Shown: piece by piece, positions 1-64,000 of the stretch
Layout of the letters: each line of letters starts with the position of its first letter
Position numbering within the stretch: the stretch's first letter is position 1
Assembly: GCA_041664345.1 (NCBI GenBank)
Contig: JBAYKX010000019.1
Span: 13,033 to 77,032 of the forward strand
DNA length: 64,000 nt
Direction of reading: 5' to 3'
From: Salinivirgaceae bacterium
GTDB taxonomy: Bacteria > Bacteroidota > Bacteroidia > Bacteroidales > SZUA-534
Position numbers and translations under genes: made by a program
Notes under the pieces: generated by a model
Seen by the model: the letters and a program-made list of their open reading frames with translations, nothing else
The model's database searches: none
Told to the model about the DNA's origin: nothing

Positions 1-201
1 TACAAGGTGTTTACCTTAATTTTTTGCTTTATACCCAAATTGAGCGATTTGCAATAGTAAATCATACTACTTACAATTCAAAAACTAAATTCGAGTAATA
101 GGTTATAATTTAAAATAAAAGCAAGGCGTTTAATTTTAAAATGAAATAAAAGCTCCTCAATTATTTTATTTAAATACTATTGTATCGTACAAAATAATAG
201 T

Positions 202-209
202 TACTTTTG
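202..209 (+). promoter_or_regulatory. Candidate Bacteroidota -7 promoter box (TACTTTTG) for the lysC leader
   Basis: Matches the TAnnTTTG consensus of Bacteroidota primary-sigma promoters. It lies about 190 nt upstream of the lysC start, which implies a long leader. Confidence 0.3.
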
Positions 210-315
210 GCACAAGTTTAAAAATGAGCTAGGTTAAATTAAAACTTTTATGAAGCAGATAAACAGGGCTATTTCCCATAAATTTTTGCTGTTTTAAACC
301 CCCGATTGTTGAAGA

Positions 316-372
316 ATGAAAAAAAGAAATAAAATTTAAGGTCAGGGTTAAAAGCTCTGACCTTTCCTATTT
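316..372 (+). promoter_or_regulatory. Candidate leader mini-ORF (MKKRNKI, 316..339) overlapping a terminator-like hairpin (338..364) upstream of lysC
   Basis: The codons read ATG AAA AAA AGA AAT AAA ATT TAA. The stop overlaps the 5' arm of the hairpin aaggtcaggg/ctctgacctt, which is followed by the T-rich tcctattt. The lysC GTG start is at 396. Confidence 0.25.
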
Positions 373-395
373 ATAAACTTTAAAATCAATAAAAA

Positions 396-1712
396 GTGCA
401 CGTATTAAAATTTGGCGGAACCTCAGTTGGATCTGCTCAGCGAATAAAAGAAGTAGCAAATTTGATCAATGATGGTCAACCAAAAATAGTAGTTCTTTCC
501 GCTATGACTGGTACCACCAATGCATTGGTTGAAATAGCAGACTACCTCTATAAAAAGAATCATGATGGTGCAAATGAAAAGATTGTTGCATTAGAAAAAA
601 AGTACGATAGTGTTGTTGATGAGCTTTTTGAAAGTGCTGATTTTAAAGAAAAAGGAATTGAACTCATAAAGGCCCATTTTGATTATTTGCATTCATTTAC
701 CCGCGATTTGTTTACCCTTTTTGAAGAGAAGGAATTATTGGCTCAAGGAGAATTGCTTTCAACAGCATTGATGCAGTTTCATTTAGAAGAGCGCGGTATT
801 AAATCAAATTTAATATCAGCCCTGAATTTTATGCGCATTGATAAAGAAGGAGAACCTGATGATTTTTATATCAAAGAAAACCTAAAACGGGAACTAAATC
901 AGTTAGGTGAATACTATTTAGTAATAACTCAAGGTTTTATATGTCGCAATGCACACGGTCTTATTGATAATCTTCAGCGAGGTGGTTCCGACTATTCTGC
1001 TTCAATTATGGGAGCGGCTATTCAGGCAGAAGAGATTCAGATTTGGACCGATATTGATGGGGTTCATACCAATGATCCTCGGGTAGTTGAAAAGACACAT
1101 GCCATTTCGGAATTGTCGTTCGATGAGGCGGCAGAATTGGCTTATTTTGGAGCTAAAATATTGCATCCTACTTGTATTACTCCTGCTAAAATTGCGAATA
1201 TTCCGGTTCGTATAAAAAATACGCTAGACTCAAAGGCTCCCGGAACTTTAATTACCAGTTCGTGCAACAAACAACGGATTCGTGCTATTGCGGCTAAAGA
1301 TGGCATTACGGCTATTAAAATTAAAAGCGGTAGAATGCTCATGGCTCATGGTTTTTTGCGTAAGGTTTTCGAAATATTTGAAACCTATAAAACTTCCATT
1401 GATATGATAACTACCTCTGAAGTAGGTGTTTCGGTAACTATAGATAGTGACAAATATCTGGTGGATATTATTGAAGATTTAAAAAAATATGGAACGGTTG
1501 AAGTAGATAAAAATCAGGTAATTATATGTGTTGTTGGTGATTTGATTGCAGAAAACAAGGGAATTGCTGCCAGTGTTTTTAACGCGGTTAAGGATGTTCC
1601 ATTGCGCATGATATCGTATGGTGGCAGCGACCACAATATATCAATGTTGGTAAAAGCTGAATATAAAAAACAAGCCTTAGTGGAGTTAAGCAAAAATCTT
1701 TTTAACAGTTAG
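396..1712 (+). CDS. lysC: Aspartate kinase
   Basis: 438 aa with a GTG start. The N-terminal KFGGTSVG kinase motif, amino-acid-kinase fold motifs and C-terminal ACT-like region are typical of monofunctional aspartokinase. Confidence 0.9.
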   Translation: MHVLKFGGTSVGSAQRIKEVANLINDGQPKIVVLSAMTGTTNALVEIADYLYKKNHDGANEKIVALEKKYDSVVDELFESADFKEKGIELIKAHFDYLHSFTRDLFTLFEEKELLAQGELLSTALMQFHLEERGIKSNLISALNFMRIDKEGEPDDFYIKENLKRELNQLGEYYLVITQGFICRNAHGLIDNLQRGGSDYSASIMGAAIQAEEIQIWTDIDGVHTNDPRVVEKTHAISELSFDEAAELAYFGAKILHPTCITPAKIANIPVRIKNTLDSKAPGTLITSSCNKQRIRAIAAKDGITAIKIKSGRMLMAHGFLRKVFEIFETYKTSIDMITTSEVGVSVTIDSDKYLVDIIEDLKKYGTVEVDKNQVIICVVGDLIAENKGIAASVFNAVKDVPLRMISYGGSDHNISMLVKAEYKKQALVELSKNLFNS

Positions 1713-1724
1713 AAATATTTTTTT

Positions 1725-2870
1725 TTGATGAAGTGTGATTTAGATCAATTTAGACAGTTAAAAACCCCTTTTTACTGGTACGATATAGAGTTATTAAAAC
1801 AAACGTTAGCTGTTGTTAAAAAGGAATCTCAACGTTATGGATATCATGTTCATTATGCTGTTAAAGCAAATGCCAACGACCAGATTTTAAAAACGATAAA
1901 TTCATATAAATTTGGTGCTGATTGTGTGAGCGGAAATGAAGTGCTTGCATCATTAAATGCTGGATTTAAACCCAATGAGGTAGTTTTTGCCGGTGTTGGT
2001 AAATCGGACGATGAAATTAAAATTGGGTTAGCTAATAACATCTATTGCTTTAATGTAGAGTCAATTCCCGAGCTTGAAATTATTAATGAATTTGCGGCAG
2101 CAGCTAAAAAGATTGCTAGTGTGGCATTGCGCATTAACCCAAATGTAAATGCATCAACCCACCATTACATAACCACTGGTCTGGAAGAGAACAAATTTGG
2201 AATTAATATGTGGGAGATGGAAGATGTATTAAAAGCATTGGAAAAACTTCCTAATATCCAACTAAAAGGATTACATTTTCATATCGGAAGCCAGATTACC
2301 GATCTTCAAGCATTTAAGGGTTTATGCATCCGGGTGAATGAGATTCAACAATGGTTTTTTGCTCATCATGTAATTGTCGATCACATTAATGTGGGAGGTG
2401 GGTTAGGTGTTAATTATACTGAACCGGAAAAAGAACTTATTCCTGATTTTGCAACTTACTTTCAAATATTTCATGATTTTCTGGAGGTGCTTCCCAAGCA
2501 ATCGATTCATTTTGAACTTGGTAGAGCTTTGGTAGCACAATGTGGCAGTTTAATTACCAAAGTACTTTATATTAAAAGAGGGGTGCAAACCAATTTTGCT
2601 ATTGTAGATGCTGGAATGACGGAACTAATTAGACCGGCGCTATATCAAGCAGTGCATAAAATTGAAAATTTATCTTCAAAATTACCAGAAGCAAAATATG
2701 ATGTGGTTGGACCCATTTGTGAATCGTCTGATTTTTTTGCTAAGGCCTTGATGTTACCAGAAACCCAACGTGGTGATTTGTTATCAATACGCAGTGCTGG
2801 AGCTTATGGCGAGGTGATGTCGTCGGAGTATAATCTGCGGACTAAGGCGATTGCTTATTATTCTGAGTAA
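1725..2870 (+). CDS. lysA: Diaminopimelate decarboxylase
   Basis: Group IV PLP decarboxylase motifs are present: HYAVKAN (PLP lysine), GGGLGV and CESSD. It sits 13 nt after lysC. The ATG at 1728 is probably the true start. Confidence 0.9.
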   Translation: MMKCDLDQFRQLKTPFYWYDIELLKQTLAVVKKESQRYGYHVHYAVKANANDQILKTINSYKFGADCVSGNEVLASLNAGFKPNEVVFAGVGKSDDEIKIGLANNIYCFNVESIPELEIINEFAAAAKKIASVALRINPNVNASTHHYITTGLEENKFGINMWEMEDVLKALEKLPNIQLKGLHFHIGSQITDLQAFKGLCIRVNEIQQWFFAHHVIVDHINVGGGLGVNYTEPEKELIPDFATYFQIFHDFLEVLPKQSIHFELGRALVAQCGSLITKVLYIKRGVQTNFAIVDAGMTELIRPALYQAVHKIENLSSKLPEAKYDVVGPICESSDFFAKALMLPETQRGDLLSIRSAGAYGEVMSSEYNLRTKAIAYYSE

Positions 2871-2915
2871 ATGGAATATTGTAGCGATTGAATTTTAATT
2901 CATTGATTTGAAATA

Positions 2916-2948
2916 GAAAAGCCCCTCCAACACTGCGGGGGGCTTTTC
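2916..2948. terminator. Bidirectional intrinsic terminator hairpin
   Basis: The stem is gaaaagcccc ... ggggcttttc, flanked by A and T runs, downstream of lysA. Confidence 0.7.
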
Positions 2949-2966
2949 AAATTTACATCAGTTCAA

Positions 2967-3095
2967 TTATTGTTTTACTATTCTTTCAATTCTTGAGTTG
3001 TGATTCGCATCGGTAATGGTTACAAAATAGATTCCATTCTGTAGTTCGGTTGTTGGAATTACTACAGAATTCGAAGTAAATTTGGTAATGGTCAT
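2967..3095 (-). pseudogene. Remnant of a T9SS C-terminal sorting domain (42 codons, orphan)
   Basis: The minus-strand translation MTITKFTSNSVVIPTTELQNGIYFVTITDANHNSRIERIVKQ* has the ...L..GIYFV.I.....K.. ending typical of Por/T9SS CTDs. There is no upstream cargo domain, because the cvfB-like gene ends at 3106. Confidence 0.5.
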
Positions 3096-3105
3096 CAACT
3101 TATGG

Positions 3106-3942
3106 TTACAATTTAATCAATACTATTTTATCTGTTTCAAGGGCAATTTTTTTCTTCCGGTACAGCAAACCAATTGCTTTTTTGAAATCCTTTTTCGACA
3201 TTTGGAAAAAGCTGTAAATATCCTCTGGTGAGCTTTTATCGGAATAAGGGAGTACGCCTTTATTCTTTTTTAACAATTCCAAAATAGCATCAGCCATTGA
3301 ACCAATTTTATCGTACCCTTGTTTTTGTAAGCTGAGGTCTATTTTATCGTCTTCACGCATCTTTTTGATGTAACCTTTCAGTTTTTGTCCTCTTTTTAGT
3401 GGCTGAAAAACTTCATTTTTATAAAGCAGGCCTGTGTGGGTGTTATTTATAACAGCAACAAAACCAATATCGCTCTGGTTACTGATAAGCAAATCCACTT
3501 CCTGTCCTTCAGTATATTCGGGTGGGGTATTATCTAGAAATTTGTCGAGTTTTGAAGAGGCTACAATCCGTTGGCTTTCGTGGTCGATATAAACATAAAC
3601 CAGGTAGTATTTTCCCGCCTCCATATCCTGTTTTTGTTCCCGAAAGGGTACAAGCAAGTGTTTATCTAATCCCCAATCAAGCCATGCACCAACCCGGTCA
3701 ACCGTAAGTACTTTCAATACGGCAAATTCATCAATTTCCGCCAAAGGTTCTTTGCTGGTAGCAATTAGGCGGTCTTCGGAATCCTTATAAAGAAATACGT
3801 CAAGCCGATCTCCTATTTGTGCGGTTGGTGGCACCTGACTGGTTGGCAACAGAATCTCACCTAATTCGTGGCCATCGAGATATACCCCAAAATCGAGCCG
3901 CTTTACTATTTGTAATTCGTTGTATTTGCCTAATTGTGCCAT
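3106..3942 (-). CDS. S1-like RNA-binding protein (CvfB/YitL family)
   Basis: 278 aa. Repeated S1-like segments (GKYNELQIVKRLDFGVYLDG..., EFAVLKVLTVDRVGAWLDWG...) and a C-terminal winged-helix-like tail are typical of the family. Confidence 0.7.
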   Translation of the reverse strand: MAQLGKYNELQIVKRLDFGVYLDGHELGEILLPTSQVPPTAQIGDRLDVFLYKDSEDRLIATSKEPLAEIDEFAVLKVLTVDRVGAWLDWGLDKHLLVPFREQKQDMEAGKYYLVYVYIDHESQRIVASSKLDKFLDNTPPEYTEGQEVDLLISNQSDIGFVAVINNTHTGLLYKNEVFQPLKRGQKLKGYIKKMREDDKIDLSLQKQGYDKIGSMADAILELLKKNKGVLPYSDKSSPEDIYSFFQMSKKDFKKAIGLLYRKKKIALETDKIVLIKL

Positions 3943-4029
3943 GGTTGGTGGGTTATATATTTTTGTTCATTAATTCTTGGGGTTGTACCCTAAGTTTTGT
4001 TCTTTAAGCCTTACAGGCTTTTTTCCTTA

Positions 4030-5202
4030 TTATTTCAAAGTAATAAATTCCCGCAGGTTCGATTTCAGTATTTTTTCAATTTCCTGATAATTGTCTTCCC
4101 GGGTTTCAGTAAATAGAATTCCAAACAATGGATATTCTTTCCAATTAGTTTTTCTCAAGTCGAGCACCTTTTCAAAAGAATTAATCAATACAGCATAATT
4201 GAAGGATTCAATTTGTGATGCGGTATTTCCTGTAGAATTATCGAGAAGTACCATACAATATTTTTTACCCTGCTTTTCATGCAGCAACTCAATCCAATTA
4301 GGTTTTAGTTGGTTACAATAATAAAGGTATGGATTCATTCCAAAAGCGTGAGTGGTTAAATCAGCAGTGGTACACCATCCACCAAAGCGCATGGGATTTA
4401 CCTCAATTGGATTAATAGTACCATCTTTAGGAACTCTGATTTCGACATGTACCGGAAAATTTTTAAGCCGGGCTCTTTTCCCTATTTCGTTTAGGAAATT
4501 AGTGAAAGATTCCAGATTTTCTTCTATTAAATCCTTTGAAGTATAATATACCCTATCGCTTACATCGGCATCCGACGAAAATAAATGTTTAAATATGCCT
4601 ACAATAACAGCCTCGCCCAATGAATTGAAATAAGCATCGATAGCAAATTCTTCGCCTTCAATAAACTGCTCGATAACAAAAGTACGGGTATCAACTACTT
4701 CGGTAGGATAGAGGTTGTGTATATTTTGAATGGAATGAACGATGTTTTTCTTAACAGTTAACCATTGCATCGAATTTTCAACTTTATAAACATCTAAGCT
4801 GAAAAAACCTACATTGGGTTTAATAATGAAAGGCATTGGAATTTGACTTATGTCCAGATTTTCAATAGCTTCTAACGAAACTTCTTTGTAAAAAAAATTG
4901 GGGAACAAATCACTTACCAGTTTTCGGAATTTGGCTTTGTTTTTAAAAAGCTCAATTTTTTCGGGTAGATGGGTGTGTTTTAAATTAGTAACAATCCAGT
5001 GAATAGCATTTTCGGAATTGCTATAGAGTAACGGATATTCTTTTGAATTCAGTTCAATAATTGCTTGTTCCGGTTCAATAAAATTTGTATTTGAAGGACA
5101 ATCCAGCCATTCCATGGATTGATTGGTAATTAATGGCAATTGGTGATTCGCAATAGTTTTCAGTAATAAATCAGAAACATACGGTTTGTCGAGTACTATC
5201 AT
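4030..5202 (-). CDS. ATP-grasp domain protein, substrate unknown
   Basis: 390 aa. ATP-grasp-like segments are present: FIIKPNVGFFS, IEQFIEGEEFAIDAYF and VEVNPMRFGG. Confidence 0.6.
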   Translation of the reverse strand: MIVLDKPYVSDLLLKTIANHQLPLITNQSMEWLDCPSNTNFIEPEQAIIELNSKEYPLLYSNSENAIHWIVTNLKHTHLPEKIELFKNKAKFRKLVSDLFPNFFYKEVSLEAIENLDISQIPMPFIIKPNVGFFSLDVYKVENSMQWLTVKKNIVHSIQNIHNLYPTEVVDTRTFVIEQFIEGEEFAIDAYFNSLGEAVIVGIFKHLFSSDADVSDRVYYTSKDLIEENLESFTNFLNEIGKRARLKNFPVHVEIRVPKDGTINPIEVNPMRFGGWCTTADLTTHAFGMNPYLYYCNQLKPNWIELLHEKQGKKYCMVLLDNSTGNTASQIESFNYAVLINSFEKVLDLRKTNWKEYPLFGILFTETREDNYQEIEKILKSNLREFITLK

Positions 5203-5251
5203 TTGGCTTTTTTAATAAGCTGCAAAAATAGCAAATAAATTATTAAAGTTA

Positions 5252-5339
5252 GAAGTATTTAGACTACTTAGAGTATTTAGAGTCAAGAGATTTTAACCAC
5301 TTTAAATACTTTAAGTACTCAAGGCACTTTAAATACTTC
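5252..5339. repeat. Long imperfect palindrome built from AGTATTTA / TAAGTACT words
   Basis: The outer arms are gaagtattta (5252..5261) and taaatacttc (5330..5339), with degenerate complementary inner arms. It abuts the stop of the 5339..5764 gene. Related words occur at 46541..46560 and 52755..52784. Confidence 0.6.
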
Positions 5340-5764
5340 TAATACACTTTCAATGTATCCTGCAAAATGGTATCATCGTATTTAATGGCTCTTAAAATGT
5401 AATTTCGTGCAGCTGTGGGTTTAAAGCTGAAAGTAGCAATGCTGTCGGGCAAATTGTCAGGACAGGTGCACCCTTGATAATCAGCAATTACATGTATGCT
5501 CATCGTATCGGCATTCCATGGTGTGTAAATAGTATTCAGTTTACTGCAGTTTGAATAGGTTGCGTAAATAACTTTTATAATTGCGGTAGAGTCTTTTGCA
5601 ATTGAATCGGGTAATTCAAAACGCATAACGGGAACTTCTAATTGATTGAAGCAATCTCCTTCCAATTTACAGTTATTCATAATTGCTGTAATTCCAATAA
5701 GCACAGCAATAAATAAAGTTAGTTTTAATTTTCGCATCGTTGAATAGTTTAAAATGAGGTACAA
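5339..5764 (-). CDS. Hypothetical lipoprotein
   Basis: The probable start is MRKLKLTLFIAVLIGITAIMNNC (about 5737), which carries a signal peptide with a lipobox Cys. I recognise no family. Confidence 0.5.
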   Translation of the reverse strand: MYLILNYSTMRKLKLTLFIAVLIGITAIMNNCKLEGDCFNQLEVPVMRFELPDSIAKDSTAIIKVIYATYSNCSKLNTIYTPWNADTMSIHVIADYQGCTCPDNLPDSIATFSFKPTAARNYILRAIKYDDTILQDTLKVY

Positions 5765-5792
5765 TAATTATTAGTAATGTGATTAAAATGCC

Positions 5793-6917
5793 TTAACAAA
5801 GTGGTTTGGTAAATATCCGGTACCTTTTATAAACAGTTCCGCCTATTCGTTCCAGTTCAGCTCTCATTTTGGTATTGGTTTCCAATACCAAATGGCTGTC
5901 AATGTATTCTAATTTTGCAGCGTGAGCCTCCTGCAATAATTTAACGCCAAGCACTGCATCTAAGCCCGTATCGCGATAATCGGGTCGAATCCCTCCCAAC
6001 AATAAATTCAATTGTTTGGTGGTTTTCTGAGCACGTAAAATGTGGAATATCCCAAATGGAAATAAATAACCTTTACTTTTAATAATTCCAGGACTAATAT
6101 CGGGCATGGTAACAATAAATGCCACCAATTGGTTTTGTTGGTTTTCAATTACCTTTATAAACCGCGGATTAAGCAGGGATATGTAACGTTTAGCAAATTC
6201 CTCCATTTCCCTTTTTTCCATTGGTGCAAAAGCATAAATTTCTTGAAACGTTTCGTTAAGTAATTTAAGAACCGGAATTATGTATGGTTTTAATTCCTTT
6301 TGTGAATTGAATTCAATGGTATGGATATTATTGCTTACTAATCGGCGCTGATATATCTTTTCGTAAAGTTCAGGTATCACTTTAGGAATGTCGATTTTGT
6401 AAGTTAGCAAGTCCACTTTTTTTAAAAAACCAAGGTTATTTAACAATTCTACCTGATATCGTAAATTGCAGTTGGTTGCAATTACCAGCGATTGATCGAA
6501 CCCCTCAACCATCATTCCTTGCGGATCTTTATCGGAAAAGCTAAGAGGCCCAACCAAATTTTTCATGCCTTTTGAAACAGCCCATTCTTCCACATAATTG
6601 ATGAGTTCATTAGCAACATTCTGATTGTTATATGTTTCCATGAAAGCAAATCGGGCATCTTCTTCATGGTGGGCGTTATTGTATTTATGATTGATTAAAC
6701 CCAAAATGCGGCCTACCACTTTTTTATTTTCATAAGCTAAAAGCCTAATTGAATCGCAGTAATCAAAGGATCGGTTTTTTTTGGGGTCGAAAAATTTCCA
6801 TTCATCCATATAAATGGGAGGGACCCAATTGGAATGATTCTTATGTATTTTAGCTGGAAGATGAATAAAAGCCTTTAATTGTTCTCGTGTTTCGACTTCA
6901 ATTATTTCTATTTTCAT
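5793..6917 (-). CDS. GNAT-like acyltransferase family protein
   Basis: 374 aa. The N-terminal pattern F.HLPAKI....NWVPP...DEWKFFDPKKN recurs in a long GNAT-annotated family. It overlaps the upstream PAP2 gene by 4 nt. Confidence 0.45.
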   Translation of the reverse strand: MKIEIIEVETREQLKAFIHLPAKIHKNHSNWVPPIYMDEWKFFDPKKNRSFDYCDSIRLLAYENKKVVGRILGLINHKYNNAHHEEDARFAFMETYNNQNVANELINYVEEWAVSKGMKNLVGPLSFSDKDPQGMMVEGFDQSLVIATNCNLRYQVELLNNLGFLKKVDLLTYKIDIPKVIPELYEKIYQRRLVSNNIHTIEFNSQKELKPYIIPVLKLLNETFQEIYAFAPMEKREMEEFAKRYISLLNPRFIKVIENQQNQLVAFIVTMPDISPGIIKSKGYLFPFGIFHILRAQKTTKQLNLLLGGIRPDYRDTGLDAVLGVKLLQEAHAAKLEYIDSHLVLETNTKMRAELERIGGTVYKRYRIFTKPLC

Positions 6918-7873
6918 AACAGCATTTTTATTTTAGTATAAAGATTCAAAGATAATTTATAAACCATTGGAGCTGCTATAATTGCAACAAAAATATCAAT
7001 CACATAATGAGCCCGGATATAAACCGTAGATAAAATCAAAAGCAGCGCAACTGGAATTAAAAGCAGGAATATTTTTTTTGATTCGCGTAAAGTCATATAT
7101 ATTATTATCAAGCATAGGGCAACATGTGAACTTGGAAACGCCGCTGTTGGTGCTTCACCGATATGTTGAATGGTACGTATCAAAAATCCAAACAGGTAAC
7201 CGGGAGGTAGCGGATCCATATTTATGAAGTAAAATTGGGGGCCGGCAACGGGAATTATATCAAAGAACAAGTAAAAAATTAGAAACGATTGAATGATTAT
7301 AAAAACCATTTTTTCAGATGATTCAGCCCCTTTTTTAACATACCAAACAATAGGCAATCCTATAAGCATCAGGTAATAAGCAAAATATCCAAAATACATT
7401 GCTTCAGCAAAAATATTCGTTGGTACTTGCTTTGAAAACTCCAGTGCAGGCTGAATGCCAAAAATAGTTGCTTCGGTAGTTGCAATTAAAGGATCGAGGT
7501 CTTGCTTGAAAAACAAGTTGTTTAAAAAATCGGTTTCGGAATACAGAAAACCTAATAAGGCCAATGGATATAAAACCCTGAATGGTTTAATCCATGGTTT
7601 TAATGGAAGTAGGTTATCGTAAAGGGATGCAATGCTAACAATTAATACAATAAGGAAAAGGTGTACTGCTACTTTGAAAAAACCTCCTTCAATTGAATTT
7701 GCAAGCAGAATAGCAGGTATTAGGGTGATTAACAAATAAATGAGGAGCGAAAATTCAACCGGATTAAGTTGTTTTTTGAGTTGGATTATAAATGATTTTA
7801 GCATGGCTTTCATTGGGAAAACAAGAAATAAAAAAGGCCATTTTATAAAAACAGCCTTTATATGAAATAACAA
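6914..7873 (-). CDS. Polytopic PAP2-superfamily membrane protein (Aur1/sphingomyelin-synthase-like PAP2_3 type)
   Basis: It has multiple TM helices. The FPSSH and RAHYVID motifs resemble the C2/C3 motifs of the transferase-type PAP2 branch. The start is possibly MKAMLKS (about 7813). Confidence 0.6.
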   Translation of the reverse strand: MLFHIKAVFIKWPFLFLVFPMKAMLKSFIIQLKKQLNPVEFSLLIYLLITLIPAILLANSIEGGFFKVAVHLFLIVLIVSIASLYDNLLPLKPWIKPFRVLYPLALLGFLYSETDFLNNLFFKQDLDPLIATTEATIFGIQPALEFSKQVPTNIFAEAMYFGYFAYYLMLIGLPIVWYVKKGAESSEKMVFIIIQSFLIFYLFFDIIPVAGPQFYFINMDPLPPGYLFGFLIRTIQHIGEAPTAAFPSSHVALCLIIIYMTLRESKKIFLLLIPVALLLILSTVYIRAHYVIDIFVAIIAAPMVYKLSLNLYTKIKMLL

Positions 7874-7881
7874 AATTATAA

Positions 7882-8328
7882 TCAGTCGTCGGAATTCTGA
7901 TACCGTTTTTTACCTTTTTCAACAAACAGAAGTTCGTCTTCATCCAAATCGTCACCGGCAAATTTGAGTCGGATAGCCATCCAGTTATCATCAATTGGAA
8001 CTTGGGTAACCCCCTCTAAATCATAAGAATCAATCAATTCAAACAATGCATCTTTATCAAGGTCAGTTTCATACTCAGGTGATGTTTCTTTTGGAAAACA
8101 AAACCAAAAATAACCTCCGGTTTCAAGAGCACTTAGTGCATCAGGAACCAACTCATCTGCTTCTTCGGTGTCTTGAGCAAACACTTGTACATAATTGTAA
8201 TAATCCTCAATTTCCTGATGAATTTCAACGTTTAAATTAGTTACTAATTTTAAAAATTCGTCAGGGGCATTCATAATCAAGACAGGGTTTTTGCTTTCAA
8301 TATGAAGCTTTTTAAGTACTGGGTTCAT
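7882..8328 (-). CDS. Hypothetical acidic cytoplasmic protein
   Basis: 148 aa with coding-like composition. I cannot assign a family confidently. Confidence 0.5.
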   Translation of the reverse strand: MNPVLKKLHIESKNPVLIMNAPDEFLKLVTNLNVEIHQEIEDYYNYVQVFAQDTEEADELVPDALSALETGGYFWFCFPKETSPEYETDLDKDALFELIDSYDLEGVTQVPIDDNWMAIRLKFAGDDLDEDELLFVEKGKKRYQNSDD

Positions 8329-8499
8329 TTAAAATAAAAAATTAAAATTATGTTAAAATAAAGTTTAAAAAGCTGTATAAATTTTATAATTCGTAATTAA
8401 ATTAAAGGCTAAAAATAATGCATTAATTTTTTATTCTGCAACAAAATCTTCATCAGAATTTATTTTTGTCATTGGTAACCATTTATTAGTCAAATTTGT

Positions 8500-9192
8500 T
8501 TAAGGTTGCAACTCTTGATTTAAAAAGGTGTCCACTTGTAAAGAGTATGATTTATTGTAAAGAACCAACCGATACATTATCAGCCGGTATTGCTTTTTTT
8601 CCGATATAGCAGAGCGATTTGTTCCCACAATTGGAAATTGTCGGTAAAGTTTATTCTGTTCAAAAAAAATAGAATCATGCCCTTGGTATCCTTCTAAATA
8701 AACTAATTTTTCTTTGAAAGTGCCATCGTTTTCCGGATTGAAAATTGTTTTGTACGACTTTCCATCCATTGAGGCGATGCCTATTATTGATGCTTTAGCT
8801 CCTGAACCTACCGATCGGGTTATCAGGTATAGTTCTTCGTATCCATTTTCATCTAAATCGGATACCCAAAAAGTTTCCAATGGGGCAACTTTGCTATACG
8901 TCAGAATTTGAGTCGAATTTGAAAATCCGGTTCCCGAAACATAAATATCTGACATGCTTTGACCATATTTTATTTCTTTAATGATGAATGCCTGATTAAA
9001 GTTGATAGTAACTTTAGTGGATTTTATTTCATTATAATCGGCTTTTTGCGAAGGGGAAGGTTTTTTTTTAAATTTTTGACAAGCCAAAACAATACTTACA
9101 AATCCAATGGTTATGATTATCCTAAAAGCGAATGAATAGTTAGTGAAAGATATTTTCATGCCTAAATGTACAACGCAAAGCTGTAATTTCAA
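8500..9192 (-). CDS. Hypothetical lipoprotein
   Basis: The probable start MKISFTNYSFAFRIIITIGFVSIVLAC (about 9159) has a lipobox. Confidence 0.5.
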   Translation of the reverse strand: MKLQLCVVHLGMKISFTNYSFAFRIIITIGFVSIVLACQKFKKKPSPSQKADYNEIKSTKVTINFNQAFIIKEIKYGQSMSDIYVSGTGFSNSTQILTYSKVAPLETFWVSDLDENGYEELYLITRSVGSGAKASIIGIASMDGKSYKTIFNPENDGTFKEKLVYLEGYQGHDSIFFEQNKLYRQFPIVGTNRSAISEKKQYRLIMYRLVLYNKSYSLQVDTFLNQELQP

Positions 9193-9232
9193 ATAGGTTT
9201 CAACAAATAATCTATTGCAATTATTTTATAAA

Positions 9233-9240
9233 TATCTTTG
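9233..9240 (+). promoter_or_regulatory. Candidate -7 promoter box (TATCTTTG)
   Basis: Matches TAnnTTTG, 23 nt upstream of the helicase ATG. Confidence 0.45.
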
Positions 9241-9262
9241 AAGCTTTATTTAAAGGATACTT

Positions 9263-10513
9263 ATGAAATTCGAAGATTATTATATTTCGCAGGAACTTAA
9301 GAAAAACCTGGCCAAATTGGGTTTTGTAAAGCCTACCGACATTCAATTTAAATCAATTCCACCCATTTTAAAAGGCGAAGATGTGCTGGCCATTGCCCAA
9401 ACAGGCACCGGTAAAACGGCGGCTTTTGCTATTCCGGTAATTGATATCATCCACAGGGGCAAAATGAAGCAGCGCCACGATGGAATCAGATGTCTGGTAA
9501 TGGTTCCAACCCGGGAGTTGGCACAACAAATAACCGAGGTGTTTGACAAATTGAGCCGTCATACCAAGGTAAAAGCGTATGGAATTTATGGTGGTGTTGA
9601 GCAAGATGCACAGATTGACCATTTAGAGGAAGGTTTTGATATATTGATTTCAACCCCCGGTCGCATGTTCGACTTAATAAGCCAAGGCCATTTATTGGTT
9701 GACCGAATTGAAATATTGATTCTGGACGAGGCCGACCACATGCTCGATTTAGGCTTTATTAAAGACATTCAGGATATTAAAAGGAAATTGAACAGGAAAC
9801 ACCAAACCTTGTTTTTTTCAGCAACTATTAACGATGTTATTAAGAAATTGGCCTATTCATTGGTCGAAAACCCTATCCGTATTCAGGTTTCGCCCAAAGA
9901 TCCGGTATCGAAAAACATTGAACATTCCGTGGTTTTTATTGAGATGGACGATAAGCGGTTCTTTTTGGAACGGATGATAAAAGAAAACCCATTCAGCAAA
10001 ATAATGATTTTTGTTAGGACTAAAGTACGTGCTGAACGAGTAAAATTGGCTATGGAACGGGTTGGTATTGAAACCATAACTATACATGGAGATAAGGATC
10101 AGAACGACCGGTTTGGTGTGATGAAACGGTTTAAAACCGGTGATGTAAAAGTTCTGATTGCCACCGATGTAAGCTCACGTGGCATTGATATTCCGAATGT
10201 TGACTTTGTGGTGAATTACGATTTACCCGATGTATCGGAGAATTATGTGCACCGGGTAGGCCGCACAGGACGAGGAATGGCAAAAGGATTGGCCGTTTCA
10301 TTTTGCAGCAAAGAGGAAAAGCCTATTTTGGATGAAATTCAGGGTTTTTTAGGAAGCAACATTGCCGTATTGGAAATGAGCAAAACCGAATACAAAGACA
10401 TTCTGGAAGTAATGCAGGAAAGTGAAAACGAGACCGATTGGAAATCGCTTATCCGCGAAAATGAAGAATTTGAGGCAAAGCGCAAAAAATCAGGTGCCAA
10501 GAAGAAGAAATAG
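9263..10513 (+). CDS. DEAD-box ATP-dependent RNA helicase
   Basis: Motifs present: AQTGTGKT (I), PTRELA (Ia), DEAD (II), SAT (III), HRVGRTGRG (VI), and a Lys-rich tail. Confidence 0.95.
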   Translation: MKFEDYYISQELKKNLAKLGFVKPTDIQFKSIPPILKGEDVLAIAQTGTGKTAAFAIPVIDIIHRGKMKQRHDGIRCLVMVPTRELAQQITEVFDKLSRHTKVKAYGIYGGVEQDAQIDHLEEGFDILISTPGRMFDLISQGHLLVDRIEILILDEADHMLDLGFIKDIQDIKRKLNRKHQTLFFSATINDVIKKLAYSLVENPIRIQVSPKDPVSKNIEHSVVFIEMDDKRFFLERMIKENPFSKIMIFVRTKVRAERVKLAMERVGIETITIHGDKDQNDRFGVMKRFKTGDVKVLIATDVSSRGIDIPNVDFVVNYDLPDVSENYVHRVGRTGRGMAKGLAVSFCSKEEKPILDEIQGFLGSNIAVLEMSKTEYKDILEVMQESENETDWKSLIRENEEFEAKRKKSGAKKKK

Positions 10514-10613
10514 TGGGAGTTGGAAGTGGGAAGAATTGCGGATTTTGGATTTGAGAATGCGGATTAATCGGGTCGGTAATCCGAAATCAACCTTCCGAAA
10601 TCCTAAATTATAA

Positions 10614-10643
10614 GACCAGCAACCAGTAACCAGAAACCAGCAA
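10614..10643. repeat. Tandem heptamer repeat (AACCAGN x4)
   Basis: The sequence is gaccagc aaccagt aaccaga aaccagc. The 12-mer taaccagaaacc recurs on the other side of selU at about 11790. Confidence 0.7.
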
Positions 10644-10695
10644 TTAGGAGATTACTGAAGTCAAAAGATTTAATTCAGATTATATTAAAAACAAC

Positions 10696-11715
10696 ATGCC
10701 AACCCCAATTACCTCACAACAATTGATTACTCTTCAGCCTGAACTTTCTGTTATTGACGTGCGGTCACCCGGTGAATTTGAGTTGGGGCATATTCCTGGA
10801 GCATACAACATGCCACTTTTCGATAATCAGGAACGGGCCCAAGTGGGAACCCGCTACAAAAACTCGGGAAGGGAATTTGCCATTGAACTGGGATTGGAAT
10901 ATGTGGGGCCCAAAATGGCCGGGTTTGTGAAATTTGCTAAAAAACTGGCTAAAAATAAAAAACTAATCTTGCATTGTTGGCGGGGCGGCATGCGGTCGGC
11001 CAGTGTTGCTTGGTTGCTGGAAACAGCCGGTTACGAAGTTTTTCTGTTGCAAGGAGGATATAAAGAGTACCGTCGGTTCAATCGTGAATCGTTTTCCAAA
11101 GCAACCCAATTGTTGGTTTTAGGCGGATACACCGGCAGCGGCAAAACCGAAATTTTAAATGAACTTCAGAAGCTCGGTGAACAAGTGATTGACCTTGAGG
11201 GAATTGCTCATCACAAAGGTTCTGCATTTGGATCCATTGGCCAGGAATTGCAGCCTACAAACGAACAGTTTGAAAACAACTTGGCTCATGAATGGCACAA
11301 ATTGGATATGAACCGGCGCATCTGGATTGAAGATGAAAGTGTGACCATGGGTAGCAACGGCGTTCCCGATACTTTGTTTGCTCTAATGCGCACCGCAAAA
11401 GTACTCCGAATTGATATTCCCCGTGAAGTTAGAGCCAAACGGCTGGTGAAAGAATATGCCTGCTTTGAACCTGCTTTGTTGGAAACATCCATACTACGCA
11501 TTCAATCGAAATTGGGTGGAATGGTTACCAAACAGGCTTTGGAGTCTTTGTATTTGGGCGACTATGAAAAAGTAGCTCTAATTACACTGGTTTATTATGA
11601 CAAAGCCTATTTGAATGGATTGGAAAAGCGTGACCCAAAAACCATTGAGAGCCTTTCCATTGATGATGATAATCCACCAAAAACGGCAATGCTTCTTAAG
11701 GATTTCCTAAAATAA
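10696..11715 (+). CDS. selU: tRNA 2-selenouridine synthase
   Basis: It has an N-terminal rhodanese domain with the CWRGGMRS active-site loop, followed by the P-loop GGYTGSGKT. This architecture is typical of SelU/MnmH. Confidence 0.9.
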   Translation: MPTPITSQQLITLQPELSVIDVRSPGEFELGHIPGAYNMPLFDNQERAQVGTRYKNSGREFAIELGLEYVGPKMAGFVKFAKKLAKNKKLILHCWRGGMRSASVAWLLETAGYEVFLLQGGYKEYRRFNRESFSKATQLLVLGGYTGSGKTEILNELQKLGEQVIDLEGIAHHKGSAFGSIGQELQPTNEQFENNLAHEWHKLDMNRRIWIEDESVTMGSNGVPDTLFALMRTAKVLRIDIPREVRAKRLVKEYACFEPALLETSILRIQSKLGGMVTKQALESLYLGDYEKVALITLVYYDKAYLNGLEKRDPKTIESLSIDDDNPPKTAMLLKDFLK

Positions 11716-12030
11716 CATCAGTTCAATATTAACAAATTTGTTAAAGAAAATTGTTTTTAAAACGGGAAGATGGGGAACTGGGAAACTGAATAACCAGAAA
11801 CCGGAAATTTCACCTAATTCATAATTAATTCCGTAATGAGCCCAACGGGCTCAAAGAATATAGCCCGGTGCATCGCACCGGGTAATGGTATACAATAGAA
11901 AACGCGGCGCAGATTGCCAGTAAAATTGGAATTACTTTTTTGTTTGCGCTGCCACAAAACCTTATGTTTTTAACGAAGATATGGATGTCCATTCTTCAGG
12001 AAAGTTTATACGATAACCATTCTTCTTTAT

Positions 12031-12276
12031 TTATTTATTGGAAGGGATGGGCTTTTCATCGCGGGTACCTCTCCTATAAATGATCAATCCGTTCAAAAAA
12101 TTTCGGAGCAACTGGTCGCCACAGGGTTTGTAGTTCGGATGATCTTCTTTGCGGAATACCGCTCCCAGTTCACTTTTTGAAATTTCAAAATCAACCAGTT
12201 TTAATATCTCAATAATGTCTTCATCGCGCAAATGAAGAGCCACCCGCAACTTTTTTAATATATCGTTATTCGTCAT
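12031..12276 (-). CDS. DUF1456 (YehS-like) protein, single repeat
   Basis: MTNNDILKKLRVAL...FRKEDHPNYKPCGDQLLRNFLNGLIIYRRG closely follows the YehS repeat pattern. Confidence 0.75.
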   Translation of the reverse strand: MTNNDILKKLRVALHLRDEDIIEILKLVDFEISKSELGAVFRKEDHPNYKPCGDQLLRNFLNGLIIYRRGTRDEKPIPSNK

Positions 12277-12348
12277 TTTTCTTCTTTTTATTGCTCCAAA
12301 ATTAACCTTAATTGCGTTAATTCCACAACTTATAGTTGATTTATAAAC

Positions 12349-13515
12349 TCATTTGGAACCAAGCCAGGTAAGCCTGTGCCAAATGGTTTCCAGCGGCCCT
12401 TGTGGGTGATTTTTCATCCACCAGGAGCTAAATATTCCTTGCAAAATGGCCAATGTTATTCCAATTAAAAGACAATGAGTGGCCCCGGTATATTGATACA
12501 AGCCCAATCCAAAACCATAATAAATAAAAGATCCGATGATGGATTGAATGATATAATTGGACAAACTCATGCGGCCAATGGAAGAAAATACCTTTAAAAT
12601 ACGATGAAAAAATTGGGTTTGAAACAGCAACACAAAACCCGAAACCAGCATCATCATAAATGCCATATTCGACCACGAAGTTTCAATGGTGGTTAATGGA
12701 CGACGGATGGCTTCACTCTCAATTAAACCACCAAGCTTAATTTTGAGTATATAGAGTGGAATAAAGCATATCACCGAAATCAGAAGTGCCTTTTTCCAGA
12801 ATTGTTTATTGTCATCAGTTATTGCAAAAAGCGATTTCCGGCCTGCCAACATGCCAAACATAAACAGCGATAAGGTTTGGAAAACCCGCACATTTTCCCA
12901 GTTCCAGATAAAAACGGCTATCCGGCCATTGGTTAGATTCCCAATCCACGTATTTACCAACGAATTGCCGGTTATGTACTCTCCCATTTTACCAAAGTAC
13001 GACCATGAAACCGGATCAACCATTTTTAGTTCCGGGTTTTGCACTCCAATAATGAAATTCACCCATTCAAATGGCTGAAGCATCAAAACAACGGCAATCC
13101 AAAAAACTGTTTTGGTGCTTAGTTTGGCAACCGGAATCAGGCCAAAACCTATAATGGCATAAATGGTAAGGATATCGCCCTGATAGAAAGCGGAATTGAT
13201 AATACCGAAGACCAATAAAAGCGTCAACCTCCATGCAAATCTTGCTCTAAAATCATTCCCTTTTTTTGCTTGGTTATCCGATTGAATAAAAAAGGTCAAC
13301 CCAAAAAGCAGTGCGAATATGGCATACGACTTACCACCAAACAGAAAAAACAAGCTGTCCCAAATAATTTTATCCAACCCTTGCATCCAAACCGGAAGAT
13401 TGGCAGGTTGGTAGTAAAAATCGAAATGTTCAATGTTATGCAGCAACATAATGGAAACAATGGCAAAGCCTCGCAAAGCATCAACAACATGAAGGCGGGA
13501 GGAAACTGAATTCAT
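12349..13515 (-). CDS. DUF418/YeiB-like polytopic membrane protein
   Basis: It has the N-terminal RL..VDALRGFAI motif, about 10 TM segments and a C-terminal GPLE..WR..TW motif. Confidence 0.7.
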   Translation of the reverse strand: MNSVSSRLHVVDALRGFAIVSIMLLHNIEHFDFYYQPANLPVWMQGLDKIIWDSLFFLFGGKSYAIFALLFGLTFFIQSDNQAKKGNDFRARFAWRLTLLLVFGIINSAFYQGDILTIYAIIGFGLIPVAKLSTKTVFWIAVVLMLQPFEWVNFIIGVQNPELKMVDPVSWSYFGKMGEYITGNSLVNTWIGNLTNGRIAVFIWNWENVRVFQTLSLFMFGMLAGRKSLFAITDDNKQFWKKALLISVICFIPLYILKIKLGGLIESEAIRRPLTTIETSWSNMAFMMMLVSGFVLLFQTQFFHRILKVFSSIGRMSLSNYIIQSIIGSFIYYGFGLGLYQYTGATHCLLIGITLAILQGIFSSWWMKNHPQGPLETIWHRLTWLGSK

Positions 13516-13555
13516 AGATTATCAATTATTAATTATTGAACTGAATAGTTTTAAT

Positions 13556-14740
13556 TTATTTCTTTTTGTTTTTATCAACTTTCATTATCCATTGAATGGC
13601 TGTTGGAAATCGCTTAGCCCAAGCCGCTTCGTTATGAGTAGCTTCGGGGAAAGATTGCCAATAGTATTCGGTATCTTTTTTGAATCCTTTAGTATTCAAT
13701 GCATTCAGCATCTCGTCAATTCCGGGTTGCAGGTAAGTTTCCAAATCACGGCCACCGTTATCGATATAAAAATACAGATCTTTCTTTTTTGCGTTATAGG
13801 TTTCCACTGTTTTCACATAATCGATTCGTTCAATTTTAAATGCAGGCGACATACAGATAGCTTTGGAAAATACCTCAGGGTATTCCCAGCAAAGCATAAA
13901 GGAAATGATTCCGCCGGCCGATGAACCACCTACAAAAGTATGTTCCCTGTTAGTTAAGGTGCGATAGGTGCTATCAATAATAGGCTTAATGGTTTGGATT
14001 ACCAGTTTCATATAGCGCTGAGCCGTATCATTGGGGATGTATTCGTGCATCCGTTGAGGTGTACTATAAATTCCGACTATAATCAGTGGCTCAATCAATT
14101 GGTGATGGATAAGGCTATCACAGGTTTCGTCAATCTGCCAATCAACTCCAAAGGCACTGGTAGCCGGGTCAAAAATATTCTGTCCATCTTGCATATACAA
14201 AACTGGGTATTTTTTATTCCCTGAATTTTCATAACCGGGCGGCAACCAAACAATCACATCACGGGGTTCCAAATCAAAACCAACCATTTGGTGGTGATAT
14301 GTAACGGTTCCGGTAATTTGTCCTTTTATAATTTTTTTGCCAGGCGAAGTCCAATTGGCAACCGTATCTGTAATTATGCAGTTTTCATGAATTTTTGCCG
14401 AAAAATTAGGTAAAGATAATCCATCGTTGTCAGCCCCTTCCAATTCCCAACTTCCGCGGGTGTATTTATATTCAACGGACAGGGTGTTGTCCAATTCCAT
14501 AGAATAGGTCCATACATGGTTACCAATATTTTTCATGGGAACCCTTCCCGGGTTCCAGTTCCCAAGCAAAGGCAAGTTTCCGGTAATAAAAACCGAACTA
14601 TCATCTGGCAATTGGGGCGAAACCAATCGGAATTACACCGTAATTTTTTGACTAAATGCACCCTCCGAAAATGCGCTAATAAGGGTTAACCCCAATATAA
14701 TTGGAACAATTGAAGATAAATAGCTTAAAATATTTTTCAT
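13556..14740 (-). pseudogene. CBM20-like + esterase (PF00756-like) gene with an in-frame TAA between signal peptide and mature domain
   Basis: The track ORF (13556..14626, TTG-initiated) carries GNLPLLGNWNP (CBM20-like) and the GGSSAGG nucleophile elbow. In the same frame upstream lies MKNILSYLSSIVPIILGLTLISAFSEGAFSQKITV, then TAA (14633..14635), then FRLVSPQ.... Confidence 0.75.
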
Positions 14741-14880
14741 ATAGATATTTAGTTCAATATTCTTTTTTCAAGCTCATTTAATTGAGAATTCATGTTTAGT
14801 TTCCAACCTTAAAAATAGTGCTTTAAAGATATAATTAATTCATAAACATAATATAAAATGAATTTATCAGCAATCGTAAT

Positions 14881-14909
14881 GCATAAAAAAGCCTCAATTT
14901 TTGAGGCTT
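14881..14909 (-). terminator. Intrinsic terminator
   Basis: The stem is aagcctcaa/ttgaggctt, followed on the minus strand by TTTTTT. It lies downstream of the 14956..15498 gene. Confidence 0.7.
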
Positions 14910-14955
14910 GAGGGGAAAATATTTTAAAATGGATAGTTTACAATATCAAATAGGC

Positions 14956-15498
14956 CTATTCCCAAGGATAATAATTGCGGGTAACGCAAAACTCACCGAT
15001 AATTACATTAGTTAGGTCAACTGTACCTTGTAAAACCTCACCATCGCCAATATATGGTTCAACAATCTTGATTATCCAGGCTTTCTTTTCCAAGTTGGCG
15101 ATAGTGAAATTCAGATCGAAAACGCAAAGACAGTTGCATAATGAAGCGGTTTCTGCCTCGGTTATTATAATGGTATCACCAATAAAACTAAAATTAGAGG
15201 TAATGCTATCGGGACAGCAATTGAATGCAGCGTTTTTATGGGTTAAGGTCAGCATTTTTGTATCGGCCTGATAGGAATAAGAAATACAATCTTGGCTTTT
15301 ATCTTCACTTATTGAACCCGATTTTTCGTTTTTGCATTCGGAATGCAAAACATAGTTGGGTTCTGGGGAACCGATTGGTGTGGGTTCTTGTTTGTCATCG
15401 CAGCTTGCGACAATGAGTAGAGCCAGAATTAGGTTAAATAACGAAAGTTTTGTTTTCATAGCTTTGAATATTTTGTAACTAAATTTAGAACTAATCAA
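14956..15498 (-). CDS. Hypothetical Cys-rich lipoprotein
   Basis: The probable start is MKTKLSLFNLILALLIVASC (about 15459). I recognise no family. Confidence 0.5.
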   Translation of the reverse strand: MISSKFSYKIFKAMKTKLSLFNLILALLIVASCDDKQEPTPIGSPEPNYVLHSECKNEKSGSISEDKSQDCISYSYQADTKMLTLTHKNAAFNCCPDSITSNFSFIGDTIIITEAETASLCNCLCVFDLNFTIANLEKKAWIIKIVEPYIGDGEVLQGTVDLTNVIIGEFCVTRNYYPWE

Positions 15499-15892
15499 AT
15501 TTGAATCCTATATTTTGCTTAAGAAATTCTCTGAAATTCTTAACAATCTCGATAGCTTCATTTCTATCGTCCTTTGACAAATCTATTTTGACATCAGGAT
15601 ACCTGATTTCTACACCAAAAGCATTTAGTTTCATTATCTTTTCGAATAATTCGCTTCCAATAGGAATGGCATCATTCAGTAGGTCAAGCAGGTATCTTTA
15701 ATCGTGACTTTTTCTGAATGGGATTGAGTTTTTTTCTAACAAGCATTTTAAATATTTTTCTGTTGCCTGTTGACAATGAAATGCAAGTGTGTCAGAATAT
15801 TCAGGAATATGAATATTTATGATAACCGCTGTACCTAAATCATGGTCAGCCTTTTCAATCCAATCCCTAAGTCTTTCTTCATTTGCGCTCAT
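15491..15892 (-). pseudogene. HEPN-domain toxin gene interrupted by one in-frame TAA
   Basis: The 64-aa track ORF ends ...IPFRKSHD then TAA (15698..15700). The same frame continues for 68 codons: RYLLDLLNDAIPIGSELFEKIMKLNAFGVEIRYPD...FKFD*, which is a normal HEPN C-terminal half. The uninterrupted length would be 133 aa. Confidence 0.8.
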
Positions 15893-16196
15893 ACATCAAT
15901 TTTGCACCTTGTATCGCTGAACTAACAAATGAAAAACGCTTTCCTTTTTCTTTTTCAAATTCGTCTTTTGTATAAACTACAATATCCACTGGTAATTTTG
16001 AACCTATCAGCAGTCTTTGAATTTCAATACTGCGTTTGAATTTAGGTTCACTGGTTTCCTTAATAATAAGTAAATCAACATCGCTATCTTCATTTGCTTG
16101 ACCGGATGCATAGGAACCAAATAAAAATATTTTATCAGGATTTACATTTATAGCAATCCTATATACAATGTTTAAAATTGTTTTTTCGCTAATCAC
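15879..16196 (-). CDS. Minimal nucleotidyltransferase (MNT) antitoxin-type protein
   Basis: It has the GSYASGQANEDSDVDLLI motif (GS-x9-10-DxD). Its 14-nt overlap with the HEPN start matches the classic MNT/HEPN pair layout. Confidence 0.85.
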   Translation of the reverse strand: MISEKTILNIVYRIAINVNPDKIFLFGSYASGQANEDSDVDLLIIKETSEPKFKRSIEIQRLLIGSKLPVDIVVYTKDEFEKEKGKRFSFVSSAIQGAKLMYERK

Positions 16197-16259
16197 CTTA
16201 TTTAGTTTATATTGGATAAAGATAGTTCATTTTAAAGCATTCCAACAATGTTGGCAGTA

Positions 16260-17693
16260 TTACAACATATCACTGGCCAACTCAGCCAAGGTACTCCGTT
16301 CGCCTTTTACTAAGTTTACATGGGCAAATAATTCCTGTCCTTTCATACGGTCGGTCATATAGCTCAAACCGTTGGAAGTGGTATCCAAATAAGGGGAATC
16401 AATTTGATGGATATCGCCGGTAAAAACAATTTTGGTTCCTTCGCCAGCACGGGTTATGATGGTTTTAATTTCGTGCGGAGTCAGGTTTTGTGCTTCATCC
16501 ACAATAAAAAACACATTGGAAATACTTCTTCCACGGATGTATGCCAACGGAGTTATCAGCAGTTTTTCGTCTTTCAGCATTTCTTCAATGCGCATCACTT
16601 CTTTGCTACTGGCGTTAAATTGATGCTTTATAACTCCCAGATTATCGAACAGAGGCAACATATACGGACCAATTTTCTCGTTCACATCACCGGGCAAGAA
16701 TCCCAAGTCGCGGTTAGCCAAGGCAACAATAGGACGGGCCAAAAAAATGGTATCGTACATGTGTTGTTGCTGCAACGCAGCGGCTAAAGCCAATAAAGTT
16801 TTTCCGGTACCGGCTTTGCCGGTAAGCGAAATAAGCGATATTTCCGGGCGCATCAAGGCATCTAATGAAAAGGCTTGTTCTGCATTACGCGGCTCGATGC
16901 CATATATTCGCTTCTTTTCAACCCTGTTTACCATTTTCTGGATTGGGTCGTAATGGGCAAGAGCGCTTTTTCCATTTCCTTTCAGAATAACATATTCATG
17001 AGCCGAAAGCTTTCTTTTCAGTTTGAATTCCGTTTCAGGCATTCCTTCAAACTCCTGATAAAAACGGTTTATTGTTTCTACATCCAAATTATCAAAGGTT
17101 TCAATCCCTTTGTGTATTTCTTCAATATTCTGAACTTTATCGGTGGTATAATCTTCGGCCAGAATACCTAGCGATTTGGCCTTCACCCTCAAGTTGATAT
17201 CTTTGGTAACCAGAATAACTTTACGTTTGGTATATTTATTTTTATAAAATTCAGCGATGGCCAAAATCCGGTGATCGGCTGTTTGCTCAATAAATGATTC
17301 CTGAATTTCTTTTGAAAAGGGTTTTCCAGTTTCAAGAATTAATTTTCCTCTTCCTTTTCCCAATTCAATACCATCAACCAAAAAATCGGAACCAATCAAT
17401 TCATCCAACTCACGGGTAAATTCCCTGGCATTGAAATTAATCTGGTCGTTTCCTTTCTTAAAACGATCCAGCTCTTCCAATACGATGATGGGAATAACAA
17501 TGTCATTATCCTGGAAATGATAAATACAGCTATAATCGTGAAGTAACACGTTGGTATCGAGCACAAATAGTTTTGCTGTTGACTTTTTCATATAATTAGG
17601 TTTTATAAGTAAGCTATACAAAACTAAAGGTAGTAAAAAACACAAGCTCATATTGAATCTTACGATTATATTTTCATCAATTTTTAAATGCAT
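16260..17693 (-). CDS. PIN domain + PhoH-like ATPase (YlaK-like)
   Basis: It has a PIN N-terminus (LFVLDTNVLLHD), the Walker A GKAGTGKT and the Walker B FIVDEAQN. The likely true start is MKKSTAKLF (about 17591). Confidence 0.9.
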   Translation of the reverse strand: MHLKIDENIIVRFNMSLCFLLPLVLYSLLIKPNYMKKSTAKLFVLDTNVLLHDYSCIYHFQDNDIVIPIIVLEELDRFKKGNDQINFNAREFTRELDELIGSDFLVDGIELGKGRGKLILETGKPFSKEIQESFIEQTADHRILAIAEFYKNKYTKRKVILVTKDINLRVKAKSLGILAEDYTTDKVQNIEEIHKGIETFDNLDVETINRFYQEFEGMPETEFKLKRKLSAHEYVILKGNGKSALAHYDPIQKMVNRVEKKRIYGIEPRNAEQAFSLDALMRPEISLISLTGKAGTGKTLLALAAALQQQHMYDTIFLARPIVALANRDLGFLPGDVNEKIGPYMLPLFDNLGVIKHQFNASSKEVMRIEEMLKDEKLLITPLAYIRGRSISNVFFIVDEAQNLTPHEIKTIITRAGEGTKIVFTGDIHQIDSPYLDTTSNGLSYMTDRMKGQELFAHVNLVKGERSTLAELASDML

Positions 17694-17729
17694 CTATGAA
17701 TAGATTTCCAATTTATTACATTTGTTTAA

Positions 17730-19037
17730 ATGTTTATTGTAATGAACTATCAAGAGGCCTTGGATTTTTTATTTTCGCAACTTCCCATGTACCAACGTGA
17801 TGGTAAAGTAGCTTATAAAGCTAACTTAAACAATACGTTGGCTTTAGATGCTTATTTTAATGAACCTCATAAAAAATTTAAAACCATTCATGTAGCAGGT
17901 ACGAATGGTAAAGGATCGGTTTCACATATTTTAGCTTCGGTGTTGCAAGAGGCTGGTTTAAAAACTGGGCTTTACACCTCGCCCCACTTAATTGATTTTA
18001 GGGAGCGAATTAAGATTAACGGACAACTAATTCCAGAGCATGAAGTGGTTGAGTTTGTAAGCGCACATCAGCAAATTATTTTGGATTTAAAACCTTCCTT
18101 TTTTGAATTGACGGTGGCAATGGCTTTTGATTATTTTGCCAGACAAAAGGTTGATGTGGCTGTAATTGAAGTAGGTATGGGTGGACGTCTTGATTCAACG
18201 AACATTATAACTCCATTAGTTTCTATAATAACGAACATTGGGTTAGATCATACGCAGTTTTTAGGGGAAACCTTGCCCTTAATTGCTACTGAAAAAGCGG
18301 GTATTATTAAGCGTGGAATACCAGTTATTATTGGGGAACAACACCCGGAAACAAGACCAGTTTTTGAAGCAATAGCTAAAGAAAATGAAGCACCCATTTG
18401 TTTTGCGGAAAAGCGGTTTACCCTTTTAAGGAGCAGTATCAAAGATGGCTTTCAACACGTTTCCGTTAAAAATGAACAAAGTGGAACCACTCTTGAAGCG
18501 GAACTTGATTTGTTAGGTATTTATCAAAAGAAAAATATTTTAACAGTAATGGCTGCTATGCAGCTTATAATTCCATCTTTTGGAATTCCCAAAAGTGCCG
18601 TAGTATCGGGTCTTTCAAAGGTAATTATCAATACCGGACTTCAAGGTCGGTGGCAACAAGTAAGCGAAAAGCCCCGTGTAATTTGCGATACCGGTCATAA
18701 TTTAGAAGGCATTACTTTGGTTTTGGAACAACTTAAAAAGGAATCTTTTGAAAAGCTTCATTTTATTTTTGGGATGGTAAATGATAAAGACCCGGAAAAA
18801 ATATTGAGAATTTTACCAAAAAATGACATTTATTATTTTACGCGTGCATCTATTCCCCGAGCTTTAAACGAACAGGAATTATTTGAAAAGGCTACTCAAA
18901 AGGGGTTATTCGGAGCCAGTTATCACAACGTTCAGGATGCCTACCATGCAGCAATTGAAAAGGCTACTGCTAACGATTTAATATTTGTTGGAGGAAGTAC
19001 TTTTGTAGTGGCTGATTTATTAAAACTTTTGTTGTGA
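17730..19037 (+). CDS. folC: Folylpolyglutamate synthase / dihydrofolate synthase
   Basis: It has the Mur-ligase-type P-loop HVAGTNGKGS and the FolC layout. A TACATTTG box at 17717..17724 favours the ATG at 17742 as the start. Confidence 0.9.
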   Translation: MFIVMNYQEALDFLFSQLPMYQRDGKVAYKANLNNTLALDAYFNEPHKKFKTIHVAGTNGKGSVSHILASVLQEAGLKTGLYTSPHLIDFRERIKINGQLIPEHEVVEFVSAHQQIILDLKPSFFELTVAMAFDYFARQKVDVAVIEVGMGGRLDSTNIITPLVSIITNIGLDHTQFLGETLPLIATEKAGIIKRGIPVIIGEQHPETRPVFEAIAKENEAPICFAEKRFTLLRSSIKDGFQHVSVKNEQSGTTLEAELDLLGIYQKKNILTVMAAMQLIIPSFGIPKSAVVSGLSKVIINTGLQGRWQQVSEKPRVICDTGHNLEGITLVLEQLKKESFEKLHFIFGMVNDKDPEKILRILPKNDIYYFTRASIPRALNEQELFEKATQKGLFGASYHNVQDAYHAAIEKATANDLIFVGGSTFVVADLLKLLL

Positions 19038-19056
19038 ACAGATAACCCAAAAAAAA

Positions 19057-19078
19057 AGGCCGCACCAAGGTGCAGCCT
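19057..19078. terminator. Hairpin between convergent genes
   Basis: The stem is aggccgcacc aa ggtgcagcct with one mismatch, preceded by an A9 run. Confidence 0.55.
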
Positions 19079-19098
19079 AATACTAAAACACTTTATAA

Positions 19099-19701
19099 TT
19101 ACCTAACTACCGATAATTTTTTTGTTACCTGCTGATTCCCTTTTTGGATGGAAACCAAATACGTTCCTTTACTCAATTGGTTTAAATTTACTGTGTACTC
19201 AGGACTGTTCGATATAGAACGGAATACTTCCTTACCAATAATGTTGTAAATGGTTACAGTGGCATTTTCAGCATTTTCAATAGTTACCTTTTCAGATGCT
19301 GGATTTGGGTAAATTGAAACAGCTAATTCCGATTCAATAGACACACCGCTTTGGATGTGAACTGTTGCCACCCAATTTTGAGAAGTTACACCATCGGCAG
19401 CAGTAACCTTATAAGTAACCGATCCGGCACTGAAATCCACAACCGTGCCACTAACTTGAGCTAAATCATTAATACTTGCTGTAGCGCCTTCAGAAAGTGA
19501 GAAGGATGGCGCTAGTTCAGCTAAATTGGTTCCTTGAGGAACTAAAACATCAATAACTCCATCGCCTATAGTTGAAGATACTTGATTAGGAACTTCATAG
19601 GTTATAAATGAAGTTAGTGTTGATTCTGTTTTTGCATCATTTTGGGCAAAACCAGTCAAAGCCATCATAAAAATGGCAGCAATAGTAAAAGTAATTCTCA
19701 T
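19099..19701 (-). CDS. Secreted protein with T9SS C-terminal sorting domain
   Basis: It has a signal peptide. The C-terminus IYPNPASEKVTIEN...GTYLVSIQKGNQQVTKKLSVVR is a typical CTD. Confidence 0.75.
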   Translation of the reverse strand: MRITFTIAAIFMMALTGFAQNDAKTESTLTSFITYEVPNQVSSTIGDGVIDVLVPQGTNLAELAPSFSLSEGATASINDLAQVSGTVVDFSAGSVTYKVTAADGVTSQNWVATVHIQSGVSIESELAVSIYPNPASEKVTIENAENATVTIYNIIGKEVFRSISNSPEYTVNLNQLSKGTYLVSIQKGNQQVTKKLSVVR

Positions 19702-20127
19702 AAATAAAATTTAAATAAATAAATAAAATATATTGATTTGATTCCTTTTGATTTGTGAACAGTAGGAATCGTTGCAAAAATAGGCTTATATTCTTGTCCT
19801 AAAGAATAAAAACATATTTTCTTGATTATTTTTAATTTAATGAACAATAATAATATTTTTAAATAGCTAATAATGAGCTAATTAAATTTACATAATCGTT
19901 TGCAGTTATGCAATCAATTAAGGTTTGAATTAACTAACGGTTTTAAATATAATATTTGATATTCAGTTTGAATTTTTTGAGTCAACTTATTGAAAAATAG
20001 ATAAAAATAGTTACTATTGATTGCTCAGGTTTTTATTAGAACTGAATCTAATTCGGATATTTATATCTGATTTAAACTAAATAGCATTCCCGTTGTTGAT
20101 CATGTCATATTCTTTTATATTAATATT

Positions 20128-21243
20128 ATGAGTTGTACCAACTGTTCTGCAAAAGAACTTCTAAATAAATCAAATTCAGTAACAGAGCTATCAGGCGATG
20201 CCTGTGGAAAGCTCGACAGCTATGATTGGCTGAGCGATTTACCGGGAAGCCCTGGTGATGATTTAGTGGTAGAAGTGCGTTTTAAAAATACCCGTAAAGA
20301 GTTTTTTCTGAATAAAAACCATTTTCAGCTCAAACGGGGTGATTATATTGCGGTCTCATCAACACAAGGACACGATGTGGGCCAAGTTACCCTGACCGGT
20401 AAAATGGCATTGCTTCAGATGAACCGGAAAAACCCAAAGGCAGCTCCTGAAAAAGTAATTTACCGTAAGGCAACAGTAGCTGATATTGAAAACTGGAATA
20501 AATTTAAGCTGCGTGAAAAGCCCGTTATGATTCAAGCCCGGCAATTGGTTGAAAAAATGGGGCTCGATATGAAAATCAGCGATGTAGAGTTTCAGGCTGA
20601 TGGCACCAAAGCTACATTTTATTACATTGCCAATGGAAGGGTTGATTTCAGGGAGTTGATTAAGCAATACGCCAAGGAGTTTAATATAAAAATTGATATG
20701 CGCCAAATTGGAGCCCGTCAGGAAGCTGCCATGGTAGGAGGAATTGGATCGTGTGGTAATGAATTGTGTTGTTCCTCATGGCGTTCAAATCTAGAATCAG
20801 TTTCGTCAAATGCGGCTAAAATTCAGGAACTTCCGCAAAATATTCAAAAGCTTACCGGACAGTGTGGAAAGCTAAAATGCTGCCTGATGTATGAATTGGA
20901 TTCTTACATTGAAGCTCAAAAAGATTTTCCCGACATATTATTGGAACTGGAAACCGAAATGGGCATTGCTTACCCAAAGAAAAAGGAAGTTCTTAAAAAG
21001 GTTATCTGGTATGGCATGTCGGCAACAAGCAATACTAAAATATTTCCTCTTACGCTAGATAAGGTAAAAGAGGTAATCATGCTAAATAAAAAAGGAATTA
21101 AACCAGCGGTCTTATCAGAAGAACAAGGAATCTCGGAAGTAGAACCTCAATATGTGTCGTTTGAAAATGATTTGAATATGATGGAACTGTCCAAACAAAA
21201 GAGTAAAAAGAAATGGAATAAACCCGTGCGCCCTGTTAATTGA
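20128..21243 (+). CDS. PSP1 domain protein (RicT/YaaT-like)
   Basis: It has a PSP1 C-terminal-domain pattern with the Cys cluster GSCGNELCCSSW...CGKLKCCLMYE. Confidence 0.8.
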   Translation: MSCTNCSAKELLNKSNSVTELSGDACGKLDSYDWLSDLPGSPGDDLVVEVRFKNTRKEFFLNKNHFQLKRGDYIAVSSTQGHDVGQVTLTGKMALLQMNRKNPKAAPEKVIYRKATVADIENWNKFKLREKPVMIQARQLVEKMGLDMKISDVEFQADGTKATFYYIANGRVDFRELIKQYAKEFNIKIDMRQIGARQEAAMVGGIGSCGNELCCSSWRSNLESVSSNAAKIQELPQNIQKLTGQCGKLKCCLMYELDSYIEAQKDFPDILLELETEMGIAYPKKKEVLKKVIWYGMSATSNTKIFPLTLDKVKEVIMLNKKGIKPAVLSEEQGISEVEPQYVSFENDLNMMELSKQKSKKKWNKPVRPVN

Positions 21244-21325
21244 AAAATGAGACTATCCAATAAGTTGGATTTATTAATAACAAAGTCATTGGATGAATTT
21301 CTAATTAGTTGATTTATTATATTTT

Positions 21326-22630
21326 ATCACTACTGTCTCGTTAAATGAGGCTGAGTGACAATTGTTTATGATTTGGTTCTTTGACATATTTGTAATCATT
21401 ATTTGCAAGTAATTCTTTTACAGGTGTTTTGTCCAGTAACGAGATACCTAAAATTTGTAAGATTTCGTAAATAGACCGGTTAATTTTTAATTCTTTACTT
21501 ATTATTGCTACCAAGCAATAGGTGATAATTGCGCAGTAGAGTTGGGTTTTGACTGCATTGGGAGTATGTCCCCAAAAGCTTTTGACTTTCAAATGCTGTT
21601 TGATCCATTTGAAAAACAGTTCAACTTGCCACCTGTTTTTATAAAGGATGGCTATTTCTAAAGCTGACAGTTCGAGGTTATTGGTCAGGAATACAAACTC
21701 AACTCCTGTTTCACTATCGTAATACTTGATCCGACGCAGTTTTTCGGGATAGCGGTTGAACGACTTCTGATTCGCAAATGTGCCTGTTTGGTCGCATTTT
21801 ACACCGGTCGATTTATCAACCGGATGGGAGTACATCCTATTAAATTTAAGATTATCCTTTGCCCTGAGGACAAAATAAGCTTCAAGATTTTGGATTCGAT
21901 AGAGCCGTTCAAAGTCATTATACCCGCGATCAAACACATAGTAGCTGCCCTTTTCATAAGGGATATTGTCCATTGCATTGACATCGTTGACCGAAGCCTC
22001 GGTAATGTAAATAAAACTTGGAATCTGGGTCTTAACATCGTAAAGGGTGTGCATTTTCACGCCCCCTTTCGTTTTGCGGAACTCAGCCCACCAGAAAACG
22101 CTCAGACAAAGATCGATCGTTGTGGAATCGAAAGCATAAACATTACCGTCTACCTTTACCTCAAAATCACTACAGGCGCAAACCTTGCGGGCATGGTCAA
22201 TCAAATGGTATGCAAATTCCTCATACAGCTTGCAATTCCTTCGGATATTTGCCCTTGCAAGTGTTGCCAGCTTTACACTTGAACCAAGCCCTAAATGATA
22301 TGACTTGTTTTTATGTGCATCAAGGGCAACAATCAAGTCGCGAAGGCTGTCCCTGTTAGTAAGTTGGCCAAAAACCATACAAAGCATCTGGTTCCAGCAG
22401 GAGAAAGTCCTGATGTGCTTGTTACCATTATATTTTATTACTAGGCGGTCAAACACCCTACATGGAAGGAACTCGGTGATCTGTGCAAATACATATTTCC
22501 CTTGGTTCATCTTTTTAAAATTTTAACCAAAAGAAGTAATTGAAATCGTCACGCTATGAAAAGCACTGCAAATAAATGATTATCAAATCTTTCAAAGAAC
22601 GTTTCAATATTTTAACGAGACACTAGTGAT
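21326..22630 (-). mobile_element. IS4-like insertion sequence (1305 bp)
   Basis: The terminal inverted repeats are ATCACTACTGTCTCGTTAAA (21326..21345) and TTTAACGAGACACTAGTGAT (22611..22630), matching 19/20. They are flanked by the direct repeat ATTTT (21321..21325 and 22631..22635). The element has a single transposase ORF. Confidence 0.85.
21341..22510 (-). CDS. DDE transposase, IS4-like with DUF4372-type N-terminus
   Basis: 389 aa. It has the N-terminal MNQGKYVFAQI...FSCWNQ pattern and a DDE_Tnp_1-like core (YAFDSTTIDL, VFDRGYND, YKNRWQVELFFKWIKQ). Confidence 0.85.
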   Translation of the reverse strand: MNQGKYVFAQITEFLPCRVFDRLVIKYNGNKHIRTFSCWNQMLCMVFGQLTNRDSLRDLIVALDAHKNKSYHLGLGSSVKLATLARANIRRNCKLYEEFAYHLIDHARKVCACSDFEVKVDGNVYAFDSTTIDLCLSVFWWAEFRKTKGGVKMHTLYDVKTQIPSFIYITEASVNDVNAMDNIPYEKGSYYVFDRGYNDFERLYRIQNLEAYFVLRAKDNLKFNRMYSHPVDKSTGVKCDQTGTFANQKSFNRYPEKLRRIKYYDSETGVEFVFLTNNLELSALEIAILYKNRWQVELFFKWIKQHLKVKSFWGHTPNAVKTQLYCAIITYCLVAIISKELKINRSIYEILQILGISLLDKTPVKELLANNDYKYVKEPNHKQLSLSLI

Positions 22631-22696
22631 ATTTTATAATTACTCTTTTTGTTAAAAGTTTTCATCCGATGACTTTTTAGACACCTTCTTTCATTT

Positions 22697-22942
22697 TTAC
22701 TTTTTGGGAGGGCAAGTGCTTGTTCCAAATAGGGCATAAATAGGGCAAATACTTACCAAGCTGGTTATAACAAATATCAATGCTACAATCATTAAAATAA
22801 TTCCTAAAACTCCAGTAACCATTCCTTGGAAGTATGCAATTACCATAAGTAAAGCAACCAATAGCCTTACAATTCTATCAACTCCACCTATATTTTTTTT
22901 CATAGCTGTTTGTTTAAATTTTTGTATATAACAATTGAACAT
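22697..22942 (-). CDS. DUF2892 (YgaP-like) small membrane protein
   Basis: It has MKKNIGGVDRIVRLLVA followed by two TM helices and a C-terminal CP...C. The likely start is at about 22903. Confidence 0.7.
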   Translation of the reverse strand: MFNCYIQKFKQTAMKKNIGGVDRIVRLLVALLMVIAYFQGMVTGVLGIILMIVALIFVITSLVSICPIYALFGTSTCPPKK

Positions 22943-23103
22943 AAATTATGTTTTGTGGTTGAAAAAAAGATTCATTATCGGAGTTGATATTTTAGCTTAT
23001 AGTTTAAACAATTCTGAACAACTTCATGGAATGTGTGTTCTTTTAAGAATTTCCCAGACGATTTAATTTATGTAAAAATGGGAAACTTTAAAAATCAAGA
23101 ATC

Positions 23104-23454
23104 ATGGAATCGATTAGCCGAAAAGACTTTTTCCGAAAAATGGGTTTAGTAGCTGGAACTGCTATAGTAATGCCTCTTAATAGCGTTTTTGCCAGTTTTA
23201 ATAACGATGTTGAATTATCTGACGAAAAGAAGCAATTCTTATCCGAATATCAGCAATGGTTGTTGGATTTTCATCAGTTTGTGGAAAAAAGGAACCGAAA
23301 TCCTTTGGATATTGAAAACAATAAACATTTGATGGAACTTTCAGCTCAAGCTGATAAGCGTAAACCAACTTTGGAAAAAAACATGAAAGATTCCCGGTTT
23401 GCTGACTATTTTAACAAAATAACCAATGAAATTACTGAATCCATTGAGGGTTAA
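23104..23454 (+). CDS. Hypothetical exported protein
   Basis: It has a signal-like N-terminus (SRKDFFRKMGLVAGTAIVMPLNSVFA). I recognise no family. Confidence 0.45.
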   Translation: MESISRKDFFRKMGLVAGTAIVMPLNSVFASFNNDVELSDEKKQFLSEYQQWLLDFHQFVEKRNRNPLDIENNKHLMELSAQADKRKPTLEKNMKDSRFADYFNKITNEITESIEG

Positions 23455-23483
23455 CTCTTTTTGAATGGCAAATATGTTCCTAA

Positions 23484-24248
23484 TTAGAATTCTATACAAC
23501 CTCTAAAAGCAAAGGTGTTGCTGGTTTTATTGAACCCTTCAAAGTTAAATGTTTTATTATCCAGCGAACTTCGGGTAATTTGAATGGTTTCCGATGGCAT
23601 GGTTTCTTTTAAGAAATTTATGGATAACTTTTTAGGATAATTGTTTTCATTGAATTCAATGGAAAAGGTATCCATCATCCAGTCGATATAGCGGGTTGAG
23701 GTTACATGTTTGTTTAAGTCGATATCAAAATAACCTGTTTTAACTTCAAATGTTTTGCCTTCTTTTACTGGCAAAAGCTTTTCAGGAGTTTGGTTCAGTC
23801 CATGTTTTTCCCTTAATTGATTGAATAAAGCAGCATGAATTCCTTCAATGGTTTTGGGTCTTTTGGTATCCACATCAATGGCTAGCCAACCTGAAGTGGC
23901 TTTGGCAATTATCTGATTTTCTTGGTCGCGGACCACATAATCTCTCAAATACAATATTTTATCCAAATCTTTGGGCCAGGTTTCTACCTCACCGGTTTGA
24001 TACCAGTTAAGTGGCTTGTAAATTTCTACTGTTAAGCGGCTTAGTACCCAAAATAGTTTTCGGTTGCGTAATTCTTCAAAACTAAATCCCAAACTATCGG
24101 CAGAACTAATGGCACCCTGAATCAAAAAATTGATTAACGAACCCAGCCTTAATCGGGCTTGCATGTCAGTATCGGCGGATGTAACTTTATATGGAAGAAA
24201 GAAGGTCAATTCTTTTCCTGCAAATGGATTAGTGTGGTTTAGATTCAT
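23484..24248 (-). CDS. Acyl-ACP thioesterase
   Basis: 254 aa with a double hot-dog layout and the DIDLNKHVTSTRYIDW motif. Confidence 0.75.
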   Translation of the reverse strand: MNLNHTNPFAGKELTFFLPYKVTSADTDMQARLRLGSLINFLIQGAISSADSLGFSFEELRNRKLFWVLSRLTVEIYKPLNWYQTGEVETWPKDLDKILYLRDYVVRDQENQIIAKATSGWLAIDVDTKRPKTIEGIHAALFNQLREKHGLNQTPEKLLPVKEGKTFEVKTGYFDIDLNKHVTSTRYIDWMMDTFSIEFNENNYPKKLSINFLKETMPSETIQITRSSLDNKTFNFEGFNKTSNTFAFRGCIEF

Positions 24249-24272
24249 TTGGGGTAGGAGTAAATTCTAACA

Positions 24273-25586
24273 TTAGTTTATGTAATTTTTGATGGTTTGT
24301 AAGATACTTTTTTTACAAACAGGGCAAAAATTGTTTGGTGCATTTGATTTCATGCGGCAATCTTGAAACGGGCTATAAATTCCTTTCGATGAATAGCCAC
24401 CACCCTCATAAACACCAATTGAATCTTTCAATTCTTTATTTCTCTCAGTAGGCACATTTACTCCTTGCGGAACCATATCTTTCCATTTGGTTTCAAAAGC
24501 TACCAACGTAGTAATATTCGGTTCCCATGGCTCAGTTTTCAGATTATAAAAACCATTGTATGCCACGCTTGATCTGTAATATTCGTCGGCTAAACCGGCA
24601 AAGCCATGGCCAAATTCATGTAAGGCAACTTTTAACGATAACTCATGATCAACCGTGGAACCTGAATAATAGTTATAAAATCCACCACCACCATATTCTG
24701 CTGAATTGATTAAAACAAATAATTGATCGTAAGGAACTACTGCAGCATTATCGTGTAACGATTTAATATCTCTGGTGGTTAGGTAGCGGGGAGTATCAAA
24801 CGTATAAAACATGGAGTTGAGCACGGTATTTTTGTATAAATGCTTACCTGGGATATCGGTTCCCGATTCAGTAGAAATGCTTTCCACTGCATAAACGTTA
24901 AATTCATTTCGGTATTCATCAAAGGGTGGAATAGAGCTAATGTAGTCCCAAACCCGCTTTACATCTTTTCTGAATTTTTTCATCTCCTCTTTTGTATAAC
25001 CTTCGGCAACAAAAGCAATATCAATTTTATGATTGCAGGCATCGCCTCCTTGTATGACGGTAAACTTTGTTGGCAGCGGTTTTTCATTGACTATGAAGTA
25101 ATTAGTTGGATTGATGAACAACTCCTGAATTGGATGGAATTGTCCGTCGGAAAAAGCTCTTTTTTCTAATACATATCGAACCGTATTTTTTGGAAAAGGC
25201 ATCAAATTAACGTGATAGTAACTTTGCTTGGTTGATTTTGCCTCAGCAGTAGTTTGCCATTCATTGAACAGGGAGCAAAAACCTTGTTTATAAAGTAATA
25301 AATTTGAAACGGAATCGTATATTAAAAACCGATACGAACCCATATCTACACTGGTATGTGTAGCCAATTTTTGTGATCCAGCCCAGATGGATTGCTTTTT
25401 CAATTCCTTTAAGATAAACTCCTCTGAGGTGTCGTTTCCATTTAAATTAAAATCGATGCGTAAGGTTTGGTTTTCAAAATAGTTATTAAAATCTTCATTC
25501 AGGTCATTTGAATGTTTAAATGAGCTAATACCAAGAACCATTGTAAACAGCATTGCTGTAATTAAGATTTTTTTCATAGAATTCAT
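24273..25586 (-). CDS. M64-family (IgA-peptidase-like) zinc metallopeptidase
   Basis: It has a signal peptide and the HEFGHGFAGLADEY zinc site characteristic of M64. Confidence 0.8.
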   Translation of the reverse strand: MNSMKKILITAMLFTMVLGISSFKHSNDLNEDFNNYFENQTLRIDFNLNGNDTSEEFILKELKKQSIWAGSQKLATHTSVDMGSYRFLIYDSVSNLLLYKQGFCSLFNEWQTTAEAKSTKQSYYHVNLMPFPKNTVRYVLEKRAFSDGQFHPIQELFINPTNYFIVNEKPLPTKFTVIQGGDACNHKIDIAFVAEGYTKEEMKKFRKDVKRVWDYISSIPPFDEYRNEFNVYAVESISTESGTDIPGKHLYKNTVLNSMFYTFDTPRYLTTRDIKSLHDNAAVVPYDQLFVLINSAEYGGGGFYNYYSGSTVDHELSLKVALHEFGHGFAGLADEYYRSSVAYNGFYNLKTEPWEPNITTLVAFETKWKDMVPQGVNVPTERNKELKDSIGVYEGGGYSSKGIYSPFQDCRMKSNAPNNFCPVCKKSILQTIKNYIN

Positions 25587-25614
25587 AAAAAGGGTACTAA
25601 ACTAAAATATATTT

Positions 25615-27384
25615 TTATAAAAGGTTCGTATTTTTTATCAACCAATCAGTCACTTCTACTGGGAGATTCTCAGTGAGCAGTTCACGTACTTTTAAATGGT
25701 AGTTGTTTATCCATTCAATTTCTTGCTCAGTCAGCATGTTTTTGTCAATCAGTTTTCGGTCGATCGGACAGTACGAAATGGTCTCAAAACAGAGAAAACT
25801 ACCATCGGATCCAAAATCAGCAGGTTGGCAAACCATCACATTTTCAATCCTGATTCCGTACTTATGTTCATGATAAACTCCCGGTTCATTGGTTACCAAC
25901 ATTCCAGCTTCAAAGGGCACCATGGATGCACCGGCCGTTGCTTGCGAAAAACCATGTGGCCCTTCGTGCACTCCTAAAAAGTACCCAATTCCATGTCCGG
26001 TTCCATGCCCATAGTCTTTACCATGTTGCCATAAATCAAGCCTAGCAAGTGAATCTAAATGAATACCTTTGGTACCGGCTGGAAAACATGCATTTGCCAA
26101 ACGAATGTGACCTTTTAGAACCAACGTGAAATCAATAATTTGCTCTTGAGTAACCACTCCTAAAGCTACAGTTCGCGTAATGTCGGTGGTTCCACCCAAA
26201 TATTGTGCTCCACTATCAATAAGGTACATACCTTTGGGTTCCAGCACCGATTGATGATTTTCAGTTGGAGAATAATGGGGCAATGCGGCATTCTGTTGGT
26301 AAGCTGAAATGGGTTCAAAACTTAAATCGACATAATTGGGTTGCTGCTGCCTATAGAATGCTGATTTTGCAGCAGCTTCCAGTTCGGTCACGTTTCTTTT
26401 TTGAACCTCTATTTCCAGCCAATGAAGAAAATTACACATGGCAACCCCATCGTATTTTTGCGCTTCTTTGTAAAGGGCAATTTCTTTTGGTGTTTTAATT
26501 GCCTTGAACTTTATAATGATACTCGGCTCCGATACGATTTTGCATTGGGATGGAAAGGAACTGAATAATTGAAAGTTAAGGGTATTCTTATCAAGCAAAA
26601 TAGTTGATGTGGATGGAAGGTTCTGCAAAAACCTCACGATCTCTGTATAAGGCAATATTTTGATGTTGCTTCTTCCCAATTCAATCGTTACATTCTCCGG
26701 TACTTGTTTTTCATTTATAAAAAGAATGGTTTCCAATTCATTTACCAAACAATAGCTTGTAACAAACGGATTATAAGCCACATCATTTCCCCTGATATTT
26801 AAAAGCCAAGCAATTTCATCTAAAACCGTGACCAGATAATGCGATACCTTTTTTTCTTTAAGATAACCACGTACTTGTGCTATCTTTTCAATAGTTTCAA
26901 TTCCTGCAAATTCAGACGGGTGGGTATAAACTGGATTGCAAACCAATTGAGGTCGGTTGTGCCACATTTCACGAAACAGATCGCCTACCGACAAATAGGT
27001 GATTTGTTTTATCGTGAGTGTACGATTTAAAATTTCTACTTCAGTTGTTGAAAAAAGCCTTTCATCAATACCAACACAATCGCCAACTGCCAGATGGTCT
27101 AATAGCCAATCGATATATTCAGGGGCTCTGGTTTTCATTTTATGGAGCACAAAAGGGGACTTGAGTTGTTTTTCAGCCTGTATAAAATACCGGGAGTCAG
27201 TCCAAACACCAGCATGACTAGCTGTTACAACGGCAGTTCCGGCTGAACCGCTAAACCCGGTAAGCCATTCACGGGTTTTCCAATATTCTGAAGTATATTC
27301 ACTTTTATGAGGGTCAGATGTTGGGATTATATAAGCTGCAATCTTTTCCTGCTTTAACTTAATTCGCAATTTTTCAACTACCAT
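25615..27384 (-). CDS. Xaa-Pro aminopeptidase (M24B, aminopeptidase P family)
   Basis: 589 aa. It has a creatinase/prolidase-like N-terminus and a pita-bread core with DSGAQY, HGTGHGIG, NEPG and IEN metal-ligand motifs. Confidence 0.85.
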   Translation of the reverse strand: MVVEKLRIKLKQEKIAAYIIPTSDPHKSEYTSEYWKTREWLTGFSGSAGTAVVTASHAGVWTDSRYFIQAEKQLKSPFVLHKMKTRAPEYIDWLLDHLAVGDCVGIDERLFSTTEVEILNRTLTIKQITYLSVGDLFREMWHNRPQLVCNPVYTHPSEFAGIETIEKIAQVRGYLKEKKVSHYLVTVLDEIAWLLNIRGNDVAYNPFVTSYCLVNELETILFINEKQVPENVTIELGRSNIKILPYTEIVRFLQNLPSTSTILLDKNTLNFQLFSSFPSQCKIVSEPSIIIKFKAIKTPKEIALYKEAQKYDGVAMCNFLHWLEIEVQKRNVTELEAAAKSAFYRQQQPNYVDLSFEPISAYQQNAALPHYSPTENHQSVLEPKGMYLIDSGAQYLGGTTDITRTVALGVVTQEQIIDFTLVLKGHIRLANACFPAGTKGIHLDSLARLDLWQHGKDYGHGTGHGIGYFLGVHEGPHGFSQATAGASMVPFEAGMLVTNEPGVYHEHKYGIRIENVMVCQPADFGSDGSFLCFETISYCPIDRKLIDKNMLTEQEIEWINNYHLKVRELLTENLPVEVTDWLIKNTNLL

Positions 27385-27421
27385 TTTTTTTGTTCTAAAT
27401 TAGTACGGTTAAATTAAATAG

Positions 27422-27454
27422 AAAATGCATCCGCTCAAAGAATGGATGCATTTT
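27422..27454. terminator. Hairpin terminator
   Basis: An 11-bp stem, aaaatgcatcc/ggatgcatttt, lies downstream of the DUF1987 gene. Confidence 0.65.
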
Positions 27455-27488
27455 AATAAAATATTTTAACGAGGAATTCTAAAATTAA

Positions 27489-27875
27489 TTAATTCACAGT
27501 TTCGTCCGGTATCAGATTAAAAGGTATGCTTACTCTTTCTGAATAAATCTCGCCAGCTTCCAACATATCTTCATCATCCTCACGGAATCTCCAATTAATA
27601 GTAACCCGATGTCCACTTTTCTTTATTATTTCCAGTTTTTTCATAATATCGAGAATGATTTTTGAACTGGAAGTATTGAAATATACCATCATGAAATTTA
27701 CTATTGTCTCGGGATTCGGATCTGTAGAGTAGTTTTCAAGCCATTGCAGTACCGGATTATAAAAAATTATAGGATTCTCAGGTAATGATTTTCCCTTGAA
27801 TAAAAAGGTGTTTGTTTTTTTATCCAGAATTATTTCGGGAGTCTCGTTGCCACTTTCAATAACCAATGGATTCAT
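27489..27875 (-). CDS. DUF1987 (SiaC-like) protein
   Basis: 128 aa. The pattern ETPEIILD...FKGKSLPENPIIFYNPVLQWL matches the DUF1987 fold family. Confidence 0.6.
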   Translation of the reverse strand: MNPLVIESGNETPEIILDKKTNTFLFKGKSLPENPIIFYNPVLQWLENYSTDPNPETIVNFMMVYFNTSSSKIILDIMKKLEIIKKSGHRVTINWRFREDDEDMLEAGEIYSERVSIPFNLIPDETVN

Positions 27876-28086
27876 ATAGATTTAGTTTTTACCAAAAATA
27901 CGACCATTTCCTCAATAGAAGCAAATATATTTTACAGAAAATGAAAAGAAAAATTACTGTTACCAACACGTTTATTTACTGTCCTAAAGTAGGTTTTTAA
28001 TTGATATATTTGATTAAATGATAGTTAACCTAATTATTAAACACCTATGAACCCTAGTATTTGCTAAGTAATTTTCAAAATAACTA

Positions 28087-30105
28087 TTATTTCAAAATCT
28101 TTTTTGTCGCAATAAGTTGATTGTCGCATTTAATTTGAAGCATGTACACACCTTTTTCTATCAAATCAGTATTTATGTCGAAAGAATTAAACCCATTTTT
28201 AAAAAGTGTTTGTTCTTTTTGTATCATTTGCCCTGCTAAATTGTAAAGAATGATATCACCTGTACCAGTAAGTTGGCTATTAAAATCAAGGGTAAATCTA
28301 TCAATTACAGGATTGGGATAAATATTCACCGTTGAAGTGTTTTGATTTGGAGCTATCGCCGTTCCGCTTTCATTGCCAAAATATCCTTTGAAAGTTCCGT
28401 CAGCAAGATTTATTTCCATTGTAAATGTGCGCACCGCAACCCTATTACTTATACCCAGCGTAACGTAATAGGTTTTTAATTCTTCGTAACTATGTATTGG
28501 GTCCTTTGCGGTGCTACTTGTACCATCGCCAAAATCCCAGTAACGATTATCAATAATTCCTTCTGATTTATCGTGGAAGATTACCATATTGCCATTAATT
28601 TCCGGAAAGAATAGTGCAGAAAGGTTAGAAACGGTATCATAATTACCAACCCAAACAAACATTTCAATTTTAGAGGCACAATTATCAAATGTGTTTATTC
28701 CCAGTGTTACTAAATATTCCCCTTGATTTGTGTATTGATGAATTGGATTCACTTCATTACTGGAAGTACCATCACCAAAATCCCATAAATTGTCAATTAT
28801 AGAACCATAAGATTGATTAATAAAAGTTACTTTGTTTTTAGTCTCGATAATTGGATAAAAATAGGCTTGACAAGATTCGGGTTCCCAAATAGAATCATCG
28901 ACATAATTGCCAACATAAACGTACTGTGAATAGCTACTGCTGCATGATTCATTAGCAATTTCAAGCGAAACCAAATAACTTCCTTCTTGTGTATAGCTAT
29001 GCCAAGGATTTTGTTCCTTGGAGAAATCGCCATCACCAAAATCCCATTTCCATTGGGTTGGATTACCAAAAGAATAATCGTAAAAATAAAGTGTATTCAA
29101 ATTGATTGTTGCAGTATCTCCGTTTGATGTAGTTGAGTCGCTCCAATTATAATAATCGTATCCAAACATTGCCTGACAAGGTGGCTCGTAATTTCCGACC
29201 CAAATTACTTGCGAATACCAATTTTCACAGCCTTCACCTGAAATGTATAAATACACATAATATTCACCAGGTGTTAAATAGGTGTGAACCGGATTTTGTT
29301 CTTCCGATGAAAATCCATCACCAAAATCCCATTTCCAATAGGTTGGGTTTCCATTGGAATAATCATGAAAATAGACTGTAAGTTGATTGTTTTCAGTACT
29401 ATCCATAAAGTATTCTGTTGAGTCATAATTGTATCCAAAATCATAATAAAACCAAGCCATACAGCCCGGTTCGGTATAACCAACATATATCCAATTTTGG
29501 ATAGAATTTTTACAATCAGGACCTGAAATAGTTAAGGTTACTAAGTATTCACCCGAGTTTGTGAATGTATGTATTGGGTTTTTATCATTAGAACCGGTAC
29601 CATCACCAAAATCCCAAAGCCAGTTATTAATAGTTCCGATGGATTGATCATAAAAATAAACCATGGAATAACTGCTATCAATAGTTCCATCGCTTGTAAA
29701 CACCGTATCATTCCAGCTTCCGGTATAATACTCAAAACGGGCCTCACAATTTGTTTCTGTTACGGAGTCAGCACAAACCTTGAATTCAACATAATTGGAT
29801 GAAGTATATGGATAGAATGATTTACTGAGTATGGTTCCGTAGCATGGATCGATTGTAAATACATTTACATAAAAGGAATCAGCCGATTCAAATTCGAAAT
29901 CCATGGAAAAAATACCATCACTATTTGTTTTGGTTGATAAGGTATCACCCGATAAAGGTTTAACAAAATAAACCCAATGATTGGTTTCAGGAGCATTTAC
30001 TTTTGCATTATAAACCATCCCCTGAATAGGGTGCGATAATGTTTCAAAGCTTATTGCCAATAAAAGGCAACAAAGCAGTAGAAAAGAAGGATTGATTGTT
30101 TTCAT
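28087..30105 (-). CDS. Multi-PKD-domain secreted protein with T9SS CTD
   Basis: It has five W(D/K)FGDG...NP.H.Y...G.Y.V.L PKD repeats. The DNA periodicity is visible as recurring ccatcaccaaaatccca between about 28520 and 29620. The C-terminal IYPNPVIDRFTLDF...MLQIKCDNQLIATKKILK is a CTD. Confidence 0.85.
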   Translation of the reverse strand: MKTINPSFLLLCCLLLAISFETLSHPIQGMVYNAKVNAPETNHWVYFVKPLSGDTLSTKTNSDGIFSMDFEFESADSFYVNVFTIDPCYGTILSKSFYPYTSSNYVEFKVCADSVTETNCEARFEYYTGSWNDTVFTSDGTIDSSYSMVYFYDQSIGTINNWLWDFGDGTGSNDKNPIHTFTNSGEYLVTLTISGPDCKNSIQNWIYVGYTEPGCMAWFYYDFGYNYDSTEYFMDSTENNQLTVYFHDYSNGNPTYWKWDFGDGFSSEEQNPVHTYLTPGEYYVYLYISGEGCENWYSQVIWVGNYEPPCQAMFGYDYYNWSDSTTSNGDTATINLNTLYFYDYSFGNPTQWKWDFGDGDFSKEQNPWHSYTQEGSYLVSLEIANESCSSSYSQYVYVGNYVDDSIWEPESCQAYFYPIIETKNKVTFINQSYGSIIDNLWDFGDGTSSNEVNPIHQYTNQGEYLVTLGINTFDNCASKIEMFVWVGNYDTVSNLSALFFPEINGNMVIFHDKSEGIIDNRYWDFGDGTSSTAKDPIHSYEELKTYYVTLGISNRVAVRTFTMEINLADGTFKGYFGNESGTAIAPNQNTSTVNIYPNPVIDRFTLDFNSQLTGTGDIILYNLAGQMIQKEQTLFKNGFNSFDINTDLIEKGVYMLQIKCDNQLIATKKILK

Positions 30106-30584
30106 CCGTAAATAATTTTTAGTTCATTGAATATCAATTGTTTCGTACGAATGGAACACCCCATGTAAATTTTCATCCGTTTTTGTGCAGTTTCCTGCAT
30201 GGGGGTTTCATAGTAGGTTTTATTAATACACTATATTAGAACAAGAATGTTATAAAAAGGTTGCGTTAGTTTAAAATTAAATTATTGGATATTAGATATA
30301 TAGTGTCAATAAGAAAACTCCAAAAATCATCCCGATAGCTATCGGGACAAAAAACAATAAAGAACCAAAACTCAAAACTTAGATATTACTATTCAAATAG
30401 AATCTAATAAGCTAATCTAAAAACAACTTAAATTTTGTGTAAAAATTTCTTTCATTTCCACAATATTTTTGGATTCTATCTTGTTATATATTCATTGAAG
30501 TATCAAATTATTACCTATTTTTTATTTAATATTGTGAATTAAATTACTACTACTGTAACTACTACATTAAAAAGATTTACTGTT

Positions 30585-31148
30585 ATGACACGTCGTTTGA
30601 GGAAAATGGACGATGAGGTATGGAAAATAATACCTTTCGCCGATAAACATTATGAAGCCAGTAATTATGGACGAATTAAAAGCTTTTGCTGCAATAAAGT
30701 GGAAGGCCGCATGATAAAACCCGGAGTAATTAAAGGTTTTTTAAACGTTAGCTTTATGTCGGAAGGCAAAAAGAAATCGTTTCTGGTTCATAAAATTACC
30801 GCTGAATTGTTTGTTGAAAAGATAAATGAAAATCAGAACACGGTCATTCATTTGGATTGGAACAAAAGTAACAATCACTTTACCAATTTAGAATGGGCAA
30901 CCAAAGAAGAAGCCTATACCAGAATGTTTCAGCGCATTCATGAAAAAAGGAGGAACAATCCTGAAAAAACAATAACCTATTCAAAATTGAATACTGAAGA
31001 TGTGTCGCGGATAAAATCGATGTTGAATCGCGGAATTACTCAAAATATAATAGCTAAATTATTTTGCGTGAGCGAGATGCAGATAACAAGAATTAAGAGA
31101 GGGGAGAACTGGGCGCAAATAAAGGCTGTTGAAGAAGTAGCTGTTTAA
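30585..31148 (+). CDS. NUMOD4-motif / HNH-like homing-endonuclease-family protein with C-terminal HTH
   Basis: It has EVWKIIPFADKHYEASNYGRIKSF (NUMOD4 pattern), HLDWNKSNNHFTNLEW (HNH_3-like) and a C-terminal HTH-like region. Confidence 0.7.
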   Translation: MTRRLRKMDDEVWKIIPFADKHYEASNYGRIKSFCCNKVEGRMIKPGVIKGFLNVSFMSEGKKKSFLVHKITAELFVEKINENQNTVIHLDWNKSNNHFTNLEWATKEEAYTRMFQRIHEKRRNNPEKTITYSKLNTEDVSRIKSMLNRGITQNIIAKLFCVSEMQITRIKRGENWAQIKAVEEVAV

Positions 31149-31182
31149 AGTAGGTTGCTGTTGATGAAAAATAGTATATTTG

Positions 31183-31213
31183 CCCGCTCCTTACTAATTG
31201 GAGCGGGTTTTTT
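31183..31213 (+). terminator. Intrinsic terminator
   Basis: The stem cccgctcc/ggagcggg is followed by T6. A TATATTTG box lies immediately upstream (31175..31182). The mtaB ATG is 10 nt downstream. Confidence 0.7.
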
Positions 31214-31222
31214 ATAATAAAA

Positions 31223-32521
31223 ATGAAGATAAAAAAAGTAGCCTTTACTACCTTAGGGTGCAAACTCAATTTCTCAGAAACATCGGGAATTGCCCATCAA
31301 TTTGAAGTGGCCGGTTTTGAACGTGTTGGAGAGGATGAATTGGCCGATGTTTTTGTAATTAACACGTGCACCGTTACTGAGTTAGCGAATAAAAAGAGTA
31401 AACAGGCTATTCGTAAAATTATAAATAAAAATCCATTAGCAACCATAGTTGCCGTTGGTTGCTATTCGCAATTAAAGCCCGATGAGGTGGCATCCATTGA
31501 AGGGGTTAATTTAGTGCTTGGTTCTGAAAACAAATTTCAAATATTGGAGGAACTTCAAAAACTGAACGGTAACAATGAACCCAAAATATTAATTGGTACA
31601 AATCAGCAAAAAGCATTTACCCCAACCTATTCATTTGGAGACAGAACCCGAAGCTTTTTAAAAGTTCAGGACGGATGTGATTATTATTGCTCATATTGCG
31701 CAATACCCAATGCAAGGGGTAGAAGTAGGAATAACTCTATTGCAGAAACGTTAGAAATTGCTGCTGAAATTGTATCAAAAGGAGTAAAAGAAATTATATT
31801 AACTGGAGTAAATATTGGTGATTTTGGTAAAGCATCGGGTGAGAATTTTTTTAGTTTAATTCTTGCCTTAGAAAAATTACCTGGTTTGGAACGACTGAGA
31901 ATTTCTTCCATAGAGCCAAATTTGTTAACCGATGAAATAGTGCAACTGGTTTCAAATTCACACATCGTATTGCCACATTTCCACATTCCGCTCCAATGTG
32001 GAACCGATAATTTGCTTCGATTGATGAGACGCAGATATACCACTGTGCTATACCGAAAAAAAATTGAAACCATAAAACGACTCATGCCCCACGCATGCAT
32101 TGCTGCTGATGTGATAGTAGGAGTACCTGGTGAAACTGAAGATGAATTTGAAAAAACCTTACGTTTTATTGATAGTATTGATATTTCGTATCTGCATGTA
32201 TTTACCTATTCGGAGCGGGAAAATACCTTAGCCGTTAAAATGGAAAATCAAGTACCACTAAACATAAGAAAAGAACGAAGTAAACTAATGCATGATTTGG
32301 CTCTTAAAAAGCAAACCATTTTTCAGGAACAACATTTGGGTACCCTGCGTGAAGTGCTCTTTGAAGCTGAAGAAAACCAAAAAATAATGGGAGGATTTAC
32401 CGATAATTACATTCGGGTTGAAGTTCCTTTTTCATTTAACCTGGTTAATACAATCCGCAAGGTGCAACTAGTTAAAATAAATAGCCGCGGTAATGTTACC
32501 GGCAAATTAATTGAAATGTGA
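31223..32521 (+). CDS. mtaB: MiaB/MtaB-family tRNA methylthiotransferase (MtaB-like)
   Basis: It has a UPF0004 N-domain (TLGCKLNFSE), the radical SAM motif CDYYCSYC and a C-terminal TRAM-like domain. Confidence 0.8.
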   Translation: MKIKKVAFTTLGCKLNFSETSGIAHQFEVAGFERVGEDELADVFVINTCTVTELANKKSKQAIRKIINKNPLATIVAVGCYSQLKPDEVASIEGVNLVLGSENKFQILEELQKLNGNNEPKILIGTNQQKAFTPTYSFGDRTRSFLKVQDGCDYYCSYCAIPNARGRSRNNSIAETLEIAAEIVSKGVKEIILTGVNIGDFGKASGENFFSLILALEKLPGLERLRISSIEPNLLTDEIVQLVSNSHIVLPHFHIPLQCGTDNLLRLMRRRYTTVLYRKKIETIKRLMPHACIAADVIVGVPGETEDEFEKTLRFIDSIDISYLHVFTYSERENTLAVKMENQVPLNIRKERSKLMHDLALKKQTIFQEQHLGTLREVLFEAEENQKIMGGFTDNYIRVEVPFSFNLVNTIRKVQLVKINSRGNVTGKLIEM

Positions 32522-32524
32522 GGT

Positions 32525-33331
32525 ATGGATTATAAACTAATAACTTTAAAAGTTATCGATCTGGCAAAAATAGCCGGTACTTTTATTCTTGAACAGAGGA
32601 AGCAATTTACTGCCGATAGGATTGAAATAAAAGGAAAGCAGGATTTTGTGTCGTATGTTGATAAAGAAACTGAAAAAATGCTGGTTTATGGACTTCGAAC
32701 TATTATTCCTGGTTCCGGATTTATTGTTGAAGAGAAGACGGCCAATCACAGTAACGAAGAATTCATTTGGGTAGTTGATCCTTTAGATGGAACCACGAAT
32801 TTCATTCATGGCATAACCCCTTTTGCCATTAGCATCGCTTTAATGCAGAATAATAAAACGGTAGTTGGTGTAATTTATGAATTGGGGCAAAAAGAAATCT
32901 TCTATTCATGGAAAGAAGCCGGGGTATATTGTAATGAAAAACTGGTTACGATATCCAAAGCAACTGCAATTTCAGATGGATTAATTTCTACAGGATTTCA
33001 TATCAATGACAACTCCCGATTAGAAGGTCAATTGCAAACGGTATTTGAAATAGTTAGTAATTCGCATGGCATACGCAGGCCAGGTTCTGCAGCTACCGAT
33101 TTGGCTTATGTTGCAGCCGGTCGGTTCGATGGTTTTTTTGAATACGGATTAAGTCCTTGGGATGTTGCTGCTGGTGCTTTTTTGGTGGAGCAAGCGGGTG
33201 GAAAAGTATCAGATTATTCCGGTACCCAAAATTACCTGAATGGGCGCGAAATTATTGCCGGAACGCCCGGTGTACATGAAAACTTATTGCAACTGATACA
33301 GAAGAATTCGAATCAAGATGTAATTAAATAG
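32525..33331 (+). CDS. Inositol monophosphatase family protein
   Basis: It has the WVVDPLDGTTNF and WDVAAG motifs. Confidence 0.9.
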   Translation: MDYKLITLKVIDLAKIAGTFILEQRKQFTADRIEIKGKQDFVSYVDKETEKMLVYGLRTIIPGSGFIVEEKTANHSNEEFIWVVDPLDGTTNFIHGITPFAISIALMQNNKTVVGVIYELGQKEIFYSWKEAGVYCNEKLVTISKATAISDGLISTGFHINDNSRLEGQLQTVFEIVSNSHGIRRPGSAATDLAYVAAGRFDGFFEYGLSPWDVAAGAFLVEQAGGKVSDYSGTQNYLNGREIIAGTPGVHENLLQLIQKNSNQDVIK

Positions 33332-33385
33332 CGGGTTTTAATACATATTGTTATAAATTTATACGGAATATAAAATACTTACTTT

Positions 33386-34846
33386 ATGAATAAGGTCGTT
33401 TTTGCACTGATTTTAAGTCAGTTTTTGTTTTTGAATAAAAGTACAAAAGCTCAGGAAGTTGATGCATATTTTTATTATGCTCCTTTTTATGTTCCCGGAA
33501 GCGGAACATATATAGAAACTTATTTGGCATTTGCCGGCCATTCAATGCGCTATTTGCTCAACACCGATAACGTGTTACAGGCATCAGCAGAAGTTACCCT
33601 ATTATTTAAAAATGATGCTGATATTGTTGAATACCGGAAATTTAAAGTAGTGAGCCCGGGTTTGCCGGACACGACCTCAGTTTTTCCAAGTTTTATTGAT
33701 CAACATCGAATCATGATTCCCGAGGGTGTTTATAACTTTGAATTAACTGTACACGATATTAATGCGCCCGATAGCATAAAACCCTTTGAATTGAGTGAGT
33801 TAATAACGGTTCATATTCCTCAGGATGAAATCGCATTCAGCGGAATTGAGCTCATTGAGAGGTATGAAGCAACTCAGAAACAAAACATTTTTGTAAAAAA
33901 TGGTTATGAATGCATTCCTTATGTTTCTGATTTTTTTCCTAATCAGATAAACCAGATGAAATTTTATGCCGAGTTATATAATGCAGCTGCCAGTTTAGGT
34001 CCGTTGGAAGATTTTCTTTTTCAATTTCACATTGAAAGCAGCAATACCCATAAACCAATAAAAGAGTATAGTTCCTTTCAAAAGCAAAAAGCCCAAAATG
34101 TAAATGTGGTTTTCAATGAAATTAATATATCAAAGTTACCTACGGGCAATTATTACTTGGTTGTTGAAGTAAGAGATCGTCAAAATAAACAGATTCTTGA
34201 AGCAAGGAAATTTTTTCAGCGGAAGAATAATTATGAGGCTACTCCAGTCAATGACATAGCAGCCATTGAGGTGCTGAATACATTTGCTGCAAAATATACT
34301 AACCGCGATACCCTCGCTATCTATTTAAGTTCACTACGTCCTATTTGCGATATAGCTGAGAACCGATTTATTGATAATCAGTTGGTTGCGGCCAATTTAA
34401 AATTGATGCAGCAATATTTTTATAGTTTTTGGCAAAAGAGGAATGAACTGAATCCGGAATTGGCTTGGAATGAATACCGTTTAAACCTAAATGTGGTAGA
34501 ACAAAAATTCAGCAGCCAGCAAAAGCACGGTTTTGCTACCGATAGGGGAAGGGTTTATTTGCAATACGGACCGCCCAGTTCGGTAATTGAAGAAAAAAAC
34601 GAACCGAATGCTTATCCCTACGAAATATGGCATTATTATAAAATAGCCGACCAAACCGATAGAAAATTTATTTTTTACAACAAAACCTTGCTCAGTCAGG
34701 ATTATGAATTGTTGAATTCTACCATGAAAGGGGAGCTGAGCAATTCCTATTGGGAAAGTGAATTGTATTCCCGTTCTGGAAATTGGGTTGAAAGTAACTT
34801 AAAAGCCAATAAAAGTAAGGCACGCGAATTATTTGAGGGAAAATAA
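33386..34846 (+). CDS. GWxTD domain protein
   Basis: It has a signal peptide. HGFATDRGRVYLQYGPPSSV matches the GWxTD signature region. Confidence 0.65.
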   Translation: MNKVVFALILSQFLFLNKSTKAQEVDAYFYYAPFYVPGSGTYIETYLAFAGHSMRYLLNTDNVLQASAEVTLLFKNDADIVEYRKFKVVSPGLPDTTSVFPSFIDQHRIMIPEGVYNFELTVHDINAPDSIKPFELSELITVHIPQDEIAFSGIELIERYEATQKQNIFVKNGYECIPYVSDFFPNQINQMKFYAELYNAAASLGPLEDFLFQFHIESSNTHKPIKEYSSFQKQKAQNVNVVFNEINISKLPTGNYYLVVEVRDRQNKQILEARKFFQRKNNYEATPVNDIAAIEVLNTFAAKYTNRDTLAIYLSSLRPICDIAENRFIDNQLVAANLKLMQQYFYSFWQKRNELNPELAWNEYRLNLNVVEQKFSSQQKHGFATDRGRVYLQYGPPSSVIEEKNEPNAYPYEIWHYYKIADQTDRKFIFYNKTLLSQDYELLNSTMKGELSNSYWESELYSRSGNWVESNLKANKSKARELFEGK

Positions 34847-35734
34847 ATGACAACGGTTCAACGAATCCGATATATTCTGGTATTGGCAACGTTTAGGTTG
34901 CTTACACTTTTGCCCTTAAAACTGCTGTTTTTAATTTCAGAACTCATTACTTTTATTGTTTACCGTTCAATTGGTTACCGGAAGCAGGTAGTGTTGTCAA
35001 ATATTCAGAATTCCTTTCCCGATTTTACCACAGAAAAAGTAAAATTTGTGGCTCGGAAATATTACCGGCACTTATCGGTGATGATGGTGGAGAATATTTA
35101 TCTGCGGTTTGTTTCCGAAAAAAACTTCCAGAAGATGCTGATTCTTGATGATTCTTCAATTTTCGATATTTTTTGGAAGCAAAAGAAAAGCATTATCGTA
35201 ATGATGGGGCATTTTGGTAATTGGGAATTTGGTGCCGGACTTATACGGCTACTTCCATTCAAAGGTGCTGCCGTTTATAAACAGTTGTCGGATCCGGTAT
35301 TCGATAAAATATATTTTGATATAAGAAGCCGCTTAGGGGTTGAACCGATTGAAATGAAAGAAGTTTTCAGAAAAGTTCATCAAATAGCTCAAGAGCCAAA
35401 ACCTACTATTCTATTCATGGTAGCCGATCAAGCACCATCAAATAGTGAATCGCAGCAATGGCTAACGTTTCTAAATCAGGAAACCAGTGTTTTTTCCGGA
35501 TCGGAAAAATTAGCTAAAAAGTTTGATATGCCGGTGATATTCATAAAGCTCATGCGGGTGAAAAAGGGAACTTACCGGGTTATTCCTACGTTAATTACTG
35601 CTAATCCAAAAGAAACCATGCCTTTTGAGATAACCAAAACCTATTATGAATTGCTTGAAGAATCGATAGTTGACGCTCCGCGATTCTGGTTGTGGTCGCA
35701 TCGCAGGTGGAAGCATCAGCGATTTACTGCTTGA
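34847..35734 (+). CDS. Lipid A biosynthesis (LpxL/HtrB-family) acyltransferase
   Basis: It has an N-terminal TM helix and the MGHFGNWE catalytic motif. Its ATG overlaps the upstream stop. Confidence 0.75.
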   Translation: MTTVQRIRYILVLATFRLLTLLPLKLLFLISELITFIVYRSIGYRKQVVLSNIQNSFPDFTTEKVKFVARKYYRHLSVMMVENIYLRFVSEKNFQKMLILDDSSIFDIFWKQKKSIIVMMGHFGNWEFGAGLIRLLPFKGAAVYKQLSDPVFDKIYFDIRSRLGVEPIEMKEVFRKVHQIAQEPKPTILFMVADQAPSNSESQQWLTFLNQETSVFSGSEKLAKKFDMPVIFIKLMRVKKGTYRVIPTLITANPKETMPFEITKTYYELLEESIVDAPRFWLWSHRRWKHQRFTA

Positions 35735-35822
35735 TAACTCATGGCAAAGATTAGCAAATTGATTTGAAACCAATAGAAAAAATGTACTTTTAAGGCTTGT
35801 TTAAAATTCAAAAACATGATGA

Positions 35823-36857
35823 ATGGCTAAAGTTGCAATTGTAATCCTAAACTGGAATGGAAAGCATTATCTGGAAAAATATTTACCCTCGGTAACTAAT
35901 TTTTCAGTTGGAGAAGGTATTGAAATATGGATTGCTGACAACGGCTCGACCGATGATAGCCTTGTTTTTTTGAAAAACAACTATCCACAAATAAAAATAC
36001 TGGCATTTGAAATGAATTATGGATTTACAGGTGGATATAACAAAGCATTAGCACTTATTAAGGCAGAATATTATGTTTTGCTGAATTCCGATATTGAAGT
36101 TACTGAAAACTGGATTGAGCCCATTATTACCTACATGGATACCCATTTGAAGGTTGCGGCTGCAATGCCTAAAATACGCTCCTACCATGAAAAAAACATG
36201 TTTGAATATTCAGGAGCAGCCGGTGGTTTTATCGATAAATTAGGATTTCCATTTTGCCGGGGACGTATTTTGAGCGAAATTGAGGAAGATTTGGGGCAAT
36301 ATGACGATGCAAAAGAAATTTTTTGGGCTACCGGAGCTTGTATGTTTGTTCGTGCTAAATTGTATCAAGAATTGGGTGGACTTGATGAAGATTTTTTTGC
36401 CCACATGGAAGAAATTGATTTATGCTGGCGATTTAAAAACAATGGATTTAAAATAATGTACCTGCCACAATCCTTGGTTTATCATGTGGGAGGGGGAACG
36501 TTGCCAAACAACAATCCACGCAAGCTTTTTTATAATTATAGAAACAACTTATTCCTGCTTTACAAAAATATCCCCAGTGGCTCATTCCGGTGGATTCTTT
36601 TTTTTAGGTTGATAGTTGATGGGGCATCAGCAATTATGTATTTATTGCAAGGTAAATTTTCGTTTTTTTTAGCGGTTCCAAAAGCCCATTTTGCATTTTA
36701 TAAATCGTTAGGTAAATTCCGTATCAAGCGGAAAGAGATAAAAAAACACCGTATGTTAATTAAGCATCCTCAAATTTTTCAGCAAAGTATTATCTTTTCC
36801 TACTTTGTTCGCAAAACCCGAAAATTCAATCAATTGAGCCCTAAAGGATGGAACTAA
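35823..36857 (+). CDS. Family 2 glycosyltransferase
   Basis: It has VAIVILNWNG, DNGSTDDS and a DxD-like region (LNSDIEV), followed by C-terminal TM helices. Confidence 0.85.
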   Translation: MAKVAIVILNWNGKHYLEKYLPSVTNFSVGEGIEIWIADNGSTDDSLVFLKNNYPQIKILAFEMNYGFTGGYNKALALIKAEYYVLLNSDIEVTENWIEPIITYMDTHLKVAAAMPKIRSYHEKNMFEYSGAAGGFIDKLGFPFCRGRILSEIEEDLGQYDDAKEIFWATGACMFVRAKLYQELGGLDEDFFAHMEEIDLCWRFKNNGFKIMYLPQSLVYHVGGGTLPNNNPRKLFYNYRNNLFLLYKNIPSGSFRWILFFRLIVDGASAIMYLLQGKFSFFLAVPKAHFAFYKSLGKFRIKRKEIKKHRMLIKHPQIFQQSIIFSYFVRKTRKFNQLSPKGWN

Positions 36858-36999
36858 TTCCATTTTCCTTAAAAAAATTCTATGTTATTTATCAGTCGGC
36901 AACGTGTTATAAAAGCAATATTTTGCGAAAAATAGATTTGTAACTTTGGGCGTTTTATCGAACACCGTAAAGTGCTAATAACAAGTAAATCTAACTGAC

Positions 37000-37911
37000 A
37001 TGTTTAACAAAATGATTGCAGCCATGCTGCCCTATATGCCAAAAAAAATGATTTGGATTTTTTCCAAGCGTTACATTGCCGGCGAAACAATAAATGATGC
37101 TATAAAAGCATCAAAAGAATTGAATAAGAAGGGAATGGTGGTTACCCTTGATATTCTGGGAGAGTTTATTAAGAATTTAAACGAAGCTGAAAAAAACCGG
37201 GATGAATACCTGAATCTTATTGATGTGATTGAAAAGGAGGGAATTCAAGGGAACTATTCTGTAAAACCAACCATGTTTGGCTTGTTGCTTGATGAAGATA
37301 TTTGTTTTCAACACATTCGAGCCATTGTAGCAAAAGCAGCATCGTATAACAATTTTATTAGGGTTGATATGGAAGACTCGCCCTGTACAACCAAAACCAT
37401 TAATTTATATCGCAAACTAAAAGCCGAATTTCCAAAGAACTGTGGATTAGTGGTTCAAGCATACATGAAACGTACGTTGCAGGATATAACCGATTTATTA
37501 GATATTCACAGCAATGAAAACCCAATAAACTACCGGTTGTGCAAAGGTATTTATGTGGAACCTGCTGCAATTGCCTACAAAAAATATGACGAAATAAATG
37601 AGAACTATCTGAAAGATTTAGAGTTCATGTTCCAAAAAGGAATTTATCCCGCAATTGCAACCCATGATAAACCGTTAATAGAAGGTGCTTATAAATTAAT
37701 CGAAAAGTATAAGGTTCCCAAGGACAGATATGAGTTTCAGATGCTTTACGGAGTTACACCTGAATTGCGCCAAACTATAGTAGATGCTGGACATAAAGTT
37801 CGTGTATATGTTCCTTTTGGTAAACAATGGTTTGGTTATTCAACCCGCCGGCTAAAAGAAAATCCGAAAATGGCAAGTCATATTATAAAAGCACTTTTTA
37901 TAAGAGGATAA
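37000..37911 (+). CDS. Proline dehydrogenase (monofunctional)
   Basis: 303 aa in the stand-alone PRODH barrel family. It has the C-terminal YGYSTRRLKENP motif. Confidence 0.8.
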   Translation: MFNKMIAAMLPYMPKKMIWIFSKRYIAGETINDAIKASKELNKKGMVVTLDILGEFIKNLNEAEKNRDEYLNLIDVIEKEGIQGNYSVKPTMFGLLLDEDICFQHIRAIVAKAASYNNFIRVDMEDSPCTTKTINLYRKLKAEFPKNCGLVVQAYMKRTLQDITDLLDIHSNENPINYRLCKGIYVEPAAIAYKKYDEINENYLKDLEFMFQKGIYPAIATHDKPLIEGAYKLIEKYKVPKDRYEFQMLYGVTPELRQTIVDAGHKVRVYVPFGKQWFGYSTRRLKENPKMASHIIKALFIRG

Positions 37912-37933
37912 ACTACCGTTACTCAGTGAGGAG

Positions 37934-37969
37934 CCACATTATTTTTCGAATAGTGTGGATTTTTTTTTA
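37934..37969 (+). terminator. Intrinsic terminator
   Basis: The stem ccacattatt/aatagtgtgg is followed by T9. Confidence 0.75.
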
Positions 37970-38118
37970 TCACCTCACCACTTTCGAGTTTTATTTTTCC
38001 GATTTGTTATTATTGTTAGGAATGTATTTAAATTAGTTTGCTTAAATTCACTAGCATAAACGATTAAAACTTTTCAAATTGAGTTTTAATTGAAACTGTT
38101 GATAATAATTTAAAAATT

Positions 38119-39507
38119 ATGGAAAGCAGTAACGAAAAGAAGCTTTTAAATAAAGGTATCCGGGCTTTTTTTGTAGTTTTTACTTCAGTGGTTACCATCG
38201 GACTTTTTAGTGATATTTTACTTAAACAAAATTTACTTAAGGTCATTGATATCCTCAATTATGTAGGGATAGTTATTAATTCCATCGTTTTATTAGGCTA
38301 TTTTAAAAAGATATTGGATGTTCGGGTTGGTTTTGCCCTAGTTGCTTATTTTCTGGTATTAAATTCCTTTATTTCATCAACACTCAATATGTTATTACCC
38401 AATGGGTTGGAAATTTTTATGCGGGATTCTATTTTTTTAATTGTACTCATTGTTTTTAGTGCTTTCATAATTGGACGTCTCCATGCTTTACTGTTAAGTG
38501 CTATTTACATTAGTTATTTAGTGGCTTATACCTTTATTAGTAACAGCCCATTTTTATTAGCTAATTTTTCACTCATTGCATTTATTTATATAATGCTGGG
38601 TTTAATGCTCTACTTTTTAAAAACAGTTTTTGATTCAAAGATGAATGAAACGGAGCAATTACTTTCTCTTTTGAAGAATAGGAACGAAAATATTGAAAAC
38701 CAAAATATAGTTTTAAAAGAACAGTCTTTTGAATTATTGACTTTAAACGATGCATTGACAAGTAAAAAAGAACTTTTGGATGTCCAAAAGGAAGAATTAC
38801 AAAAAGTTAATGTAACCAAAGACAAGCTTTTCTCGATAGTAGCTCATGATTTAAAAGATTTAGTCAGTTCAATACATGGTTCTTCAATTTATTTGGAAGA
38901 TAAGTTCATTGATATGGATGATTTGAAAAAATATCAATTCATTTCAATTATAAATGAAAGTACGCAAAAACTATCTGAATTATTAGAAAACTTGCTGCAA
39001 TGGAGCCGAACGCAATCAAATAAAATAAGCTTTAACAAAGATAAATTGAGTTTATACCGTGTGGTTAATAAAGTAATTGAGCCAAATAAAATGAGGATGG
39101 AAGATAAAAATATTACCCTAATTAACACCATTCCAAAAGATTCATTTACCGAAGGCGATGCTCAATTGTTGTTTATTATTTTCCATAATCTAATAAGTAA
39201 TGCCATTAAGTTTACTTCATCGGGTGGAACCATTGAAGTTGTATTGACTGATTTTGCCGATCATCAGTTAGTTGAGGTAAAAGATGATGGAATAGGAATG
39301 GAAAGTGAAAAATACGATTCCATATTTGAACTACAACCGGGAGAAAACCAAATTGGAACCACTGGTGAAAAAGGGACTGGACTTGGTTTGACTTTGTGTA
39401 AAGAATTTGTAGAAATGCATGGAGGCAAAATAGGAGCTAAGCCTAATTCAGATAAAGGGTCAATTTTTTGGTTTGTTTTACCTAAACAGGATTCTCAGAA
39501 CCAATGA
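38119..39507 (+). CDS. Membrane sensor histidine kinase (orphan)
   Basis: It has multiple N-terminal TM helices, a coiled coil, the H-box FSIVAHDLKD, the N-box NLISNAIKF, G1 DDGIGM and G2 GTGLGL. No adjacent response regulator is present. Confidence 0.9.
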   Translation: MESSNEKKLLNKGIRAFFVVFTSVVTIGLFSDILLKQNLLKVIDILNYVGIVINSIVLLGYFKKILDVRVGFALVAYFLVLNSFISSTLNMLLPNGLEIFMRDSIFLIVLIVFSAFIIGRLHALLLSAIYISYLVAYTFISNSPFLLANFSLIAFIYIMLGLMLYFLKTVFDSKMNETEQLLSLLKNRNENIENQNIVLKEQSFELLTLNDALTSKKELLDVQKEELQKVNVTKDKLFSIVAHDLKDLVSSIHGSSIYLEDKFIDMDDLKKYQFISIINESTQKLSELLENLLQWSRTQSNKISFNKDKLSLYRVVNKVIEPNKMRMEDKNITLINTIPKDSFTEGDAQLLFIIFHNLISNAIKFTSSGGTIEVVLTDFADHQLVEVKDDGIGMESEKYDSIFELQPGENQIGTTGEKGTGLGLTLCKEFVEMHGGKIGAKPNSDKGSIFWFVLPKQDSQNQ

Positions 39508-39514
39508 AAATAGG

Positions 39515-40048
39515 TTATTGTTGGTTACCACTTTTAAAGCTAGTACTATATTTCTGAAAATCAACATTTTTTTCGTATAACGAATTCCAGATATAAATTA
39601 ACAACGGCTCCATTTGTTCCGGTTTTTGATATCCGGGAACGGCAGTAATCAACTGATTTTTTTCGTTCATAAATACAATGGAAGGGTACGATAGTTTACC
39701 GTTCAATAAAGCTACTGCCAGTTGATGAACCGGACGACTTCCTTGTCCATCATTAATAAAGGTATGCCCTTCAAAGGTTATCGGTTCTTTCGATTCGGCA
39801 TTAAACTTAACCGGATAGTATTTTTCACTAAGAATTTTCGCAATCAACGGGTTCTGAAAAGTTTCCTTATCCATTACCTTGCACCAGCCGCACCAATCAG
39901 TATAAACATCAATAATAATTTTACGGGGAGCTTTTTGGTTTAATGTTACGGCTTCCTGAAAAGTGTACCATTTAACTTCCTGTGCCATTGTGGTATAAAC
40001 CGATAGGGAAAATAACCCAATGACTATGAATAATTTTATTGCTTGCAT
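39515..40048 (-). CDS. Exported thioredoxin-fold protein (WCGWC)
   Basis: It has a signal peptide and the DVYTDWCGWCKVMD active site. Confidence 0.75.
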   Translation of the reverse strand: MQAIKLFIVIGLFSLSVYTTMAQEVKWYTFQEAVTLNQKAPRKIIIDVYTDWCGWCKVMDKETFQNPLIAKILSEKYYPVKFNAESKEPITFEGHTFINDGQGSRPVHQLAVALLNGKLSYPSIVFMNEKNQLITAVPGYQKPEQMEPLLIYIWNSLYEKNVDFQKYSTSFKSGNQQ

Positions 40049-40199
40049 AATTGTAATTTTTCAAGTGGTAAAGAAAATGTATTTATTAGTAACAAACAAC
40101 TCAAAAATAGGTTACCAAAAAACAAGAGGCCCTGAATTCGATGGTATCAAATAACTTTTTAAAATGAATTACTTATTGGATATTATTGTCTTTATTGCT

Positions 40200-40207
40200 T
40201 AAATTTG
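40200..40207 (+). promoter_or_regulatory. Candidate -7 promoter box (TAAATTTG)
   Basis: Matches TAnnTTTG, 30 nt upstream of the 40238 ATG. Confidence 0.4.
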
Positions 40208-40237
40208 GGGTTATGTATATAATTCATTTTCAAATTT

Positions 40238-41437
40238 ATGCCAAAAATTAAATACATTGCCGTATTGATTTTTCTGTTGTATTCAAAATTAATTTTGGCA
40301 CAGTCAACCATTGAATTTTCCGGAATTAGCTGGAATGTGAGAAGTGGTGTTGGCGGGCCTGGCCCCAATAATTGGTCCGATAATCCTAAAAATGTTTGGG
40401 TGGACTCTTTGGGCCGGTTACACTTAAAAATAACAAAGGAAGGAAATACTTGGTATTGTTCCGAAATTTACACCCAACAATCTATTGGCTATGGCAAATA
40501 CCTGTTTTATTTAGCTGAAAATCCACTTGATTACGATCCGAATATTGTGGTTGGCTTATTTACTTACGAATCGGATACCAAAGAAATAGATATTGAGTTT
40601 TCGCAGTGGGCCGATACTAATAGTTTGAATGGTTGGTACACGGTGCAACCACCGCCTTACAACAATAGCAATCAAAATAGTTTTTCAGCAAACCTAAAAA
40701 AGGGCAACACTACCCATAAATTTAATTGGAGTGCCGATAGTATTCATTTTCAAAGTTATAGTGGTAATTACCGGTTGTTGCCATCCCCTGATTCGTTAAT
40801 AAATGAGTGGACTTATTCAGGAAACAGCAATCCACCTGCCGGAAACGAAAGACTACATATTAATTTTTGGCTTTTTAAAGGCAATATGCCACAAAATCAG
40901 CTAGATGCTGAATTAGTGGTTAACGCAGTATTTGTACCTTCAGGTTCATTGTCAATTTCTATTTTGCCCCTTGAAGTTATTAATAAGGGTGCAAAGTGGA
41001 ATGTAGATAATGGTCCATGGCTTAAGAGCGACTCAATATTGGCTTCAGTTACCGATGGTTATCATACAATAAGATTTAATGATGTATCAGGATGGAGCAC
41101 TCCTTTAAGCCGAAATATAAAAGTTGATGACAAGATAGAATTTCACGAAACTGTAAATTATAGCATTATTAATACGATAACTTCAAAACCAGAAATTCCA
41201 AAACTTGATATATTTCCTATTCCTGTTGATGACTTTTTACATTTAGTAGAGCTTGTACCAAGTAATGGAATAAAGAATATTACTGTTTGCAATTCAATGG
41301 GGCAAATTATTTTGAGCACTAAAATTAATAATTCAAAAGCCGAAATAAACGTGTCGAGCTTTAAGGAAGGACTGTATTATTTGGATATATTGTTAATTGA
41401 CAATACGGTGGTAAAAAAATGTTTCATTAAAAGGTAA
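40238..41437 (+). CDS. GH16-like (concanavalin-fold) glycoside hydrolase with T9SS CTD
   Basis: It has the EIDIEFS motif (ExDxxE pattern of GH16) and a C-terminal CTD-like tail (DIFPIPVDDFLHL...GLYYLDILLIDNTVVKKCFIKR). Confidence 0.6.
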   Translation: MPKIKYIAVLIFLLYSKLILAQSTIEFSGISWNVRSGVGGPGPNNWSDNPKNVWVDSLGRLHLKITKEGNTWYCSEIYTQQSIGYGKYLFYLAENPLDYDPNIVVGLFTYESDTKEIDIEFSQWADTNSLNGWYTVQPPPYNNSNQNSFSANLKKGNTTHKFNWSADSIHFQSYSGNYRLLPSPDSLINEWTYSGNSNPPAGNERLHINFWLFKGNMPQNQLDAELVVNAVFVPSGSLSISILPLEVINKGAKWNVDNGPWLKSDSILASVTDGYHTIRFNDVSGWSTPLSRNIKVDDKIEFHETVNYSIINTITSKPEIPKLDIFPIPVDDFLHLVELVPSNGIKNITVCNSMGQIILSTKINNSKAEINVSSFKEGLYYLDILLIDNTVVKKCFIKR

Positions 41438-41644
41438 TGTTGTTTACTGGTTTTCCTAGGACTCTGTTTCAGTCAGCAATGTAGGCAACAAACAACATAA
41501 AAAAATACGTTCAATTGGAAACTTGGGTTTTCAAGGAATTTATTTTTAATGTTAAAGAGATAACTCATTGGATTATTAAAATATTCCATTACTTTTGGCC
41601 AAAACCAAATGCTTTCCAAATAGTAACATAAAAATATAAATCGG

Positions 41645-42574
41645 ATGAATAAGATAGTTATTGGACTTGCAATTTGCACAGTTGCAATTAGTTGTACAAC
41701 ACAGCAGAAAGTGGTTAAGGTTGAACCACAAATTCAAGAAATAAAACTGGAAGTACAATCGCTTAAACGGAAAGTTGCTATTGCGCGTTTTTCAAATGAA
41801 ACACAATACGCAAAGGGTGTGTTTTACGACAAAGATAATGACCCGATTGGTAAACAGGCGGTTGATATTTTATCTACAAAACTTGCATCAACTAATAAGT
41901 TTATATTGTTGGAACGGCAGGGTATGGATAAAATTATAGAGGAGTTAAATCTTGCTGGGAATGAAGGTTTACAAAAAGTTGGTGCTGACTATTTAATAAT
42001 TGGTTCTGTTACGGAATTCGGAAGAAAGAATGTAGGTGACGTGAATGCTTTTTCAAGAAGTAAAACTCAGACAGTACAAGCAGGAGTGAGCATTCGTTTG
42101 GTAGATGTTTCGACTGGACAGATAATTTATTCAGAAGAAGCTAAGGGTGAAGCCGAAACTACCAATAAAACAGTGATGGGATTAGGAGAACAAGCCGATT
42201 ATGACGCTACACTTAGTGATAAAGCAATTTCAGCAGCAATATCAAAACTGGTTGAAAATATTATCAATAACTGCATGGATAGACCTTGGAAATCATATTT
42301 TCTCTCGTATGATGAAAATGGAATTATAATTTCAGGAGGTAAAAGTCAGGGCTTGAAGGTTGGTGATACCTATGATGTTATTGAAAGAGGTAAAAGTATT
42401 AAAAATCCCCAAACTGGTATGATGATTGACTTACCTGGTAAATCAGTTGGGAAAATTAAAATTGACTTTGTAGGGGGTGATAATCCCCAAAGTGAATTCT
42501 CGATGATTTCATTTACAGAAGGCAATATCGACCCCCAAAATTTAAGTAACTATCATATTAAAGAGATTAAATAA
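41645..42574 (+). CDS. CsgG/HfaB-family lipoprotein
   Basis: It has a lipobox (AISC). The region VAIARFSNET...GKQAVDILSTKLASTNKFILLERQGMDKIIEE...ADYLIIGSVTEF is typical of the CsgG fold family. Confidence 0.7.
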   Translation: MNKIVIGLAICTVAISCTTQQKVVKVEPQIQEIKLEVQSLKRKVAIARFSNETQYAKGVFYDKDNDPIGKQAVDILSTKLASTNKFILLERQGMDKIIEELNLAGNEGLQKVGADYLIIGSVTEFGRKNVGDVNAFSRSKTQTVQAGVSIRLVDVSTGQIIYSEEAKGEAETTNKTVMGLGEQADYDATLSDKAISAAISKLVENIINNCMDRPWKSYFLSYDENGIIISGGKSQGLKVGDTYDVIERGKSIKNPQTGMMIDLPGKSVGKIKIDFVGGDNPQSEFSMISFTEGNIDPQNLSNYHIKEIK

Positions 42575-42906
42575 TGAAAAAAATACTTTTTGTTATGGCA
42601 ATAGGTTTGATAATTCTTACAAATTGCACAGGTGTAAAAACGGTAACTACGGGTTTAGAAAATGAATCTTTCTTGGAATTTATTGGAAAATCCAATATTT
42701 ATAAGGATGGAGTTGATATAACCATTGATGATAAAACCACTTTTAAGGCCGAGGTAAATAAAGACCATACTGACCGCCCCAAAGGCAAAATTTATGCAAT
42801 ATCGACAGGAACGCATGTAGTTACTGTTACTTATAATAATAATGTGATTTTTAAAAAACAAATATTTATTTCAGCACAAGAAACCAAAAAAATAATTTTA
42901 CCATGA
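42574..42906 (+). CDS. Small hypothetical lipoprotein
   Basis: It has a lipobox (LTNC). TAATG overlaps with the upstream gene and ATGA with the downstream gene. Confidence 0.55.
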   Translation: MKKILFVMAIGLIILTNCTGVKTVTTGLENESFLEFIGKSNIYKDGVDITIDDKTTFKAEVNKDHTDRPKGKIYAISTGTHVVTVTYNNNVIFKKQIFISAQETKKIILP

Positions 42907-43247
42907 AAAAAATAGTTTTTATTTCAATTTCCGTTTTGTTATTGGTATCATGCAGCCCCCAAATGAATTTGTATTCATGGGACAAGTATGAAACCACAAG
43001 CTATAATTATTTGAAAAACAACGATGAAAAGTCCACTCAAGAATTGATAGAAACATATCAAAAAATAATTGAAAAACAAAGAGGAACAAGAGGTGTGGTT
43101 CCACCGGGGATTTATGCTGATTATGGGTTTATATTGCTTCAAGCAAATAAAACATCAGAAGGCAAAGAATTACTTTTAAAAGAGGTTGCATTGTATCCCG
43201 AATCAAAAATATTTATTGACAGAATTTTAAAAATGATTGAAAAATGA
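42903..43247 (+). CDS. DUF4810-like lipoprotein
   Basis: It has a lipobox (LVSC). LYSWDKYE...PPGIYADYGFILLQ...ALYPES follows the DUF4810 pattern. Confidence 0.55.
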   Translation: MKKIVFISISVLLLVSCSPQMNLYSWDKYETTSYNYLKNNDEKSTQELIETYQKIIEKQRGTRGVVPPGIYADYGFILLQANKTSEGKELLLKEVALYPESKIFIDRILKMIEK

Positions 43248-43939
43248 AAAAAATACTATTTTATATTGTTGTTGGAAGCGCTTTTTTATCAAGTTGCACT
43301 ACCACAACACCAATTACAAAATCGGTAGCCTATAAAGGAATGTACGCTGAAAAACCATTGACCATTTTGTTGATGCCACCAATAAATAAAAGTACGAATG
43401 TTGAGGCAAAAGAATATTTTCACTCTACCCTTAGCATACCAGTTGCGAACTCAGGTTTTTATGTTATTCCTACCTTTCTTTCAATGGAAATATTAAAAAA
43501 AGAAAGTGCGTATGATGCAGAGTTATTTTTGAATTCCCCATTATCTAAATTTGGTGAAGTATTTGGTGCAGATCTGGCATTATTTACTATAATACATAAG
43601 TGGGACAAATCAGGAATTGCTGCTAAAGTTTATGTTGATGTAGAATATATCATCAAATCGGTTAAAACCAACGATATTATTTACACAAGGAGGGGTGATG
43701 TTACCTACGATGCATCTATTTCAACTGGTGCAGGAGGCTTAGCTGGATTAGTTGCCAATATTGCCTTGTCAGCAATTAATACATCGTTAACAAAATATGT
43801 TGATGTAGCAAGAGCTTGTAATGCATATACATTTAAAGATTTGCCAACAGGCAAATATAGCCCAAAACATAATATTGATGGCGAAGAGTTATCTGGAAAG
43901 AAGTATTTTAAAGCAATGCTGAATAAAAATTACAGATAA
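43244..43939 (+). CDS. DUF799 / GNA1162-like lipoprotein
   Basis: It has a lipobox (LSSC). LTILLMPPINKSTNVEAKEYF...GFYVIP...FGADLALFTIIHKWD follows the GNA1162 family pattern. Confidence 0.6.
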   Translation: MKKILFYIVVGSAFLSSCTTTTPITKSVAYKGMYAEKPLTILLMPPINKSTNVEAKEYFHSTLSIPVANSGFYVIPTFLSMEILKKESAYDAELFLNSPLSKFGEVFGADLALFTIIHKWDKSGIAAKVYVDVEYIIKSVKTNDIIYTRRGDVTYDASISTGAGGLAGLVANIALSAINTSLTKYVDVARACNAYTFKDLPTGKYSPKHNIDGEELSGKKYFKAMLNKNYR

Positions 43940-43970
43940 TCAAATAGTTACTTTGCTAAAGTTGCGCTTT

Positions 43971-44064
43971 TTCATTAAAGGGTTCAGCGGTTTTCGGAAA
44001 TTTCCTTCTGAACAAATAATGTGACAGGAGAGAGCCGAACGAACTAAATTTACCCTTTAATGAA
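43971..44064. repeat. Nested palindromic element between convergent genes
   Basis: It has a perfect 13-bp inverted repeat, ttcattaaagggt (43971..43983) / accctttaatgaa (44052..44064). This encloses the inner hairpin gttcag...ctgaac and the 10-nt palindrome ggaaatttcc. Confidence 0.7.
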
Positions 44065-44148
44065 TTTTGCGTTTGCAATTAGAAACAGAACAAAAAACAA
44101 ATATTTTGATCATTTCTATCGTTGTTTTTTCTCTAGTATTTTTTTTTT

Positions 44149-44766
44149 TCATTTCTCAAGCACCACAATATGGTTTACCAACGAATGATTGTTTATTTCA
44201 TATACAATTGTTAAACCGGCTTTTTTAGCCAAATAAGCAATACCCCCATTTTTCATGTAGCTTTTGTAATTCCGGTAATGGTCGGTTCCTGCTAAAAACT
44301 CAATGCCTCTGCTTATATGGCCTTCAATCTTTTTAGTTCTTGGAAAAACATAGTCGCCAATAATAATTTTATCGGCAACCTTAGCAATTTCATTCAGCAA
44401 TGGTATCCTTTCTTCTTCATCCACTTCGTGAATTACATAGGTTAACACGGCATAGTCAAAAGGTTTTTGCCCATTAACCGGCAATTCGCTTACGTAACTA
44501 TGCCTAAAGGATAGCTTGCTGTTCGGTTGCTTTTGCAAGGTACGGTTGGCCCGGTCAATATTCCGTGTTGAGAGATCGATTCCTAAAACTGATTCGCAGG
44601 AATCAGCCAGTGCAAAAGCCAACCGTCCGGTTCCGCAGCCCACATCCAATATTTTCGATTGTGGTTCAATGATGCTGTTAATTTGCCCGAATAGGGTATC
44701 TTGATTGGGCGCAATAACCGTATCGTAAAACCAGCCATCGTACCAGTGATTTTTGTTTTCTGCCAT
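44149..44766 (-). CDS. Class I SAM-dependent methyltransferase
   Basis: It has motif I LDVGCGTGRLA and an acidic post-I loop. Confidence 0.85.
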   Translation of the reverse strand: MAENKNHWYDGWFYDTVIAPNQDTLFGQINSIIEPQSKILDVGCGTGRLAFALADSCESVLGIDLSTRNIDRANRTLQKQPNSKLSFRHSYVSELPVNGQKPFDYAVLTYVIHEVDEEERIPLLNEIAKVADKIIIGDYVFPRTKKIEGHISRGIEFLAGTDHYRNYKSYMKNGGIAYLAKKAGLTIVYEINNHSLVNHIVVLEK

Positions 44767-44770
44767 GTTG

Positions 44771-45268
44771 TTAAATTTTATAGGTCAAACTACCATTAGG
44801 GCAGGCAGCTACACACTGCAAACATTTGGAGCAGGTGTATGAATTGCCCGGCCTGATTTGGGATGGCTTATACAGGCTGAATTTTTGGGGCTCCATGGCA
44901 ACTATGTAGCATTTCTTGTCGCATATGCCACAATTCTTGCAGCTATCGGCGTTAAGCTTAATTTTGAAAATGGAGTACCGATTTAACCAGCCCGAAACCC
45001 ATGCAATGGGGCAACCCAGTTTATGGTATTGGTACATTTGGCGTATTTTGCCATCGGGACTCAGGTTCATGAGCATTTCCATGATAAGCCCCATGGGGCA
45101 AACCCACCGACAAAACACTTTCCCGAAAACAGCGCCAAGCAATACACCTCCCAACAGCACATACCAAAGCGAAATATGGAATTGCGAAATGGCAATATAA
45201 AGGCCCACGCCTAAAAGAGAAAGAATGATTATCCGTTTATCAACCAATATTTTTAATAATTTTCGCAT
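44771..45268 (-). CDS. Membrane-anchored 4Fe-4S ferredoxin-like protein
   Basis: It has two TM helices and the Cys motifs CKNCGICDKKC and CSKCLQCVAACP. Confidence 0.7.
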   Translation of the reverse strand: MRKLLKILVDKRIIILSLLGVGLYIAISQFHISLWYVLLGGVLLGAVFGKVFCRWVCPMGLIMEMLMNLSPDGKIRQMYQYHKLGCPIAWVSGWLNRYSIFKIKLNADSCKNCGICDKKCYIVAMEPQKFSLYKPSQIRPGNSYTCSKCLQCVAACPNGSLTYKI

Positions 45269-45304
45269 AGTAATAAAATAGAGATGAATTTCAGTTTAAG
45301 TGTT

Positions 45305-46471
45305 CTATAATCCAGGTAGCCTAGGGAATAAACTTGTTTTTGTGATTTTTGAATAGAATCCCCATCCTCTTTTCATCCAATGGCCGATAAATGGCAATGG
45401 TATTACAAATGCTTTTTCGTTGTCCCTAAAAACAAAAGCGGCACCATTTCCAGTATCCATCACACAAAGTATATTCACGTGCTGTTTATATCCTTTTCTT
45501 TTTAATGAACCTTTATCGGTTTCAATAATATTGTGGGCTGCATTTCTTCCCATTAGTTCGGCTATATGTCCTTGCTTTGCTATCCATTCTGGGCCTTCAA
45601 GTGATGCTGTGTCTCCAATGGCATATATTGAAGAGGAGCCATGAACCAAACCGGTATCGTCAATAAGAACAAACCCAGCTTCACTCAATGGCAAATCGGA
45701 ATTCTTTAACACTGAATGCCCCGTAGCAGCAGATATAAACATGGTTAAATCAGACTCTATCTTGTAATCATCCTCAAAAATTACCCCATCACTCACAAAC
45801 TCAGCAATTTTCTTTCCGTACTTTGTATTTATGTTTGAAGCGCCCAACATTTTGCCCATCAGCTTAAGTGAACTCTTGCCCATACGGGCACCTGGTTCAT
45901 CCATGGGTGCAAATAAGGTGAGCTCAAAATTATTTCGGAGTTTTTTCTTTTTTAACAGGTTGTGTATATTGAACACTATTTCAAAAGCAGGACCTCCGCG
46001 AACAGCAGATTTATCATTTGGATTTCCGCCAAAACCGATAGCAATCTTGCCTTTCCCGTTTTGCAGAAGTTGGTCAATTTTGTCACGCAATGCTTCGGCC
46101 ATTTGAGGTTTTCCGCATATTGAAAGGGTATGTTCCATCCCTTTATGTTGCAGTTTTTCTGCACCAAAAGCTACTATTAGATAATCAAAGTCCAATATTT
46201 GGTTTTCGCAGTACACTTTCTTTTCTGCACTCTTTATACTTTTTACAGTATCTAAAACCAGTTCAAATGGATACTGCTTTTGTATTTTGCTCAGTGGTAC
46301 TTTTACATCTTCAAATTTCTTTATGCGGACAGGTACCCAAATCGAAATGGGATAGATATACAGGTAATCGCGATCGGATACTAAGGTTACTTCAAATTTT
46401 TTACTTCTGACTAGTTCAATAGCAGCTTGCACTCCAGCAAATCCGCCACCAAGAATCAATACTTTTTTCAT
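45305..46471 (-). CDS. FAD-dependent pyridine-nucleotide-disulfide oxidoreductase family (NDH-2/SQR-like)
   Basis: It has the N-terminal Rossmann KVLILGGGFAG and a second dinucleotide-binding region. Confidence 0.75.
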   Translation of the reverse strand: MKKVLILGGGFAGVQAAIELVRSKKFEVTLVSDRDYLYIYPISIWVPVRIKKFEDVKVPLSKIQKQYPFELVLDTVKSIKSAEKKVYCENQILDFDYLIVAFGAEKLQHKGMEHTLSICGKPQMAEALRDKIDQLLQNGKGKIAIGFGGNPNDKSAVRGGPAFEIVFNIHNLLKKKKLRNNFELTLFAPMDEPGARMGKSSLKLMGKMLGASNINTKYGKKIAEFVSDGVIFEDDYKIESDLTMFISAATGHSVLKNSDLPLSEAGFVLIDDTGLVHGSSSIYAIGDTASLEGPEWIAKQGHIAELMGRNAAHNIIETDKGSLKRKGYKQHVNILCVMDTGNGAAFVFRDNEKAFVIPLPFIGHWMKRGWGFYSKITKTSLFPRLPGL

Positions 46472-46639
46472 TTATGGAACTTTATAAGATTATTAAAATT
46501 CTGAATTAAAACTAATACCGTTATTGCATGCCATTGGCTATTAAAGTACTTTTTAAGTACCTATCTGCTTTGTTTTGAGTACTATAACTAGGGTAACCTA
46601 CCTTTTGAACCGGGTGAAATATAGGTTCCGATCCATTTG

Positions 46640-47050
46640 CTATTTTAACGGACCTATTACCGATTTTACTATTTCGAACGATTCGTCGGTGGCACTTTTT
46701 ATCGCCTCAACAGCGATGGCGGAATACCCGGTTGTCATGGCTGTCATGTTTAATAAAGTCACATAAGTTTTGCCATCAGCTTTTTCGTACACCGAAATGC
46801 GGCAGGGCATCATAACCGAAACAATCCGTTCATCGTCCTTTTCAAGCATTTTGCCTGAATATTCCGGTTTGCAAATCTCAACGACCTTAACAGGTAGCAC
46901 TGCTTTGCCCGATTTAGCCAATGATTGTTGAAGATCATGTACGGCTGGGTTTTGCCAGTTTTTTGCAGTAGCAGCAGCAATAAGCTTTTCAACGGTGGTA
47001 GCCACGTTAAAAGGGCTTACCTGTTCAATAATGATTTGATTCGAGTTCAT
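46640..47050 (-). CDS. DUF302 protein
   Basis: 136 aa. MMPCRISVYEKADGKTYV is typical of DUF302. Confidence 0.6.
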   Translation of the reverse strand: MNSNQIIIEQVSPFNVATTVEKLIAAATAKNWQNPAVHDLQQSLAKSGKAVLPVKVVEICKPEYSGKMLEKDDERIVSVMMPCRISVYEKADGKTYVTLLNMTAMTTGYSAIAVEAIKSATDESFEIVKSVIGPLK

Positions 47051-47071
47051 AGCTTGGTGGTTTATTTCTGA

Positions 47072-48340
47072 TTAATTCAATTCCTTGGTAATGGCAATGG
47101 CAGCAATGGTTCCATCGGCAACAGCCGTGGTAATTTGTCGGTATTTTTTGCTAATAACATCGCCAACCGCATACACTCCCGGAATACTGGTTTGCATATC
47201 CTCGTTGGTTTTTATGTATCCCCACTGATCGAGCGTTAATTTGTTACGGAACATATCAATGTTTGGCTTCATTCCAATAAAAACGAAAACGCCGTCGCTA
47301 ACCAATTTGGATACCTTTTTCGTAGTAAGATCTTCCACTTCGGTAATTATCTTATCGCCTTCGCGAACAAACGAGCGCGGTTCATGCTTAAACAGGGTGC
47401 TTATTTTTTTATTGGCAAAAAGCTTTTCCTGCGCTTGTTTGTTGGCCGTAAAGGTTTCAAACTGGTGAACCATGGTAATTTTACCGGCAAACTTGCTTAT
47501 AAAATCGGCTTCTTCAACGGCAGAGTTTCCACCGCCAATAACCACCACATCCTTGTCGCCATAGTATTTGGCATCGCAGGTAGCACAGTACGAAATGCCC
47601 TTACCTTTCAGCTCCCGCTCACCAGGAACTCCCATCAAATTGGGCGATGTTCCGGTTGCAATGATTATTTTATTTGCCTTCACCGTTTCAAATTCATCAA
47701 TTACCACTTCCTTTTTTTCGAGGTCACTGGTGGTAACATCAACGGCCACTTTATAAATGGTACCGCACAGTTTGGTTTGTTCCGACATATTGTGCGACAA
47801 CATATAACCCGGCTGTGGATCGATAAAACCCGGATAGTTGGAAACCTCGTGGGTAGTTGATACATTACCTCCCGGAAGGGCAATATCAATAAGAACCGTG
47901 TTCACTTTGGCCTGGCACAAATATAACCCTGCAGTTAATCCACCGGGGCCTGCACCCAGAATCAGTACATCAAATTCCGAAACTGTTGGTTTAATAATTG
48001 ATTTTATTTCTTTTACTCTGGCAGCGGGCAATATGCTATCCAGTTGATGGATGATATCGCTCCTTTTTATTCCACCCGACAAAGAATGCTCTGATTGCAC
48101 TCCATTGTCAAAAAACAGCAAGGTTGGCGATGATTTGACGCCTAATTTCTCCGACAACTCCTTATTTTGTTGGCGGAACATTTTCACAAATTTAATGTCG
48201 TTGCCATATAAGTTGGCTAAGCCCTCAAACTTGGGTGCTAATGCCTCACAGGGAGGACATTCGGTGGAATAAAAATCGAGTACTACTTTGCTCCCGCCCA
48301 GTACTTCTTTTTCAAATTCTGCTGATGTTATTTCTTTCAT
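47072..48340 (-). CDS. Thioredoxin domain fused to thioredoxin-disulfide reductase
   Basis: It has the N-terminal CPPC thioredoxin fold, then the TrxR motifs GAGPGG, CATCD and GGGNSAVEEA. Confidence 0.85.
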   Translation of the reverse strand: MKEITSAEFEKEVLGGSKVVLDFYSTECPPCEALAPKFEGLANLYGNDIKFVKMFRQQNKELSEKLGVKSSPTLLFFDNGVQSEHSLSGGIKRSDIIHQLDSILPAARVKEIKSIIKPTVSEFDVLILGAGPGGLTAGLYLCQAKVNTVLIDIALPGGNVSTTHEVSNYPGFIDPQPGYMLSHNMSEQTKLCGTIYKVAVDVTTSDLEKKEVVIDEFETVKANKIIIATGTSPNLMGVPGERELKGKGISYCATCDAKYYGDKDVVVIGGGNSAVEEADFISKFAGKITMVHQFETFTANKQAQEKLFANKKISTLFKHEPRSFVREGDKIITEVEDLTTKKVSKLVSDGVFVFIGMKPNIDMFRNKLTLDQWGYIKTNEDMQTSIPGVYAVGDVISKKYRQITTAVADGTIAAIAITKELN

Positions 48341-48351
48341 AATATATAGTA

Positions 48352-48903
48352 TTAATTTTTTAATGCTTCAATTGGGTTGTGATTGTGGACCCGATCTTTA
48401 ACCAATAAGGTTGTGGTATAGGACTCGATATTCTTAGTAAAAATAATATCGTGCCCTAAACAAAGCCCCATGGTAATGGTTAAATCAACGGTTTCGCTGT
48501 TTATTTGTGCAGCTTGGGCCAACGGGTTGCAGGATACTGATTTTATGGTACTGTTGCTATTTACCTCAGATTGTTTAAAACCACCGGTAGTGCAGGAAAC
48601 AGGAATGGTTTTAAATCCCGATTCCCTCAATATTTGGGCAATCATTGAGGCGTCTATTTCCATTCCGTAACAGTAAGCCAATCCAAGGCGCTTAAAATTC
48701 ATCTCTTTTGAGAATTCAATTATTTCCTGCAATCGCGATAAAGTGCCAGCTCGTCCATGGTCAACAAGGGCTGCCGCAGCCTGTATTATTTTTTGATTGT
48801 CGGGCAAATGATAGGTTTCCATCAATGCTTTCACATCAAATTTTTGAGCAGTACATGGTTCCGTAGCCCGGCAACTCTTTTTATTACATTGAGTACAATC
48901 CAT
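48352..48903 (-). CDS. DUF1847-like Cys-rich metal-binding protein
   Basis: It has the N-terminal C-x2-C-x4-C-x5-C cluster (MDCTQCNKKSCRATEPC). The overall pattern recalls DUF1847. This assignment is from memory only. Confidence 0.45.
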   Translation of the reverse strand: MDCTQCNKKSCRATEPCTAQKFDVKALMETYHLPDNQKIIQAAAALVDHGRAGTLSRLQEIIEFSKEMNFKRLGLAYCYGMEIDASMIAQILRESGFKTIPVSCTTGGFKQSEVNSNSTIKSVSCNPLAQAAQINSETVDLTITMGLCLGHDIIFTKNIESYTTTLLVKDRVHNHNPIEALKN

Positions 48904-48906
48904 TTT

Positions 48907-50232
48907 TTAAGATTCAAGGTACGATGCAAATCCCAGTTCCAACAATTCTTTAACGGGGCGGCAGTCGGTGGAGTAAACACTGCCTGTCCTATTTTTTGCT
49001 ACCGATCCGCAACCACCACCACAAGCCAATTGTACGCTACAGGTACGGCATTCCTTAATTGCAGTAACATCGCGGTTTTCCCATTCGTTTATTAATTCCT
49101 CTTTACGCGAAACGCTAGGGTAGAAGGTACCCAACGATTCATCGGCCTTGCCTACAGTTGCCGTGCAGGAATAAATATATCCGGTGTAGTCGAAAGCCCA
49201 TTCAGTTTTGCAAGCCGGGCATGCATCAAACAAAGGATCTGGCAGGTTGCCATTTTCAGAAAGAAACTTTGAAATGGAATAAGCCGGTTTATAAAACTCA
49301 ACAATATGTGGATTTTGTTTTATCAATTCGTACATACTTTCATAAAGCGAAACCCGGCTAAAAAGTTTATCGAGAGCCGATTGACAATGGTGCAATTCGT
49401 AATTACGTCCGATTTGTGTTTTGAAATAGTAGCTTTTAGTCCAACCTTTGTCAATAGCGAATCGGGCCAGTTCCGGCAAATTGCTCATGTTTTCTTTGTC
49501 AACCACCATTCGTAAGTTTACCGTAAGTTTGTTGGCAATGCAGGCATCAATACCTTCAACAATTTTGTCAAAGGTTCCAGCACCACCTTTCAGTATTCGG
49601 CGGTTGTTGTGAATGGCAGCTGTTCCATCCAAGGTTATCTGAATTTCGCGGATGGAGGCTTGTTTCAAAACATCAATATATTCTACCAAGGTATAGCCAT
49701 TGGTAACAAAGCACACTTCCAATTTGGCTGCGTTTGCTTTCTCAATAAGATAGGAAATAACTTCTTTTTGCTTTGGTGAATTCAATAAAGGCTCTCCACC
49801 AAAAACGGTAATGTATTTTTTCCGGCCAGCAAATTCGGTCTGGATGTAGGTATAAAATGCGTCAACAATTTCTTTAGTCAACTGACCGGTTGTAGGGGCA
49901 TATTCATCTTGGTAGCAATACGAACAGGCAAAATTGCAACTGTAGTTTGGCACAAAAAAAAGTTGAATTTCATCCTCATCGCGGTCATCAATAAAATCGA
50001 GGTATTTACTTTGATACTGTTTTTTCTCTTCTTTTTCATCCACCCAATACCCTTTATCAGTCAGTTCGTTTAAAAAAGGGGAATCGGAAGTAGCCTTATT
50101 GTTTTTTACATGCATCATTTTTTCAGCATCGGCAGGACTTAAAATATCCGCATTCCCTGATAAGAGGTTGACAATAAAGTAATTTTCGGAATCCTTTATT
50201 TTTGAAAATATGTTGTGTTTGGAGTAAATCAT
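48907..50232 (-). CDS. Radical SAM / SPASM-domain enzyme with about 95-aa N-terminal extension (peptide-maturase-like)
   Basis: It has CNFACSYC (CX3CX2C) at about residue 100. The C-terminal Cys pattern is CPAC...GYIYSC...CRTCSVQLACGGGC...C, a full SPASM seven-Cys layout. Confidence 0.85.
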   Translation of the reverse strand: MIYSKHNIFSKIKDSENYFIVNLLSGNADILSPADAEKMMHVKNNKATSDSPFLNELTDKGYWVDEKEEKKQYQSKYLDFIDDRDEDEIQLFFVPNYSCNFACSYCYQDEYAPTTGQLTKEIVDAFYTYIQTEFAGRKKYITVFGGEPLLNSPKQKEVISYLIEKANAAKLEVCFVTNGYTLVEYIDVLKQASIREIQITLDGTAAIHNNRRILKGGAGTFDKIVEGIDACIANKLTVNLRMVVDKENMSNLPELARFAIDKGWTKSYYFKTQIGRNYELHHCQSALDKLFSRVSLYESMYELIKQNPHIVEFYKPAYSISKFLSENGNLPDPLFDACPACKTEWAFDYTGYIYSCTATVGKADESLGTFYPSVSRKEELINEWENRDVTAIKECRTCSVQLACGGGCGSVAKNRTGSVYSTDCRPVKELLELGFASYLES

Positions 50233-50455
50233 TTTTTTTTAGAATAATAAATTAATACCTAAGTTGAGCGGTTGGAGCATAGCGAACAAGCGCTTTACTT
50301 AGGTAAACCCCGATTTAGGAAATGTTGCGTTTCACCGAATGGGTGAGGTGAAGAGTTTACATTTACTTAATCGATTGAGCCAAATCGCTCAATTTGGGTA
50401 ATAACCAGGAACTTAGCAGCAAATACTATTGCTGCTAACTCCCAGTTTCATTCAA

Positions 50456-50554
50456 TTAATCGTGGCAACCAACAACGTTTTTCGATGTTTTGGCACAGCA
50501 TTGTGCCACTTTTGCCTCAACTTCAACTTTCTTTTTTCTGATTAAACTTGTCAT
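50456..50554 (-). CDS. Unannotated 32-aa ORF, candidate precursor peptide (MTSLIRKKKVEVEAKVAQCCAKTSKNVVGCHD)
   Basis: I translated this by hand from the minus strand. It has an ATG with an A-rich upstream context, 19 nt after the thioredoxin stop, and is on the same strand as and upstream of the rSAM/SPASM gene. Three Cys fall in the last 14 residues. It is below the track's size cut-off. Confidence 0.45.
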   Translation of the reverse strand: MTSLIRKKKVEVEAKVAQCCAKTSKNVVGCHD

Positions 50555-50573
50555 TTTTACTTGATTTATGGTA

Positions 50574-51035
50574 TTACTTAACTAATAAAACTTCGTTAAC
50601 GGCTTTCACTAAGGTTTCTTTAGGTAAAGCACCCATCGAAACTTGAGGTTTGCCTTTTGCAGGAATAAATAATAGGGTTGGCAAACTGGTAATGCCTAAG
50701 GTTTGTGACAATACTTTTTCTACATCGGTATTTACTTTGTAAATAATAATTTTTCCGGCATCTTCTTTAGCAATTTCCTCCAATCGGGGCGATAATTGTC
50801 GGCAAGGGCCACACCAATCGGCATAAAAGTCAATAATTGCAGGAAGCTCGCCTTCATATTTCCATTCTTTATTTTTTTCATAGTTGAAAACAACTGACTT
50901 GAATGTTTCATTGGTTAATGTTATAACCATGCCCGATTTAGCATTGTTGCTTTCTGCTTTAACTGGATTGCCTGCTTGGCTTGAACTAGTTAATAAAATA
51001 ATGCCAAGTAAAGTTACAATAAAAAATGTTTTCAT
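50574..51035 (-). CDS. Exported thioredoxin
   Basis: It has a signal peptide and the WCGPC active site. Confidence 0.9.
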   Translation of the reverse strand: MKTFFIVTLLGIILLTSSSQAGNPVKAESNNAKSGMVITLTNETFKSVVFNYEKNKEWKYEGELPAIIDFYADWCGPCRQLSPRLEEIAKEDAGKIIIYKVNTDVEKVLSQTLGITSLPTLLFIPAKGKPQVSMGALPKETLVKAVNEVLLVK

Positions 51036-51068
51036 GATATATAATTTATTGATATTTATGTATTTAGT

Positions 51069-51719
51069 TTAGTTTCCACAACCACATTTTCCTGAAGGTT
51101 TCTTAGCGGCTATAGTCCAACTGGCTACTTTTATTTTGCCTTTATCGTAATGTGCTGATTCTTCAATAATGGTTACCGATGAAAATCCGGCCAATTCGAG
51201 TTGTTTTAAGTATTCTTCGCGGGTAACAGAGCCAGCCCAGCATTCAGCAATGGCTACTGGGTCATTTTTAAATTCAGCAGGCACGGGAGCGGTTGAATAA
51301 ATGTCGCTTACTACAAACCGTCCACCCTTTTTTAAGATGCGGTATATTTCGTTCCAAACCGCTTGTTTATCGGCAGCATGGTTTATGGTACAATTTGAGA
51401 TTACTAAATCGGCAGTAACATCAGGCAATTCCAGTTTTTCGAGTTCACTCTTTACAAAACTAACGTTGGTAACGTTGAATTTCTCTGCATTCTTGCGTGC
51501 TTTTTCCAACATTCCATCGGAAATGTCAATACCATAAACAAACCCTGTTTCACCAACCGATTCAGCCATGCGCATCACATCGGTACCACGGCCACTGCCC
51601 AAATCAACGCAAACTTCTCCTGTCAATGGTTCGGCATAATTAATAGCCCCTCCGCAGGAAAGGCAGCAGGTAGATTCAGCCAGAACACTGTACCTGTTAT
51701 TGATTTCTATTAAACTCAT
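51069..51719 (-). CDS. ArsM-like SAM-dependent methyltransferase (arsenite/metalloid methyltransferase family)
   Basis: It has an N-terminal vicinal Cys (STCCLSCGG), motif I VDLGSGRGTD, ISNCTINH, ECWAGS and a C-terminal CGCG tail. Confidence 0.7.
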   Translation of the reverse strand: MSLIEINNRYSVLAESTCCLSCGGAINYAEPLTGEVCVDLGSGRGTDVMRMAESVGETGFVYGIDISDGMLEKARKNAEKFNVTNVSFVKSELEKLELPDVTADLVISNCTINHAADKQAVWNEIYRILKKGGRFVVSDIYSTAPVPAEFKNDPVAIAECWAGSVTREEYLKQLELAGFSSVTIIEESAHYDKGKIKVASWTIAAKKPSGKCGCGN

Positions 51720-51756
51720 ATAATTTTATATTTTTTAATTCAACATCAAAAGCCCA

Positions 51757-51939
51757 GGGAAATCGCTTTTAAGAATTTCAAAATTGAATTCCCATTTTCG
51801 GCGCATGGATTCCGCATGTTTTCAATTAAACAATAGTGCTTGCGCCGATTTTATGCCTAAAATTCCTAATCCCCGAGTTGAAACTCGGGGCTATTCATAT
51901 TAAATCCCTCCGGGATTTTTGAAAAGCGATTTCCTTTAA
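51757..51939. repeat. Structured, inverted-repeat-bounded ~185-nt element, copy 1 (MITE-like)
   Basis: Its termini are ggaaatcgctttt / aaaagcgatttcc. Internal hairpins are cggcgca...tgcgccg, ccccgag-ttgaaa-ctcgggg and aatccc-tcc-gggatt. It is flanked by the 10-nt direct repeat caaaagccca (51747..51756 and 51940..51949). Confidence 0.75.
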
Positions 51940-51953
51940 CAAAAGCCCAAAAA

Positions 51954-52223
51954 TCAGCACTTACTGGTGCTGCATGGGCTATTAACCACAAAATAACCCA
52001 AAAACCCGCCCATAATGGTACTCATATACGGATTGCTGGTAATGCCACAACTACCGGATGCACATCCTACAAAGTGATAATATAAAAAACCGGCGGTTCC
52101 ACCAATAACTACTGCAATGGCCGGTTTCCAAAAATACCACGACTTAAAAAATTCTTTTACTGTTTTGGGTTTTGCTACACAACTATTCTCCATAATGTTT
52201 TTATGTATTATTTTTCGATACAA
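51954..52223 (-). CDS. Small Cys-containing membrane protein (DUF6132-like)
   Basis: It has two TM helices, a CASGSCG motif and a C-terminal C...C. The likely start is MENSCVAK (about 52193). The family name is from memory only. Confidence 0.45.
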   Translation of the reverse strand: MYRKIIHKNIMENSCVAKPKTVKEFFKSWYFWKPAIAVVIGGTAGFLYYHFVGCASGSCGITSNPYMSTIMGGFLGYFVVNSPCSTSKC

Positions 52224-52291
52224 AGATAAAAAAAGTAAAATAATAAATCACTATAATGACACTTAAATCTTTTCGGTATCACTATTTTTTT

Positions 52292-52299
52292 TATCTTTG
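52292..52299 (+). promoter_or_regulatory. Candidate -7 promoter box (TATCTTTG)
   Basis: Matches TAnnTTTG, 20 nt upstream of the ATG at 52319. Confidence 0.45.
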
Positions 52300-52318
52300 C
52301 ACTCATAATTTATTGAAT

Positions 52319-52753
52319 ATGAGTGAAATTTTTTATGAAGGATTAAGCCAGGAGCAGCTCGAAGAGATGTTTCACAGCGATGAAAAGTGTTTTGAGTTTT
52401 TATCGGAACTCAAATGGGCTAATGGATTTGTTTGTAAAAAATGTGGCAATACCAATTCTTGTGCCGGAAAGGAGCCTTATTCTAGACGGTGTACCAAATG
52501 CAAATCGAAAGAAACGGCCACCAACGGCACCATTTTTCATGGCGTTAAATTCCCCATCAGTAAGGCATTCTACATTGCTTACAATGTCTGCAAAGGCAAT
52601 GAAAATATTTCATCTTACGAATTTGGCCGGCGTTTGTCGTTGCGCCAAATGACCTGTTGGAACTTTAAAACAAAAATTGAGTCGGCTCTGGGTGGTATGG
52701 AAAACCTAACGGATAAAGAACGGAATTCCATTGAGAGGATTTTAACGAGTTAA
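52319..52753 (+). CDS. Stand-alone transposase-type zinc-ribbon domain protein (IS1595 N-terminal-domain-like), no DDE domain
   Basis: The region FLSELKWANGFVCKKCGN...YSRRCTKCKSKETATNGTIFH resembles the Zn-ribbon/HTH N-terminus of IS1595 transposases. The ORF stops after about 145 aa. The track ORF begins earlier, at 52256. Confidence 0.55.
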   Translation: MSEIFYEGLSQEQLEEMFHSDEKCFEFLSELKWANGFVCKKCGNTNSCAGKEPYSRRCTKCKSKETATNGTIFHGVKFPISKAFYIAYNVCKGNENISSYEFGRRLSLRQMTCWNFKTKIESALGGMENLTDKERNSIERILTS

Positions 52754-52780
52754 TTTAAGTACTTTAAATACTCTAAGTAC

Positions 52781-55700
52781 TTAATTCCCGTTTTGCACAA
52801 ACTTTATCTCCACACGCCGGTTGGCTTTCCGTCCTTCAGGAGAATTGTTGGAAGCAACCGGCCGCAATTCGCCAAACGACTTGATTTGGATTCTTTTAGG
52901 TAAAACTCCATTATCCTGCATATATTTTTTCACTACCGATGCCCGTTCAATCGAAAGGATCAAATTCTCATCTGGGGCGCCGATATCATCGGTATGGCCT
53001 TGCACTTCAATAATGAGCTTCTCATTATTTTGCATTAAGGATACCAATCGGTTCAATTCATTTTTGGATATATCGAGCAAATAGGAGCTACCTGATTCAA
53101 AGAAAATATTGTTTAGCCGTACCGATGTTTCGGATCCCAAAGGAGTTAAGTACAAAGCAACCCACAGGGTATCGGCTGTTTGCGGAGTCACCAAATCAAT
53201 ATTCTCACTTGAGGAGAAGTAACCGTCTAACTCAGCAGTTAGACTATAATTCAGGTCGGTTGGAATTGTAAATGCAAATTGACCCTTTTTATCCGAATAT
53301 AGTTTTTTAACAAGGTTGCCTGAGTTTAATTCGGTACAGATTACCTGAGATTCCATGGCCTTTTGAGTCGTGGTGTGGATTGTTTTTCCAGCTAATACCA
53401 TTTCCCTTTTTGCGTTGCCAGTACCCATAAGTGCTGTAGCCAAAATGGGTTCGTTTTTATCGATGGTAAGAAAAAGATTCGAGGTAACCCGTCCGCGCTG
53501 TTCTGCATTGAATTCCGCTGAAATCCAAAGGGTATCGGCAGGGTTTAGTTGGGCCGGTATTTTTTTGTCCAATATTTTGAAAGCATTGTTTGTATTTGGT
53601 TTCATCCGTAAAGAGCTAATGGATAGCGGTACGTTGCCTTTATTGCAAAGCACCGGAAATAAAGTATCGGTCGTTGAACCAATAGCTATGGGTTTAAATT
53701 CCAATTCAGGGGTTAGTAACTCATAGTTCCGTTCCAAACTAAAGCCCAGCAATTTTGTGGTTAACCGATGTTGCCACGAGGTTACGGTCAGTTCCCCTTC
53801 CAAGGAGCCGCTTTGTTTCGGACTAAAACGGACCTCAACCGGGCAGTTTCCGTTGGGAGGTAATTCAAAAGTACCGGAGCTTGAGACCAAACTAAAATTG
53901 GGATTGGCATCGGAAATAAAAACCGAATCGATGACCACCGGGAACGGGTTCGGATTTTGGATGGTATGGTCAAATACTTTTTCCTTGGAAGTTCCCATGA
54001 ATTGGGCTGTAAATTCCAACAACTCTTTTACTACAGGTTTTGGCGACACAATTTGAAAATAGGGGGTGGTATCGGAATCGAAATAATTGATAATCGGCCA
54101 AATGGCTACTACATTTGCAGTAGTAACGACAATTGACTTTTCATTGGGAGCCACATCCATGCTCTTAACCAGTCCGGTTTGGCAATATGCCCTGACTTCC
54201 ACTTGCTTGGTTTCAAAATTGAGTATCTGTAAGGAATCGGAGGTAAGCAAGACCATTTTGTTGGATTCCGGGAAGAACCGGAATTGTTGGAGTTGAGGCA
54301 TCTCCCATTTCAAAACGGTGGAACTATCGGTAAAATGGTGGATGTAAAGTGAATCGTTCCGGTTGAATGCAATAAATGTACCCTTTGGGCTTATGGTATA
54401 AGGCAGGAACTGGGGAAGCGTATAGAAATGTTTTCCGCTTTCCACATCATGAAACCGGTGATTTACCAATTTGGTTGTAATAATTACATTTCCCGATTTG
54501 GAAAACTGGACAAAATGCTGATTCATTAATATCGTTGGAGGCTTTATGGTATTGAGTCGGTACCATTCCGTCCGGGTTTCATAGTTAACTGCGAGTATAT
54601 TTTTTGTGGCATGCAAAACAGCGGTCTCAAAACCGGGCTCCAGTTCCACAGTGTACCATCTTTTGTAAGGTGTTATTCCATAAACATTCAACGATTCCTT
54701 TTTCCGGGTTACCAAATAGGTACCATTTGGCGAAAAAGATGCATCCAGGTTACTGCCGCCAGGAAAGTCGGAAATGCTCATGTTTAGCGACGGATCCCAC
54801 AGGTTGCTGGAATAGATAACCGATGACGTGTAAAACTCCTGGTCGCCAATAAAAACGAACGACGACAACGTCCGCTTATCCACCAAGGAAATGTCTTTAA
54901 TAAACATTCCGTTCCGGTTAGTAAACAGGCTGATGTTATTTTTCGATACATTCACCACCCGGTTATATTTATCCATAAAAGCGGCTTGACCAACCAAATG
55001 CTTCTCAAATACATTGTTTAGTTTCCCGGTAGCGGCATCCCATGTTTTTATGGCTCCTTGTTCCGTTTGAGTTAACAGTTCCGTACCATCGGAATTGAAT
55101 ACGGCATTTTTGAATACCGAACCATCCACCAGGGTTATGGGTAAATTCATGATGTTCGCCAGCGTAAGGTTGTTGGTGACCTGTCCCATCAACCTTATGG
55201 AATCGTTCAATGGGGGAGCTTCCCAGGTTTGTTGATAGTGGGAGCCCGAAGTGGCCTTCACCCAATGAGGCTGTCCTTTTGGTTGATAATAAAAATCGAC
55301 GGAAGTACTTTTGTTGATCCCTTTCCAGGTGATGGGAATGGAGGATTTGCGGGGAAAAACCTCACTTCCCATTGGTGCGGTGATGACCAGTTTCTTAGCC
55401 CCTTGGGTGGAGGCTTCCAACGTTTTATCGGGGCAACCCGGTTGACTGAAGGTGTAAGTAGCCAGGGTATAAATGCTGTCGCGAGGGGTAAAGGTGAGGT
55501 TTACTGCAGCCCATTGGTTGGGTGGAACGCTAAGCGGAAACCGAATCTTTTCGAATCCAAACAACGAATCGTTGGTATGGGTGATGCCCGATAAATTCAA
55601 CCCGATGTTGTTGCCACGCATCAAAACCGGTTTCCATTGGGTTACATTTGGGTTGCCTGCTGCGAAACTCACCATTTCGGACGAGAGTTCCAACGTTCCC

Positions 55701-56644
55701 AACAGACTATCGGGGATGGTATGCGACAGACGGAATTCTTGGGTTCCCAACATTACCACGGTCTCTTTCAATGGAGTACAGCTATAATCCGAAAGCCATT
55801 CGAGGGTTCCAAAGGTATGTTCCTGCAGGTTGTTGTAAATTTTATTTAGGGCCGCATCAATTTCATTTTTCGAATACAAATCGCTGTAAAAACTGCCACC
55901 GGTTTCTTTTGTAATGTATTGCAACCCTTCGCTCATAGGCAGACCAATGGTGATGCAGTTGATGCGGGTAGAATCGCGCAAGGCTTTTTGGGCAATTTCG
56001 CCGTAGTTGGCCTCGCTCAACCCGTCGGTAATAAAAACCACCCCCCGCCGATACATCCCTTGACGGGCAATATCAATGGCTCCACTGAAATTGGTTAGAA
56101 AAGCATTGTTGAAATCGGTACCGCCGTAAGGGATCATGTCTTCCACCGCATAGTTTAATCGGCTGATGTCATGGGTAAAATCACAATTCAGGGTAATGGT
56201 TTGGTTGAACGAAGCAATGGAAACTTCGGTAATATCGAGGGGCAGTTTTTTTACAAAATCGAGGGCGGTCTGTTTCAAAATATCCAATGGGTTTCCCTCC
56301 ATGGATCCGGATACATCCAAAATAAGTGCAATGGAGGTGGGAACCATCGCCGAACGGGGAGCCCTAAAGTCGGTGGGAATTTTTACCAATCCGTTTTCCG
56401 AAATGTGGATATCTTTCAGGGTAAGTTGTTCCGTAGAATACCCGGCGCCGGTAACGGCAATGTCGGTCTTCACCTTGGGGAACCGCGATGCATCCACATT
56501 CAGCAATTGATAGGTTTGGCCGGTGGCCTGCTGCCAAAGCATTCCCAGTAAAGCAATACTTATATAAATTGTCTTTTTCAAAAGCGAATTGTTCCTAGTT
56601 TTAGTAAACCCGATAAAGGTAGATTTATTGTTTAAACAAAGCAA
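52781..56644 (-). CDS. 1287-aa multidomain envelope protein: vWA + beta-propeller-like repeats + Ig-like modules + OmpA-like C-terminus
   Basis: It has the MIDAS motif DVSGSM near the N-terminus. The C-terminal region GHTDDIG...LSIERA..V..Y...G...RI....G...P......EGRKANRRVEI is an OmpA/MotB peptidoglycan-binding domain. Confidence 0.8.
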   Translation of the reverse strand: MLCLNNKSTFIGFTKTRNNSLLKKTIYISIALLGMLWQQATGQTYQLLNVDASRFPKVKTDIAVTGAGYSTEQLTLKDIHISENGLVKIPTDFRAPRSAMVPTSIALILDVSGSMEGNPLDILKQTALDFVKKLPLDITEVSIASFNQTITLNCDFTHDISRLNYAVEDMIPYGGTDFNNAFLTNFSGAIDIARQGMYRRGVVFITDGLSEANYGEIAQKALRDSTRINCITIGLPMSEGLQYITKETGGSFYSDLYSKNEIDAALNKIYNNLQEHTFGTLEWLSDYSCTPLKETVVMLGTQEFRLSHTIPDSLLGTLELSSEMVSFAAGNPNVTQWKPVLMRGNNIGLNLSGITHTNDSLFGFEKIRFPLSVPPNQWAAVNLTFTPRDSIYTLATYTFSQPGCPDKTLEASTQGAKKLVITAPMGSEVFPRKSSIPITWKGINKSTSVDFYYQPKGQPHWVKATSGSHYQQTWEAPPLNDSIRLMGQVTNNLTLANIMNLPITLVDGSVFKNAVFNSDGTELLTQTEQGAIKTWDAATGKLNNVFEKHLVGQAAFMDKYNRVVNVSKNNISLFTNRNGMFIKDISLVDKRTLSSFVFIGDQEFYTSSVIYSSNLWDPSLNMSISDFPGGSNLDASFSPNGTYLVTRKKESLNVYGITPYKRWYTVELEPGFETAVLHATKNILAVNYETRTEWYRLNTIKPPTILMNQHFVQFSKSGNVIITTKLVNHRFHDVESGKHFYTLPQFLPYTISPKGTFIAFNRNDSLYIHHFTDSSTVLKWEMPQLQQFRFFPESNKMVLLTSDSLQILNFETKQVEVRAYCQTGLVKSMDVAPNEKSIVVTTANVVAIWPIINYFDSDTTPYFQIVSPKPVVKELLEFTAQFMGTSKEKVFDHTIQNPNPFPVVIDSVFISDANPNFSLVSSSGTFELPPNGNCPVEVRFSPKQSGSLEGELTVTSWQHRLTTKLLGFSLERNYELLTPELEFKPIAIGSTTDTLFPVLCNKGNVPLSISSLRMKPNTNNAFKILDKKIPAQLNPADTLWISAEFNAEQRGRVTSNLFLTIDKNEPILATALMGTGNAKREMVLAGKTIHTTTQKAMESQVICTELNSGNLVKKLYSDKKGQFAFTIPTDLNYSLTAELDGYFSSSENIDLVTPQTADTLWVALYLTPLGSETSVRLNNIFFESGSSYLLDISKNELNRLVSLMQNNEKLIIEVQGHTDDIGAPDENLILSIERASVVKKYMQDNGVLPKRIQIKSFGELRPVASNNSPEGRKANRRVEIKFVQNGN

Positions 56645-56662
56645 TTAAGATGGAATTTCTGT

Positions 56663-56844
56663 AGGGAAATCGCTTTTAAAAACCTGCCACAGCGGGTTTA
56701 ATGTTAATAGCTCCGGGTTTCAACCCGGAGATTATGAATTTCCGATAAAAAATCGGCGCAAGCACAACTGATATATTGAAATTGATGGGATGTATGCGCC
56801 GAAAACAGGATTCCATCATTGGAAATCTTAAAAGCGATTTCCCT
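56663..56844. repeat. Structured ~185-nt element, copy 2 (inverted relative to copy 1)
   Basis: The reverse complement aligns along its whole length with 51756..51935. Identical blocks are agggaaatcgcttttaag, tttcggcgcat, gtgcttgcgccgatttt and aaaagcgatttcc. The hairpins are retained with changed sequence (ctccggg-ttgaaa-cccggag). Confidence 0.75.
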
Positions 56845-56934
56845 GATTTTAAATCAAAAACAGTTGTTTTTCAGTAATATAGGACCTTGTAAACATACCA
56901 GCTATTTGTTTTATGTGTACTGTTGAAATCGCCG

Positions 56935-56942
56935 TATCTTTG
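56935..56942 (+). promoter_or_regulatory. Candidate -7 promoter box (TATCTTTG)
   Basis: Matches TAnnTTTG, 26 nt upstream of the vsr GTG. Confidence 0.45.
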
Positions 56943-56967
56943 TAAAAAGTAAAAGCGCTATTCCACC

Positions 56968-57435
56968 GTGAAACAATATATACCCCATAAAATAACGGTT
57001 CCCAAATTTTCGGAAGCCGAAGGGTTTTACACTACCAAAGCCCGCTCAAAAAACATGAGTAAAATACGCAGTAAAAACACCAAACCGGAACTAAAACTCC
57101 GGAAAGTACTGTGGAGCTTGGGTTACCGGTACCGCAAAAATGTAAAAAAACTACCCGGAACGCCCGATTTAGTGTACTTGAAACAAAAACTGGCGGTATT
57201 TGTGGATGGCGAATTTTGGCATGGCTTCAACTGGGCCGAAAAAAAATCTCAAATAAAGTCGAACCCAGGTTTTTGGATTCCAAAAATTGAGCGCAACATG
57301 CAGCGCGACTGGGAAACCAACAAAGCTCTGATTGAAATGGGCTACACCGTTATTCGCTTTTGGCAACAGGAAATTGAGAAGGATTTTATTTCGTGTTTGC
57401 GGCAAGTAACCGATTTTTTGGATGAGCGGAAGTAG
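56968..57435 (+). CDS. vsr: Very-short-patch repair endonuclease
   Basis: The pattern TKARSKNMSKIRSKNTKPELKLRKVLWSLGYRYR...PDLV....K.AVFVDGEFWHG is the Vsr signature. It has a GTG start. Confidence 0.85.
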   Translation: MKQYIPHKITVPKFSEAEGFYTTKARSKNMSKIRSKNTKPELKLRKVLWSLGYRYRKNVKKLPGTPDLVYLKQKLAVFVDGEFWHGFNWAEKKSQIKSNPGFWIPKIERNMQRDWETNKALIEMGYTVIRFWQQEIEKDFISCLRQVTDFLDERK

Positions 57436-57569
57436 CCTAAATGGTGGTAAACCTAAAATAGGTAATTTTTTTTGTTACATGAAAGCAATTCGGAGAAAAT
57501 TTCTGTTTAAGTTAAATATTTCAGAGGTATAAACTGACCTGTTGGATATGTAACATAATAAGGTTACAT

Positions 57570-58316
57570 TTGGGAAGAGCCAAACTGTTATATATTAAAA
57601 GAAGAAAAATGGATAATAACCTGAGAAAGCAAATAATTGAAAATGCACAAACATTCTTTAGAAATGAAATAGTTCAAAATCACATTGAAGGTGCCTGTAA
57701 AAGAGCTGGTAAACTTTCAGAATACAATGTAAATCCATTTTTATTTAAATATTTAGCAAATTTTCTAACTGGAAATGACAGCCCTGAAAGCATTGCAAGA
57801 GCATTAGTTTTACCTAGGATTTTAGGTTCATCTATCAATACTTCATTTGGAATGAAGATTCAGAGCTTAATAAGTTCACTTTTTCAAGGATTAGGATCAA
57901 CAACTCAAGGTATAGATATTGAATTTATTGATGCAATTGATAATCGTAAAAAATACTGTCAGCTTAAAGCTGGTCCAAATACAATTAATTATGATGATGT
58001 TACAACAATCAATAATCATTTTAATGGCGTTCGGGCACTTGCCAGAACAAATAATTTAAATGTTGGTATCGATGATATGATTGTTGGGGTGATATATGGC
58101 GAAGAGCCTGAACTTAGTTCTCACTATCGAAGAATTGGAAACATTTATCCCGTGGTTATTGGGAAAGATTTTTGGCATAGACTTACCGGTAAAGATGACT
58201 TTTATTTTGAATTAATTGATGCAATTGGTGAAGTTGCGTTAGAAGTAGATGCAAGTAAAGTAGTTGAACAAACTATACAAGCATTGGCAAAAGAAATTAG
58301 CGACAAATACCGTTAA
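57570..58316 (+). CDS. Type II restriction endonuclease (PD-(D/E)xK-like; family not determinable by eye)
   Basis: Its position between vsr and a C5-MTase supports the call. It has GIDIEFID...YCQLKAGPNTIN (D...QxK-type core). The likely start is MDNNLRK at 57609. A possible Eco47II/TdeIII-like affiliation is only a recollection. Confidence 0.5.
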   Translation: MGRAKLLYIKRRKMDNNLRKQIIENAQTFFRNEIVQNHIEGACKRAGKLSEYNVNPFLFKYLANFLTGNDSPESIARALVLPRILGSSINTSFGMKIQSLISSLFQGLGSTTQGIDIEFIDAIDNRKKYCQLKAGPNTINYDDVTTINNHFNGVRALARTNNLNVGIDDMIVGVIYGEEPELSSHYRRIGNIYPVVIGKDFWHRLTGKDDFYFELIDAIGEVALEVDASKVVEQTIQALAKEISDKYR

Positions 58317-58328
58317 CATCATTTAATC

Positions 58329-59603
58329 TTATTTTTTTTGAGCATATAACCGGTTCAAAAACTTCACAATAGAATACCCAATTTCAGTTCCCAAATTCAC
58401 AGGAACAGCATTTCCAATTTGTTTGTATTGTTGAGCTGTTGAACCAATAAACTCCCAATCATCTGGAAATGTTTGAATTCGAGCATATTCTCTAACTGTA
58501 AATGGACGTGTTTCTTCAGGATGGCATCTTTCTGTTTGTTTTTGTGCAGGACTACAAGTAAGCGTTAAACAAGGTTCATCCCAACCAATACGTCTTGCAA
58601 TGCCAGTTTTTCCTCCTCCCAAATGAAAACTCCCCCCCAAAAATTTCTTTTGAATTTCAAGTGGTAAATCACGCCAATAACCTTTTGGCGGAACTAAATC
58701 CAAAACATCAATTTTAGTTTGGGGATATTTTGCTCCGGAGGACTTTGGAACATTAGTTTCATATAACTCACCTTTTTTCAGTGCATCTTCTAAATTGTAT
58801 ACTTTCTTGTAAGGATTGGGATAATCAAATTTCAAGTTAATATCCTTTCTAATCCCGACTAAAATTAAGCGTTCTCTTTTTTGAGGAACTTTGAAATTTA
58901 TAGCTTTCAATATTTGAACAGGAGCAACATTGTACCCAATTTCGTCTAATATAGAGATCATTCCTTGTAAAGTTCTACCATTTTCGTGACTAATCAAGCC
59001 TCGTACATTTTCACCAATACATATTGGTGGATTTACTTCTTTAACAACTCTTGCAAATTCGTAAAATAGGGTTCCCCTTGCATCTGCCAGCCCTAATTTT
59101 TTCCCAGCATAACTAAAAGCTTGACAGGGAAAACCACCTGTAACCACATCAACTTTATTTCGAAATTCCGAGAAATTATATGTTTTTATATCACCTTCTA
59201 ACACATTCCATGCTGGTCGGTTTTTCCTTAAGGTTTGACATGCCCATTTATCAATTTCATTTAATGCTACACACTTCAATCCAGCTTTCTCCATTCCTAC
59301 AGCTAATCCACCTGCACCAGCAAATAATTCTAATACAGAATAGTCTTTATCAGGTTCAACATAGTTGGTAATGGTATCATCAATATCATGACTTATAAAA
59401 TCAGCAAAAAGTGTTTCTACTTGTACTTTTTTATATACTCGATAGTTGCTCATAGGTTCTCGGACAGCAGTCAATTTTCCTTCCCTATCCCAACGCCGTA
59501 ATGTTTCTTTACTTTTACCTATAAGTTCAGATGCTTCTGACAATGTAATATATTCTTTCATAACCAAATGGTTTAACCTTATACAATGGTTACAAATATA
59601 CAA
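58329..59603 (-). CDS. dcm: DNA (cytosine-5)-methyltransferase with N-terminal MerR/excisionase-type HTH
   Basis: Motifs present: I (LFAGAGGLAVG), IV (GGFPCQAFS), VI (ENV), VIII (QKRER) and X (GNAVPV). The N-terminal ITLSEASELIGKSKETLRRWDREGKL is an HTH. The likely start is MKEYITL (about 59561). Confidence 0.95.
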   Translation of the reverse strand: MYICNHCIRLNHLVMKEYITLSEASELIGKSKETLRRWDREGKLTAVREPMSNYRVYKKVQVETLFADFISHDIDDTITNYVEPDKDYSVLELFAGAGGLAVGMEKAGLKCVALNEIDKWACQTLRKNRPAWNVLEGDIKTYNFSEFRNKVDVVTGGFPCQAFSYAGKKLGLADARGTLFYEFARVVKEVNPPICIGENVRGLISHENGRTLQGMISILDEIGYNVAPVQILKAINFKVPQKRERLILVGIRKDINLKFDYPNPYKKVYNLEDALKKGELYETNVPKSSGAKYPQTKIDVLDLVPPKGYWRDLPLEIQKKFLGGSFHLGGGKTGIARRIGWDEPCLTLTCSPAQKQTERCHPEETRPFTVREYARIQTFPDDWEFIGSTAQQYKQIGNAVPVNLGTEIGYSIVKFLNRLYAQKK

Positions 59604-59824
59604 AGATTATTGAATGAGAAAAGATAAAGATATTAACAGGTCAAAAAAATACTCACTTAATAAAATGAGTTTTAATTAAGTATTCAGTCTCTTTCTTTTT
59701 TATGAATGTATTTGCAAAAATACAAAACAGATCAAATAGTTTATACACCTCTCAATTATGCATCATTTCATAATATTCCCTCTCACCCTGCGTTTTTGCA
59801 TTATCCGCTAACGAATGTTAGATT

Positions 59825-60481
59825 ATGCATGCACCCAAATACCTCCGAAAAATAGTACTGCTGTGGTTGGCGGGTTTTCCCTTGTTTTTAAATGCCCAAC
59901 ACGACCGTTTTATTGGAGGTGCCCTGTTTTCGCTGAACGGAATTGGCTTATTGGGCGAAACCGGCCCATTCTGGGATTCGCCCAAAACCAAAGAAGGCGC
60001 AGGGCACGGAGGTATTTCAGCCGGTTTGTTTGTGAAACGGGAATTTACTCAAAAAATATATGCTGCCTTTGAGTTGCGGTATTCTTCTAAAGGTAGCATT
60101 TACCAATACCAAAACCAATATGGGTCGCAGCAATTTGAATCGCTGTATCTCGATTATTTGGAGCTTCCTTTACTTTTTGGATATAAAATGAAGACCGAAA
60201 AAAGAACCTATTTTCTGGAAACTGGGGTGGCGTTTGCCCGATTGATGGCTTCAAAAGTTGAATTCAATGAGGAGTTTTATCGTACCGGAACCCCTACTAC
60301 CAGTGGGTTTAAAAAATCGGATTTTATTTGGATTGGCAGTGTGAAATTTAGTCCGGTTAAAAAGTGGAAAGAGCATTTTTTGATGGGAGTGAGTGTTTCC
60401 ACCTCCATAATACCCATTAACGAGTACTACAAAATTTACAATCTGGAGTATGGGTTGGAGTTCAATTATGCTTTTTATTAA
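59825..60481 (+). CDS. Outer-membrane beta-barrel protein (PorT/OmpW-like porin family)
   Basis: It has a signal peptide, alternating-hydrophobicity strands and a C-terminal aromatic residue (NYAFY). Confidence 0.5.
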   Translation: MHAPKYLRKIVLLWLAGFPLFLNAQHDRFIGGALFSLNGIGLLGETGPFWDSPKTKEGAGHGGISAGLFVKREFTQKIYAAFELRYSSKGSIYQYQNQYGSQQFESLYLDYLELPLLFGYKMKTEKRTYFLETGVAFARLMASKVEFNEEFYRTGTPTTSGFKKSDFIWIGSVKFSPVKKWKEHFLMGVSVSTSIIPINEYYKIYNLEYGLEFNYAFY

Positions 60482-60547
60482 GGTTTTCAACTTTAATTCA
60501 GATAATTATGAGAACTTTATCGAATAAACAATTACACCAAAATCGGA

Positions 60548-62170
60548 ATGAAAAATAGTTCTTTTGTCGGAAATGCCCATAGGTTCACCTTTGGTTTAAT
60601 TTCATTAAAATTAACCGTTCTCTTTTTGCTAATGGTGATGTCGTTAAGGCCAACATTCGGTCAACCCTATTTTGATACGCACGTGGCTAACAGCTATGTG
60701 AAGCAAAACTCCTTTATTGGAGCCGTGCCCGATACTACAACGCCGCCGCTTTTTGTAAATAGTAAGGAAAGTTTGCCTCAGCCATATTGGAATACGAGGC
60801 CCGATGTTATTGCCTGTTATTGGAAGGCATGGGAACTGGCTTTTTCAAATCTCAATAAAGTGAATGCAACGAGTGGTTTTATATCCCCGTTTATTGATCC
60901 AGCTTTCAACGATCATATTTTTATGTGGGACTGCAGTTTCATGACCATGTTTGGGAAATACGCAGTGCGGGTTTTTGACTTTCAGCATACCTTAAACAAT
61001 TTTTATGGAAAACAGCACCCCGACGGGTTTATTTGCCGCGAGATACGGGAAAGCGATGGCACTGACTGTTTTGAGCGGTTCGATGTTTCAAGTACCGGCC
61101 CCAATATTATGCCTTGGGCGGAATGGGAGTATTTTCTGAACTTTAACGATACGGCAAGGTTGACAAAGATATTCCCCGTATTGTTAGCCTATTACAATTG
61201 GTATAAAACTTACCGTTCGTGGCCTGATGGCACTTATTTTTCGAGTGGATGGGGCTGTGGAATGGATAACCAACCCAGGATTCCGGAGCCTTACAATGCT
61301 GCATGGAGTCATGGGTTTATGTCGTGGATTGACATTTCATTGCAGGAAGTGTATGCGGGAACTGTTTTAATACAGATGGCCGACAAACTGAACCGAAAAT
61401 CCGATGTTGTGGAATTAGAAAAGGAAATTACCCAAATGAATGAATTCATAAATACCTACATGTGGGATGAAAGAGAAGGGTATTATTTTGACCGTTTGCA
61501 AAATGGAAAATTATCCAATGTAAAAAGCATTGCCTCATATTGGTCGCTGTTAGCTGGGGTTTTACCTAAAAACAGAACCAATCGTTTTATTAAACATCTG
61601 GAAGATACTTCAGAGTTTGCCCGGTTGCACCGAGTACCAACACTTTCTGCGGATCATCCTGATTTTGATCCAAATGGAGGTTACTGGAAAGGTTCTATTT
61701 GGGCTCCAACTAACTATATGGTATTGCGAGGCCTTTCCAACTACGGATTCGATTCGTTGGCATACCAAATAGCTTCAAACCACCTCAATAATGTAGTTTC
61801 GGTATATAACCAAACTAACGACCTGCGGGAAAATTATGCTCCCGACAAGGTTCAGGGAAACGACGGAAAAAACTTTTTGGGTTGGACAGGTCTTGTGCCC
61901 ATCACCGATTTGTTTGAATACATTTTTGGTATCCGGCCCAATGTGCCCGAAAATATCCTTTTGTTGGATGTTCGGTTGACCGATGAATACGGGGTAAAGC
62001 AGTATCCGTATGGCAAGTTGGGATTATTGGATATACAAATTAAAAAAAGAAAATCGGTTGCTGAAAAACCAACAGGAATTATCATTACCAATGTACCTTT
62101 AAAAGTATTGATGAAATGGAGTGGAGGTGAATTAACTAAAGAAATTCCTGCTGGCAAATCGAAACTCTAG
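60548..62170 (+). CDS. (alpha/alpha)6-barrel glycoside hydrolase, GH63/GH37-clan-like
   Basis: The GCGMDNQPR and GGYWKGSIWAPTNY motifs resemble the clan GH-G (MGH1/trehalase-like) catalytic regions. Confidence 0.5.
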   Translation: MKNSSFVGNAHRFTFGLISLKLTVLFLLMVMSLRPTFGQPYFDTHVANSYVKQNSFIGAVPDTTTPPLFVNSKESLPQPYWNTRPDVIACYWKAWELAFSNLNKVNATSGFISPFIDPAFNDHIFMWDCSFMTMFGKYAVRVFDFQHTLNNFYGKQHPDGFICREIRESDGTDCFERFDVSSTGPNIMPWAEWEYFLNFNDTARLTKIFPVLLAYYNWYKTYRSWPDGTYFSSGWGCGMDNQPRIPEPYNAAWSHGFMSWIDISLQEVYAGTVLIQMADKLNRKSDVVELEKEITQMNEFINTYMWDEREGYYFDRLQNGKLSNVKSIASYWSLLAGVLPKNRTNRFIKHLEDTSEFARLHRVPTLSADHPDFDPNGGYWKGSIWAPTNYMVLRGLSNYGFDSLAYQIASNHLNNVVSVYNQTNDLRENYAPDKVQGNDGKNFLGWTGLVPITDLFEYIFGIRPNVPENILLLDVRLTDEYGVKQYPYGKLGLLDIQIKKRKSVAEKPTGIIITNVPLKVLMKWSGGELTKEIPAGKSKL

Positions 62171-62226
62171 CTCAAAAAAAGGCTATCTTAAAATGTCTTT
62201 ATTATTAAAACCGCCTTTTATATTAG

Positions 62227-63855
62227 TTACTTAATAAGTATTTTATGATATTCTTGTTTCCCGTCTGAATTAATCTGAATCAAGTATATTCCTTTCATTA
62301 ATCTACTTAAATCAAGCATTGATTCTGATTCCGGCAATGCGTCTTCATAGCAATTACGGCCTTGAACATCAAATATTTTTACCGTGGAATAACTACCTCT
62401 TTTAGGTAAATGAACCGTAACCATGCCTTTTGTGGCAGGATTCGGATATATACTGGTGGTTGTTGAAGACGATTTCCCGGATTGGGGAATCGAAATGGGA
62501 ATCACTTTTGAGAGTACCTTGTATTCATAAAACGAAAGGGAAATGGAATTGCCAAGAGTTATATAGGTATTATTAATTTCATCATACATAGTGGTATTCG
62601 CAATACCCAAAGGTAGGGTAAAGGTTTTGGGTGCATTCCTGAGATTGGAAAGCACAAATATTTGTTCCGTTTCGAATTCCTTTTTAAAGGCACAAACATC
62701 GGTATTGGAATAGGTAACCAGAGAACCCCGACGTATGGCATTGCTGTTGTTGTGGATAGTAATGATTTTGGTCATTTCGGGAGTTATGGTAACATCCTGA
62801 GTCCAGTTAATTACCGATGAAGTAAATGGAAAAGGCATTGCAACGGTATTCCCTACCTCCATGCCATTGTAAATAAAAGGCACACTTTTCATGTACGATG
62901 CCAAAACAAATGCAGCCAATGTACCTTTCTTTCCTTTGAAAATGGTATAAGGCGAACCGTCGCTTCCATAAATATCGTGATTGGACAAGTATCGGGCGAC
63001 CCTTTGATTGGCCGATGCATAGGAATACTCCGATGTGTTTGAATTATTAATTAGTGTAGCCGGCGAATTATTCTTGTAAATGGGAAGAATGCTGTTGTAG
63101 TAGAAATTGAATCCAAAATTAAAATCAAAACCGGCTGTATAATTGGCTGTGCGATCGCCTTCAGCTAACAGCAATAGTTTATGCGAAGTAATTCCCCGCA
63201 ACGAAGTAATGGCTTGCTGCCAGAAATCTATGGGTGGGTTGTTGGCAAAATCGCAACGGAATCCGTCGATATTGGCTGTGAACACCCAGTAACGCATGGC
63301 ATCAATCATTGCAGCCCGCATTGATGTATCGGAGAAATTTAAAGCAGCCACATCGGAATAGGTACTAAATTGTTTAATATTTCCGCTGGCATCCTGAACG
63401 TACCAGTCCTTGTGAGCAGTTATCCATGGATGATCCCACGAAGTTTGATTGGCTACCCAGTCAATCATTACAGCCATTCCTTTTTCGTGAGCTTTATCAA
63501 CCAGATTTCGTAAATCGGTGAGGGTACCAAATTCAGAACCCACGGCCTTTAAATCTTTGATGCAATAGGGAGAATTAAACGCATTCTTGTTACCTACCGG
63601 GTAAAAAGGCATTAAATAAATTACATTAACCCCCAACGCTTTAATATTATCCAACCGGTTAATTACCCCCTGAAAATTCCGGGTGGAGCTGAAGCAACGC
63701 ATGTTTACCTGATATATTACTGCATCGGGGGCATCAGGTACTCCTGAATAAGGTGTTCCATATTGGTCAGGATCTTGTGCATTAGTGATTAAGCTAACTA
63801 GTAAAGCGCAAATAATCAATGCGTTTACCTTGAAATATTGTTTGAAAGTATTCAT
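62227..63855 (-). CDS. GH13 alpha-amylase family enzyme with T9SS CTD
   Basis: GH13 regions are present: GVNVIYLMP, DGFRCDFA (nucleophile), LLAEG and YLSNHD. The C-terminal SIYPNPATKG...GIYLIQINSDGKQEYHKILIK is a CTD. Confidence 0.9.
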   Translation of the reverse strand: MNTFKQYFKVNALIICALLVSLITNAQDPDQYGTPYSGVPDAPDAVIYQVNMRCFSSTRNFQGVINRLDNIKALGVNVIYLMPFYPVGNKNAFNSPYCIKDLKAVGSEFGTLTDLRNLVDKAHEKGMAVMIDWVANQTSWDHPWITAHKDWYVQDASGNIKQFSTYSDVAALNFSDTSMRAAMIDAMRYWVFTANIDGFRCDFANNPPIDFWQQAITSLRGITSHKLLLLAEGDRTANYTAGFDFNFGFNFYYNSILPIYKNNSPATLINNSNTSEYSYASANQRVARYLSNHDIYGSDGSPYTIFKGKKGTLAAFVLASYMKSVPFIYNGMEVGNTVAMPFPFTSSVINWTQDVTITPEMTKIITIHNNSNAIRRGSLVTYSNTDVCAFKKEFETEQIFVLSNLRNAPKTFTLPLGIANTTMYDEINNTYITLGNSISLSFYEYKVLSKVIPISIPQSGKSSSTTTSIYPNPATKGMVTVHLPKRGSYSTVKIFDVQGRNCYEDALPESESMLDLSRLMKGIYLIQINSDGKQEYHKILIK

Positions 63856-64000
63856 AGTGATTTTTTTCTATGGTATAAAGCTAATGAAATTGTTTTTTGC
63901 TCTGGTGATAGGAAGATCTTTATTCGTGAATTTCTTTAAATTAGTAGTGAAACATCATCTATAACCTACTATTTTGAGTCATTAGGTATCCGTTTATGAG

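Follow-up and report, generated by a model that had tools for sequence, protein, structure and literature searches.

The alpha/beta fold of CsgG, of PelC and PqiC-like proteins, and of FlgT makes rings under the outer membrane. The CsgG barrel has 36 strands, and in the paper on its structure the lipid anchor is said to be required for CsgG to reach the outer membrane and insert into it. PelC, a lipoprotein of the Pel exopolysaccharide exporter, forms a dodecameric ring. Outer-membrane lipoproteins resembling LptE, PelC, CsgG, and PqiC have been grouped by their common alpha/beta core (2026 J Biol Chem, PMC13631591).

A CsgG-like gene is also found in the CsgG-like/DUF4810/DUF799 cluster, which is among the more widespread Gram-negative sets of envelope lipoproteins still lacking an assigned mechanism. 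Mutants of A. baumannii UPAB1 without either the CsgG homologue or the lipoprotein gene next to it had reduced levels of PNAG, CUP pili, and biofilm and bound less Congo red (bioRxiv 10.1101/2021.05.19.444899). This phenotype is pleiotropic and may stem indirectly from an envelope defect. H. parasuis and A. pleuropneumoniae biofilms show higher expression of lipoprotein genes whose annotation is NMB1162 or NMB1164 precursor (PMC4245831). NMB1125/1163 and NMB1126/1164 are lipoproteins of meningococcal outer-membrane vesicles, and their locus also encodes GNA1162 (NMB1162) (PMC10097807). The function of the trio has been partly probed in Acinetobacter only.

Here, we analyze a relative of this trio in 64,000 nucleotides of a contig of a Salinivirgaceae bacterium (the window). 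The trio itself is known, being widespread and barely studied. What is new is its Bacteroidota four-gene form, of which we found no description in the literature searched, where the term "DUF4810" was not found either.

Results

Four genes on the forward strand follow one another in the window: gene 1 (41645-42574, 309 amino acids), gene 2 (42574-42906, 110 amino acids), gene 3 (42903-43247, 114 amino acids), and gene 4 (43244-43939, 231 amino acids). Read directly, their junctions are, in order, TAATG (a 1-nt overlap), ATGA, and ATGA (4-nt overlaps). Each product starts with a signal peptide that ends in a cysteine: MNKIVIGLAICTVAISC followed by TTQQ in gene 1 (lipobox AISC), MKKILFVMAIGLIILTNC followed by TGVK in gene 2 (LTNC), MKKIVFISISVLLLVSC followed by SPQM in gene 3 (LVSC), and MKKILFYIVVGSAFLSSC followed by TTTT in gene 4 (LSSC). 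An earlier note on this DNA had reported these overlaps and signal peptides, and both reports are confirmed. Among the 37 co-directional adjacent pairs of open reading frames in the window, only four overlap, and three of these are the junctions described here. Genes 1 to 4 are one tightly packed operon of small secreted envelope proteins. No additional copies of them were found within the window, and tRNA and Rfam scans over it returned no matches. The mature N termini of all four products lack the acidic stretch that serves Bacteroidota lipoproteins as a signal for surface export.

The operon has counterparts well beyond this genome. Its order is identical in all 68 non-redundant Bacteroidota-type loci, where the flanks differ and the CsgG-like and DUF4810 genes always enclose gene 2. 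Independent loci of this type repeat the gene order and the -1/-4 overlaps at 53/66, 57/68, and 55/65 junctions. Gene 2 is missing in 16 of the 18 Treponema loci, and the four proteobacterial trios inspected (Ralstonia, Comamonas, Neisseria, and Aeromonas) do not have it either. Cultivable carriers of the module with gene 2 include Draconibacterium orientale, Limibacterium fermenti, Salinimicrobium gaetbulicola, and Treponema parvum; T. pectinovorum has the module without it. The 110-amino-acid gene, already suspected of lying outside the classical trio, is fixed in the Bacteroidota-type loci, which makes the module a lineage-specific version of the known trio with four genes. The three remaining genes are co-linear across phyla, and a scan with the DUF4810 alignment as query found a close DUF4810 relative in at least 420 species-representative genomes. 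The overlaps had also been taken to imply co-translation and a defined stoichiometry. They do speak for coupled translation but are not enough to establish a stoichiometry, and this part of the claim is weakened. Genes 1 and 3 meet without overlap in the Treponema loci lacking gene 2, in Ralstonia, and in Comamonas.

Over about 85 loci, no flanking gene family recurs in more than 5, these 5 all being from Treponema, and no conserved cargo or partner gene was found. The window has no CsgA-like repeat motif in any frame, and a Pfam scan of ten neighbours showed no curli gene. The earlier remark that curli and substrate genes are missing here is thus borne out, csgA/B/E/F being unlinked to the operon. 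Neither a penicillin-binding protein (PBP) gene nor a Tol-Pal gene was found linked to it, and there are no flagellar genes nearby.

Gene 1 is the best conserved of the four, with a median identity of 78% among Bacteroidota-type loci. Its lipobox cysteine (Cys17, nucleotides 41693-41695) is followed by a disordered tether of about 25 amino acids, an alpha/beta CsgG-like domain recognized by Pfam and Foldseek (residues 38-215, positions 41756-42289), and a C-terminal beta-rich domain resembling those of FlgT_C and TsaP (residues 216-309, positions 42290-42571). The alpha/beta domain belongs to Pfam CsgG (PF03783; 99.3 bits for a cut-off of 20.8, E = 2.5e-28, residues 38-215), whereas the NCBIfam CsgG equivalog NF011731 gives 16 bits when 505 are required. 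Pfam LpoB is also weakly matched (25.9 bits, cut-off 22.3), TolB_N is near its threshold, and the LpoB equivalog TIGR02722 falls short (18.4 versus 110.55 bits). Some orthologues are annotated by the NCBI pipeline as "penicillin-binding protein activator LpoB." For the C-terminal domain, the sequence matches to Pfam FlgT_C (E = 0.055, 14.4 bits versus 27) and to TsaP 3jc8 (E = 0.016) are below threshold. Alignments show that the Ralstonia and Comamonas counterparts end ahead of this domain, which adds about 95 amino acids to the window protein (309 amino acids versus 221-230 in the proteobacterial trio).

The AF2 monomer model of gene 1, for which the alignment was broadened with homologues of a Bacteroides-type orthologue, has moderate confidence (pLDDT 67.8, with a low-confidence N-terminal tether). 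The top full-length Foldseek matches of this model are the LPHT ring 8z5n_0 (1.3e-14), whose chain 0 we assume from its length to be FlgT, and FlgT itself (3w1e; 2.1e-13, 284 columns). CsgG, HpaA, GNA1162, PelC, LpoB, TolB-N, and LptE come after them, with values of 3e-10 to 1e-8 for the pre-pore and membrane-bound CsgG structures (4uv2/4uv3). The model predicts long paired strands at residues 116-134, 137-154, and 159-177, at the positions of the CsgG transmembrane hairpins.

Entropy statistics place in the alpha/beta domain a highly conserved loop (residues 55-72) and two short hairpins (126-145 and 166-190). These hairpins have 20 and 25 amino acids versus 25 and 32 in CsgG, with 1 and 1 aromatic residues versus 3 and 5, in a comparison for which the E. 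coli CsgG sequence was checked against the PDB alignment over residues 42-176 only. Their mean hydropathy is below that of CsgG, and conserved K, D, N, R, Q, and E residues occupy both faces. Hydrophobic residues are found only at the tips, which are conserved, leaving no continuous lipid-facing side. The gene 1 hairpins accordingly appear neither long nor hydrophobic enough for a CsgG-type barrel. The loop aligns without gaps to the CsgG constriction loop and is better conserved than any other segment of gene 1; CsgG residues Y51, N55, and F56 align to V, K, and D. A pairing by eye of gene 1 Y61/N65 with CsgG Y51/N55 was dropped, as the HMMER alignment pairs V59 and K63. The lipobox is missing from 33 of 65 Bacteroidota-type orthologues of gene 1, which have a signal peptidase I site (A|Q) instead. 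Despite the AISC of the window protein, N-terminal lipidation is thus not conserved as would be expected of CsgG orthologues, and the lipid anchor appears, from these sequences, to be dispensable in evolution.

Gene 2 has no family match in Pfam or NCBIfam. It has 204 close relatives, and its relatives form 328 clusters at 50% identity. The AF2 model is a seven-strand beta-sandwich (pLDDT 82) with only weak matches in the fold search (E > 0.02). An asparagine at position -1 is unusual in a lipobox; G or S fills this position in most orthologues, although several share TNC, ANC, or VNC. Gene 2 represents a real, unannotated family of beta-sandwich lipoproteins of about 110 amino acids, specific to the Bacteroidota-type module. 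Two other origins were considered and rejected. A detached domain of gene 1 is not indicated by hhalign, where the similarity is confined to the signal peptide, and a counterpart of FlgT-N is not indicated by the fold search, where FlgT is absent among the 50 matches listed.

Gene 3 belongs to DUF4810 (PF16068; 91 bits, cut-off 34.7, E = 7.1e-26) and gene 4 to the GNA1162-like family DUF799 (PF05643; 72.5 bits, cut-off 25.9, E = 4.4e-20). With gene 1 in CsgG, the three families named in the earlier note all hold in HMM searches. Gene 3 is helical, with one TPR-like repeat at residues ~73-102; the DUF4810 family profile matches PDB entries of consensus TPR proteins (2wqh, 3.7e-5), and that of gene 3 has a weak likeness to the TPR domain of CpoB/YbgF. 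Gene 4 matches the GNA1162 structure (PDB 4hrv) over residues 31-183 (E = 9.7e-8). The profiles of genes 1 and 4 align with an hhalign probability of 94% (E = 1.3e-7) and the two HMMs cross-match. Gene 4 is a paralogue of the alpha/beta domain of gene 1, without the first hairpin. The cysteine at the end of the signal peptide is kept almost everywhere in genes 2 to 4; among the flagged sequences, it is lost only in gene 4 of locus L007.

Discussion

The closest described relatives of the operon are the proteobacterial trios (A. baumannii D1G37_12595-12605, the GNA1162-containing Neisseria cluster, and the loci of Ralstonia, Comamonas, and Aeromonas). They have the same Pfam families in the same order, all their members are predicted lipoproteins, and they stand alone, no cargo gene being linked. 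In Aeromonas, both junctions are 4-nt overlaps. The differences are the additional gene 2, which makes the composition one of four genes rather than three, the extra beta domain of gene 1, and sequence divergence, genes 3 and 4 sharing only ~27-31% identity with their Ralstonia and Comamonas counterparts.

We propose, with a probability of roughly 45%, that the operon encodes a periplasm-facing outer-membrane lipoprotein complex that is a scaffold or portal accessory for surface polymers rather than a curli-type amyloid channel. The four products would assemble into a multi-subunit complex on the periplasmic face of the outer membrane. Gene 1 would be its core, with the CsgG/TolB-N-fold alpha/beta domain followed by the FlgT_C-like beta domain. 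Gene 4 would be a second, paralogous alpha/beta subunit, gene 3 a small TPR-like lipoprotein subunit, and gene 2 a beta-sandwich lipoprotein subunit added in the Bacteroidota lineage. The lipid anchors of genes 2 to 4 could hold the complex at the membrane, the anchor of gene 1 itself being unneeded in half of the species. We infer the ring, its periplasmic orientation, the contacts among the four proteins, and the connection with surface polymers. By analogy with the proteobacterial trio, that of Acinetobacter included, such a complex would probably be needed to export or to anchor surface polymers, such as exopolysaccharide and pili, whose genes lie elsewhere. The proteobacterial analogues lack both gene 2 and the C-terminal domain of gene 1, and this counts against the proposal, as do their distance in sequence, the possibly indirect nature of the Acinetobacter phenotype, and the moderate confidence of the gene 1 model.

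The earlier note had suggested an outer-membrane lipoprotein channel with an unknown cargo. The co-conserved, translationally coupled unit stands, whereas the CsgG-type channel fares less well. Under such a reading, gene 1 would be a true CsgG-type oligomeric outer-membrane channel, genes 2 to 4 would be periplasmic accessories analogous to CsgE and CsgF, and the cargo would be encoded elsewhere. The window protein does share with CsgG the Pfam family, far over threshold, the alpha/beta fold, seen in matches to both the pre-pore and the membrane-bound structures, a lipobox, and a loop of equal length at the constriction position. Paired strands are predicted where CsgG has its transmembrane hairpins, the hydrophobic tips of these hairpins are conserved, and, since conservation in gene 1 peaks at the constriction-type loop, a pore may be possible. 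Yet the hairpins fall short of those of CsgG by 5 and 7 residues and are poor in aromatics, less hydrophobic, and charged on both faces, the constriction residues are not kept, half of the Bacteroidota orthologues exchange the lipobox for a signal peptidase I site, the equivalog fails, a C-terminal domain is added, and no cargo gene is linked in any of the ~85 loci. The top full-length fold match, moreover, is not CsgG but FlgT of the Vibrio H-ring (PDB 3w1e; LPHT ring 8z5n), which has a TolB-N/CsgG-like middle domain and then a small beta domain, and which in the model aligns with ~280 of the 309 residues of gene 1. This likeness, though strong, is one of fold only: of the FlgT_N, FlgT_M, and FlgT_C models, just FlgT_C gives a sequence match, which is not significant and does not make gene 1 a FlgT. 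No FlgT-N counterpart was found, a signal peptide and tether preceding the alpha/beta domain. To our knowledge, Bacteroidota are not flagellated. Overall, gene 1 resembles a periplasmic scaffold that forms rings more than it does a membrane pore of the curli type, and we regard the channel as doubtful.

A regulator of envelope integrity or of the cell wall, acting as an LpoB-like activator of peptidoglycan synthases or as a Tol-Pal-like tether whose TolB-N/LpoB-fold domains contact periplasmic enzymes, is quite improbable. It would fit the TolB-N-like domain of gene 1 on a flexible tether, as in the PBP1b activator LpoB, together with the Pfam LpoB and TolB_N scores, the names given to some orthologues, and the CpoB/YbgF-like profile of gene 3. 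However, the LpoB match sits under the far stronger CsgG match of a structurally related family, the LpoB equivalog fails, and LpoB comes far below FlgT and CsgG in the fold ranking (2.5e-5). LpoB is a single gene rather than a four-gene module, no PBP or Tol-Pal gene is linked, and the Acinetobacter phenotype is one of matrix and pili (bioRxiv 10.1101/2021.05.19.444899). The scaffold that we favor has a parallel in PelC (PDB 5t11, 9h80), whose alpha/beta lipoprotein fold forms an outer-membrane ring, on the periplasmic face, for polysaccharide export, but the fold match of gene 1 to PelC is weaker (4e-6 to 1e-5), and PelC is encoded in the pel operon beside the porin PelB, whereas no comparable partner is linked here. 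As for four unrelated small lipoprotein genes lying side by side by chance, the probability is negligible: an identical order among differing flanks in every Bacteroidota-type locus, conserved overlaps, and the co-linearity of three of the genes across phyla refute it.

These results add constraints on a cluster whose Neisseria members are abundant vaccine-vesicle antigens and whose Acinetobacter version affects matrix polysaccharide, pili, and biofilm. The fixed Bacteroidota four-gene form with its unannotated beta-sandwich lipoprotein, the FlgT-like architecture of the core, and an anchor of this core that seems dispensable argue together against a plain curli-channel annotation of such proteins, and they show which subunits structural studies should co-express. 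Taken alone, the result opens no long-standing question. A broader proposal, which we think unlikely as a whole, is that the quartet and its parent trio are an undescribed outer-membrane-associated machine: a CsgG/FlgT-fold ring under the membrane, held by dedicated lipoproteins, would give the surface polymers of Bacteroidota, Spirochaetota, and Proteobacteria a general portal or a platform for anchoring, with the beta-sandwich lipoprotein adapting it to the Bacteroidota envelope.

Finally, candidate signals flank the operon. On the forward strand, 48 nt upstream of the first ATG, the box TACTTTTG (41590-41597) matches TAnnTTTG, which we take to be the Bacteroidota -7 promoter motif. In the 3' gap between the operon and a convergent methyltransferase gene lies a long hairpin (43971-44064, not assigned to a strand), which occurs once in the window, has no match in Rfam, and folds as RNA with -42.4 kcal/mol (z = -3.98). 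It may be a bidirectional terminator.

A four-gene variant of a known lipoprotein gene set

The operon at 41645-43939 encodes four products with short, basic and hydrophobic signal peptides ending in Cys. All four genes lie on the + strand: gene 1 (41645-42574; 309 aa; signal peptide ending AISC), gene 2 (42574-42906; 110 aa; LTNC), gene 3 (42903-43247; 114 aa; LVSC), and gene 4 (43244-43939; 231 aa; LSSC). The ORFs, together with the junctions read from the window sequence (TAATG, ATGA, and ATGA, for genes 1/2, 2/3, and 3/4), bear out an earlier note made from the sequence, which had described four consecutive genes of this kind with these overlaps. Overlaps occur in 4 of the 37 co-directional adjacent ORF pairs of the window, and three of these four belong to the operon. 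The four-gene arrangement is not due to chance.

Pfam scores far above the curated cut-offs place gene 1 in CsgG (E = 2.5e-28), gene 3 in DUF4810 (7.1e-26), and gene 4 in GNA1162-like/DUF799 (4.4e-20), the families proposed earlier; gene 4 also matches the sequence of the solved GNA1162 structure 4hrv (9.7e-8). Gene 2 has no match in Pfam or NCBIfam. At the level of these three families, the operon belongs to the CsgG-like/DUF4810/DUF799 gene set, which is already known and poorly understood, and of which it is a variant. It differs from the described three-gene set by a fourth, unannotated gene and by an extra domain in gene 1; moreover, gene 1 of Bacteroidota frequently lacks lipidation. It is not orthologous to the curli channel, FlgT, or LpoB. 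Gene 1 scores below the cut-offs of the NCBIfam orthologue-level models of CsgG (16 bits versus 505) and LpoB (18.4 versus 110.55). Automated annotation of module members is inconsistent: for relatives of gene 1, it gives "curli secretion channel CsgG" or "penicillin-binding protein activator LpoB," and for those of gene 2, it gives "sugar lactone lactonase YvrE," "YxeA," or "LpoB." The tests we ran support none of them. The four-gene module will be of use for annotation and for the design of structural work; it should not surprise specialists of envelope biology.

Distribution of the module

A DUF4810 alignment, searched against one genome for each GTDB species, gave 420 confirmed relatives, the best 80 of which were kept and annotated with HMMs for the four genes. 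The architecture of the module is clear: all four genes occur in the same order in 68 of 68 non-redundant Bacteroidota-type loci, which span Marinilabiliales/Prolixibacteraceae, Bacteroidales, Flavobacteriales, Chitinophagaceae, and Cytophagaceae, with overlaps of -1 or -4 at the three junctions in 53/66, 57/68, and 55/65 of them. Gene 2 is thus fixed in the Bacteroidota form of the module. In the three-gene form, seen in Ralstonia, Comamonas, Neisseria gonorrhoeae, and Aeromonas caviae, gene 1 is short (221-230 aa) and gene 2 is missing; gene 2 is likewise absent from 16 of 18 Treponema loci. Hence, the 110-aa gene lies outside the classical trio, as the earlier note said. That note also saw no linked cargo gene, and this stands: recurrent flanking gene families reach at most five loci, all five in Treponema. 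The module is autonomous.

The Treponema loci (within L055-L092, e.g., L068, L070, and L079) are Bacteroidota-like and include cultured isolates. Those lacking gene 2, among them the isolates T. pectinovorum and T. zioleckii, have 3-109 nt between genes 1 and 3; the two with gene 2 include T. parvum. Since Treponema gene 1 is ~60% identical to that of the window, C-terminal domain included, the sequences suggest that the module moved between phyla and later lost gene 2, or that several separate transfers took place. Two module-bearing contigs labelled as Bifidobacterium or Bifidobacteriaceae MAGs (L054 and L074) are almost certainly mis-binned Bacteroidota. The N. gonorrhoeae record (L093), a 2.17-Mb replicon that PLSDB lists as a "plasmid," carries a DUF4810 gene (3054-3344) that reads as a 96-aa ORF and departs from the family consensus in its C-terminal part, perhaps as a frameshifted pseudogene.

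The additional lipoprotein

Gene 2 has 204 close relatives without given names, nearly all of 110 aa and, among the 120 listed, 60-82% identical; the closest relative with a name comes from Draconibacterium orientale. A profile search of 1.84 billion cluster representatives retrieved 328 clusters at E<=0.001, almost all of ~110 aa among the 150 listed, and all 28 inspected clusters are lipoproteins sharing the C-terminal motif F-x-S-x-Q-E-T-K-x-I-x-L-P. In all contexts inspected, gene 2 lies between the CsgG-family and DUF4810 genes, followed by the GNA1162-like gene, and this position is kept even in ~30%-identical relatives while the flanking genes vary. It is the fastest evolving of the four, with a median identity to the window of 58%, versus 78%, 66.5%, and 64.5% for genes 1, 3, and 4. 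AlphaFold models gene 2 (pLDDT 82) as a seven-strand beta-sandwich with a short tether, for which Foldseek against the PDB gave only generic, non-significant matches (best E 0.026): transthyretin-like regulatory domains, CBM41, an usher C-terminal domain, and a SusC N-terminal extension. In one Chitinophagaceae MAG (L048, 3146-3504), gene 2 is broken into two ORFs, either by a frameshift error or as a pseudogene.

Is gene 1 a CsgG-type pore?

The AlphaFold model of gene 1 reaches moderate confidence (pLDDT 67.8). Over its full length, Foldseek matches it best to a Vibrio flagellar LPHT ring chain (8z5n_0, 1.3e-14) and to FlgT (3w1e, 2.1e-13, 284 aligned columns); CsgG comes next (3e-10, ~205 columns), then HpaA, CT253, GNA1162, PelC, LpoB, TolB-N, and LptE. 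From this pattern, gene 1 is a two-domain protein, with a CsgG/TolB-N-type alpha/beta domain followed by a FlgT_C-like beta domain, ahead of which the proteobacterial trio proteins end in the alignment. The second domain has faint sequence similarity to TsaP (E 0.016) and FlgT_C (E 0.055). LptE-, PelC-, CsgG-, and PqiC-like outer-membrane lipoproteins build differing assemblies from one common alpha/beta core (PMC13631591). Gene 4, which lacks the first hairpin, is a homologue of gene 1 (hhalign probability 94%, E 1.3e-7). The gene 3 profile matches consensus TPR proteins (3.7e-5) and weakly resembles the TPR regions of CpoB and of the pilotin PilF.

The earlier note proposed an outer-membrane channel complex, in which gene 1 would be a CsgG-type pore. 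Membership in the CsgG family speaks for this, as do the long paired strands that the AF2 model places where CsgG has its two transmembrane hairpins, and the loop aligned without gaps to the CsgG constriction loop is the family's most conserved segment (mean column entropy 0.48). However, CsgG Y51, N55, and F56 align with V, K, and D, and the hairpins are shorter (20 and 25 residues versus 25 and 32), more polar, and carry one aromatic each versus three and five. Across 83 orthologues, the conserved hairpin residues K128, D132, R138, K140, Q142, E169, E171, K175, D185, and D187 occupy both faces, and hydrophobics are conserved at the tips only (135-136 and 177-180); lipid-facing strands do not show such a pattern. 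Furthermore, the gene 1 lipobox is missing in 33 of 65 Bacteroidota-type loci, replaced by an A|Q-type signal peptidase I site, which predicts a soluble periplasmic protein in about half of them, whereas genes 2, 3, and 4 retain the Cys almost everywhere. Membrane tethering of gene 1 is thus dispensable. The lipid anchor is reportedly required for CsgG delivery, so that a subunit held by lipidated partners would fit better than an anchor-delivered pore; the channel reading is possible but less likely. Loci in which gene 1 has this cleavage site with Gln behind it, as in the Bacteroidota Q-rule, include L007, L011, L013, L021, and L039-L049.

Location and possible function

Bacteroidota lipoproteins exported to the surface are marked by an N-terminal acidic stretch. 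The mature N-termini of genes 1-4 (C-TTQQ, C-TGVK, C-SPQM, and C-TTTT) lack it, and we infer that all four proteins face the periplasm. In Neisseria, NMB1125/1163 and NMB1126/1164, from the locus also encoding GNA1162, are lipoproteins of outer-membrane vesicles (PMC10097807), which is consistent with an outer-membrane location.

The experimental work found in the literature concerns the three-gene form; in the literature searched, we found no description of the four-gene form and no mention of DUF4810. In Acinetobacter baumannii UPAB1, a plasmid H-NS represses the three-gene cluster, and mutants that lack the CsgG homologue or the lipoprotein gene next to it show reduced PNAG, Congo-red binding, CUP pili, and biofilm; the authors, who describe the cluster as widely distributed and uninvestigated, propose a PNAG-anchoring complex (bioRxiv 10.1101/2021.05.19.444899). 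Genes for lipoproteins with the annotation of NMB1162 and NMB1164 precursors are among those upregulated in biofilms of both Haemophilus parasuis and Actinobacillus pleuropneumoniae (PMC4245831). The best explanation is a periplasm-facing complex of outer-membrane lipoproteins that would help to export or anchor surface polymers whose genes lie elsewhere. Such an assembly would combine a FlgT/CsgG-fold core (gene 1), probably ring-forming, with a hairpin-less paralogue of that core (gene 4), a TPR-like adaptor (gene 3), and a Bacteroidota-specific beta-sandwich subunit (gene 2).

Surroundings of the operon

The ten neighbour genes scanned, including a histidine kinase, a thioredoxin-like protein, a methyltransferase, and redox enzymes, have no functional relation to the operon. 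One of the ten, directly upstream at 40238-41437, encodes a secreted protein of 399 aa that carries a C-terminal sorting domain for type IX secretion (Por_Secre_tail, 9e-10), which identifies the host as a T9SS-bearing member of Bacteroidota; in other genomes, this gene is not conserved along with the operon. Gene 1 is preceded by 207 free nt. The 209-nt gap between gene 4 and the convergent methyltransferase gene contains a long hairpin (43971-44064), present once in the window, with a perfect 13-bp outer stem (TTCATTAAAGGGT / ACCCTTTAATGAA) and inner stems. It has no Rfam match, and its predicted RNA fold is at -42.4 kcal/mol (z = -3.98). A role as a bidirectional terminator is possible, but the hairpin has no U-tract.
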